Assembly: GCA_001938485.1 (NCBI GenBank)
Contig: MQRK01249281.1
Span: 1-55,806 of the forward strand
Reading direction: 5' to 3'
DNA length: 55,806 bases
Source of the DNA: Girardia tigrina
Lineage: Eukaryota
Shown: piece after piece, positions 1 through 55,806 of the stretch
Position numbering within the stretch: the first letter of the stretch is position 1
How the letters are laid out: each line of letters opens with the position of its first letter
The notes under the pieces: generated by a model
Database searches by the model: none
What the model saw: only the letters and a program-made list of their open reading frames with translations
What the model was told of the DNA's origin: nothing
Position numbers and translations under genes: made by a program

Positions 1-431
1 ATTTAATCATGATTATTCGAACAATTTTCTAAATCTTTTAAAAATACATAATTTTTAAAAATATTAATTAAAAATAATAATAAAAATAATAATAATAAAA
101 ATAATTTAAATCACTTCTAAATAAAAACACAAAATTATAAAAATGTTATCAAGTTATTAAAATGACCTTAATTTAAATCTTATTAAATTTATTTAAATTT
201 AATTAAATGTTTTTCTTTTCTTAAAACAAATATTATACTTAATTTAAATTTTTAATTTAAAAAATAAAAACATATTATTTTAATTATGCTCGAATAGTCA
301 ATTACTTTACATTTAAAAAAATACCAATTTCCGTCTGGGTGGGAGAATCACTATTCTAATTTCAGCATACTCAAATCAACATACAGCATCAATACATTCA
401 CACATTCAAACAATTTAAAATATTCCTCACA
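1..431 (-). mobile_element. Gypsy-family LTR, truncated by the window start
   Basis: Reverse complement starts TGTGAGGAATA like the LTRs at 30523 and 35173. Collinear with the solo LTR sequence at 11963-12337. Confidence 0.85.
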
Positions 432-848
432 GCCAGTATAATACAGAACTGAAAACAGGGAAAATAAAAAAGCATGAAAATAGCGAAATTTGAACAAACC
501 TCCAAAGCATTGTTGGAAGGGTTTTCAATCATGCGAAAGACAAACAGACAACCAAAAATAACTGATTTTTTTCACACGAGGGAATAATATGCTATAAGAT
601 ATGAATGAATGCAGTAATATGATGGTCACTGTTTAATGTTGTTTATTGTAGTTTTGGAAAATAATGTACATTTAATGCTACTTAGTAATTTATCTAAGTT
701 GTTTTCTTTAATAAATGTCTGGTTAACATAAATATCTTTCTTTATTTCGCTATTTGAGAATGATTGCAAATAATTTGTGTAATTCGGAATTCGTCTAATC
801 CGTATAAATATTACGGTCCCCAGAGATCCAGATTACGCGATATCGACA

Positions 849-850
<2 letters not shown>

Positions 851-886
<36 letters not shown>
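851..886. repeat. (TA)n microsatellite next to a Tigger/pogo-like TIR remnant (~770-851)
   Basis: Visible TA run; the preceding sequence ends ...GATTACGCGATATCGACAGTA. Confidence 0.8.
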
Positions 887-891
<5 letters not shown>

Positions 892-990
892 TTAGAAACA
901 TATTTATGAGAGTTTTTTACTCAATCAATTTTCCCCAAACTTTGTACATTTACTCAATTTCAATGACAATAAATGATAATGTGAAAATTC
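886..990 (+). repeat. Dispersed repeat; inverted copy at ~47425-47535
   Basis: GAAATTTAGAAAC...TACTCAATCAATTTTC..AAACTTTG.ACATT.ACTCA...ATGACAATAAATGAT.ATGTGAAAA is shared with the reverse complement of 47425-47535. Confidence 0.7.
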
Positions 991-1059
991 GATCGAACTA
1001 GTAAATCAAAAAGACTGAATTAAAAAAAATTGATTTAATAGTTTTTAATAATATTTTAG

Positions 1060-1165
1060 TGATACCGTTTTTATCCTCATAGTGTAATTATTACAAATTT
1101 TTAATGTTAGTTCATGGAACTATTCCAATAGTATCACTGATCCTATTATGAGTTATCCGTTACTA
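1060..1165 (+). repeat. Dispersed repeat (non-autonomous element part); inverted copy at ~51535-51629
   Basis: Reverse complement contains TCAGTGATACTATTGGAATA..CATGAACTA.CATTAAAAATTTGTAATAAT, also present at 51558-51611. Confidence 0.7.
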
Positions 1166-1768
1166 TTCTAATATCATGAAATACTATACTCGTCCAAGTA
1201 TGTTCTTCAACTGCATAATTTATCCTCTATAAACATGTCTCAAAGGAAACATCAATAGAAAACCTTTGTCTTCTCTTTTCTGTGATCAAACAATGAATAA
1301 TTAATCGGGCATTCGAATTATTACGAGAACTTTCATTAAGATTTGTTCACTAGTTTCTTTATCAAGTTCTCAAATTAATGAAGGAAAGACAATACACGAG
1401 TTATAACAAGCAATCAATTAGGGATTGTATTTGAGTACGTGTAGGAAACAGATAAGAAATCAAGAAAAAATTGAAGAGTAGAAAAAAAACATTGAAGATA
1501 AAACGATATTTGTTTTGCATTGAGACTGTGGAAAACTGCTCATCGTGAAGGAAATCCTCAAAAATCCTACTTTATGATGCATACAATTTCCAGCAAGCGC
1601 TTCTCATTGGTCGACAAGGCCTCCTCAGACTCAAAAATATAATTTATCCTCACTCATTAGTGAGATTTTGACGATTTCTCTTTCGTTGATTAATTAAGAA
1701 AACACATTTACTCAGGAATTATTATTATTTGTAATATTCAATTGTTTTTTATCGATAAATCTTGGATT

Positions 1769-1906
1769 ATGGGGGCCACTCGCAGCCCTTCCATTAGGTC
1801 GCTCGAAAGGCGAGATTCGACCACGATTCTACATATCGACGAAACTGAGAAGAAGTCGACAAAATGTTTTCCTTTGTGTTGGAAAGGTTTCGTTTATCGA
1901 ATTCAG
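1769..1906 (+). CDS. CNGA: CNG channel putative exon 1 ([46 protein letters not shown])
   Basis: GC-rich open frame from ATG at 1769 ending in a strong donor CAG|GTGAGT. Phase 0 matches the phase-0 acceptor at 10119/10120. No homology anchor, so less certain than the downstream exons. Confidence 0.65.
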
Positions 1907-4900
1907 GTGAGTAATTAATTTGAATAATTTTAAGAATATTTTTGTTAATGAAAATCGATGACTGAGAAAGGAGAGAAAGAAACCGTTCCTAAATTAATTG
2001 GTAATATTATACATAAAAAGATATTCAAGATCAGGAACAGTCTTTAGGCTCTAATAATAACCGTTTAAACTTTGGATATGCTTTAATTGTATATTATTCA
2101 GAGGGATATAAAATATTTAAATGATCCATTTAAAAAGTATTTTATAATGTCATTAATTTAAAAATATTATCACCAACCAAAACATTGAAAGTGTGTTCGG
2201 TAATAAATCTCTAATAATTCAAGTAATGGGTGCAACATCACATTCATTAGAGAAATCTCGCTTTATGTAAGAGAATCCATATCACACTTGTAATGGAGGT
2301 GGCAGTGAGATTGTGCTCTCTACAACTTTATTGAGAGTATTTAAATGATGTACTGATGACGAATTAATTAAATAATTATATAAGCAACTTTTTATTTAAA
2401 AATATTTTGTACTGATGATGTCATTTATTTCGTCTAAATCAATAAATAAAAAAATAATAAATTTTAATTTTAATAGGTTTAATAATTATATTTTAAATTA
2501 ATCGCTAGTTTATTTCACCTTTATTTATATTTCTAATAATTTTATTTGGGATATTATTTGCTAATTAATTTATTCTTAACCTCTGTACAGCCTCATACAG
2601 TGTTTTGCATTTCCCAAGAACTTGAATGTGGTACTAAGAAAGTTAATGGCTCTCCTAATTTGTAAAAAAGTTCAATTGTATAAATACCTAAAAACGGATG
2701 TGGACACCTTGTGTGAAAACTTCTCATCAATTTAGGATCCTCAATCTACCTTCTAAAAACCGCAGATTCAAAATATTAAAAAAAATAATGATTGGTATTC
2801 CATCACCATCCTGTTACTATATAATAAACTTTATTTGTGTTTGGTATATATAAAAACTCATTTTAAATTGATGGTACACTAAAACTGAAATCGGAGTTCA
2901 GGTGGTCTTTACTGTGAATAAGTTTGAGATACATGGCATAAATTCGTAGCTGTTTTATTATTTCAGTTTACTGCACAAGCTTTAGTTTTGAGAAAGCTCA
3001 ATAAATACACAAAAAAACATCTCTATAAGGAGTTATTTGGGACCGAGAAAACTGTCTCTCTTTAAGAAAAGTTGTTTATAAAGAGAGAATGAATATAAAT
3101 TAAATTAATGAATACAGTAAAACTCATTCTTTAACATATATTATTTAAGGGTGTTTAAAAAATATTGTTCCTTACAGAGAATTACATCTTATAAAGAGGG
3201 AACTTTATAGAGAGGTTTTACTGTATCTTGATAATATTATTAAAAAATTCTTTTACTTAATAATTTAAATGCATTTGAGTTTTCGTATTGACGAACTAAG
3301 GCCTTTCTATTTTCTGAAAATGTTAGAACATATTCGTCTTATTTATTCTATAAAAATACTGTCCGGGGTCGGTAAAGAAAATTTGATTGTCTGATCAAAC
3401 CTAGGTATAGAGGTACAAATGGACTATAATTCTTTTTTCATTTTAATTAAATAATATATTTCTTAATATTTATGGGACTTATTTATATTTATATGTTCCT
3501 AATTTTATTTTTTTTGTTTTTCCTTTTCTCTAACATTTTCTCTAACAACCAAGGAAATTTAATTTTTATAAAAACATTATTTAATAAAAATTAATAATGA
3601 ATGATTTCAACAAGTCAATAAAAATCTATTCCAATTTAAAACAGAAGATATCTTACATATGTGATTGAAGAAGTTTGAAAATATCAAATCAATTCCTCTA
3701 TTAAATAATTTGAGAGAAAATATCACACTCCAACAACAACCGCAAATCTTTTTCTAACTCCTGTGCATAAAACTTTTGTTACCCTTCAAATATCTCTATT
3801 AAAAATAACATAATATTTATCAACTTCGGTTTCCAAATTCCTGAGATTTATATCCTCAAATTCAATTCGGTGAATGTCATTCCCATTGTCCAAGATATAA
3901 TAAACGGTAAATTTGATGTTATCTGTAGGTTACGGCTGAATTTGCAAAGAGAGTACGAATAAATCCAACCATCTGATTGATTAATTCATATTTTTCACGA
4001 TTCATATTATTGAATCAATAAATACATTTATTATAGAAGTGGTAGGTTACTACAATACTTAACAGAGTTAACTACAAATAACTACAATACCTAACATTTT
4101 AAAGAATTTGCAACTCAGTACCACATCCAGTAGTAAGATAAGTAAATTTGAAATTCATAATGTGGTGATGTCATTCCTTACCACAATCAATAATATTGAA
4201 CTTCAATGATGTCACATCACATGACATCACTTGAGTTAAAATTCCGGTGATTTCATGTCATGACATTACCGGAATATGTAATTGTAAGGTCAGATTCAAA
4301 TGCATAAATTGACCCCAGGACTTATTATATAATATTGCCTTAATACAAAAGAGTGAAGATTTCCAAGTTTAATCGGTTATCAAATTCCGATCAATATTTT
4401 ATTTAATAAATTTTATTCCTTAGTTTGTGTTCTTAATACATAATATTTTGAATCTACGAAATCATGGATGTACAGCAGAGATAATTGCTTTAGGGGTTGT
4501 AAACGTTTATTCAACGAAACGGGTGTAAGGATTTAATAAAAGAAATCATTTAATCAAATTAAACGCTTTTGTTTTCTTATAATCTTATCTCATATTTTAA
4601 TATTTTTTCACATAATTTACAACAAAGAAGAGAAAATATTTGTGTTATCTTTTATCTTCTGAGCACATTTTCAGTCGTCGTTTTCATCTGGAAGTCAGGT
4701 TTAGTGTATCAAATATGTGCAATATTATTTAATAAATGTTCCATTCTTGATATTTGTTTTTTTTTGTAAAAAGTGCAAAAGCTCAGTATCAATTTGTTTA
4801 AATTCCTCGGTTCACATCGGTCTAGCATCCATATATTCCGCTTTTTTGAAAACACTAAAATGCTTATAAAAAATCGTTTGGATGTTAGACTTCGTAACGA

Positions 4901-7900
4901 AAAAAGCGAAGAAGTACTATATGCCAACTGTTGACTGTAGAAGAAAATTACAAAGGAATTAAAATGCGAACGAAAATTGGCGTACAAAAAGGGTTCGCCT
5001 GGATCAATGATGCATGATTTAAGACTTGTTCATAAAATGAATAAAAATTATCTGAAGACAAGTGTTCATTGAATTGAACCCAAAGAAAAGGCGATGATTA
5101 TTTTCATCAGATAATTTTTCATTTGAAGCCACACTGACGCGATTGACCTGTATTGATCGGATTCCTTTTCTTTTGTTCACCAAATCGAATATTCTGATGA
5201 GATTGTTTAAAAGCACCAGCTACAATGCACCAAGTTCACCACAAACAATTCGAGAAATCATGGTTAAAGTATATGAAAAGTTGAATAACCAATACCAAGA
5301 TGAATTTCTCTCGCTTGTTTCGAACTGAAAAAAATTTTCTCTTACATTTGATGAATGGACTTCTTTGCGTCGTCGTCGTTATATAAATATTAATATTCAT
5401 CACAATGACACAATTCGGAATTTGGGAGTCTATCGTACTAGAGGAGTTTGGCCTGAAGTTGTTTAATTGTATCGCTGCGACAATATAAAATTTATGGAAA
5501 TTCAGGTATTATTTTTCAGCATGGTTTTCTGCGCGCTATTCATTTAGCAGTTATAAACGTTATTTATGAAAAAGATCATTAGGACAACGATGAATCTGAT
5601 AACGATGTTAATTTTTTATTGATGAAGAAACCAACGACTACAGCGATAATGAATCTTCAAACGATAAAGAAGTTTTCAAAGTGTTTGAGAAGTCAAAATT
5701 TGATGAGAAAGGAATGGAGGCAAATTTGAAGGGTCTACTCGTAAAAATCGGAGAAGTTATAAAAAAACTTTCGAAAATCTCCATTGAAAAGTGAACAACT
5801 CCCAAAATTGGTAATCATTGACGTTGCTACAAGAATAAGCTGAGTATTGATTGTTTAATTTAGTCACTTTTATTAAATCAAATGATTAAATCTTGTTATC
5901 AAACTAAGCGGTTAATTTGATGTTTACAGTGCGTTCCATTTAACCACAGCACATGGCTGCAATCATGACATTTGATAGTGTGTGTAATTAAATGTCCAAA
6001 ATGTTGTCTGTTTTGATGTTTGCATGTATGTATGTATGTGTGTATTTTTGTGCATATGCTTGTGTGAGTATATGTTAATTAAATTCCTATAATATAAATG
6101 CAATTGTTAAAGATCTTCCACTATTATTTAATTTGATAATTAAATTCAACCAATTTTATTAAGCTTAGAATTTCGTATTCTGCTGTTGTTGAATGAAACG
6201 CACTGTATTTATAATTCTTGTTCCAAAATATTTATTTTATATTTCTTTCTTTTATTTCCCCGTTATCTTGCAACATTTATAATTTCCATTTTGCAATATT
6301 CTAGTAGGTTCATAGGGATCTAGTTACGGGCCCATGTATATATACATGTATGACTATATATAAATTGATAAGTACATATATAATAATTAAAATCATTTAT
6401 AATTGTTTCTAGAAAGAAGATTAGAAAATAAATTTAATAATTAGTTTTATAGATAAAACAATTTGTTAATCGTAGAAAATTAAATTAAGAGATCTCTTAT
6501 AATTGATAATTAATTTAGTATAACTAATATTGATTGTTTTTTATTTGTTAATATAATAATTATTTTCCTTCTATTAGATAAAAATTCATTAATTGCCAAA
6601 CTGAATAAAAGAAAAAAAGAGATAAACATAAAAAGAACAAAACAGGAAACACTGAAAGGAAGTAATTGTTAGCGCTTATTAGCAATATTGAGCTTCTGTA
6701 ACTGCTTCCTTCTCAGGCTCCTCGACTCGACAGATTTGACATGTAACCCTACTATTTGTTGTGCAAGCTAATGAAAGCCTCCGAGTCTCGATAATATTGT
6801 GTCAATAAACGATTCTCCAAGCAAATTATCAACTAATTTTGTTAGATGAATCCGGAGGAGGAGGAGGCGGTCATGGAAAGAGAAGATAAAGAAAAAATCT
6901 CTGTTAATCACAAAATTTATTCTTCATTTGAGTTCTGTCAATAGTTAAAATATAAACAATTTATTTCAACTGTATATGGGAAAAATGATTATTATTGAAT
7001 TTTTTATGAAACTTTAAGTTAATTTCTTATTAGATTACATAATATAAATTATAAAGAAAAATATCTTAAAATTCTTAAAGAAAATAGAATTTTAACATGG
7101 TGATGAGTTACCATATTTCCACACATATAACCTGCTGGTAATTGGTGATTTTACATACTCAACATGGGCCTCACAGGGTGTGAGAAGTGGTTACAACCTC
7201 AATATCAGGATTCATTTTTTTAAACACCAAAATTTATTTATATAACAATTCACATCTTTAAAACAAATTTTCCTGTTAATTTAATTATCTCGACCCAAAT
7301 TAATCTATTAAATTCTTTTCGATTTAATTTTTAAAATCCTGAAAATTTATTTCGAAAATTTATTTCAAAAATTATTTAACCTTTATTTTCAAAATTTATT
7401 TCAAAGTTTTTAAAATTGCTTATTAAAAATATTTTTATTTATAAATAAATAATAATATTTTTGTTTTCTTGACATTTTTAATTTTAAGATATTTAATAGA
7501 TACATTAAAAGATATTTTTTATTTTTAAATAGATATTTTATTTTTTATGATTTTTTTTATTATATCATTTTTAATTTTTTAAAATATTTAAAAACACATT
7601 AAAAATATTTTATTTTTAAAAATGTTTTTGCTTTTTAATAGTTGTTTTATTATATCATTTTTAATTTTAAAATATTGAATAAGCATATTAACATAAAAAT
7701 ATTTTACCCTTTAAATTAAAAAAAATAATAAACTATTCAGGCGAGATAAAAATTTAAATTAACGCCTCATACAGGGTATAAAAGTAAGTTGAGGTATTCG
7801 GAAAATATTTTACTCAACAGTAACTAACATTCCATGATGATATGTCGAAGGTAATGAACGACTTTTCATAACCCAAATGCCACTTGCGAGGAAAATATGG

Positions 7901-10900
7901 TTGTATTGGCCTCACTAACTACTATTGCCTAATTAATCACTGAATTCCTCAAATTAAAAAATTCAATTTTAAAACTTTTCATTATGTACCTCATCGGTGT
8001 TGTCGGTGCGTGAGAATTTAAATAAATTGGTCTAATACAAATTAAATTAATTACAAAATATGAAATCAAAAAAATCTACGTTTTAAATAAACAAAAATTT
8101 TGATGCGTTGCGAAAATGATTTAAAAGAAACACGCTGGTAAAAAAAGATACGGCGATTATTATTAATAAATATTGTATTAAAATATATTTCTCAAATTGT
8201 TTCCGATTCTTAATCTTATTTGATTGTATGACTGATCTTATCATGATTGTTGTTTGGGTGGTATCACCACGCACCTAACAACGGTAGTTAAATTTCCTTT
8301 CTTTGATAAATTGAGATTGAAATAAATTGAAAATTAAATTATAGGGTAGAATATTTCACTGCGATTTAATTGAGATTAAAATTAAATTTAATTAAACTTA
8401 GATAAAAATTGTAAACTTAAAGTTTATGTTAAATAAATGTTTTAAAAGTGAAATAAGAAAATGTTTAAAATCAAAATAGAATAAGATGTCATATTTATGA
8501 TTCATAGTACCACGAAAAATGCGTGTACGACAAAAGCGCGCATCAACAAATACGCTAAAATGAATCATGAATTCTACTTCAGGCAGAATTTTAGTCCAAT
8601 CTCTGCCTTTTTTGTCTTTCAATGATATGTAGATGGCATCTATTATTGTCCTAAATTGTCTTTCAATCTGCCCATTACTAGAATGATGATAAGGACTAGA
8701 GAATAATATTTTACTTTTACAATTTTACGACATAACTAACATAAAACCAGAAAAAGAAAAAAGGAAAATTAAAGAAATAATAATAAAAATGAACAAAATA
8801 CATCTAGAAGTCTCCAAAATTTTTCAATTACTCTATCTGTATTTCAAGAAACGTTTGATAATATTTTCATTTAGATGATGAAGAAAGCGTTGATTTTAAT
8901 GAACATTTAAATATGTGTTTGTAAGTGTTCTAATTTTAAAATATTATATTAGTTAATATATCTAACAATAAAATCATTTATATGAGTATTTACATTTTAT
9001 TCAATCACCAAATATTTAAAAAAATATAATTGTTGATGAGGAATTATTAAATTTCGAAACATGTTTAATAATCATTTTCTATTAAAGGCTTTAACTACTT
9101 ATATACGAGGGATATGATATAACAATAAAGTTTTCAGTGTGGTCATCCATGGAAACATTTCCCCAACTGTTATGATTTAGTTTTAAAACACAGTAATAAT
9201 TTTTTAAAATTAATCAGTTATTAATTTAAATATAATTAATGTGTTTGCCATGTATGATGACAATGGTCTTCATTTTACTATGTCACTCAATTCTAGACAA
9301 TTTAATACGACTTACCTATTTAATGTCTGTAGTGATACAATTTCCTATAAATAATCAAAGCATTCAAATAATCATAAATTCAAATATCATATTTATTTTA
9401 AATTAATTAATATTCATTAACCCGAATGGGGCCACCGTCCTCTTAAAAGAACACTACTCAAATATTTTTTACATCAATTTGACGACTCAGCAATAGTTGC
9501 CACCGTCCTTTTAAAAGGACACCCTATTACAAAAAGACCGTATGAAACAAAAAATATTTTTTAATGTAGAACAAGTTATTTAGATATAATTAACCAGAAT
9601 TAATATCAAAAATTCATTTTTTCTAAAGGAAATAGTTTCGGCCCCATTATGGTTAAATTATATTTCCTGAGAATAAAAATTCACTGATAATATCTTAATC
9701 AAACGGACTAAACCGTTAATCATTCAATGATCTGTGAAAACTAAATAAAAAAGCAATTTTCAAAATAAATCAAATAATGCAAAATTAATGAAGCGTTGTT
9801 TGAATGTGCTAATTTACACATAGCAAATTCCAAAGTTAAAAAAAACGAATGAACGAGAGATGAAAAATGGTGGTGTTATATATTTTCTGTGTAAATAAAT
9901 GTTATACTTAAACTATTCGTTTGTCTTTTTTTATATGTGGAAATCAATAAATTCGTAAAAAATAAATTTGTACAATAAATTTTCAAAGTTGAACAATATA
10001 TTGTGATCTAAATTTATAACCCGATAAAGGGGTTTACAACGCTGTTAAATTAAATATAACAATCATGAATTGACTTCTTTTGACTTTAAATTCGAATTCA
10101 TATCTGACATTTTTTTAAGGTTTCACGTAGAATGTTTAGATCAAAACCAAAGTATGAAAATGATGAAAACGATTCGTTCATGAAAAAATTTGGTCTAACG
10201 CAAAGCAATGAAGATGTTTTCGATAAAAATAAAAAACCAAACGAAAGTCAGAAGAAAAGTTTCAAAGAGTAAATTTGAGTAAATTACGGTATGAATTAAA
10301 GAACCCTGATTTTAGATCATACATAACATTTTTTATTGATAACAACAGTAATGGCTATTATTGGTGGTTGGGAGTGATCAGTGCTATTTCTATATATAAC
10401 ATCATTCTTTTACCGACTCGTGCGGTCTTTCGGGAAGTTCAGAATTCTCACACGATCGTTTGGCTTGTTATAGATTATTCTATGGATATCTTCAATGCTG
10501 TCGATATGTTCGTGGGATTCCGAACTGGTTAATTATTATTATATTTAATTTATTTTATAACGAGTCTCAATCATTTTTCCAAAATCTTCAGCTAACAAAA
10601 AGGTCAATTTCTCTAAAATAATTTATAATTTATTTTATTCTTTAGGATTTTGATATTCACAAAGTAAACACATTTTAATTTTAACCCTTTCTCCCTCTGA
10701 GACACCAATAGCGCATATAACTATCTGTCACTACCGCCAACAAAATTTGTCTAATTGAGACTGGAAAATATCCAATAGTCTTTGTAGTGATCACTTATTT
10801 CACTTCCCCTTTTCTCTGCACCTCCTCACTCTAACAAAAGAATTTTCATCATATCAAAATACACATTTAACGAATTTATAAAATTCAATTTAATCAAAAC

Positions 10901-13900
10901 TATTAATATTAAAATTTCACTTTATTAAATTTAGAAAACTTTTCTATTTCACATTTAAATTTTTTTTCCTCATTAAAAAAAAGAAATTTTTTTATCAGTT
11001 ACAAATTTTTTATCGCTAAAAATTTTTTTATTAAATTGAATTTGCAGAACTAAAATTAAATTGAGCTGCAGAACATCAACAAATTCCGACCCGATAGACA
11101 TCACTTCGTCAATCGCGTCAGCGATAATAAATTGACTTTTTGCGAAGCGTGTAATCAAGAACTGATCACGATGGGCTCGGTCAATTCGTGCATCAACTGC
11201 CAGATCGTGTGACACGACCAGTGCGTTAAGAACGCCAAGTTTCATTGTCAGAACAACCAATTGTGGATCCAAATGTTTATCACGGAACGATCTACCGGGT
11301 GATCGAATGAACCAACCATTGCGTCGGTTATGGTAATATCCGGGACAAATCAGGTTAATTGATGCCACTTGGTGCTTGATTCGCCCTATTCTTCAGCACT
11401 TGGCATCTATAGTCTTATATTTGTTATGTGAGTTCCAAAGGTTTATAAATCCCGCAATATATAGATATTTTTACCAGCCATCTTATTATATTCATAAGGA
11501 GTTAAACAAAGATAGATAACAGTGCTTAGCCGCTATAGCAGCCTTATGCGATGAAATAGTTTAACAAACAATGACTGAAATCAGAGGAAACTCTGACGGT
11601 AGACTAACATGATTCTGATATTTACATGAGTAAAGGGACGAAAGACTAGTTGAACGATATAGTAGTGTCTAATGTGCACACAATCTGATCAACATCATGA
11701 TTATAATTAATCAAAAATCTTTGGATTAAGTTTTTTATTTGTGGAACCAGTTTACTGATTGCAATTCTATTGGGTTGACAACTAATTAATGGCCGACTTC
11801 AGTTATAGATGTCTCTTATTTCCATTTTTATGATATCAATATTAAGAACATTTAGACAAGTCGCGTTTGAACTATTATTACAATCAAATTTAGAGTCATT
11901 ATGATTCTCAGAAAGTCTTTCATCGTTTGTCATCATTCTAATTAGTTTTCTTATTTTTCTTTTTAATCATGATTATTCGAACAATTTTTCTAAATGATTT
12001 TTTTTAAATATATTAATTATTATTAATTAAAAATAATAAATTTTACCATTTCTCAATAAATCCCAAAATAATAAAAATGTCATCAAATTATTAAAAATAC
12101 ATTTAATTTAAATATTACCAAAAAATATTAAACTTAATTTTAATTGTTAAATTAAAAATATGAACTTATAAAATGATTATTTTAATTATGTTCGAATAGT
12201 CAATCACTTTAAATTTAAATAAAAAAATACCAATTTCCACCTGGGTGGGAGAATCACCATTCTAAATTCAACATACTTAAATCAACATACAACATCACTA
12301 CATTTACACATTCAAACAGTTTAAAATAATCCTCACAATCAATAAATATTATGAATTTTTTTCTTATATATGTTAGCTTTACAAATTTATTACTTACATA
12401 TTTTTTAAAAGTTTTTAAACATTTAAATAATTAATATACTAATCAATAATTAATATGGAGTGCTATATATTGCTTTATATTTCCGTAAAGGAAATATGTT
12501 GCACCCACCATATTGCCATGATCTCTCGCACCATCGGATTATCAATTATTTCAATCCCTGGACAACTCCCTTCGTGGTAAAACTTTCAATGATGACAACG
12601 CTATAAAATCTCACTTAAATAAATTTTTGACCCAAAAGGATCACAATTTCTACGACCTTGGAATTTTCAAGTTGTCAGAGAGGTAGCACAAGGTCATCGA
12701 ACATTGATTAAAGTTCATTCCAAGTAAAAACTCTGTTTCATTGAACAAATCGGAAATTACTTAGTTGCCAACGCAATAAATAAAACAGTTAACATGTCTG
12801 AAATGAGTTAGGACGGTTTGCAATTATTTATGAATTTTCGATTAAAGTACTTCCTTTAACCAAATATTTAAAAGACGTAAATTCATGTGTTAAGATAATA
12901 TTTATTCTAATATATTTATTTTGATCACATATTCTAAATTCGAAGGACTCATTAATTATTTGAATGAGTATATTGTTAAGTTGACATACTTCAATGACTT
13001 TAAAAGTTTTCTTTACATATTTCTCTTCAGGATACTTGGAACAAGGGTTGATCGTAACGGATGTGAGCAAACTGAGGCGAAACTATGTACTTAAATGGGA
13101 ATTCAAATTAGATCTACTATCCCTTCTCCCGTTTGAACTTTTAAGTATCATACCTCAAGTCGGTGGGCTACAATTTGTATTCTTGAGATTCAATCGACTT
13201 ATTAAATGCTATAAAATATTTACTTTTACTGATAGAACTGAAACAAGAATAAATTTTCCCAATATGTTTCGGATTAGCACGTTAATTTTCTATATTTTGA
13301 TTTTAATTCACCTAAATGCCTGTATTTATTTCTTTATATCAACGACGGTTGGTCTTGGTTCAGACGCCTGGGTCTACCCTCCAAGGTCATCTGATGGTAT
13401 CAATTCTACAACTGGAATCGATGTTCCTGATAGATGGAATGTGTTCCGTATAAAATATATCTACTCATTTTATTGGTCGACTTTAATATTAACAACAATT
13501 GCCGATATTCCACCTCCTGTTCACAACTACCAATACATCTTTATAACGGTCGATCTTTTGGCTGGAGTGTTGATCTTTGCAACAATCGTCGGAAATGTTG
13601 GATCAATGATAACCAATATGAACACTGCTCGAAGCGAATTTCAAATACAAATGGATAGTGTTAAAAGATATATGGAATTTCAAAAGATTGACAAAGATTT
13701 AGAACAAAGAGTTGTAAAATGGTTTGATTATATCTGGTCAAATAAACAATCTTTGGACGAAAAATCAATTCTTTCTACCTTACCGGACAAATTACAAGCA
13801 GAGATGGCCATTCATGTCCATTATGATACCCTTAAGAAAGTGCACATATTTCAAGTGAGCAATTATTATTATAAAACTAAAAAGAATTATTTTTGGAAAA

Positions 13901-16900
13901 TGAATTTTTCATAAAGTTTTGAATATCATAAGCATAGAAGTACTCCGTATACTACTTGTAGCGCAGAGTAGGCAGGTCAAAGGGGTATAAAGTCTCTATC
14001 GTCCTAATTTAGTAAACAATTTTATGTGATTTTTTAAATGAAAAAATGTACATTTGAATTACCAAGGAATGTTTTCATTTTTCTTCTTCATATTACCACT
14101 GAATGGATTCTATGGCGAATCCGAAGATTAAAGAATACATTAAATTTTCAGTGCTGATTATAATTTGTCATAATTTTAACATTTTCATGGTTACACTCTT
14201 CCTAAAAAGTCTATGGTAATCCCTTAAAATTTAAGCGTATGTTAAAAATTATTTGGGATGCATTACCTATCAACCCACAACTACCACTCGTAAATAAAAA
14301 ATCAATCAATTCTTTTCCAAAATAAATATCAACCCATTCAGAAAAAAATCACTGCTATCCAAAGACAAGAATCTAAAAGTTAAAAGATCGAAACAAAAAA
14401 ATATTAAATCCAACAGATTATGATTATAGATCATCGTCTCATAGATCAAAGTCTCATATTAGTGTAAAATGATTACTTGTATCCGTGGTGCGTAGTAACT
14501 AGCGAAAGCCACTCCGAAATTATTTCGCTAATTAACGGATATTTCCAAATAATATCCATATTCCAAATAATATCCATATTCCAAATAGTATCCATATTCT
14601 TAAAATATACTAATTACAACTATAGTAATAATAATATAAATAATCATGTTTATGGCAATAAAAATACGATATTTTTATAATTTTAACTTAAATAATTCAA
14701 TAAAATTAAATCCAAATACTATCCCTATTTTCTAAAAATTACCTCTTTAAACAAATTCTTTGGGGATACTATTTAATAGTATCCGGGATAGTATTTGGAA
14801 ATATCCGTTAGGTTTACTTAAGTACAGTTTTCTGGATAAATAAAAATAAGCTGGATTATAATTTTTTTGGTTTGTGTGATTTCACGGAATCGATTACATA
14901 ATCAATTATTTTCATTTTTTACAGGTGTATTAAATTCTTAATCAGGTTAACTGAACATGACGGTTAATTCATCGAAATAAATTGTCTATAAATATAATCT
15001 TAAATGGATGCATTTTGTTGTTAATAAAAAATTTCATTTGGATTAAAGCTTATTAAGATTCGTATTGTATTATCGTTTTCTTTATCAAACCGGGTACTTA
15101 CTGAACGAATGTCTATATTTGAGATTCAAATTTGTTTTTATTTTAAGTTATTTTTATATTTTAGTAATTAATTACTGTAATATCTACTTTAAAAAATGTA
15201 ATAATTAATTATATATTTTTTTATTTTAATTGCCAATTATTATTATTTATTATTCAGTATTTATTTGTTACTATAACTCATTAATGATTTATTTACTTAT
15301 TATATATTATTTTATACTATATATTATATATCATTATTTACATATTAATAAAAATCTAAAATAATATTAGCTTGGTAATATTATGGATCAATATTACCAA
15401 GCAGAAATAATAAAAATTTAAAAAATCGATAGCAGATAAATATTACTAATATATCTTATTATTGTCCAAATTTCGAAAAAAGAAAAAAAAGAAAAGAATT
15501 ATCCGAAAATATTCCTTTCAAAACGCAAATCAAATCAAGTAACTGAGAGAATTTATATGAAGACAAACACCGATTTAAGGTTTCAATAAATCTTTCAGAT
15601 AAGCCAATTCGAAAAGTAAGTAAGAAAACTAAAAGATACCAATACCTGTCAAAAAACAGTAAAAACTAAATAATAAAAAGTGATAAACCCGAAATATCGA
15701 ATATATCAGCCTAGTTTGACAAATATCAATCGTAAGAAAATAAAACTTAGCCAAACATTTGACTATAATCCTAGTACAGTTGAATTAAAGTAATACTATA
15801 TTATATTGTTATTGTCTCCTTTGACACTCTCCTCATATTTTACCCGTGACATTTATAAACATCTTCGTTTTTTATCTGTCCGTTGTACGTTTCGTTTTGT
15901 TAAATACAATTTTTACAAATTATTCCAAATATTATTTATATCAACAAGGATTTTGTTTTTAATTATTTTGTTTATTTCAGAGATAAATTCAGAAGACTAA
16001 TTAAACCTAGAATGAAACCAAAGTTTTACCATTCTTATATTGATTTATTTTTTATTTGTTAAAGCAAGTTAATAAACCAACATATCATGTACGTTTATTA
16101 ACTCGTTTTAAAATTAATAATTATTTTTTGAGAAGATTTATGTGAAAGTATAAAAATGAATTTCATTAATGTATATCAATTTAATATAAATATAATATTT
16201 TGTCTACCTAGGATTGAAGTACCTAATATTTAAATCCTAGTATTTTGTACTGAATTTTGATAATTTGAATACTTTGGAATAATCATTTTCTTGAATTTCC
16301 ATTTAAGTTCTAATTTGTTTTCCTTTGCAATAAATTTCAAGGTAAGCTATGCATTAAAAAATCGTTAAAATCCCAAAATATGTATCTTATTAACATCTTA
16401 TGTTCTATTTAACTTAAAATGTTTTTATTTGCATGTTACACATTTTTCCATTCTTTTTATCAGCTTACTTTCTATATAATACATTAAGCTATTAAGTATG
16501 AAATGTATAGATTTGATTCAAAAGGATTTATTATATTTCTATTCTTTACAATTATTGAAAGTATAATTCTGAAGCAGCGACACATATTTTCCATTTTATT
16601 GGTAACTCATTTATGCCTGTTACAAAGAAGCCTAGTGAATGAGAGCCAATGAAACAGCGAAAAGAATGTTCTACAGTCAATTGAAAATGGCATATTTTTC
16701 ATTTCAGATGTTGTCTATATTCTGGAAGAAATAGTAATTAGTCACAGCAAGGTCTGTCGAATACGTACCATAATTGATGGTTTCTAAATACAACTACACA
16801 TTATTTAATAGAGTCAATTTCACAATATGTGGGTGAGTATTATCATGCCATAATATTCAATATCTATTCACTCATATTCATTACACTAAGACTCTACAGT

Positions 16901-19527
16901 AATACATTTTCCAGGTTTATGAAGTTGTAATGGATGACACCATGAATAGTCCCCAAACTGTTACCATAAGATTCTTTTGATGAATACTTGATTTTGGACA
17001 GTACTTCAATAGGATGACTAGAATGTTATCTTTTGTTATGTGAAAGCAAAGAAATTTAAGCATCGAATCGATTTTGATTTGTTTCTCATTTAAATCATGT
17101 GGGACATATCTATAAAGTTATTTTACTTTGTTGATTTGGCGAAATGATCTAATATTGTTGGAAAAGAAACATTAAATACTGTTGCCAATTCAAGAGTAGT
17201 TTGCGATGCATCACTTTGCAAGCAGAAGAAATTAAAGTAATCATCATTCATTTTAGCTTCAGGTCTTTTACGTGGCTCATTTTTAAGCCTAAAATCTCCA
17301 GAAAGAAATTTAATAAATCAACGACTTACTGTACCTTTAGCTATGAGCATTTTTAGCAAACACTTCTATCAAGATACTTGCTGTTTGCATGGCGTTGGTT
17401 CCTATCAAAAACTCAAATTCCAAAATAACACAAATTTCAACTTATCCGTTCTTCTAAAAATATTAATTTAAAACATTGAAATTTAAAAGGCCATTGAAAG
17501 CTTTATTGTGCGCTCAAGAGTTATGATGTAATTTTTTCAATAAACAAAAATCCAATTCTGTTGTTACGAAATGCGATAAATATTTAATCATAAAACAATT
17601 ACTTAACAAATTTATGCATTTCAAACTTAATGACCTCTTATAAGCAACTTCATTTTTACAAATCATTTGTTCTGATGGTGACGGTTAAATAGTTCAATTT
17701 AATCAACAGAAAAATAAATTTTGATTGGCTTAGTAATTTTGATTAAAACAAATTACCATTTTTATCTAAAATTTGCTTATACTAATTCCTTTCTTTATTT
17801 ACTAAAACATTCCTGGTAATCTCGTTGTTAAGAGAACTCACACATTTGACAGAACATTTATTACATTCACAATTTTTATCATCTTTATGATGATCAACAG
17901 TAAGGCTTTCACTAGATTCAATCAATCAATTTTTTCAATATCTCTCATTATAATCTGAACTAACTTGAGAAAAATATTTTATTTAAAAATATTTACTTTA
18001 AATTTTATTGGCTGAAATAAAATATTTTTATAGTTATTTNNNNNNNNNNNNNNNNNNNNNNNNNNNNNNNNNNNNNNNNNNNNNNNNNNNNNNNNNNNNN
18101 NNNNNNNNNNNNNNNNNNNNNNNNNNNNNNNNNNNNNNNNNNNNNNNNNNNNNNNNNNNNNNNNNNTATAAAAATTAAATATTGACAATCCATCTGGTTA
18201 GGAGAGGCACAATCCCAAATCAAAATACAACATTTAAACATACAAAAACTACACAAAAACATCCACACACCAAATATTCCTCACACTCGTTTCCAAATAA
18301 AGTTGCCTCTTTGAATTTTAGTATTTTCCCTTCTTTTATGTACTTGCTTTCTTGTCATCTTGTCCGTGTCCTATCTCATTTTGCAATTTTAATCAACTTC
18401 TCATGATGCTATCGATCTGAAATTTTCAGTGTAGTTGTATTTTGCAATAACTTATCGATTGGACGTTCTTTCCAAATCGTTTGTCATCACACGATCAATC
18501 AGAATTAACAAAACAAATTGTGTAACAATTTTTATCTCACCAATCGATAAAAATCGACAAATAAAAAATCGTTTAATTGAATGAATAAGGCACTCAATAG
18601 AAAAAAGGGTTTTTTAATTTTTTTTAAATGTCTTTATATAATTACTAGATAAATTATTTATTTATAAGTTATTCATTTATTTTGCTAGATAAGTTATTCA
18701 TTTATTTTGCGTTGATTTATGAATATATTTATATTTTACGAGTTATTGAATCATTTATGAACTCGAACTTTCAATATTCGTTTTAAGTAGCACTTTTTTA
18801 TCTTACAAATGGCGTTCTTCCTTTAAACTAACCATCTACCAAAATTTTAAATTAGTAATGTAGTTCACTACAGTATATAAAACCTTTTCTCGCCTAATAT
18901 GAATGCAATTTATCTATTTAGGATTGTGAGCCAGGTTTGCTTGCAGAATTAGTTTTAAAATTGCGACTTCAAGTATTCAGTCCCGGTGATTATATTTGTC
19001 GCAAAGGAGATATTGGCAAAGAAATGTATATTGTCAAACAAGGAAAATTGGCTGTGGTTTCAGATGATGGGAAAACAGTTTTCGTGACCCTAAATGCTGG
19101 AAGCGTGTTTGGTGAACTATCTATTTTAAACATTCCGGGTAGCAAAACTGGAAATAAAAGAACAGCAAATGTAAAATCTATTGGATATTCTGATTTATTT
19201 TGCCTTAGTAAAAGTGATTTATGGGATGTTTTAGTTGAATATCCTGAAGCAAAAAATAAGTTAATGCAAAGAGGAAAAGACGTATTAAGTAAAGATAATC
19301 TGTTGGATCTAGACGCACTAGCAGAGGCAGAAAGGAAAGTATCCAATTCAGAAATGAAGCTTAAGAAACTCGAAAACGATCTCGAAACTTTATTGAATCG
19401 ACTCTCAAGGCTAAAAAATGAATATATATCGTCTCAACAGAAGTTTAAACATCGAATCACGAAATGTGAATCGCGAATTCAGTTTTCCATTGATGAACAA
19501 AACAAAATTGAAGAAATAAATTACTGA
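1769..19527 (+). CDS. CNGA: Cyclic nucleotide-gated cation channel alpha subunit (CNGA/TAX-4-like); spliced CDS join(1769..1906,10120..10268,10316..10527,13031..13854,18922..19527), 642 aa
   Basis: Exon lengths 138+149+212+824+606=1929 nt (643 codons), with GT-AG introns in compatible phases. Splicing rebuilds the CNG hallmarks FRTG|YLEQG and IFQ|[15 protein letters not shown]4 ([13 protein letters not shown]), pore helix YWSTL, S6 [20 protein letters not shown] (FGELS..NKRTANV) and a C-terminal leucine zipper are present. Confidence 0.93.
2220..2445 (+). mobile_element. Degenerate Penelope-like element 3' fragment (GIY-YIG region plus tail)
   Basis: Aligns by eye with 23490-23580 (GTAATGGGTG.AA...ACAT.CATT.GAGA...TGTAAGAGAATCCA) and with the ORF end and CTGATGA region of the 23453-23921 copy. 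Confidence 0.65.
3006..3225. mobile_element. Tigger/pogo-type MITE
   Basis: TIRs TACACAAAAAAACATCTCTATAA ... TTATAGAGAGGTTTTACTGTA with TA ends. Confidence 0.7.
4490..5835 (+). mobile_element. Degenerate hAT transposon, same subfamily as 21480-24052
   Basis: [22 protein letters not shown] at ~5335-5400, and [17 protein letters not shown] at ~5770-5835. TAGGGGTTGTAAAC TIR-like start; many stops and frameshifts. Confidence 0.8.
7996..8284. mobile_element. Small MITE-like element
   Basis: Imperfect inverted ends GGTGTTGTCGGTGCGTG ... CACGCACCTAACAACGG around an AT-rich core. Confidence 0.4.
8550..8740 (-). mobile_element. Gypsy integrase fragment
   Basis: Minus strand [19 protein letters not shown]...[19 protein letters not shown], homologous to the integrase at ~34715-34850. 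Confidence 0.85.
9421..9652. mobile_element. TTAA-flanked (piggyBac-type) MITE
   Basis: TTAA|CCCGAATGGGGCC ... GGCCCCATTATGG|TTAA; internal palindrome GTCCTTTTAAAAGGAC. Confidence 0.7.
10120..10268 (+). CDS. CNGA: CNG channel exon 2 ([25 protein letters not shown]...)
   Basis: Acceptor ttttttaag|G. DSFMKKF resembles the CNGA N-terminal DSFLERF motif. Donor GA|gtaaat at 10269; a 47-nt intron (10269-10315) restores the frame into exon 3. Confidence 0.8.
10316..10527 (+). CDS. CNGA: CNG channel exon 3 (S1-S2)
   Basis: [11 protein letters not shown]...RAVF..W..DY..D...DMFVGFRTG. Acceptor ttttag|, donor G|gttaat. Confidence 0.93.
11072..11302 (+). pseudogene. Orphan C1 (DAG/phorbol-ester-binding type) zinc-finger coding fragment with an in-frame TGA, inside CNG intron 3
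   Basis: Frame from 11102 reads [48 protein letters not shown], which fits H-X12-C-X2-C-X12-C-X2-C-X4-H-X2-C-X7-C. Confidence 0.8.
11770..12776 (+). mobile_element. Internally deleted mariner element carrying a solo LTR insertion
   Basis: TA-flanked TIRs TTGGGTTGACAACTAATTAAT / ATTACTTAGTTGCCAACGCAA. C-terminal transposase [26 protein letters not shown] at ~12500-12700. Confidence 0.85.
11840..12337 (-). mobile_element. Gypsy solo LTR (TG...TA termini) with 5-bp TSD ATCAA
   Basis: ATCAA at 11835-11839 and 12338-12342. Reverse complement runs TGTGAGG...GTTCTTAATA. Confidence 0.88.
13031..13854 (+). CDS. CNGA: CNG channel exon 4 (S3-S6, pore, C-linker)
   Basis: Acceptor ttctcttcag|GA TAC TTG GAA; lies within ORF 12994..13914; donor CAA|gtgagc. 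Confidence 0.96.
14533..14810. mobile_element. MITE with 19-bp TIR and subterminal 18-bp tandem repeats
   Basis: TAACGGATATTTCCAAATA ... TATTTGGAAATATCCGTTA; TTCCAAATAATATCCATA occurs about three times. Confidence 0.7.
16480..17640 (-). mobile_element. Near full-length degenerate mariner element in CNG intron 4
   Basis: TIR cores ATTAAGTATGAAATGTATAGATTTG / CAAATTTATGCATTTCAAACTTAAT. Minus strand [36 protein letters not shown] and [17 protein letters not shown]. Confidence 0.82.
17826..18285 (-). mobile_element. Gypsy solo LTR (TG...CA) with 5-bp TSD CTCGT, spanning an assembly gap
   Basis: CTCGT at 17821-17825 and 18286-18290. Reverse complement runs TGTGAGGAATATTT...TTCTCTTAACA. Confidence 0.85.
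18922..19527 (+). CDS. CNGA: CNG channel exon 5 (CNBD and CLZ, stop TGA)
   Basis: Acceptor tctatttag|GAT TGT GAG CCA. Encodes [43 protein letters not shown] and a coiled-coil CLZ. Confidence 0.96.
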
Positions 19528-19610
19528 TTTTATAAATTTTTTTGTCTATCTTTTACAAAAGAACCTTTTTTATCAATATTTTGCTAGTCTCTACAATTAT
19601 GATCATTCCA

Positions 19611-19620
19611 AATAAATAAA
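19611..19620 (+). promoter_or_regulatory. Candidate polyadenylation signal of the CNG gene
   Basis: Overlapping AATAAA hexamers about 85 nt after the stop codon. The AT-rich background lowers specificity. Confidence 0.4.
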
Positions 19621-20818
19621 TTTTTTATTCATTATTTTCATAGAACTTTTGAAAAATGACATAATGATTTTAATCTACAAATGCTCTCATTATGGTGGTG
19701 TCACAAGTTAAGTTGAAAAGTCACCAAATGAATATTTTAAGTCTAATTGTGTAGACTCGCCATAAGCTCGTCAAGTGTAGCATTTATATGTGCACCATAT
19801 GTGTTGCGACAGCAGCGCCGTAGAAGCGTATTTTATTATTTGTCATGAAATGGGACAGAGGAAGTTCATTGAAATTATTATTATATTTATTATTATTATT
19901 ATTCTTATCATTTAATTTATTATTATATAAATATAAATAAATATATAACATACGTTTGTGACTGAATAAAGTCAATTCGATTTTATCAGCTTCAGTCAGG
20001 ATTTTCGGCTCTTGTTTCACGATATTTTGATCATAAAAGTTCAATCTGAATTTGAAATTCAATTTTATCTTTATCCGCAAGCAGTCAATAATTTTCGCCC
20101 AAAGGAGGGTGCGTTTTCATTCACAGAGAACATTTTGCCGTAATGTTTCGAGTTTTTCGGGTTTTTTCTCATACTTATTTTTGAAAATTTCTATCAAATC
20201 GAGCGATTCTACCGATGGATATTTATTGCCTGATAGAGATGGGGAAATTATTTTATATTCTTTAGTCATGTTTTTTCATTCATTGATAAAATTTTAATTT
20301 TTAATATTAATAAAATTGCGAATCAAATAATATTTTTATTTTCAATTCAATTACAGTAATAAATCTTTTATTTAAAAAGACCTGCGGGGTTACCGCTAAT
20401 TCAGGCATTTTATCATATTATTTAAATAAGTCAAATTCCAACACAATATATATATATATATATATATCATTCATTTTTTATTTTTTCTAATTGCTTTTTT
20501 TTACTTTTATAAAAAAACAATTATTTAACGAATATTTATTTAAAACGAAACCGAACATACTCCCCCCTGATTCGACGCAGGAGAATCAAATCACTTTAAT
20601 ATCTATTTAAATCTTTTATTATACCTAAATTAAACAATCAATGTAAAAATCGCAAAATAGAACTTAGATAATCCAAAAAAATGTAAACGAAAAGAAACGT
20701 AGTAAAATTCTAGAGGTAAATTTTAATAGTGTAAGTTTATAGAAAAGTAACAAGAAAATTTAATAAATGGATTTTGGCAAAATGATCAAATCATCAAGAA
20801 GAAATTTGTTTAAATATG

Positions 20819-21221
20819 TGTGACAGCAGCTGAAAAAAGGGACCACAAGTCGCTGCACAGAAAGCCCAGAAATTGGGATTGGTCAAAAATGGGGCAAAAG
20901 TAGTTCTCTATCTATTTCAATAGGTCAATCCATGCCCCTGAATACAGTATGCATCATTTGTTGTTCTTGACCTATTTATAGGCCTTAAGTACCAACTTCA
21001 ATTTGTATGCGTAGTAGTGATTTTAATAAACATAATGTTTCAATTCGCGTTTTCTCAAAAACGAGTTTTAACGAATATGACCATTGTAATATCTGTAGAA
21101 GAATCAAATGATGGAATATCAGCATGATTTTTTGCACAGTTGTTAACTATTATGAGACCTACAACGTGGCACTCTTAACTCAGTTTCCTACTTGTGGTCC
21201 CTTTTCTCAACTTTGGTCACA
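20819..21221. mobile_element. Unclassified MITE
   Basis: TIRs TGTGACAGCAGCTGAAAAAAGGGACCACAAGT / ACTTGTGGTCCCTTTTCTCAACTTTGGTCACA. Confidence 0.72.
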
Positions 21222-23452
21222 TGTGTGTGATTTTCGTTAATAAATTTTTGCAAGAAATTATGATTTATAATCTTGAATGAAACATTATAGAAGATAACAT
21301 CGATTCAACCAACAAGATACATCAACTTAAATAATTACCGAGCAGAGAATATTTATCTTGAACATATTTATCTTGAACATATTTAACAAACATATTTATC
21401 TTGACCAAATGTAGAAATCTTATGAAACATTAGTATTTAAAACTGAATGTTATGTAACAAGAGGCTTAATTTTTTTCTTTGATAATGTAGTAAGCCCGAA
21501 GAAAGTACAACGCATTAACAGACTTGTCACTCAAAGAATTTCAAAGTTGTGTAATAAACAATCCTGCTGGAGAAAATGCTCTTTCCGTTTTTACAGAAGT
21601 TGGAGGGATCGTAAGAAGAGCATTGTAAAGCAAATCAAGACTAGGAGTACGATTCTCTGTTGCACAAAAAACATTGAACTCTTTTTCAATGTTTGATGAA
21701 ACATTCAATATTTTCTTGCTGGTAGTGGACGTTGTCTCGTGAATGAAGTTTTCCAATTTATCTGAAAGACTCTCTTCTCGCACAGGATTTGATTCCTGAC
21801 TCTTGCTTTCTTGATCATCATCTTCTTGTTCCCTGTTACTCTGGAAAAGCCTGGAAATGAGTTCTTTAGCCTTTTTTTTGCAATACTTCTTAAGATGGCA
21901 TTGAAAACAGGTCGTCTTGTTCTTTTAAACATTTTGGATCATGGAGAAAACGAAGTAAGCTTACAAGATCACTTTGTCTCCTTTCTGTGATTCTTTTTTC
22001 AACTGCTGATGTTATTTTTTCATGCAAGATGACTCACGCATTTCAAGTTGACTAAATATTCCATCGGCAGAAAGCAATGTTGAACCTTGACGACAAAGTG
22101 CTTCAATTCCCGATTTCCGTGGCTCCAAAGCACACTTAACATCTTCAACGAGCTCAAACTCACTCTCAGTTAAGTCCATCTCAGCTGATATGTCAACCAA
22201 AGCTTTGATAATTGCTTTTCGCAAGAAAAGAAATCACTCGACCATTGTCAACATGGAGCTCCATCTTGTCTTGCAATCTTTTAAAAGTGCAAATTCTTTT
22301 CCAGGCTTAAGTTTGACATATTTCTGAAGAATTTCCCTTTTTACTGGACTTTTTCTGAATAAGTTGACTAGTGAACGAACTTTTTTAATAACACTGCCAA
22401 GCTCATAAGCTAAGCTTGGAATTTTAACATCATTCTCATCAATATTAAAGCCATCATTATAGTTTTCATCTTCATTGTCCTCAGATTCATCATCAGTGTG
22501 CTCTTCCATTTGACTGAGAGCTACATGAGAATAAAGAACATCACAGACTGCAAGATGAATGGCATCAGCTTAGCAAAGTTGGTGTTCAAATGATGTTATG
22601 CGGCCTAGAGTTTTCATTACTGATGCCCCATCAGACACTGCACTGGCAATGGAAGATTCAATGTCAAGACCAAAATCAGCCAAACAATTTTAAAGAATGG
22701 AAAGGCCTTTTTCGACTGGAAAGGAGCCTGACATTCTTATTTTTCCAAGATTTTAATGATTGCTCTTTTCATGAACATTTACATTCATGTATCTCCGGTT
22801 CCTCGAAGAAGTAAATTCATCAAGTGAAATGCAGAAACGGTGAGCTTTTTCCCTCTTCTGCACAAGCTCCTGTCGAATTTCTTCTTCAAAGATATCACGT
22901 TGATGATGAACCAGTGCCATTCTTATTTATTCATCTTTTGGAAGTTTTAAGCCTTTGTCCAGTAAAGCAGATCTTATGAATTTACTGTTACAAATAGTTT
23001 GAATAAAGATTCCATCTTGAGCAGCAAGCTTTGAAACAATTTCTTCTAAGGAGACCAATTCCTTTTTGAAGAATGCTGAAATACCTGACTGATATTTTTG
23101 TTTCTTATAAGATAGTTCTTTATCTTCATTTTTCTTCTCAAAAATATTGTATTTTTTCTGGAGATGACGTGATAATCTACTTGTACTCCATCCTTTGCAA
23201 GATATGATTTTTTGACATTCCAAGCACATGGCCTCAACCTTCATTTTATCGTTCGAAGTATTGCTAAACAAAGGACTGAGTTTGTTGAGCTGCCACTTTT
23301 GGCTTAAAATATTTTACATTTCAAATATTAAAGAAGTATGTTTATACTTACAAAAACAGTTGAATACTGCCTCATAATCTAATTTTAATTAAAATAATCA
23401 ATATAAATAATAAATTAATGAGATAATTAAACTTAATTAGATAACTAAAATA

Positions 23453-23921
23453 GGGATTTGGTCAATTTAAACGTTCAATTTAAATTTACATGTAATGGGT
23501 GTAATGCCACATACATTGGAGAGACGTCCCGTCATCTTTGTAAGAGAATCCAAGAACATGGTCGGAATGTAGGTGGGAGTAAATTTGCAGAACACAGAAA
23601 GGGTTGTAAGTCGAATGAAAACATAAACATAAATGATTTTAAAATTCTGTGTTCTCGTTTTAAAAACTATTGGGAGAGGGCGGTCTGTGAAGCACTTTAT
23701 ATCAGATCTTTAAATCCTAAGATTAATGTGCAAACGGGTCTCTCGAAAAGCCTATTAAGGGTGTTTAGATGACATAATAATCCATTGATGACATAATCAC
23801 TGCTTGCCTATATAAGCAGATTTAAAATTCATTTCTTTCTTGAGAACTGACGATGACGGTTATACCGTCGAAATTAATTGTCGTAAAAAATAAATTTAAC
23901 AAATGGCGTGTTTTTGTTTTT
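23453..23921 (+). mobile_element. 5'-truncated Penelope-like element (GIY-YIG endonuclease C-terminus plus pLTR) inserted in the hAT element
   Basis: ORF 23458..23772 has CNGCNATYIGETSRHLCKRIQEH...EALYI...PKIN. A 12-bp direct repeat ATAACTAAAATA lies at 23441-23452 and 23922-23933. Confidence 0.88.
23842..23883 (+). ncRNA. Minimal hammerhead ribozyme-like motif in the Penelope pLTR
   Basis: CTGACGA-T-GACGGT(TAT)ACCGTC-GAAA followed by palindromic ATTAAT. Stem I pairing is weak. Confidence 0.62.
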
Positions 23922-24790
23922 ATAACTAAAATACTTAATTTTTCATAATTTAAGAAAATCGGGAATTTTCCATGGATTATTGAAAAAATCAATCGAAACC
24001 GAGACTGGGAAATGAGTCAAATTTCCGGGGAAGTCCCGGTTCAGAAGCACTACTTCCAATTCGTCTTTGGTAATTGATCTATCTCGTTTTGCAACTTTGA
24101 CTACAGCTTTTTTGCAAACCATGTAAAGAAATTATCATTCGATACCCGTAATCGCGGTCAAAGCTTAAACAATTTTATAACTAAAATACTTAATTTTTCA
24201 TAATTTAAGAAAATCGGGAATTTTCCATTAATGGCCGTTAATGTTTGCGTTCATGTTGTGCGGTTTTTGTGGAATTATCCGTGACATTTTAAAATACTTT
24301 ATTAACTCCATCTTAGTTCAAAATAATTTTTCCGCTATTAAAATTTATGTTGTACATTTAAATAAATGATTTTTTTTTAAGTTTTTAAATTAAAAATTTA
24401 TTTTTATGACTAGTTTTCATTCGAAATCAATAGAGCATTCTTAGCATCTGTGACTGATTTTTTCAGGGTCTCTAAGTCCTGGCACCTTAGTGAGATATAT
24501 AGTGACAGAGTGATCCACTACACTCACTGGAAAACCTCGGATCAAACATCCATTGATCTGGTACTACACGATAATTTTTTTTGATTTGTTAACAAGCAAC
24601 TCTGATAGTTGCACCATCGGTTGGTTTGACGGACGTACTGACACATCTCGCGATCCAATTGTACCTGTCCTGAATTGTCTCGGCTAAAATTTGAACTTTT
24701 GCGGCTCGTATCGTATCGCTCATCCTAATCCTCACGTGCACATTGTGGATCACAGCGATCTTTTCTTCCAGATTGGTGATCGTATTCCCA

Positions 24791-24832
<42 letters not shown>

Positions 24833-24909
24833 NNNNNNNNNNNNNNNNNNNNNNNNNNNNNNNNNNNNNNNNNNNNNNNNNNATATATATATATATATAT
24901 ATATATATA

Positions 24910-26009
24910 CTGTCAAGTCCATTTAATATTAAAATGGCGGCATTTAATAATGTCTTTTTTCAAATTAATAATGAGATTTATGTCTCATAGCTCTACAGAA
25001 GTACTGTATTGAGCTTTTTTATGCTTTTTTATGCTTTACTATGGTAAGATTTATTATTATTTAATTAAAATATTAAATTATAAGTAATTAAATTGTAATA
25101 AAAATAAAAGAAGAGTAAAAAACTGCATTTAATATACAAAATCTTGTTTACAAAGGCCATTTTAATCACCGAAAATGTCTTCTCTTGCCATAGAGAATCA
25201 CAAATATTTTCGACAATATGTGAAATATTTGGTGAAATCCCTATAATCATCCTTTTCTATGGCACTGGAGATAAACGATTTCAGAGCACAAATTCTTTCG
25301 GGCTGCGACATTGAAAGAAATCCCGATGATGTCGACAGTTGACCTCTGACATCTCCTTTTAATTTAGAAAAGACTGCCTCTATGGGGTTTAAAAATGGTG
25401 AATATGGAGACAAATACACCATTGTGTGTAACGAGGTGATTCCCTTATGAATTGGAGCGTTGTCCTGTATGAGCCGGTAGGGAATATAGGGGTCAAGCAC
25501 AGCATTTACTTCTTCGATAAATTTCTGGTAGATGTAACCATTTACACTACCAAGAACCAATTGGTGATGGATCAAACCGCTTCTTCCAATGGCCATAATT
25601 AATAATATGTTTTGGCCTCGGTTTGATGGGACTGTGATGTTGCATGGAGTCCATAATATTTACCTTTCATTTGGCCTACGGGTCCTGAGATTAAACCCGG
25701 TTTCATCGATGTAAATGGTTTGGCTCAATAACCAACCTCCAGTTATATAATTGTAAGAATAATGATATCTGGATTATTTCACAGTTGCGGAATTGCGTTC
25801 CGCAACATAACGTATTTGTGTGTCGAGTATGTGTGTTTTGGAACACAACATGTTTTTCTATAGTTAAGCTTATTATTAACTGGATGTTTTTATTATTAAA
25901 TGGACATATTGTCTTTTTTTTCTGTCATTTCATTGGTTAATCATTTTATTTTTAGATTATATAAATTATTATTAAGTGGACATCTCATATTATTAAATGG
26001 ATTTGCTAG
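24910..26009 (-). mobile_element. IS630/Tc1-like transposon (internally deleted, DD27E) embedded in (TA)n
   Basis: Motifs IYIDETGFNL, LIQDNAPIH and YLSPYSPFLNPIEAVFSKLK. TIRs CTGTCAAGTCCATTTAATA / TATTAAATGGATTTGCTAG with TA flanks. Confidence 0.88.
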
Positions 26010-26947
26010 TATATATATATATATATATGTGTGTAAATATAAATGATAAGACAACAAAATCATTAATAAAACTTTATTTTTAAAAAACACAAAATTATAA
26101 TTTACTTTCATACCTGTAAATTTGTGTGCTTCTTCTAGCATCTAATTACCGCATACATCTATTGCATTTGCGAAATTTGACCTCTTGTGCAATAATATTC
26201 ATGTTTAATATGTTTCAATAATATATATGCTTAAAAATTATGACCTGTTATTAAAAATCAGACGCAGGTTTGCGAGATGTTTTCATTCTTATCAGCAATC
26301 TCAATTTAACTTAGAAATATAAATCAATTTTAAAATAATTTACAAAAACAATATAAAATGTTAATTTACTTAACCCTTTGCACGTGTTAATCATTGAATT
26401 CGAGCGACTATAATCGATTCACACGTTAAAAGGCTTAATTTTAACAAAATTAAAAGATTAATTATGAACTGCAATCAATTATGTAATTCAAAGACAATAT
26501 TTTTTCACTATCGTTTCAAACTTTGCACGGTTATTTAACTTTTAATAATAATAATATGTAATAATATATATTCACCAAACACAAAACATCTGATAAACAA
26601 ATGTCCTTAGTTCATGATGCACAAATTGTTCCACAATGACAAATCAAATGATAATTCTCGACGAACTCCGTAAAACCAAAAAATATAAATTTAAATTTTT
26701 TGTTGTAATAAAAATTTTAAAAATGGAAATCACAAATCGTTTACTCGATAAATCAGAATATCGAAACAAACAAATAGTATTTGAAAATCATTTAAATCAA
26801 TATGAATTTAAAAAAAGAAAAAAATTAATCGATAATTGAAATATATAAATTTGAAAGAAAATCTTTTAAAAATTATAAATATTAAATCAAATAAAATTGA
26901 TTGAAAAAATTATTTTACTCGTTGTTTAAATGTATCAATTTAATTAA

Positions 26948-28679
26948 CTAGTGAAAACAATTAATTTGTGTCGACAATTCAAATTGACTACTATTTATCG
27001 GAGAAAATGTTTAACAATTACAAGAACAAGAAAGTGACAATGGCGAATCCAAGCCGATCGAAGAAAGATGCGAAAGTTGGGTAATCTTTGCGCCATAATT
27101 TGTGATTGCATTTGAATATTCTGTTCCTTTTTAGTTCGGTCCCGAGTCCGGAGAAAGGAGTTAGTACATCCAATTGTTATTTGCATTTGGAATCATTGAA
27201 TGAAAACTGTTTTACATGATTTAGATCTGCGATCCATATAACTGTTAGATAGTCGGGTACAAGGTAAATCACCTGGAATGGCGTTAAGTGAAAATTTGAG
27301 GGTTACCGACGACTATTAAACTTGATACTCCCTCTATTTGAAAATGATATTTACATACTTCCGAGATTTTTCGTTCCAAAATACTAAGGAATTATTTTCA
27401 ATTTAAAAGAGTTTTCTTGGTTTCTTTTAATTTATCATCAGCTTTTCCTTTTTCGCCCACAATTTCATATATTTTAAGTTAATCAGAAGCATTTCTCCAG
27501 CTTTTTGAAATCCAAACTCTCGACACTTAGTCGACACTCTCTGGCTTCATACCTCTGCTGGATGTATTCATTACAAAATCCGTCACCATGGAAATTTGCG
27601 TTAGTTCAGACCTATTAGATCGTTCTGAATCCAGGAAAATTAATTAAACTTAATTTTCACCAAAAACAGAAATAAGCGGAAAGATTTATCTCAAATGTAA
27701 ACATTATTTCCGAACTCCAGTAGTGTAAATTTTTTTCAGAAAGAAAAATTATTTCACTAAAGAAAAATTAAAACATTTCAAATTCATATTCGAGATTTGT
27801 AAGTATATTATGTGAAATTAAAAAGAGACCCGTAATATATGTTGGGTGAGCTGAGTTTCGTCTTTGAAAGTTTCTGTTTTAATGTTTTTAAATCGTAATT
27901 ATTATTATTTATTGTGTCGAAATCTGTGTTGATTTAACAGTCAGTCAGTTAAATCGGCTCCCGGAGCCTTTCGGCAAAGTCGCTGTACAGACAGAATCGT
28001 CTCAATGCAACAATTCAGAGTTATTTAAACTGTACTCTGATTCACTCACTGTTCCTCCACTACTTCGCATTTTATCAACATATATATGATCATAGTAAAA
28101 TTTGAGCTTGACCGACAAACCACGAATCAGATGATAATGAAATTTCGCAAATTTAACCTAAATTGATTTTTATAAGTATAATTAGTAAATAAGTGATAGA
28201 AATCGTCAGTTATGAAATAAATTAATATTTTATTAGTATTTCCATAAAAATTTTCACAAAATTCCATGTAGGAATCATCAAAATCGTCATTATTCAAAAT
28301 AGGTGTTAATTTAACCATTTAACAACTTGTACGGTTTTCGATCGATTTCATCGGCTTCCGGGCGTCTCGGCGAAGGCGCTGCACCGATAAAATTGTATTG
28401 ATGCAGGATATTTAGATTAGGAACTTTAAATTTAAGTTGATTCACTCCGGTTCCTCCGCAATTTTGCATTTTATTTGTTGATATTATTTCTTAATAATGA
28501 AAATTTGTAATTTCTGCAAAATTGATTTTGTAGTATTGTATTGTATTGATGCCGGCTATTTAGATTGACCACGTCCTTAAATGATTCACCCTTGTTTGTC
28601 CGCAATTTAACATTGAAAAGCGTGTCCGACAAACAGACAAACAAACACACTTTTTAGACAAATATTATATATATAAGAT
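26948..28679 (+). mobile_element. Possible Helentron/HINE-type non-autonomous element with an internal duplication
   Basis: 3' end GACAAACAGACAAACAAACACACTTT...TTATATATATAAGAT. Two diverged ~125-bp copies at ~27954-28075 and ~28351-28474. The 5' boundary (ACTAG at 26948) is a guess. Confidence 0.45.
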
Positions 28680-29342
28680 AATATCAAATTCAACAAATTA
28701 CGAAATTTTTTTGAATGTTGGTTTTAAAAGAAATGTTTCATATTTTCGTAAGTTAGTGACTAGCTTGTTTTTCTTCCGTTTTCAATATTATGTTTTGTGA
28801 ATAGTTTTATTTACTAATCAATCTCTATTTAATTGATACAAAATTTTATCCGAAATATGGACTTCCGTAATGCATGTTTTTTTCAAAATATTTGTATAAA
28901 GGGACTCTTTAAAAAGTTTCGCTTTTATATTTTCGTCTTTTTCATATTTTGATTTTCAATTCTCGCAGAAATTGTCGATTGTGACTATATAATAATAATA
29001 TTTTCTAATATATCTTGACAAGGTACGTGAACCTTATTATAATCAGTAGAACCTAACAAAGAGGTGTTATTTCACTTTCCATAAGTCGGTTAAGAATAAA
29101 AATTCTTCTGATAAAACTTGTTTTAATTTCGAAATATATTACTGAAAAAAAGTATTTGTTTTTATAATGGATAGAATAAATATGCGAATTCCGTTGGAGC
29201 TCGATTAACCTATTTTATAGAAGCTAATTTGGAATTGTTTAATCTCACATTAAACTACATTCTAAAAATTAATAATAGAATTTTAATAATAGTTATCCTA
29301 AATAATTTAAATTTTTAAAAATATTTTCTATATTATTTTATC

Positions 29343-30490
29343 CACGTGGTGTGTTCAATTAGTACACGACCTACGGTAAAAAAATGTAATGGTCAATTTT
29401 ATTTTTTTGTGAAATAAAATAATAAATGGTTTTGATTTTGAATAATTGTTTTATTTTCTTCAACGCATTAAAAGGTTTATTGCAAAATTTTGAATTTTCA
29501 TCAGTACGATGATTTCAGACGTCTAATATCGCAATGTTATGAAGTTCTTTGTGTCTCAGAAGAAGATTTAAAAGACTATCTTTTAAAGTCAACTTATCTA
29601 CACGACTCCTCATCTCTGATAACTGTTAAATATTGGATCAGAGAACTTAAAGGTGTTGACATTCGTTTTTGATCAAGAAATTTTCGACACAGTTGGTGAA
29701 ACATTGGAGAAGATGAACCAAGAAAAGTGTGTAATTACTATGAAAATACTATCAACGAAGCTCAACATCATTGTTAGTACCGCACACACCACATAGAAAT
29801 CGATTGGTTTCAGAAAACAGCGGTCCAGATTTGTACTCCGTTTCTTGACTAGTGAAATGATGCGAAACCGCTTGGAGTACAGTCAGAACAACTTTAAAGT
29901 CTAGCACCTTTGAGAGACTTTCCTGGTAAATCTACTCATGGAAGATGAAATCCCCCTCAGTATGTATTTGCCAGCAATAAAGTGTGAGCCAGCAGAGTGG
30001 AAACTGTCTGGAAAAAAGCCATCTTTGAAGATACGAAAGGGGACAAGTCATAAACGAGCGATGATAATATCAATTTTCTGGGATTATAAAGGTGTTGTTC
30101 TCATGAACTTCGGGGAAATGCCTCACCATAAATGCAGTCAACTTTTGGCAACCGTCAGAAAGAATAAACTCAAGTAGAAGAACGTTCTACTATGTTTTTT
30201 CCACAAAAATGCGCCAGTACACACAGCGGACATTTTTCGGGCTACAGGTGAAGGTGCTGGACTTGTACTTGTGGATCATCAACCTTACAATCCAGATTTG
30301 ACATTGAGCGATTTTTACCTTTTAAGATAATTACAGAAGTATTTGAGAGGCATCCAGATAAAATCCAAAGACGATTTGAAGGTTGTCGTATAGGGTTTCA
30401 TCACCGCATGCCACCTGTAACTTTTAAAAAAGGCGTTATTTATTCATTGGTGGAAGTATATGTAGCGAAATGAAAATTATTTTGAAAAAC
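29343..30490 (+). mobile_element. Degenerate mariner element; right TIR missing
   Basis: Left TIR-like CACGTGGTGTGTTCAATTAG. Motifs TVKYWIRELK, IFWDYKGVV, HKNAPVHTA and HQPYNPDLTLSDFYLL. Confidence 0.82.
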
Positions 30491-30522
30491 GGTGCTAACA
30501 AACTTTGAGCTTGTTTTATTAT

Positions 30523-30964
30523 TGTGAGGAATATCTTGAATGTTTGATGTTTTGTGTTTGAATGTGTATGTTGATTTGGAAATGTATCTCTCCTACCCAG
30601 ATGGATGATTAATATTTGAATTCTTATTATCTAAAAATATGTTATGTTTAAATTTATTTTTAATTTCAAATAATTTTACAATTTTAAATAAGTTAATTAG
30701 TTTTTACAATTTTTAATAAATAAATCAAGTTAATATTTTTTAAATAAATAATAATCATTTTAATTATTATCGAATAAGATATGAGTAAATATTTTATTAA
30801 AATATTTATTTCTCAATTTGCTAAAAAAATAATAGGAATTAATTCATTAATCAATTTAGTTTAGAATGCAAAGGTACGAAAGCTTTAACAAAGATTGTCT
30901 TAAGGACAAAATCAAAATTGTTGTTTAAATAAAAATATGAAAATTCAAATTGGTGTTCTTAATA
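30523..30964 (+). repeat. 5' LTR (442 bp, TG...TA)
   Basis: TGTGAGGAATA...GGTGTTCTTAATA followed directly by TGGCGAC (PBS). Confidence 0.9.
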
Positions 30965-32011
30965 TGGCGACACACGACCACGTGACTCAGAATGTCAAAG
31001 GTCCAGAAACATTCGACGGATCTGAGACAAAAGTGGAAACATTTATAAAGAATTTCAACAGGTACGCGAAGATAATGGGATTTTCGGAGGAAAGGAAAAT
31101 CCTTTTAGTCACGCCATACATGACTCCGGAGACAATAATTAAGTATGAAACAGCACCCGGTGAAACATGTGAAGAAAAGTTAAGAGCAGCGTTCTCCAAG
31201 GAAAAAACCGTACTAGATTTAATGAAAGAAATGTTAGATTTGAGAATTGGCTCCAGCGATCCCACAATAATATTTAGAAAGGCAGACGAACTAATATAGA
31301 AATTGGTAGAGAAAAAGCTGGGTAAGAAAGAACTATCGAATTTAGTATACGCTAACTTGATAGATGATGATGATGTACAAAAGGAATGAACCATTCAAAG
31401 TATCACAAAATCCGATGAGATTGAAGAAATACAAACAAGAATGTTCGAACATGAGAAAAAGAAAAAAAATGCACCAGTGACAGTATATAATACAAAAAGA
31501 GAAAATGAATGGAAAACTGTGGAAAATAAAAAGAGAACAACAAGACCGCGGAATAGAGATACTCCAGAAGACACAAGAAATTTTAGAGTCAGGAAAATTA
31601 CTTGTTGGGCATGTCATGAAGAGATTGTCCAAATGTGACATGTAATCATTTCAATAAAAAGGACACATAAGAACACAATGTTAATAAAACCCGAATAGCT
31701 TTAAGGAACGCGAGCAATAGAAACGAGATAATGGAAGAAATCTATGGGAAAATGTTAGGAAAAATTACTCGAATCAAAGATACAGAGACCGTCCGACGTA
31801 CACAAATAGGAAATATTCAGTAGCGGAATTGGACGAATTAGATGATGAATTGTTTGGAAGAGATGACTCTTCAAGACGGGGCTATACCGACGAAACCAAT
31901 AGAAAAGTAGATTCTAAAAGACAGGAATTCAGAGGTTACAGAAAATTCAGAGATGATCAAGGAAACGAGGATGCACGATCACAGGGAGAGGTGATCAGTG
32001 TGCATCATTAG
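30964..32011 (+). pseudogene. gag (disrupted)
   Basis: MATHDHVTQNVKGPETFDGS...; in-frame stops; remnants of two zinc knuckles (ITCWACHEE.., DCPNVTCNH..). Confidence 0.8.
30965..30980 (+). promoter_or_regulatory. Primer binding site (TGGCGAC..., tRNA identity not established)
   Basis: TGG directly after the LTR; complementary to a tRNA 3' end ...GUCGCCA. Confidence 0.7.
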
Positions 32012-32236
32012 AAAGTCAACGCAGATGTATGTTTGATTGTACGTATGAATGTGTGTGTGATTGTATGTTTGATTGTATGTATGAAAATATTCCTCTAGAA
32101 ATGTGTGAATTAGATAGTTTGAATAAAGAAAATTATGAAAAATGTGATAGCATGGATTTTGAAAAAGAAAGAAAGCAAAGAAATATTAGACTAGATATAA
32201 TAAAAATAGCAAAGCTTGACATAAATTATAAAAAAA

Positions 32237-35177
32237 TTGAAAGGACGATCAAATGTAGAATTTCATATAAAAGATGAAAATGTTCAGGGCCTTTTAGATA
32301 CAGGAGCCCGAGTGAATGTCATTAAAGCGGATTTAATCAAAGATATGAAAAATATTGAGATTAGAGAAACAAGAAAGCGTATTCACTGTGCGAATGATTC
32401 AGAACTTGTAAATTATGGAACTGTACAATTAAAGGTGATAATAGAAAGGGTACAGAAAACAATAGAGTTTTATGTTGTCAAAGAAATAGATCTGGAAATG
32501 ATTGCTGGTATAGATTTTTTTGGATAAATTTGGAATAAAACTGAAGAAAGAAGCATCAAATATCGATAGCATATTGGCAATTAGAGATAGCCCTTCTGAT
32601 GAAGATAGATTAAAAAGAATAAGAGAATTGTACAATACTACAAGTGAAAATGAGCTAATGGAACTTTTAGCAAAGTGCAGATCAATATTCATGGCTGATA
32701 AATGAGATATTGGAAAAACTTCGTTAGCCAAACACAATATAGAAACGCATGGAGAACCAGCACTAGTAAAACCGTATAGACAACCGAAACATTTTGAAGA
32801 GAAACTAGATGATATTATAAAACACTAAGAAGAAAACGATATTATCGCAAAGTGTAGTTCTCCTTGGAACTTTCCTTTAGTATGTGTTTTGAAAAGGAAA
32901 AGCAAGATATTCGAGTATGTGTAGATTTTCGTCAGTTAAAATAAAATAACCGTCCGACCAGCATTTCCAATGCCAAAAGTTGAAGATATGTTGAATACAC
33001 TAAATGGGCAAAATACTTTAGTACTATCGATTTGGGAAACGCTTACCATCAAGTAGAATTAGAAGATGAATCAAAAATTAAGACGGCATTCTCAACAAAG
33101 TGCGGTCAATACTGTTTCAAGAGGATGCCTTTTGGAATTGCTGCGGTCCCAGCAACTTTTCAGGAGCTAATGGTGAAGGTTTTGGGAGATTTGAATTGGA
33201 AAGAAGCAGTCGTATATTTGAATGATATTTTGATTTTCGCAAAAGATAAGAAAGAACATCTTCAAAGAATAAATGACGTATTTGAGAAGATTAAACAATC
33301 AGGTTTGAGAATAAATCCGGAGAAATGTCGATTTTTAGTAGAAAAGACTAAATTCTTAGGATATATCATAAGTAAAGATGGTATTGAAACAGATAAATCA
33401 AAGATTGATGCGATAAGCAAGTTTCAGAGCCCATCATGCATTAAACATTTACGAAGCTTTTTGGGCTTGACAAATTACTACAGAAAATTTATAAAGGATT
33501 ACGCAAGATATGCAAAAGTATTGGAAGGTTTATGTGGTAAAAATAAGGATAAGAAACTGATCTGGACTAAAGAATGTGATGAAGCCTTTCAAAAACTAAA
33601 AGACTGAATGATTAAAATTCCAATTTTGGCATATCCTGATTTTTCCAAAGACTTCATTCTTGATACAGATGCAAGTTTTGATACGATATGCGTGGTGTTA
33701 TCACAGAAAGACGAATGTGGAAGAGAAAGGGTGATTGCGTTTGGATCACATAAAATGAATAAACATGAACTATTGCATTGCAAGGAAAGACCTACTTGAT
33801 ATTTATTATTTCACACAACATTTTAAACATTTCTTGTATGGAAAAAGATTTTTGTTGCGAACAGATCATAAAGCTATTACGTTTATGATGACAACAAAGA
33901 ACCCTATCACACCACAGTTCCAAACATGGATAAATTTTCTGAGTAGTCTTGACATGAAAATGGAATATCGAAAAGGTGAAAAACATTCAAATGCTGAGGT
34001 AATGTCATGAAATTCGTGCGAACTATGCAATCAGTGTCAAACAATGCATGAAGAGGCCAAGAAAGGAAAGATTAAAACAAGAATACTGACATTAATTGAA
34101 GAATCAGATGGTTTTAAATGACAGAAGAATAATAATGAAATAAAACAAATAATCGAGGCCATAAGTAAAGGCAGAGCGAGAAAATGGGCATTAAAGAATG
34201 ATATCGTCATAAATCAAGATAATAAATACTGGATCCCAAAGGCAGAACGAGCAAATTTTGTTGAAGAAATGCACAAATTGTTGTATCATGCAGGTTGTAA
34301 AAAGGTCTATAACTACCTCCGAGATGATTTCGACATCGAAAATATGAGAGAATTTATAAAAGAAATCGTTCAAAGTTGCATAAATTGTCAGAAAAGGAGG
34401 ACATTAACAATCAAAAAGAAAGAAAAGAATATAAAGCAATTAGCGGATGAACCTTTCCAGAAAATATACATTGATTTTTGTGGACCATTCAAAAGAAATA
34501 TAAATGGATGTCAATATATATTTGCAATAATTGACCAGTTTAGTAGATATGCAGCAGCAAGTCAAGATGAAAAAACAGTTGGAAAATTGTTATTTGACAG
34601 ATGGATATGGAAATTCGGTCCACCAAAAGAAATCCACGTAGACAGAGGAAAAGCATTGGAATCAGTTTTGATCAAGGACATGGCGAAAAAATTTTAAGTT
34701 GAGGTATTCTATTCGAGTCCATATCATCATAACATAAATGGAATCGTAGAAAGACAGTTTCGCACGATCAGAGATGCTTTGAATATTAGAATGAAGGATG
34801 GAGATCATAAAGATTGGACAGAAGTCTTATCAGAAGTCGAGTTTATGTTAAATAGTACTGTACAAGCTACGACATGCATGTCACCGACCGAGATAGTATT
34901 TGGAAGAAAACTGAGATATTGGTGGAAAAGCAATTACGAAGATAAGAAAAATTTGAAAGTAGTTGAACCAAAAACAGAGACAAGAAGGATTTTTGAAGTC
35001 GGAGACAAAGTATTAATTAAGAAGGAAAATGTCTCAAAAGAAGATGACCGTTACATGGGTCCCGCAACAGTGGTGAAAAGAAATCATGAAAGAAGTTACG
35101 AGTTACAGCTTGAAGATGGAAGAAGTTTTATTAGAAATGTTGAATGGCTAAAGCCATTTAAATCGAGGGGGATGTGA
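32237..35177 (+). pseudogene. pol: protease, RT, RNase H, integrase (disrupted)
   Basis: LLDTGA protease; RMPFG and YLND (mutated YxDD); FILDTDAS; integrase H..H..C..C, IDFCGPF, HVDRG and NGIVER. Multiple stops and frameshifts. Confidence 0.93.
35165..35172 (+). promoter_or_regulatory. Polypurine tract
   Basis: GAGGGGGA immediately before the 3' LTR TG. Confidence 0.8.
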
Positions 35178-35602
35178 GGAATATTTAAATGTTTGATGTT
35201 TTGTGTTTGATTGTGTATGTTGATTTGGAAATGTGTCTCTCCTACCCAGATGGATGATTAATATTTGAATTCTTATTATCTAAAAATATGTTATGTTTAA
35301 ATTTATTTTTAATTTCAAATAATTTTACAATTTTAAATAAGATAATTAGTTTTTACAATTTTTAATAAATAAATCAAATTAATATTTTTTAAATAAATAA
35401 TAACCATTTTAATTATTATCGAATAAGTTTTGAGTAAATATTTTATTAAAATATTTATTTCTCCATTTGCTAAAAAAATAATAAGAATTAATTCATTAAT
35501 CAATTTAGTTTAGAATGCAAAGGTACGAAAGCTTTGACAAACATTGTCTTAAGAACAATCAAAATTGTTGTTTAAATAAAAATATGAAAAGTCAAATTGG
35601 TG
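35173..35602 (+). repeat. 3' LTR, missing its last 9 bp
   Basis: Collinear with 30523-30955; homology stops at CAAATTGGTG. Confidence 0.9.
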
Positions 35603-35938
35603 GTGTCAAACATTTTTGCTGTGCGGGCCACTTGATACAACAGAAATGCAACGGCGAGCCACAACAGAAATGTCAAGTACATTATCAAACACAGAAAAAA
35701 CTGTTTAACTAAGTATAAAAGAAAACATTTATTCAAAAAAAACATTTATTCTAAAAGAAACCATGCTACAGTACTATAATAACACTAGCTGTTTATGCTT
35801 TTAGTGAAAATTTAGTCACTGTTATGTAAAATTACACTATTTGTGGTTCTATTTAGATTTGTGAGACTTCTGACGCTGGCGCACGATTTGCCTCTGAGGG
35901 CCGCAAGTGGCCCGCAGGCCGCCACTTTGACACCTCTG
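35600..35938. mobile_element. hAT-type MITE with a clipped left end
   Basis: GTGGTGTCAAAC...GCGGGCC / GGCCCGCAGGCCGCCACTTTGACACCTCTG. Confidence 0.75.
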
Positions 35939-36307
35939 ATTTAGATCTTGCGATATATTTATAATCGTTATTTTTATAATCTTAATTATATCTTTGATTA
36001 ATTAAAAATATCAAATAAGGTAAATAGGGTAGTGAAACTACGTAATGTGGGAATCATATTTTAATTAATTGTTTTTTATGTTCAATAGACACTTGTTAAT
36101 AATAAATATTTATAAACAGGAATTGTGCAACAACAACGGCATATTTTATTAACTATGTGTGACATTTTCGCACTCATGCGGAAACCCTCTTTAAGGACCA
36201 CAAATGACGCACCATTTATCAGTTCTATTTTTTATATTTCTTAAATTTAGAGTTACATATTTGTAGAACAACAAATGCATGATTCCACTTTTCTTCTACA
36301 GATCAAA

Positions 36308-36348
<41 letters not shown>

Positions 36349-39300
36349 AATATCAATACTACTGTTACATTTTTGACGGGATAATTTTTAAAATATTTAG
36401 ATTCTTCTTAAAGTATTAATTTTTATTTCAATTTTAAATTATACAATTTCGTTATTGAACTTAATTTATTTTACGTTTTCATGAATCGGATGATGTAAAG
36501 AATCTAATGTCACTTATAAATGCTGTTTTCTCTTTGACAATATTATCTTTTCCGTTATATTCCCTTTCAATTCATTTAATCCAGCCAGGCTTATACTTTG
36601 TTTGACTTTAAAAATGTGTGGCATTGTTTAGTTTCTTGTTCAGATTTATGTATCCTAAAATTGAAAATACCCAATAAAAGCGTCCAAGCCGCATTTAAAA
36701 TAAATTTAAATAATCATATTTTCGGCTAGGAAAATAAATACAACCTTTTATAACATTAAAGAATTAAACTATCTTGACTGTCTTACCAAATTAAGAACTC
36801 TAATCATTCAGTAGTAAAAAAATATTTTCAAAGGTGAAGTAAAAATTCAAAATGGTAATTCATTTTTTTCTTTGTTGCATCCAAAAAATAATTAACTTTA
36901 TACTGACATTCGTACTTTGCAGAGAGAAATCTTCATCTCGAAACATGGACTAATAAATATTCACATCCCATTCGAATGGGTAAGGTATATTGACCATTGT
37001 CGTTTTTGCAAATCCTGACTATTTGAACGAAAACTAGAAGTTAAAAAATACTTTTAAGAATAAAATTTCAATAAAAATAATTACAAATTATAAGGAGTTA
37101 GTTAAAAATTAATCTCGCCAAATAACCAATTTAGAAAATTCAAATTTTATATTATTAATTTAAAAATTAAAAACAAACTAAATTCATAAATCGAAAATCT
37201 ATTTAAAAATTATATAAAAAACTGTAATTTAAAATTGCAAAAATTAAAACATGTTAATTGAATATTTTAAAAAAGTATACATCAAAATTAAAAAAAAGAA
37301 CTTAATTTAAAAATACTCAAAAATGGAAATATGTTAATTTAAAATTTTCATAAAAACATACAAATACAAATGAAATTTTTAAAACTTTTTAAAAAAATGG
37401 ATATTACAAAAATCCTAAAAGTTAAATAAATGTTTATTAAAAGAAAAGATAAAAAATAAAAGATAACAAAATTTGAAGTATTTAATTTAAAATAAGAAAC
37501 TTATTTTGAAATAAATTAATTTAATTAAAAGCCATTTAAATAATTTCAAAATTTATAAGAAAAAAATGATTAACTAAATAAATAAAGTTCTAAATAAAAA
37601 TCGATTTCTTTTAAAAAAAGGAGAAACGATTATACAAATGACAACATTTTTAAAAGAAAAGGAGACGAAAATTTGTTTTTAAATTTATATATAATACCAT
37701 TATATATATAAAAGCCCAATGTTTCATCTGCGTAACGCTCAAAATACATACACTCTCTCTCACACACATATGCATGCACAGCCACATAAACTCAACACAT
37801 GCATACCGATGCACACAGTCCGTTTATGTAATTAACGATTTGATCTTGCAATCTATTCGGTCGATTTGTTATTGAAAATCGTTGTTTTTTCAATATCAGA
37901 ATTCTTTCGTGTAAGTTTGATTTCTGTGAAATAAAAATTGATTTTTCATTTGTAAATTATTTTGATTTATTTTGAAATTTCTTCTATAAAGAAAAGCTTT
38001 ATTTGTTCGATGTGATAATGATTCATTTTTCCTGTTGACTCTGTGTGTAGCGTAATATTTTTTTATTATTTGTTTGACCTCTGTTATGATTATTATTACA
38101 CTGATATTGTTACCTTTATCAAAAGGTGGCTATTATTACTGATATAGTTGTTATAATTTGAGAAATAAATTTTCCGAACTCAAGTTAGTTTCAATGATTG
38201 AGAATTTGTTGTTTGAGAAAGAGTTTTGAGGTGACATTTATGGAGAAAAATAATATATGTCAGTCACATTATGATATAAATGCAAAATGGTGGAGGAACC
38301 GAAGCTAATCCACACGAAGACGTAGTTAATCTGGATAGCCCGCATCAAAACGGTCCTGCAGTTGCAGCGCTTTCACTGAAAAACGCTGAGAAGCCACTGT
38401 AATTACCATTAATCAACAATTTTTTATAGTGAGTTTCTACATCCTAAAACAATTTATGAGTATAATAAATTATTAAAATTTTACCATTAAAAATTTTTTA
38501 TAATCAATAAATTTTTATCAATAATAAACTTTTATCATTAATAATTTTTAACCATAAATAAATTTTAACCTTCAATAAATTCTTACCAGCAATAATTTTT
38601 TACCAATAATTAATTTTTACCAAAAAAAATTTTTACCCCAGTTTCTACTGTTGCTCCTTTATAATGGGATTCAAAAATAAAGTGGATCAACAAATTAAAT
38701 TAATTCTTAAACTTAATTTAAAAAATAATCTTGTTTTAATATTCAGCAGAATTTTGTTTGTATAATAAAAAATATACATCTTTGATTTAAAAATTTATCT
38801 GTAAGTTTTTGGTGGATTTATTTATTCATTCATTTATATCCACAATTTTAAATGTTCTATGAGACTTCCCTCGTGTCTCGAAACTCCACACCGACAAAAT
38901 CGACCAACTGTTAAATTAACACCAAATTTAAAACAAAAATTATAATTATGATTTTAAAATTTAAACAGAAACTTTCAAAGAAGACAATTCAGCTCTTCCG
39001 TCATATATGACGGGTCTTTTTCAAGTTAATAAGATTTTGATAATTATGAATACTCGTTCGATTTTTGAAAACGACATAAACGCAACAAATATAAATGAAT
39101 AAAAATATACTAAAGAATAAAGAAACAATTAAATAAATAAAACAAATATTTTTTCTGATCATTAGTTCGACAATTAATGGAATAATTAACCTGGGAATAA
39201 AATTATCCCTCATCCTGGAAGTGTTTAAAAACTCACGAAGTATACGAACTGACATGAGTGGAAAATATTATGATTGACAAGATTTTTTAGAAACAGGAGC

Positions 39301-39714
39301 GAACGACTGGCTCCACATATTCATATGAATTCAATTAAAAATTACTTACATTATTGCAAATTGTATAAAAGTATAAATTATAAAAGATTAAAATAGTAAT
39401 AATTTCAATAACGTGTGTGTGAGAACAATTTTGTATATTTTTATTGTAAATATTACATAAAATTATTAAAAAACAGTTAAATTTTATTATTAAACCGAAA
39501 ATGAAGGGAGAATATTAAATTTAATTAAAATGATATCAAGAATAAAAAGTATTTCTGAAAAAAGTAGAATCAAAAAAGCAGGAAACTGATTTAAAACATG
39601 ACTTAAAAATACACGTTCGGAACGTTTCAGAGACAATTTTTTTGCAGATATATACGGGTATAATGAAATGGTTAACAATAAAAAGCGTATCATTAAAATC
39701 CCTGTCATTCAATT

Positions 39715-40160
39715 CTTTCTTTCTTTTTGACCTTAGCCGTTGGGCCATGGGTGCACCCAATTATGTACAAGCCTTCGCCACATCTCTCTATTTGTAGGCT
39801 CTCTTAGACCCGCCATGCTCAATCCACTCCATTCTTTTAATTTGTCTGTCCATTGTCTTTTTGGTATTCCTCTTTGTCTTTCTCATTCCACTCTTCCTTC
39901 AATCATATCTTTCGCTAGTGCTTGTTTTCTTATCTCATGTCCATCAAATTTCAGCTTCGTTCTCTTGATGGTCTCTTCTATTGATTCCGGTCTTAAGAGT
40001 AGCTTTATCATAGCGCTTATTGCAATATCAATTCGATTTCTGATTTCTTCTGACATTCCTTCACTCTCTGGGATAGTAGAGCCTAAGTATTTGAAACTCA
40101 TAACTTGTTCCAGCTTCTCCCCGTCAATGTCGATCTCCAGTTGCCGGTTTTATCTTGCTT
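39715..40160 (-). mobile_element. RTE-clade LINE 3' fragment
   Basis: Minus strand FKYLGSTI...MIEGRVE*ERQRGIPKRQWTD, followed by a short A-rich tail. Confidence 0.8.
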
Positions 40161-40199
40161 AAAAAAATAAAAATCATCAGACTGAGGCAAATAAAAAAT

Positions 40200-41655
40200 T
40201 GATCGATGATTTTTTTAAAGATAATGTTGTTCTCAGAGGTCCGCAAAATTTATATATGGTTATTCAAATAGATCTTCCCCTGTTAATGTTAATTTGATTT
40301 GTAGTATTTGTAGTTCTTTCAGTAAAAACTTTTCTTTCTAGCAGATATTACTACTTCGAATAGTGTTTTATCTGTTTCTTCAGACTGGTCCATTTTATAA
40401 TTTCAATGCAGAAATTTAAAAGCTTTTTGGGGGCCTACATGGTATAAAATACTGTGACAGAGTTTGATAAATTCCTTTTTTTCTCTTATTTCATTAATTT
40501 CTTTACAAGTTTCTTGTAGCGATGCTATTGGATTTTCCTGGTCCATTGCCAACAATCTCGTTCGTCTTTCATCTACATATTCCATGCGATACTGCTTACA
40601 CAACTTAGTATTTGTTCTTATAATTGCATTGGCGTTACAGTAGCTCTCTCTTTTCTGTTATTCTAATTTAATGTTTAGGCTGTTTAAAAAATTTATCGAA
40701 TTCTGGAATTTCGCAGTAATCGGATTTCTCGTTGTCAACTTAAATTTGATGGTTTAGTGGTTAGTCCTTAAGATGAATCTTTTACTATATATATAATGTT
40801 TAAAATGTTGTGTGAAATGAAATAATGACATCAATTCTTTCTTACTTATGTGATATCAAATTTTCTTCTTTGTCATGTTCCGAGGTCCAAAAGCTATGAA
40901 TCTTTTTCGGCCCTCTCTATATATTTGGGACAGTACTGCTCCAATTGTATTAAAACTCGAACCTGTGACAATGAATTCTCGTGAAAAATTCGGATATCTT
41001 AGTATAGATGTGTTCTTTTCTCTTTTTTAGTTTATCGCAGTATTTTTATTTTTAGAATTTATCAATCATTCTAACGGTATTGAATATCTTGAATAGTCCT
41101 TAATAAAATTCCAATAATAATTGACAAAACCGTTGGAAACATTTCACATGTTTAACTCATTTTGGTCTTTCAAATTTCTTTATAACATCAGTCTTTGTTC
41201 CTTCAGGATTCACCTCATGACTTAAAAATTTTATTTCTTGTATAAGGAATTTACACTTGCTAGTGTTAAACTTCAATCTTGAGTTAGATATTCTGGTGAA
41301 TAATTTCTCCATTATCCTTATGTAATCATCCAAAGTCTTAGAGAAAACAAAAATGTTATCCAGGTATTCTAGACTCTCTATCCAATTCATATCTGCGATA
41401 AATATAGTCATCAATTTTTCGAGAGTCGATGGAGCTTCTGCAATGACGAAAGAAATATTGATCATATTTCGTAGAGAATCCAGTCTTTTTTTACACTTCC
41501 TCTAATTTGTCTCTTTAATATACTTTACCCAAATTAATAGTTGAAAAATATTTTGATCCGTACAGAGAATCCAATATGTCGTAAATATTCGGTAGTAGAA
41601 AAGCTGGTCTCACATAATTAGCATTTAATAATCTGAAATCTAAACACAACCGTTA
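40200..41655 (-). mobile_element. Degenerate Gypsy pol fragment (RT-RNaseH-integrase)
   Basis: CLDFRLLN, YLDNIFVFSKT, KCKFL..IKFL, YPNFSREFI, FIKLCHSILYHVGPQK. Confidence 0.85.
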
Positions 41656-43203
41656 TGTTCTGAGTTCTTCTGAGATGAAATAATAGCACAAAAATAAAAT
41701 AATAAACACAACTATTGTTTTTCTTTTCAAAAAAATATTTGGAGGAACCATTTTTGTTTTATTTTTAATCTCAAACCATTATAGATAAAAATATTATAAA
41801 TATGAATAAATTTTAATTTATTGTTATCATTTTATAATTTCTCAAATTAACATTTTTTATAATTCAACTATTTTTACTATTTTAAATAGTCTATTTCTAT
41901 CTTTTCTTATTATCATTTCACATATTTTCAATATTTAAAATTGTACAATTTATAACTTGACAGCACTTATCATTTCATATATTCCTGGTTCACATTGTTT
42001 TTAGATTTCTGAATTTCACCGCATTTACGATTTTGAATTTTTTAATTTTACAATTTTTTTAATTTAATAATTTTACAATATCTATAATTTAATGATCTCT
42101 TAATTTCACGTATATAAATATTTTTACACTTTGACATTTGTGATGGAGAAAACGAGAATCCGAAAGATAAGGAAATATAAATTCCGTTGTTTTAGTGCAT
42201 GGAGTTAATTGTCACAATTTTAAAAAACACTGATCGATTTACCGTTTTAGAGGGAATATATTTTCCGTGTGATTAGTATTTTTATTGAAGTATTCAACAA
42301 ACAATATTTTTACAAATTTACTCATTTTTTATAATTTACTAATTTAACAAATTTTAATGTTTAAAAATTTATATAAATTTCATCTTAACAACAACAATAA
42401 TAATAAGAAAAATAATAGTCATAATAGTTGATCTTCATGCAGAGGTTACAGATTGCTATTTATTTCTGTTAAACCAAATTTGAAATAGTTCGTACTTAAA
42501 TAATTTGATTATAAAAGATTATAAAAAATTTTTTCAAAAAACTAGGGACATAACTTTTTCAGATTTTTTGAGGATAACCTGAAAATACTCGGACTCAAAC
42601 GACCTCTGACTACGAAAATAGTTGTCAACAGTTTAAAAAATGATGAAAATCTATTCATCTAAGTTATAATTGCTACAAAAGTAATTGTTACAAATTGTTT
42701 CTATTGTTATTAAAGTCAGTCTCTTCAAAATAGATTTTCTTATTACTTAATTCTAAATTTAATAATTTTTTCTCAAATTATTAGATATACGGTACCTTCG
42801 TGACATCTCATTGCAAAATAAGTACCAGTCTTAATTTTATAAATTCTGAATCGTGACAAGAATTTATGATATGCTTGGGGCTTTTTGGGTTCTTTGGGTT
42901 TTGGGGTCCCTACATTAAAATTTGTTCAACTCGAAATAAGCTTAGTAATATTTCTCTTTTAATTAGAAGTATTGATAGAGTTGCCATCAACCAACAACAA
43001 AAAGAAGGACACATTCGAAGTAAGGAAAGTCTTTAAAAAGTAAGGACGGATCACAACCCTTGTTTTGCGAGCAAAACGTTTATCTGTTTATTTTTTTTTA
43101 AAAAAAAGAGAAAAGACGAGTTAAGATTTATTGTGTGAATTTATTATATAAATTTATATAAAATATTATATATTATATTTTTATATATTATATTGGATTT
43201 GCC

Positions 43204-43500
43204 TCATATATCAAAAAATATTTTTTCAATTTGGAGCTGATTGTCGTTTTGATTGAATGTGGACCGATAGCATTGGGGAATATCGTTGAATTTCTTTTGA
43301 AAGAAGAAAATGTTGATGCGACAAATGAAAGTGAGGACAGATTCTCGTCGACTGTTGAGTTGGTGATCGATTTCTCTGGGGAACGGGATGTCGATAAGTT
43401 TATGAAGTCCTTCCAAGAGAGATTGAAGAGCGATCCGAATTTGTTGAGGAGGATCATCGCAGATATGGACTGTGAAATAGTTTTTTATTCTTCCCGGCCC
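43204..43500 (+). other. Unidentified protein-coding-like segment
   Basis: GC-richer open frame LELIVVLIECGPIALGNIVEFLLKEENVD...FQERLKSDPNLLRRII. No recognised domain and no clear splice sites. Confidence 0.35.
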
Positions 43501-43773
43501 CACCACCGGCCCCCCTCGACTACAGGGTGCTGCAGCCGCGCAGCGCACGCTTGCTTATCAACCCTAATCATCGAAAGATATACAAGTCATTTATTAATAC
43601 ATTTTTTAGTATATATATATTAAATTTTAAATATTATGTTTATTCGGGATTCAATTATCGTTACCATATTGTTAATAGCAATTAATTATCTATATCTATA
43701 TGTATATGTATATATATATATATNNNNNNNNNNNNNNNNNNNNNNNNNNNNNNNNNNNNNNNNNNNNNNNNNN

Positions 43774-43817
<44 letters not shown>

Positions 43818-44125
43818 TGGATCCCGCGTTCTCTTTTTTTCATTCGCCTTGAAAAAACTAAGAAACAAAACTTTTTTGTGATTCTAATTGTTTTTTATGT
43901 TTGTAGCTTTACAATAAAAATTTTGTAAAAAATTTTAGTTGGAAATTAATTTTAATAGTTTTTTTAAAAAAAAGATTAATGCGAAAAAATTGTAAAAAGA
44001 ATTTGTTTAAATAGATCGGATGATATTGAAGGTTGAAAATTTGAAATGTATTAATAATCGATCGAAATTGCCTTTACTTATCATTTTCTTTTTTCTTTAT
44101 CATTTTTCTTTGGAGTTTTATCGAG

Positions 44126-44656
44126 ATGAAACGAATCAGTGATTTGAATAACAAATTCGACAATGTCTTGAGAAAAACTGGGCTTGCCGGATGCAGTTAT
44201 TTCAGTATTTACGAGCTACAAATCGACGATCTGATTGGCGAATACCGCAGATGTCTCTCTTGCTTAATTGAGACTTGCCACAAGAAATTCGATCTGATTT
44301 TCCTATTTTGCTGTATCCTGTAGCAACTGGTAAATGAGTACTAGCACACGGATACGAGCGAAGCGAAGCAATTCTTTGATGACATTTGGCGGTTGATTTC
44401 CGTGTAGTCAAACGAGACCAATGAGGATTTACAGTTGAAATATCCAGCTTCTGCTAATTCCAATAATTCGGTGAAAAATATCGACCTAGAAAAAGAAGAT
44501 CGCGAGATGTTTGTTAATACTATTCTGCTGCGGATGATCAAGCAGCATCAAATCAAAGTAAAACGGGCCCAGCAAAATGAGAAAGTTTCCCTGCGCAACC
44601 CTGTTACCTACGTCCGATTCTCGGGGCAACCTGAGTGTCGGGCGGATCAATGTTAA
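44126..44656 (+). pseudogene. Unidentified coding fragment: one 177-codon frame broken by three TAG codons
   Basis: ORFs 44126..44323 and 44435..44656 are in the same frame, with TAG at 44321, 44342 and 44405. Confidence 0.5.
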
Positions 44657-44990
44657 ATTATTTACAAATGTTTTAAAGAGCACATTAAGGATTTTTCCTT
44701 TACTTCAAATTGAAGTAATTTTAAAGACTATTTTAAAATTAAAAGAAGTAAAAACTCTAAATTCACAAAAAAAATTAAAAGATTCGAATAATTTTTTTAC
44801 AAAATTTTTTTAAATAAATATGAACGGAATTCCTCAATGAACAATCAACAATCCACAAAAGAATGAATGAATAAATGTATTAGGAATTAACAAATAATCA
44901 ACACAATAAAAATATTTAGACATAATTGCGTTGTTCTAAGCTGATACATATTTTTATGCTATTTTAATAGATATAACTGTCCTTTTTCAG

Positions 44991-45211
44991 GCAGTAGAAT
45001 TGGATAAAACTGAGCAACAGGAATTTCGTGGCGACCACGAACAAGGGGTAAATATTATCGTCTATACAATCAAATAATTGCTTATGAATTGTAGAGAACC
45101 TATCGTATAATGAGCTATGAAGTTACTGAAAAGAATGATACATTCAACAAACAAATGGGTATGAACTGTTCTGAGCCAAGCAGCGTACCTAATTTTATCG
45201 GAAGCCTCTAA
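44991..45211 (+). other. Candidate pair of terminal exons (44991-45047, 45095-45211) of an unknown gene
   Basis: ttttcag acceptor, GGG|gtaaat donor, 47-nt intron ending ttgtag, and a frame open to TAA at 45211. Confidence 0.3.
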
Positions 45212-46967
45212 GGACATCATTTTGAAAGCTACTGCTTACAACTAAAACTACTTTTCGTTTATGCAAAATAACTATCAATTTACATTTTTGTTTTATTAGA
45301 TGTACTTTATTATTATAATGTTCTCCTTTGTCTGTAGTTTTTCATTGTTACCAGAATTGGAAATCTTGCTAATGTACATTGAAAAAGTAAATTAGTTACC
45401 AAGAGCACAGCGCTGTCAATAATACAATACTATACAATATCATACAGTCATCAATATGGAATAATTTTACGGAATTTATTACGATATTGAATATTAAGTT
45501 AAAAATATTTTTTTAATGTGATCATTGAATATGCTTTGATTTGTGTCTTCTTCCTCTTCACTCTTTATTATGGTTTAATAAAATAACATTTTATCGGAAG
45601 TTATTTGCGAGAATAGGGGCAAAATAAGAAAATGCTTTTCGAGATAACGATCCAATCATCAGGTCAATCCTCATCGCGAACCAGGACATTTCGACGACTC
45701 CGTTTAAATTAAAAAAAAATATTTTTCTTATAAGTGATTGGATAAAAATGAATCATTTCACAATTGATAAAAATTAAGCAAAAATACATTGGACCCAATT
45801 AATGCCATTCTTGAAAACAAACCATTGGCGGCAATCTATGTCATTTGAGATAGCGACATGTTTAACTCTATCGTCCCTTACTTTGATCGGCTAATGTAGA
45901 TATGTGATAAAGATAACAATTAGCAACCAAGGGAAAGCTAAGCTTTCAGATTAAACTTCTCACACACAATACGATCAACTCAATTTTATTATTCATATCA
46001 AATACAAAACAATCCAAAATCTCAGGGAGGCAATTTGACTGAAATACATGATCAAATGTCAATCTAAGAGTATGGAATGTTCTCTCAACTGTACCAGTCA
46101 GTGTAAAGACAGTCGAGCGCCGAAAATATTTTTTGTTTTGAGTTTATTCATTCTTTTCAAAAAGTTCACAAAATTATTGATTTTGTCATCAAATATAAAA
46201 ATGAAAAGTAAAATATATATATACAAGTCTCACACCTGATTCTGAGTACGTCTGGTACGGCTATTTATCCAGTTATGTTTTTTATTCTTCATCTACTAAT
46301 TCCTATAGTTTTTTTCATATCCTTTGACTGCTGTACTAAAATCAGCAGTTTTAGACCGTTGAAACAACTATGTAAGTTGTACCGTAAATTTCCTCAAGTA
46401 TGATGTCAGTTTCTCCTATCAAATTTGATGTTTAGTGAAGTAATACTTCTCGCAAATGACTGCTTAAGACAAGTGTTACAAAATGACTTTTCGATGATTA
46501 TAGGGGTAAAAATTTTGAAAGTTTATTATTTTTGGTCTAATTCATTAATCAGAAGCTTTAATCATGATTATAATTAAGGAAATCAAATCAATATGTTACA
46601 ACTATCCTCATTTTGTACAGATTCTCTAATAATCCATTTTCGATAATCATACGTAGACTCATTTCTATCTACTGTAACAATTATTATTATTTATATTTAT
46701 CAGAATTTATTCCTTTTAGTATTTCCAATCTTTTTTCTGAATTAAAACCGTTATTGTTTATGTCATTTAATTAATATCTATTATGCTATCACGCTAAACA
46801 TTTTTCAGTATTGTACAATAATAATCAACTATATACCACAAGTCACACTCTATTAATATTGTCAATGAAAATGGAAATTATCACGAAAAATGAATCTCCT
46901 ATGATTTGAATAAAAAGAATAAAAATATGACGACGAGTTACGAGATAAAATTTCTTAATCGTCGTTT

Positions 46968-46970
<3 letters not shown>

Positions 46971-47028
<58 letters not shown>

Positions 47029-47030
47029 AT
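46971..47030. repeat. (TA)n/(TG)n microsatellite; similar runs at 20447, 24793, 36311, 43690 and 54080
   Basis: Directly visible; three of the runs border N gaps. Confidence 0.9.
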
Positions 47031-48496
47031 ATCCCTAATATAGAGATTTGTATATAGGTTACACTTTATAATCTATGTATTCAGATACAATCAATAATTT
47101 TGAGAACGATTTGGAACTAGTAAATCAATTTTTTTAATTCATTCTTTATGCAGACAGAACTATACTTAACCAAGAGAAATATTTTTGTTATCTTTTGTTG
47201 AAGAGAAAATTACTATTTCATTTTTTAATCAATTTATTATGTTATTAGTAACTATTAAAATCTTTTTTAGAAGGGAAAACTTTATACAAAAGTTTGAACA
47301 ACTCAATTTTGCATTTAGGTAGTTACTAATAACATAATAAATTTATCATAAGTCATGGAAGGAAAAAAACAAAAGATTTCTATTTAATACAGTTTAAACT
47401 TTAAACATTTGTGGATAATCGTAAAACTTTTTTTCACATAATCATTTATTGTCATCGAAAATGAGTCAATGTGCAAAGTTTAAAGAAAATTGATTGAGTA
47501 AAAAGCCTTCAAAAATAGGTTTCTAAATTCCATGGATACGTATATAGAAAGCAAGATAATATAAAGGATGGAAAAAACGAAGAAATGCATCACAAAATTA
47601 ATTTTGTCTTTATGTGATTGTCTTGCACCGACCGTATGTGTTATGATATTGAATTTCTGTACACATAGTTTTCTCAAACGGCAATTGCTATCTGACAATA
47701 GTTGGTTTGCGATAATGGAATTGATTGATTTTAATGCTTTTAACTTAATTTTTAACAATTATGAAACAATCCATTTTCATAAAATGTTTTATTACTGAAA
47801 CGTTTTTTTATTTATTTTTGTAAGTAAAAAGATAAATTCTTTAATAAAATTTATTTATTACAAAAACACTAACTGAATATTATTCAACAAAAATTATAAG
47901 AGAGAAAATTATTTAAGAAATATCTCAACTCGTAAAAGTAATTTTGTATATGAAATCTGATCAAATTAAGATTTTCATATTAATATGTTTTTTAAATCAT
48001 GACAATAATTTATTCCCTACATTTCCCTCGTTTAAAGGATTAGCCATTATATATTTCTATTTATTACTTTGGTTTTTTTGTTATTATTGTGAAAATCCTT
48101 CATATATATCGTCGTCCTTAGATTTACCTCCTTGTTTAACCTAAAACAACGATACCTACATTAAATATCCTGTTATTCGTCTTTACATAATCAAAATGCA
48201 CATACCATTCGTTATTCAAAGATAAGCTCTGCTAGACTAATTTTTAAAGATTTCTGGAAAATTCATTCAAACTAAATCCTAATTCTGGAAGTTCATGGAC
48301 CGAATTCTTCTGATTGAGGGTTTTAATAATGTATTAATGTAATATCGTATCGTACGAATTGTCTTTCAATTAAGCCATTTGTCCGATAACGATACACGCT
48401 AGAGAATTGTAATTTTGCATTATGTATTTCTACCATTTACTTGATGAACTTTGATTAAAAACATTTTCCTCTCTTAACATGAATTATTTCAATATC

Positions 48497-48673
48497 TACA
48501 GTAGAACCTGGCTATTCCGGAATAGCCGGTGATTTTGAAATATGTCAGAATATACAGTTTGCCGGAATAGAGAGTCCGAACAAATACCGTGATTGAAAAA
48601 TGGGGTTTTTCGGACCTGCCAGATTAGACAGCTTGCCTGATTAAAGAGGACGGATTAGACAGGTTCAACTGTA
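48497..48673. mobile_element. Tigger/pogo-type MITE
   Basis: TACAGTAGAACCTGGCTATTCCG ... CGGATTAGACAGGTTCAACTGTA. Confidence 0.8.
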
Positions 48674-49316
48674 ATTGTTAATTAGAATCTTTTGAGTTGT
48701 TTCTTCGTCTTGTTTTGGACACTGCAATCTACGACATATATCTGCTAAATTGATCAATGATTCCTAAAATTTATCGTTTCTTATATCTGTTAGGTAGTAT
48801 GCGGCCTCAGAAATTGACAAAAAAGTGATTCGAAAATGTTTATGATATTGCTGTTTAACAATCATTTCTTTCATTTTCAAGATGCGCACCTTTCTCATCT
48901 GACAATATTGACATGACTCTATTATTTCCTTCAGAATTTAAATCATTTTTTCCATGATATACTTGTCTTTAATATAATATAACATTTTCTCCATTTCAGC
49001 ATGACAAAGTAATTTGTGGATAAATATAATATTTTTTTTCCGTTTTTCTTTTGAAACTGATATTTCGATTTTGTTTGTTAAAATTATCTCGGCATGAAAT
49101 AAAAAATTATCACACTTTTTTATTTATCATTTAATTTTATTGATCTCCATACAGGTCATTCACCATCTTGAATCACCTGAGGAATCATTGAAAGATAATA
49201 ATTTGGTCTTTAACTTCCATGTTTTGGCGTTTTCTTATTGTAATTGACATTGACAGCAAATATTGCAAGTAGGCCGAGAGAGTGTTTCAGAATTCAGGAT
49301 AATATTTCTTTTTTAA

Positions 49317-49526
49317 CCAGTTAACTGTGTCGCTCCATTTACAAAGTGCGCACAAATTTGTGTAGCGAAAATCGAACGATGACGAGTATAGTCGTCATGC
49401 ACAGAGTAAGTGTCGCTGTTAAAGAATTGCATGAAACTGATAGGCTTTTTTTTATAAAATTTCCAATTTAACTAATATTTTGCCACTTTTTCATGATGAG
49501 TATACTCGTCAAAGACAGTTAACTGG
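49317..49526. mobile_element. TTAA-flanked (piggyBac-type) MITE
   Basis: TTAA|CCAGTTAACTGT ... ACAGTTAACTGG|TTAA; internal near-palindromes of the GACGAGTATACTCGTC type. Confidence 0.85.
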
Positions 49527-51629
49527 TTAAATGCAAGTTGTATAGCTAAACTTCTTAAGAAATTAAACCAATTCTGAAACAGTGCTGTTACTGTTTGTTT
49601 CATAGTTAACATGAATACTATTAATTTATGGTTTGTTCTCAAAATGAAACGTTTCCCATATAAATAATGTTTGAAATTCTGGGTAAAATAAAAAAATAGC
49701 TAATAGCTCTTTTATCGTGATACAATACCCGATTTCATGCTTATTCATTGCATGGTATGAATATGCTATAACGTTTACCCTTCCATCATCGTTTAACTGT
49801 GATAAAACTGCACTCATAACAGTAAAACTTGCGTCTGTATCCAAAATAAATCCTTTATTAAATACATGGTATGTAAGAACAGGTGTGTTTACCTAGGACG
49901 TTTTCAAAATAATAAAAGCTGGCTCCCAAAACTCATTCCAATAAATTCGATCTATGGTACTGCTGCATATAGCTTTCGAATGTCTCGATAACGTAGAATA
50001 AATTCAATTGAATTTGATATAATAATTGTAGAGCCCTAGAAAACTCCGAGTTTCTTAATTCACTTATGTCGTTTAAATGAGGCGATATCCTGAATCTTAG
50101 TTAGATCAACCATATGTCTATCTCTATTTCTGTCATTAGAAAGTGACACTTTTCAGGATTTATTTTAAGTTCTGCTAACTTAATTTGACCTAACAATTTA
50201 TTTATTCTTTGAATATTTTCATGAGCATTTTGTATACACAAGGTTATCGTTTAGATAGAGTTTCAGTTCAGTTCTTATCTTCAAGGACATTAGGCATCAA
50301 GCTCTGAAATGTTGAAGGAGCTATAGCAATTCAGAAAAAAACAAAATGGCCCATTTTTGATGGAAAAACCGTTTAAAGTTTTTATGTATTTTACAATTAA
50401 ATCTGATAATTTGTGTTACCTCAGTCAATGGAGCTGAGATATTTCGATCCGTTCAATGAGTCAATCATTTCTTCAATATTTCGCTTTGGGTTCCCTGTCT
50501 TTTTATAACTTTGTTCAGTTGTCTAAAGTTCAAGCAATATCTAATTTCTTGTTTGTTCCTATTTCATACGCAGACCATTGGTGTGTTCCACGGAGAAACG
50601 CATATTTTTGTTTCTAAATCTGTCTTAAGTTCTTCAATTTTTTATTCTAAATTTGTAGTTTATCTCCATGGTTTTACAAAAATCGGTTCTCCTTTAGTAA
50701 TAATCGTGTGTTTAAGAATGTTGATACATCCTACATTCTATTTATGTGTCAAAAACCGTCATTTATTTTTTATTGGTATATTCAATGGGGAATCGTTATG
50801 TATCTTCAAACTTTCCAAAACATTCTCCCTCTTAACAAAACCTGGAACTGCTTTCCCCATCCACCCATTTATATTACCAATCTCGTTACATGTGTTATGA
50901 TTTAAATGTATTTAATTGTGTTTCTTCATAGCTTTGATAAATTTGTCCAAAATATATTTTAAAAGTATTAAAAATTTTGAGACCGCATATGATGGGTAGA
51001 GAAAATTTATCCGTAACAAAAAATCTTATATCATTTTTTATATTTCCTACTTTTATATTTAGAATTACTGATTCTAATATATTAAGAGAAAGATCATAAA
51101 AACAAATAATATTTTCTTTCATCACAATTGCTACTGTTAATTAAAAATTTTGTATCATAATTTTATATAGAACATTTATCATAGCCTCGTTGTCCAGATA
51201 AAAGAATACTTCACATATCTGACTTTTAGTCACGGTCTACCCCCATAAAAGCATATAAAAGTTTAAATTTATCCTCTTTTATCATGTCATCAGTTATAAC
51301 CACTACCTTACTGAATGCCTTCCTGCCTCCTATCGCCTCTTCGCAATATTATTTATCATTCACAAAATATTATTAATATCATTAATAAAGTACATAAAAA
51401 CAATGGCAAATCTTTCAAATAATCAAAAACGCTATTTAGGTCTAAAAAACTTTTTAATTTAAATTTTTTTCGTGATATATTTCAGTGGATTTTCCACCAT
51501 CTTCAGGCAAAAGTTTCAACAATCATACTACCGTATAACGGATAAATCCTCCTAATATCAGTGATACTATTGGAATATTATCATGAACTATCATTAAAAA
51601 TTTGTAATAATGACACTTATGATTAAAAT

Positions 51630-52830
51630 GGTGAGGCGACTTTACCGCGGACGACATTACCGCGGCGACTATACCGCGGACGACTTTACCGCGGACGTCT
51701 TTACCGCGGACGACTTTACCGTAGGTGACATTACCGCGGATTCTTTCAGAAAAAAATATTAAAAATTTATAATATTAATATTAAATAATTAAATAAATTC
51801 AATTTTCTTAAAATTTTTAATTAAGATATTTTTGGCCATTATTACTGAATAATACTTTATTAAAATATAATATTTATAATAAAATTTTCCATTTACGTTA
51901 ATATACCTTTAAAAATATGCCTTAAAATATTATAAATTTCTAAAAAATTTTCTCTCACTTTGTTCAGCATGAATCTTCAATTCTTTACTTCAAAATCTGG
52001 AAATCCGTTTGGATTAAAGGCTGTTTTTTTCATCGGAACCAATCAATTTGGAAAAAATAAAAGAAACATCAAATCTTCCAGATCTCTATTCAAACAATGA
52101 TGAAATTAGAACCATTCTGAAATCATTAATGGCTATAGCGTTTGTTCCTGTGGATGATGTTATCACTGCCTTTTTGGCTTTACTTGATCTTTCTAATGAT
52201 TATCCAGAACTCGATGATGTCTTTGTACATTTTGAGAATACATATATTGACTGTGCTCGTGGAGAACGAAGATTACGTCCTCGATATTCAATTCAGTGTT
52301 GGAATGTATATGACCGCGTTATTTCTCATCTACCACTCACAAACAATGCAATAGAAAATTGGCATCGTGCGTTTCAAAATTCTATCGCTTGCAATCACCC
52401 AACTGTTTATAGTTTGATAAATCAATTTCGTACTGAAAAAGATTTTATTGAATATATTTACTATTCCATTATTTTAATATATCAGTTTAATATTTTTGTA
52501 TCTTTCTTCTATTTACACATCACATTTGTTCTAGAATGTTATTTGAATTTTTTTAAATTAGGAATTTACTAATTTTTCGTATGTTGTTTGTTTATTTTTT
52601 ATATTAAAAAGAATAATTAAGTCATGTCGATCTGAAATTTTCTATCACTTTATGTTTTAAAATTAAACCCGTGTATGATTCATTGTTTTATCATAACATA
52701 ATTAAAAATTTTTATTCATATTTTAGATGATATTGTTTACTTATTGAATATTTTTTGTAAATTTTCCGCGGTAAATTCGCCCGCTGTGAAGTCACCCGCG
52801 GTAAAGTCGACGCCGTAAAGTCGGCGTACC
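51630..52830 (+). mobile_element. Mutator-like (MULE) element, internally deleted, with 9-bp TSD GATTAAAAT
   Basis: TSD at 51621-51629 and 52831-52839. TIRs are built from ~15-bp CGACTTTACCGCGGA repeats. ORF 52048..52572 has LMAIAFVP..HFENTYI..WNVY..LTNNAIENWH..HPTV. Confidence 0.92.
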
Positions 52831-53109
52831 GATTAAAATAGTAGCAACAAGGTGTTATTGAAAAATTAATATTGATACTATCAGGTCTAATGATACTATT
52901 ATGAGTTATCATTTGTATACAAATGGGGATTATGTAATTAAATGCTTTCACCAAAGAGGAAGAGATGCTTATTTGATTATTAATTGATAGATTAAGTGAT
53001 TTGATCAATGATGTATCACAAGAAACTCTCTCCCAACAATTTTTAAAATTACTGCACAGTATTTTAAAATAGTTAATAGTCACATATGTACTGCAAACTT
53101 TCCAGAGCA

Positions 53110-53370
53110 GGACATTTCGACACCATTAGTATTAGTATTGGTAAATTTAAAAAATATATTTCATTTTATTTCGGAAAATCTTAATTTATAAAAGTTATTT
53201 AATTTAAATCCTAATGATCTTTATTTATAAAAATTTATTCCATTTTTTTCTCAAAAATCCTTAGAAAAAAATAATTCATTTAAAGTTTACTAATACTAAT
53301 TTATAATTTTTTTTAAAAAAAATTTTAAAAATTAATTTATGGCGTCGAAGTGGCGGCATCGAAATGCCCC
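53110..53370. mobile_element. MULE-like MITE
   Basis: GGACATTTCGACACCAT ... ATGGCGTCGAAGT..GGCATCGAAATGCCCC inverted ends. Confidence 0.55.
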
Positions 53371-53545
53371 GTATATATTTTTATTACTAAACATACTTAA
53401 AATTTTGAGATTTCAATATGATTTTTGAATTTAAGATCTTATGATCAATTGATTTTAAAATATAAAAGTTAAATTTTTGAAAACCTCTTGAACTGGCAAC
53501 AATTAAAGTTTTAATTAATATAGACAATCAATATTTGAATCTTCG

Positions 53546-54076
53546 GGTACGCGACTTTTTGACGCCGAATTTTTTTGAATTTTTTTGAAAGAATTTATAG
53601 AAGATATATATAGAGAATTTTTTATTGACTTTTTTATTTAAATTAATTAATTAAATATGAAATTTTTAAAAAATAAAGAAAATTCATGTTTGAAATAATT
53701 TAATTATTTCTTATAAAGATTGTAATGTAAGTATAATTTTTGTAAGTTGTGAGATATATTTAACAAAATTTTTGGAAATTAATAATTAGCTTTATAACTA
53801 ATTGTTTAAATAATAAAGAACTGTTTATAACGAAAAACTCTATTAATTTCTAAAAAATTATTGTGTTTTTTAAAGATATTTACTACCTTAAGATGTTGAA
53901 ATTTTTTAGATTTTATTACAATATTTTTTAAATAATTTCATTTTTTTTTTAATTTTATTTTATATTTCATATAATTTTAAATATATTTTTCTTTATGGTA
54001 ACCAAACTTATAATGGCTTAAAAAATATTTATTTTAAAAAATTCAGCTGCAAAAAATTTCAGAGTTAAAATATATT

Positions 54077-54114
<38 letters not shown>

Positions 54115-54361
54115 NNNNNNNNNNNNNNNNNNNNNNNNNNNNNNNNNNNNNNNNNNNNNNNNNNNNNNNNNNNNNNNNNNNNNNATATATACATATATAT
54201 ATATTATTTAAAATATTTCAAAAAATTCAAAAAATTCTGCGCCAAAAAAAACGGTGCCAAAAAGACCGGTTCCCAATTTTATTAAATAAAAAATTTAAAT
54301 AAAAAAATTCGGCGCCAAAACGCTAGGTACCAAAACGGTGGTACCAAAAAGTCCTGATTCC
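53546..54361. mobile_element. MULE-like MITE containing (TA)n and a gap
   Basis: GGTACGCGACTTTTTGACGCC ... GGTACCAAAAAGTCCTGATTCC; imperfect 9-bp flanks GAATCTTCG/GAATTTTCA. Confidence 0.6.
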
Positions 54362-55447
54362 GAATTTTCATTAGATACTTTGTCGGATTCTATTTCATCT
54401 TTTCTCTTGAGTTCTTTATTTTTTTAATTTATCTATTGTCTAATTATTTAATTTTTCAAGAAACAATTCGAAATAACTATTCTTATGCAAAATTTCAGTA
54501 AACTTATTTCTGATATAATCAGCTGCCAAATATGTTGAACACAAAAGCAAAGATCTAAATATCAATCCATTTTATTGTACAACGTTTATACTTGGTTTTG
54601 CAGGAGCTTTTAGGAGTTGTATATAACCCGACATATGTTTGTTTTTATAAATGTTTGTCTAGTAAGGATTACCTTTAATCTTACTTGATATACCTAAAAC
54701 AGCATAAAACAATTCTTTTCACACTTATTCATGAAAATAATATTTTGATTTAAAGGATTCATATATATAAAGATCTACCTGTATATAGGCTTAACTCATG
54801 TAAACAAGTTGATTTTTCGAAAGAAAAATCGAAGCAAGTGTTGGTGATAATGGGGAGCTCATAGCTACACCATCAATTTGTTTGTGCCAATTATTATTAA
54901 AAAGAATATGTACGCTCGATGTTGTAACAGTCAGTGATTTACGAAACTCAATTTCTCTCAGATTACCCTGATCACCAGTATTAGCTTTTCAAAGATCACA
55001 ACATAAATCAATTGTCTCCAACAAAGGAATATTAGGGAAAAGACTTGTGATATCAAACGAGACCATGAATTAGTATTACTCAATTCAATATTCTAGGTAA
55101 ATTCAGCAAATTCAAAACTATCATTGTTGTTAGGATTTGACTGATATTAAACAGAATCGTCTGATCAACTAAATGAAGCGATTACTGTAAAATGACTAGA
55201 TAAAATTGCGGTAATTAAACTTCTCACGCAATAAATTTGTTTGACTAAAGAACACTTTAATTAACTAAATCCACGTTGATGAACCTAGTTATCTAGCCAA
55301 AAATAATTATATAACAGATTAACAGAACCTAACCACCAAGTTAAGAAAACTTTAATAGTCAATTAAAAATTTAACCTCAGATTAATAAGATTAACACTTC
55401 AAAAAAATAACTTTATACCATACGGTAGACCAAATCAAACAGTTTTT

Positions 55448-55676
55448 ACAGCAATCACCACGTCAAAAATGTTTTGAGCCTCAATATCATATCTCAGAGA
55501 AACACAACAAAAAAAAGAAAAAAATAACACAAATCAAATAGCATTCACAGCAATCACCACGTCAAAAATGTTTTGAGCCTCAATATTATATCTCAGAGAA
55601 ACACAACAAAAAAAAGAAAAAATAACACAAATCAAACAGCATTCACAGCAATCACCACGTCAAAAATGTTTTGAGA
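55448..55676. repeat. Tandem repeat, ~98-99 bp unit, about 2.3 copies
   Basis: ACAGCAATCACCACGTCAAAAATGTTTTGAG starts at 55448, 55547 and 55645. Confidence 0.92.
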
Positions 55677-55806
55677 CACTTGAATGCAATAAATAATATT
55701 ATTAATAAAAAAATTTTTTATAAAAACTACCACGTTTTTCAAGCATTACCAATGCACTAAAAAGAGGAAAATAATTTTTTTTCTAGACATGTGAGAAATT
55801 TTATAC

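Follow-up and report, generated by a model that had tools for sequence, protein, structure and literature searches.

Classical CNGA subunits of CNG channels are marked by a set of three domains, Ion_trans, cNMP-binding and CLZ (PMC9803222; Lagman et al. 2022), and their filter is represented in human CNGA3 by T365-I366-G367-E368 (PMC10761061); beneath the acidic ring, Ca2+ occupies sites formed by the Ile and Thr backbone (PMC10761061, a review). K+-type and CNG pores are thought to need the filter Gly for their backbone shape, and the bovine CNGA1 G362C mutant barely opens, its single-channel openings having been described as rare only (PMC2229457). An alanine scan of CNGA1 takes in G362A, its outcome being given in Figure 7 and supplements (PMC2717697), and this outcome would bear directly on the function proposed below; a result for G362A or G367V was not found in the literature, which was covered as text without figures, and G362 has no entry in the supplement of PMC5758780. 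In planarians, a cng gene has been described as expressed in photoreceptors (PMC11696554), and the filter of Girardia multidiverticulata gir_mul_cng reads TTVAEVPGP in supplement 4 of that paper. Literature searches for planarian cng, G362 and TIAE/TIAD/TVAE, run mostly on open-access text without figures, turned up no account of an animal CNG channel with an Ala filter, and the words 'pore' and 'selectivity' are absent from the main text of both a paper on CNG evolution and the planarian cng paper PMC11696554.

A CNGA-type gene with such a filter is present in the window, by which we mean the whole AT-rich stretch of 55,806 nucleotides of DNA from the dugesiid planarian Girardia tigrina that was analysed. 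Its features, with bovine CNGA1 numbering where indicated, are as follows.

10120..10268, plus strand: first exon located in the window, with an AG at 10118-10119; contigs aligned from 10118 onwards extend a further 26-240 letters in the 5' direction.
10269..10315, plus strand: 47-base GT..AG intron (GTAAAT..TTTTAG), with the joint 10268>10316 present in runs X1, X8 and X13.
10316..10527, plus strand: exon encoding S1-S2, covered by spliced contigs, with a weak Pfam Ion_trans match (E 5e-4, below the cut-off).
10528..13030, plus strand: 2503-base GT..AG intron with repeats, its joint present in X1, X8 and X13.
13031..13854, plus strand: exon encoding S3-S6, the pore loop and the C-linker (Pfam Ion_trans, E 6e-21; human CNGA3, E 8e-98).
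13492..13518, plus strand: selectivity filter and outer loop TTIADIPPP (bovine CNGA1 359-367), with Ala362, Asp363 and Ile364, and with Pro366 kept.
13531..13533, plus strand: Gln ahead of S6 (bovine 372), at a site that is acidic as a rule and where 470 aligned rows have Glu in 452 and Gln in 10, and the orthologues P0123 and P0124 have Glu.
13555..13557, plus strand: Leu at the S6 position of CNGA1 Phe380 (Leu in 7/7 planarian-clade rows, Phe in 14/14 other flatworm-clade rows).
13855..18921, plus strand: 5067-base GT..AG intron placed from the sequence (GTGAGC..ATTTAG, frame kept).
18922..19527, plus strand: last exon, with the cyclic-nucleotide-binding domain (about 18970-19236), the C-terminal leucine zipper (about 19261-19473) and the stop (Pfam; CNGA1/2/3 alignment).

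Joining the four coding exons yields a frame of 592 codons uninterrupted by stops, and this frame, its three GT..AG introns and the spliced contigs agree with the initial annotation, which had described an otherwise intact CNGA-type gene. The first in-frame ATG lies at 10132 and the frame is open from 10120 to it; since the contig letters 5' of 10118 do not fit positions 10000-10117, there is probably another exon upstream of 10120, which could lengthen the N-terminus. The last exon contains cNMP_binding (E 5e-18) and CLZ (E 4e-17), so that together with the Ion_trans of the pore exon all three domains of the classical CNGA set score above the Pfam cut-off. The binding cassette FGELS..NKRTAN and the C-helix KDNLLD, including its Asp, align with those of CNGA1 and CNGA3, and the residues that we take to bind cGMP (the cassette Gly-Glu and Arg-Thr and the C-helix Asp) are intact. 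The presence of CLZ sets the gene apart from CNGB, which is characterized by a TIGG filter and no CLZ, and the pore exon scores 330 bits against CNGA3, 229 bits against CNGA4 and 129-142 bits against CNGB. The predicted monomer of the pore exon (AlphaFold, pLDDT 81) has CNGA1 and CNGA3 as its best fold matches, with an RMSD of 9-10 A to the solved chains; as it provides no backbone angles, it is uninformative on filter geometry.

The repeats of the second intron, at 11060-11255 and 11800-12780, have matches to numerous high-abundance contigs of each of the four runs, and fragmented mobile elements lie downstream of the gene at 21541-23313 (minus strand), 25198-25659 (minus strand) and 32984-34697 (plus strand). 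They comprise hAT-type pieces, with zf-BED above the cut-off and the hAT dimerisation domain just below it, a DDE_3 transposase piece, and reverse transcriptase and integrase pieces of an LTR-type element.

The motif on which the initial annotation had focused is real: positions 13492-13518 read ACA ACA ATT GCC GAT ATT CCA CCT CCT, which encode TTIADIPPP followed by VHNYQY, and this segment aligns without gaps with TTIGETPPP of human CNGA3 (TTIGETPPPVKDEEY of CNGA3). The canonical T-I-G-E, as given for CNGA in PMC10761061, is thus T-I-A-D in the window gene. In bovine CNGA1 numbering the substitutions are G362A (13501-13503), E363D (13504-13506), T364I (13507-13509) and E372Q (13531-13533); the alignment to human CNGA3 places the first two and the last as previously described, while T364I is an extra change that had been missed. 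In the 470-row alignment, the pore-helix anchors Y352, T355 and L356 and the prolines P365-P367 are retained in the window gene. In CNGA1, Phe380 packs on pore-helix Leu356, and the Leu found at position 380 is common to the whole planarian clade.

The codons were compared with assembled contigs, as distinct from raw reads, of runs X1, X8, X13 and X16, whose RNA nature is a guess that the GT..AG joints fit. The pore exon is covered in all four runs, and a single contig spans both upstream introns in three of them (X1, X8 and X13); in X16 the exons lie on separate contigs, with the first intron skipped. The X1 contig shows no differences from window positions 13030-13855, and none of the eight differences listed, out of nine, for the X13 contig changes the motif. 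X16 differs at 64 of 826 letters, as in an approximately 8 % divergent species, and its changes within the motif (13503, 13509 and 13518) are all synonymous, preserving TTIADIPPP. Over 13411-13821 the 35 changes listed for X16 comprise 29 synonymous and six non-synonymous ones, corresponding to a dN/dS of 0.044, with six more differing letters unlisted, probably near contig ends. Runs X22 and X23 gave short matches only, to the TIGD-type paralogue (L008). The identical X1 contig and the residues preserved in X16 thus bear out the motif, and the window gene is intact, spliced and conserved under purifying selection.

The rarity of the filter was assessed among 503 unique fetched sequences; 500 of them cover the pore, and removal of long K+-type rows and rows with gaps in the motif left 470 of CNG type. 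Vertebrate CNGA3 is strongly represented in this set. At position 362, 454 rows have Gly, nine have Ala and seven another residue, and Ile364 occurs in six. Among representatives of 50 % clusters (118 of 150 rows kept as CNG-type), Gly is present in 106 and Ala in five, and the combination GD occurs in 30, whereas AD is limited to one, a mite protein. Judged from these alignments, Asp at the filter is ordinary, as had been suggested for some invertebrate CNG paralogues and as the TVGD of CNGA4 also illustrates, and Ala is rare but recurrent; the suggestion that Ala for Gly is unusual therefore stands, and TIAD-type filters have not turned out to be common. Outside the planarian clade, independent Ala-for-Gly filters are found in P0343 (TTIAEVQPP) and P0355 (TTVAEVPEP), which form one long-branch pair and both carry Leu380, in P0317 (SLMAEMPKP), from Macrostomum and belonging to another subfamily, and in P0310 (TLVADLPRP), the mite protein. 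Leu380 is present in seven of the nine Ala362 rows vs 68 of the 461 others; with about four independent origins of Ala, two of them accompanied by Leu, this covariation is only a hint.

The history of the changes was followed in a 27-row tree of the pore exon, built with the 15 filter columns removed, with no HCN root and with CNGA4 not included; a 60-row quick tree agrees with it. The window gene groups with the flatworm CNGA clade, apart from the TIGD-type L008, and nests among flatworm CNGA rather than showing orthology to CNGA4, which is itself outside the tree. A planarian clade (support 97/95) unites the window gene, L002, L003 and L004 with three unnamed proteins, P0123 and P0124 (both TTIAETPTP, 78 % identical) and P0131 (TTVAEVPAP), which were treated as planarian by tree position alone; none of the best 120 matches of each protein-collection search was a named planarian protein. 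The clade is divided into the window gene with P0123, P0124 and L004 (100/98) and L002 with L003 and P0131 (100/100), and eight parasitic flatworm rows, all TIGE, form a separate clade (100/99). The seven planarian-clade rows also have in common residues that are rare in other flatworms at pore-exon positions 35, 38, 85 and 101 (Glu instead of Asp and Ser instead of Tyr, both in S3, then an Ile, and a Phe in S5). All members of the clade have Ala at the filter apart from L004, which carries Gly; the parasitic flatworms and the Macrostomum CNGA keep Gly, so that among the flatworm CNGA rows examined Ala is confined to the planarian clade, in accordance with the lineage-specific character that had been proposed.

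Gly>Ala and Phe380>Leu would accordingly have arisen in the planarian line after its split from parasitic flatworms, and they probably predate the divergence of the planarian paralogues. A single origin of Ala is not settled by the tree, on which two changes are needed (one gain with a reversion in L004, or two gains), and a topology with L004 outside an Ala-only clade is not rejected by the AU test (p-AU 0.096). Asp363, Ile364 and Gln372 are confined to the window gene and its close relatives, and Glu>Asp, Thr>Ile and Glu>Gln are best read as later changes of the window gene only. P0123 and P0124 combine Ala with Thr at 366, where the window gene has Pro.

The genome (G000; 1.43 Gb in 255,254 contigs, and possibly incomplete) contains four CNGA-type pore exons, with the filters TTIADIPPP (window gene), TTVAEVPGP (L002), TTIAEVPRP (L003) and STIGNAPPP (L004). 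Ala is thus present in three of the four CNGA genes, the fourth being TIGN, and more distant CNG subunits carry TTIGDLPPP (L008) and TSIGNNPPP (L018). The CNG family is well known and the window gene is a CNGA member of it; the Ala filter is a wider feature than had been reported. L002 matches gir_mul_cng at 49 of 50 pore-region residues, compared by eye, and an exact search of the eye-gene file of PMC11696554 with four short words, which is weak across species and line breaks, left the window gene unmatched. Four distinct CNGA-type binding-domain exons match the four pore exons in number, leaving no orphan exon that would suggest a missed canonical gene; the fourth of them we infer to belong to L004, and this presumed L004 exon is identical on three contigs. 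A canonical TIGE CNGA was found neither in protein searches of the genome nor by a genome-wide pattern search, in which LTT[IV]GE.P.P had no matches and its Ala version three, although an intron inside the motif or the incomplete assembly could hide one. The idea of a canonical CNGA partner in this genome was rejected on the outcome of these searches. Over the pore exon, the window gene is 60 % identical to Schistosoma CNGA, vs 58, 56 and 51 % for the other paralogues, and by this measure it is the least diverged CNGA paralogue of the genome.

The window gene is likely to encode one of the main pore-forming subunits of a non-selective cation channel that is gated by cGMP and in which external Ca2+/Mg2+ block is kept and Ala is tolerated in the lineage, an interpretation from sequence comparison that we hold with moderate confidence. 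In such a channel, cGMP would bind the intact binding domain and open the pore, the acidic ring, now Asp, would draw ions in, and the backbone carbonyls of Thr, Ile and residue 362 would hold them. The Ala methyl may pack behind the filter and stiffen it, which would retune conductance, open probability or block, with selectivity not being switched. Since a canonical CNGA was not found and Ala is also present in the eye cng, the Ala subunits probably carry current themselves. With respect to the acidic residue, E363D was the sole wild-type-like mutant among 11 expressing E363 mutants of CNGA1 (PMC2717697). In CNGA2, E340D keeps block by Ca2+, with a Ki of 47 uM at -80 mV as in the wild type, and by Mg2+, block being stronger at positive voltage and the gating constant lower (PMC2233693), and in a NaK chimera Asp bound Ca2+ approximately tenfold tighter (PMC3082925). 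Glu>Asp is therefore the mildest change among the published mutants, and loss of block is not predicted; by analogy, block is expected to be intact and perhaps stronger. CNGA1 F380L shows normal gating (PMC2699107), and the exchange of Pro366 for Thr weakens Ca2+ block in Drosophila CNGA (PMC4555469). Several points speak against ordinary function: Gly is kept in nearly all of the 470 CNG-type rows, CNGA1 G362C opens only rarely (PMC2229457), the equivalent Gly65 is the pivot on which the filter of NaK2CNG flips (PMC4555469), and CNGA1 T364A inactivates (PMC5758780), position 364 being changed in the window gene too; moreover, the combined effect of four substitutions in a single pore loop may differ from what the single mutants suggest.

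A rival explanation, which we consider unlikely, is that Ala forbids the glycine backbone geometry, so that the filter would be rebuilt and would favour K+ over Na+, alter Ca2+ flux or impose strong voltage dependence. In KcsA, L-Ala is not known to be tolerated at the first Gly of TVGYG, and the position changed in the AND pore triplet of Arabidopsis CNGC2 is presumably equivalent to that of the CNGA filter Gly. Such a rebuilding is made conceivable by the correspondence between the filter Gly and that first Gly of TVGYG (TVGXTPP chimeras, PMC3082925), for which D-Ala can substitute in KcsA, and by Gly65 of NaK2CNG, the equivalent of Gly362, which serves as the hinge on which the filter flips (PMC4555469). 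Furthermore, in AtCNGC2 the GQN>AND triplet is accompanied by a very low permeability to Na+ (PMC7830781, a review), and mutations around the CNGA1 filter give voltage gating (PMC2717697). However, high K+ selectivity depends on four sites in line, more than a filter of CNG length offers (PMC3082925), and the window gene retains the acidic residue and the pore-helix anchors. Ala also arose at least three more times (P0343/P0355, P0317 and P0310) and hence seems tolerated, and a K+-selective photoreceptor CNG channel would be a large change, of which the available literature passages give no hint. The same idea can be extended to dugesiid planarians as a group, in which the replacement of the filter Gly in the CNGA subunits they rely on, including the photoreceptor channel, would have produced a rebuilt filter peculiar to them in selectivity, block or voltage dependence, and TIAD, TVAE, TIAE and TIGN would form a series tuning Ca2+ flux; this sequence-based proposal is conceivable but doubtful.

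It is also quite unlikely that the window gene encodes a CNGA4-like modulatory subunit that functions in heteromers only, where it would tune Ca2+ block or ligand sensitivity. Its filter Asp recalls the TVGD of CNGA4, Asp363, Ile364 and Gln372 are gene-specific by comparison with the orthologues P0123/P0124, the gene encodes a leucine zipper that could serve assembly, and four paralogues leave room for a division of labour. However, the genome searches revealed no canonical CNGA to be modulated, the window gene is the paralogue closest to Schistosoma CNGA and has a short branch (0.11), and CNGA4 itself is a vertebrate duplicate (PMC9803222). The absence of a normal partner from these searches and the low divergence of the gene make it hard to see it as an odd modulator of a normal CNGA, and the special subtype or modulatory partner that the initial annotation envisaged finds no support in a genome in which Ala is the prevailing state of CNGA and extends to the eye cng. 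A better candidate for a modifier or an unblocked subunit would, from its sequence, be L004. This paralogue (G000:C204333:13441-13836; L050:1371-1997) has no acidic residue in its STIGNAPPP filter, an altered S6 and a branch of 0.62.

An assembly error in the motif or a decaying duplicate was rejected and has a negligible probability, for although the assembly is fragmented and contigs stand in place of raw reads, the X1 contig is identical, the motif changes in X16 are synonymous only, dN/dS is low, the frame is intact and the contigs are spliced.

None of the planarian CNG phenotypes in the literature could be assigned to an Ala gene. In PMC5055394, supplement 1 lists HCN4 as the best match of the gene called 'CNG1', which is thus probably an HCN channel. 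In PMC5536891, the 'CNGA3-like' primers correspond to the TIGD-type L008 with five mismatches each, in frame and in the right orientation, which suggests that this RNAi targets a TIGD-type gene rather than a true CNGA; for the 'CNGA3' primers of the same paper no placement was found.

A lineage that carries Ala in its main CNGA genes under purifying selection provides a ready-made test of the need for the filter Gly, and of which neighbouring changes, Phe380>Leu for example, make Ala tolerable. Because the eye cng has the same Gly>Ala change, the question also touches on what CNG channels do in the rhabdomeric eyes of planarians. If the Ala channels turned out to function as CNGA channels usually do, the outcome would be a modest one, namely that Gly is dispensable in context.

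Among the described systems, the best named matches of the window pore exon (59-61 %, with trematodes at 60-61 %) are the flatworm CNGA3-like proteins of Fasciola, Paragonimus, Schistosoma and cestodes, which have the same domain set and form the neighbouring clade in the tree. However, TTIGETP.P and Phe380 are present in all of their rows examined, whereas none of the four planarian CNGA paralogues is canonical. The gir_mul_cng gene (PMC11696554) belongs to the planarian clade via L002 and, compared by eye, has Ala at the filter Gly and Leu380 as the window gene does, although it is an orthologue of L002 and keeps Glu. Vertebrate CNGA1 and CNGA3 and C. elegans TAX-4 share the fold, pore helix, C-linker, binding cassette, C-helix Asp and CLZ of the window gene and differ from it in having TIGE in place of TIAD; nematode TAX-4-type rows (P0245) carry Val364 and Leu380. 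Vertebrate CNGA4 has in common with the window gene the Asp at the acidic filter site, but it keeps Gly, originated in the vertebrate line (PMC9803222) and is a weaker match to the window exon than CNGA3. Arabidopsis CNGC2 provides a natural example of Ala in the pore triplet of a conducting cyclic-nucleotide-gated channel (PMC7830781), although it belongs to the plant CNGC family, which is distant from animal CNGA, and it is reported in that review to exclude Na+.
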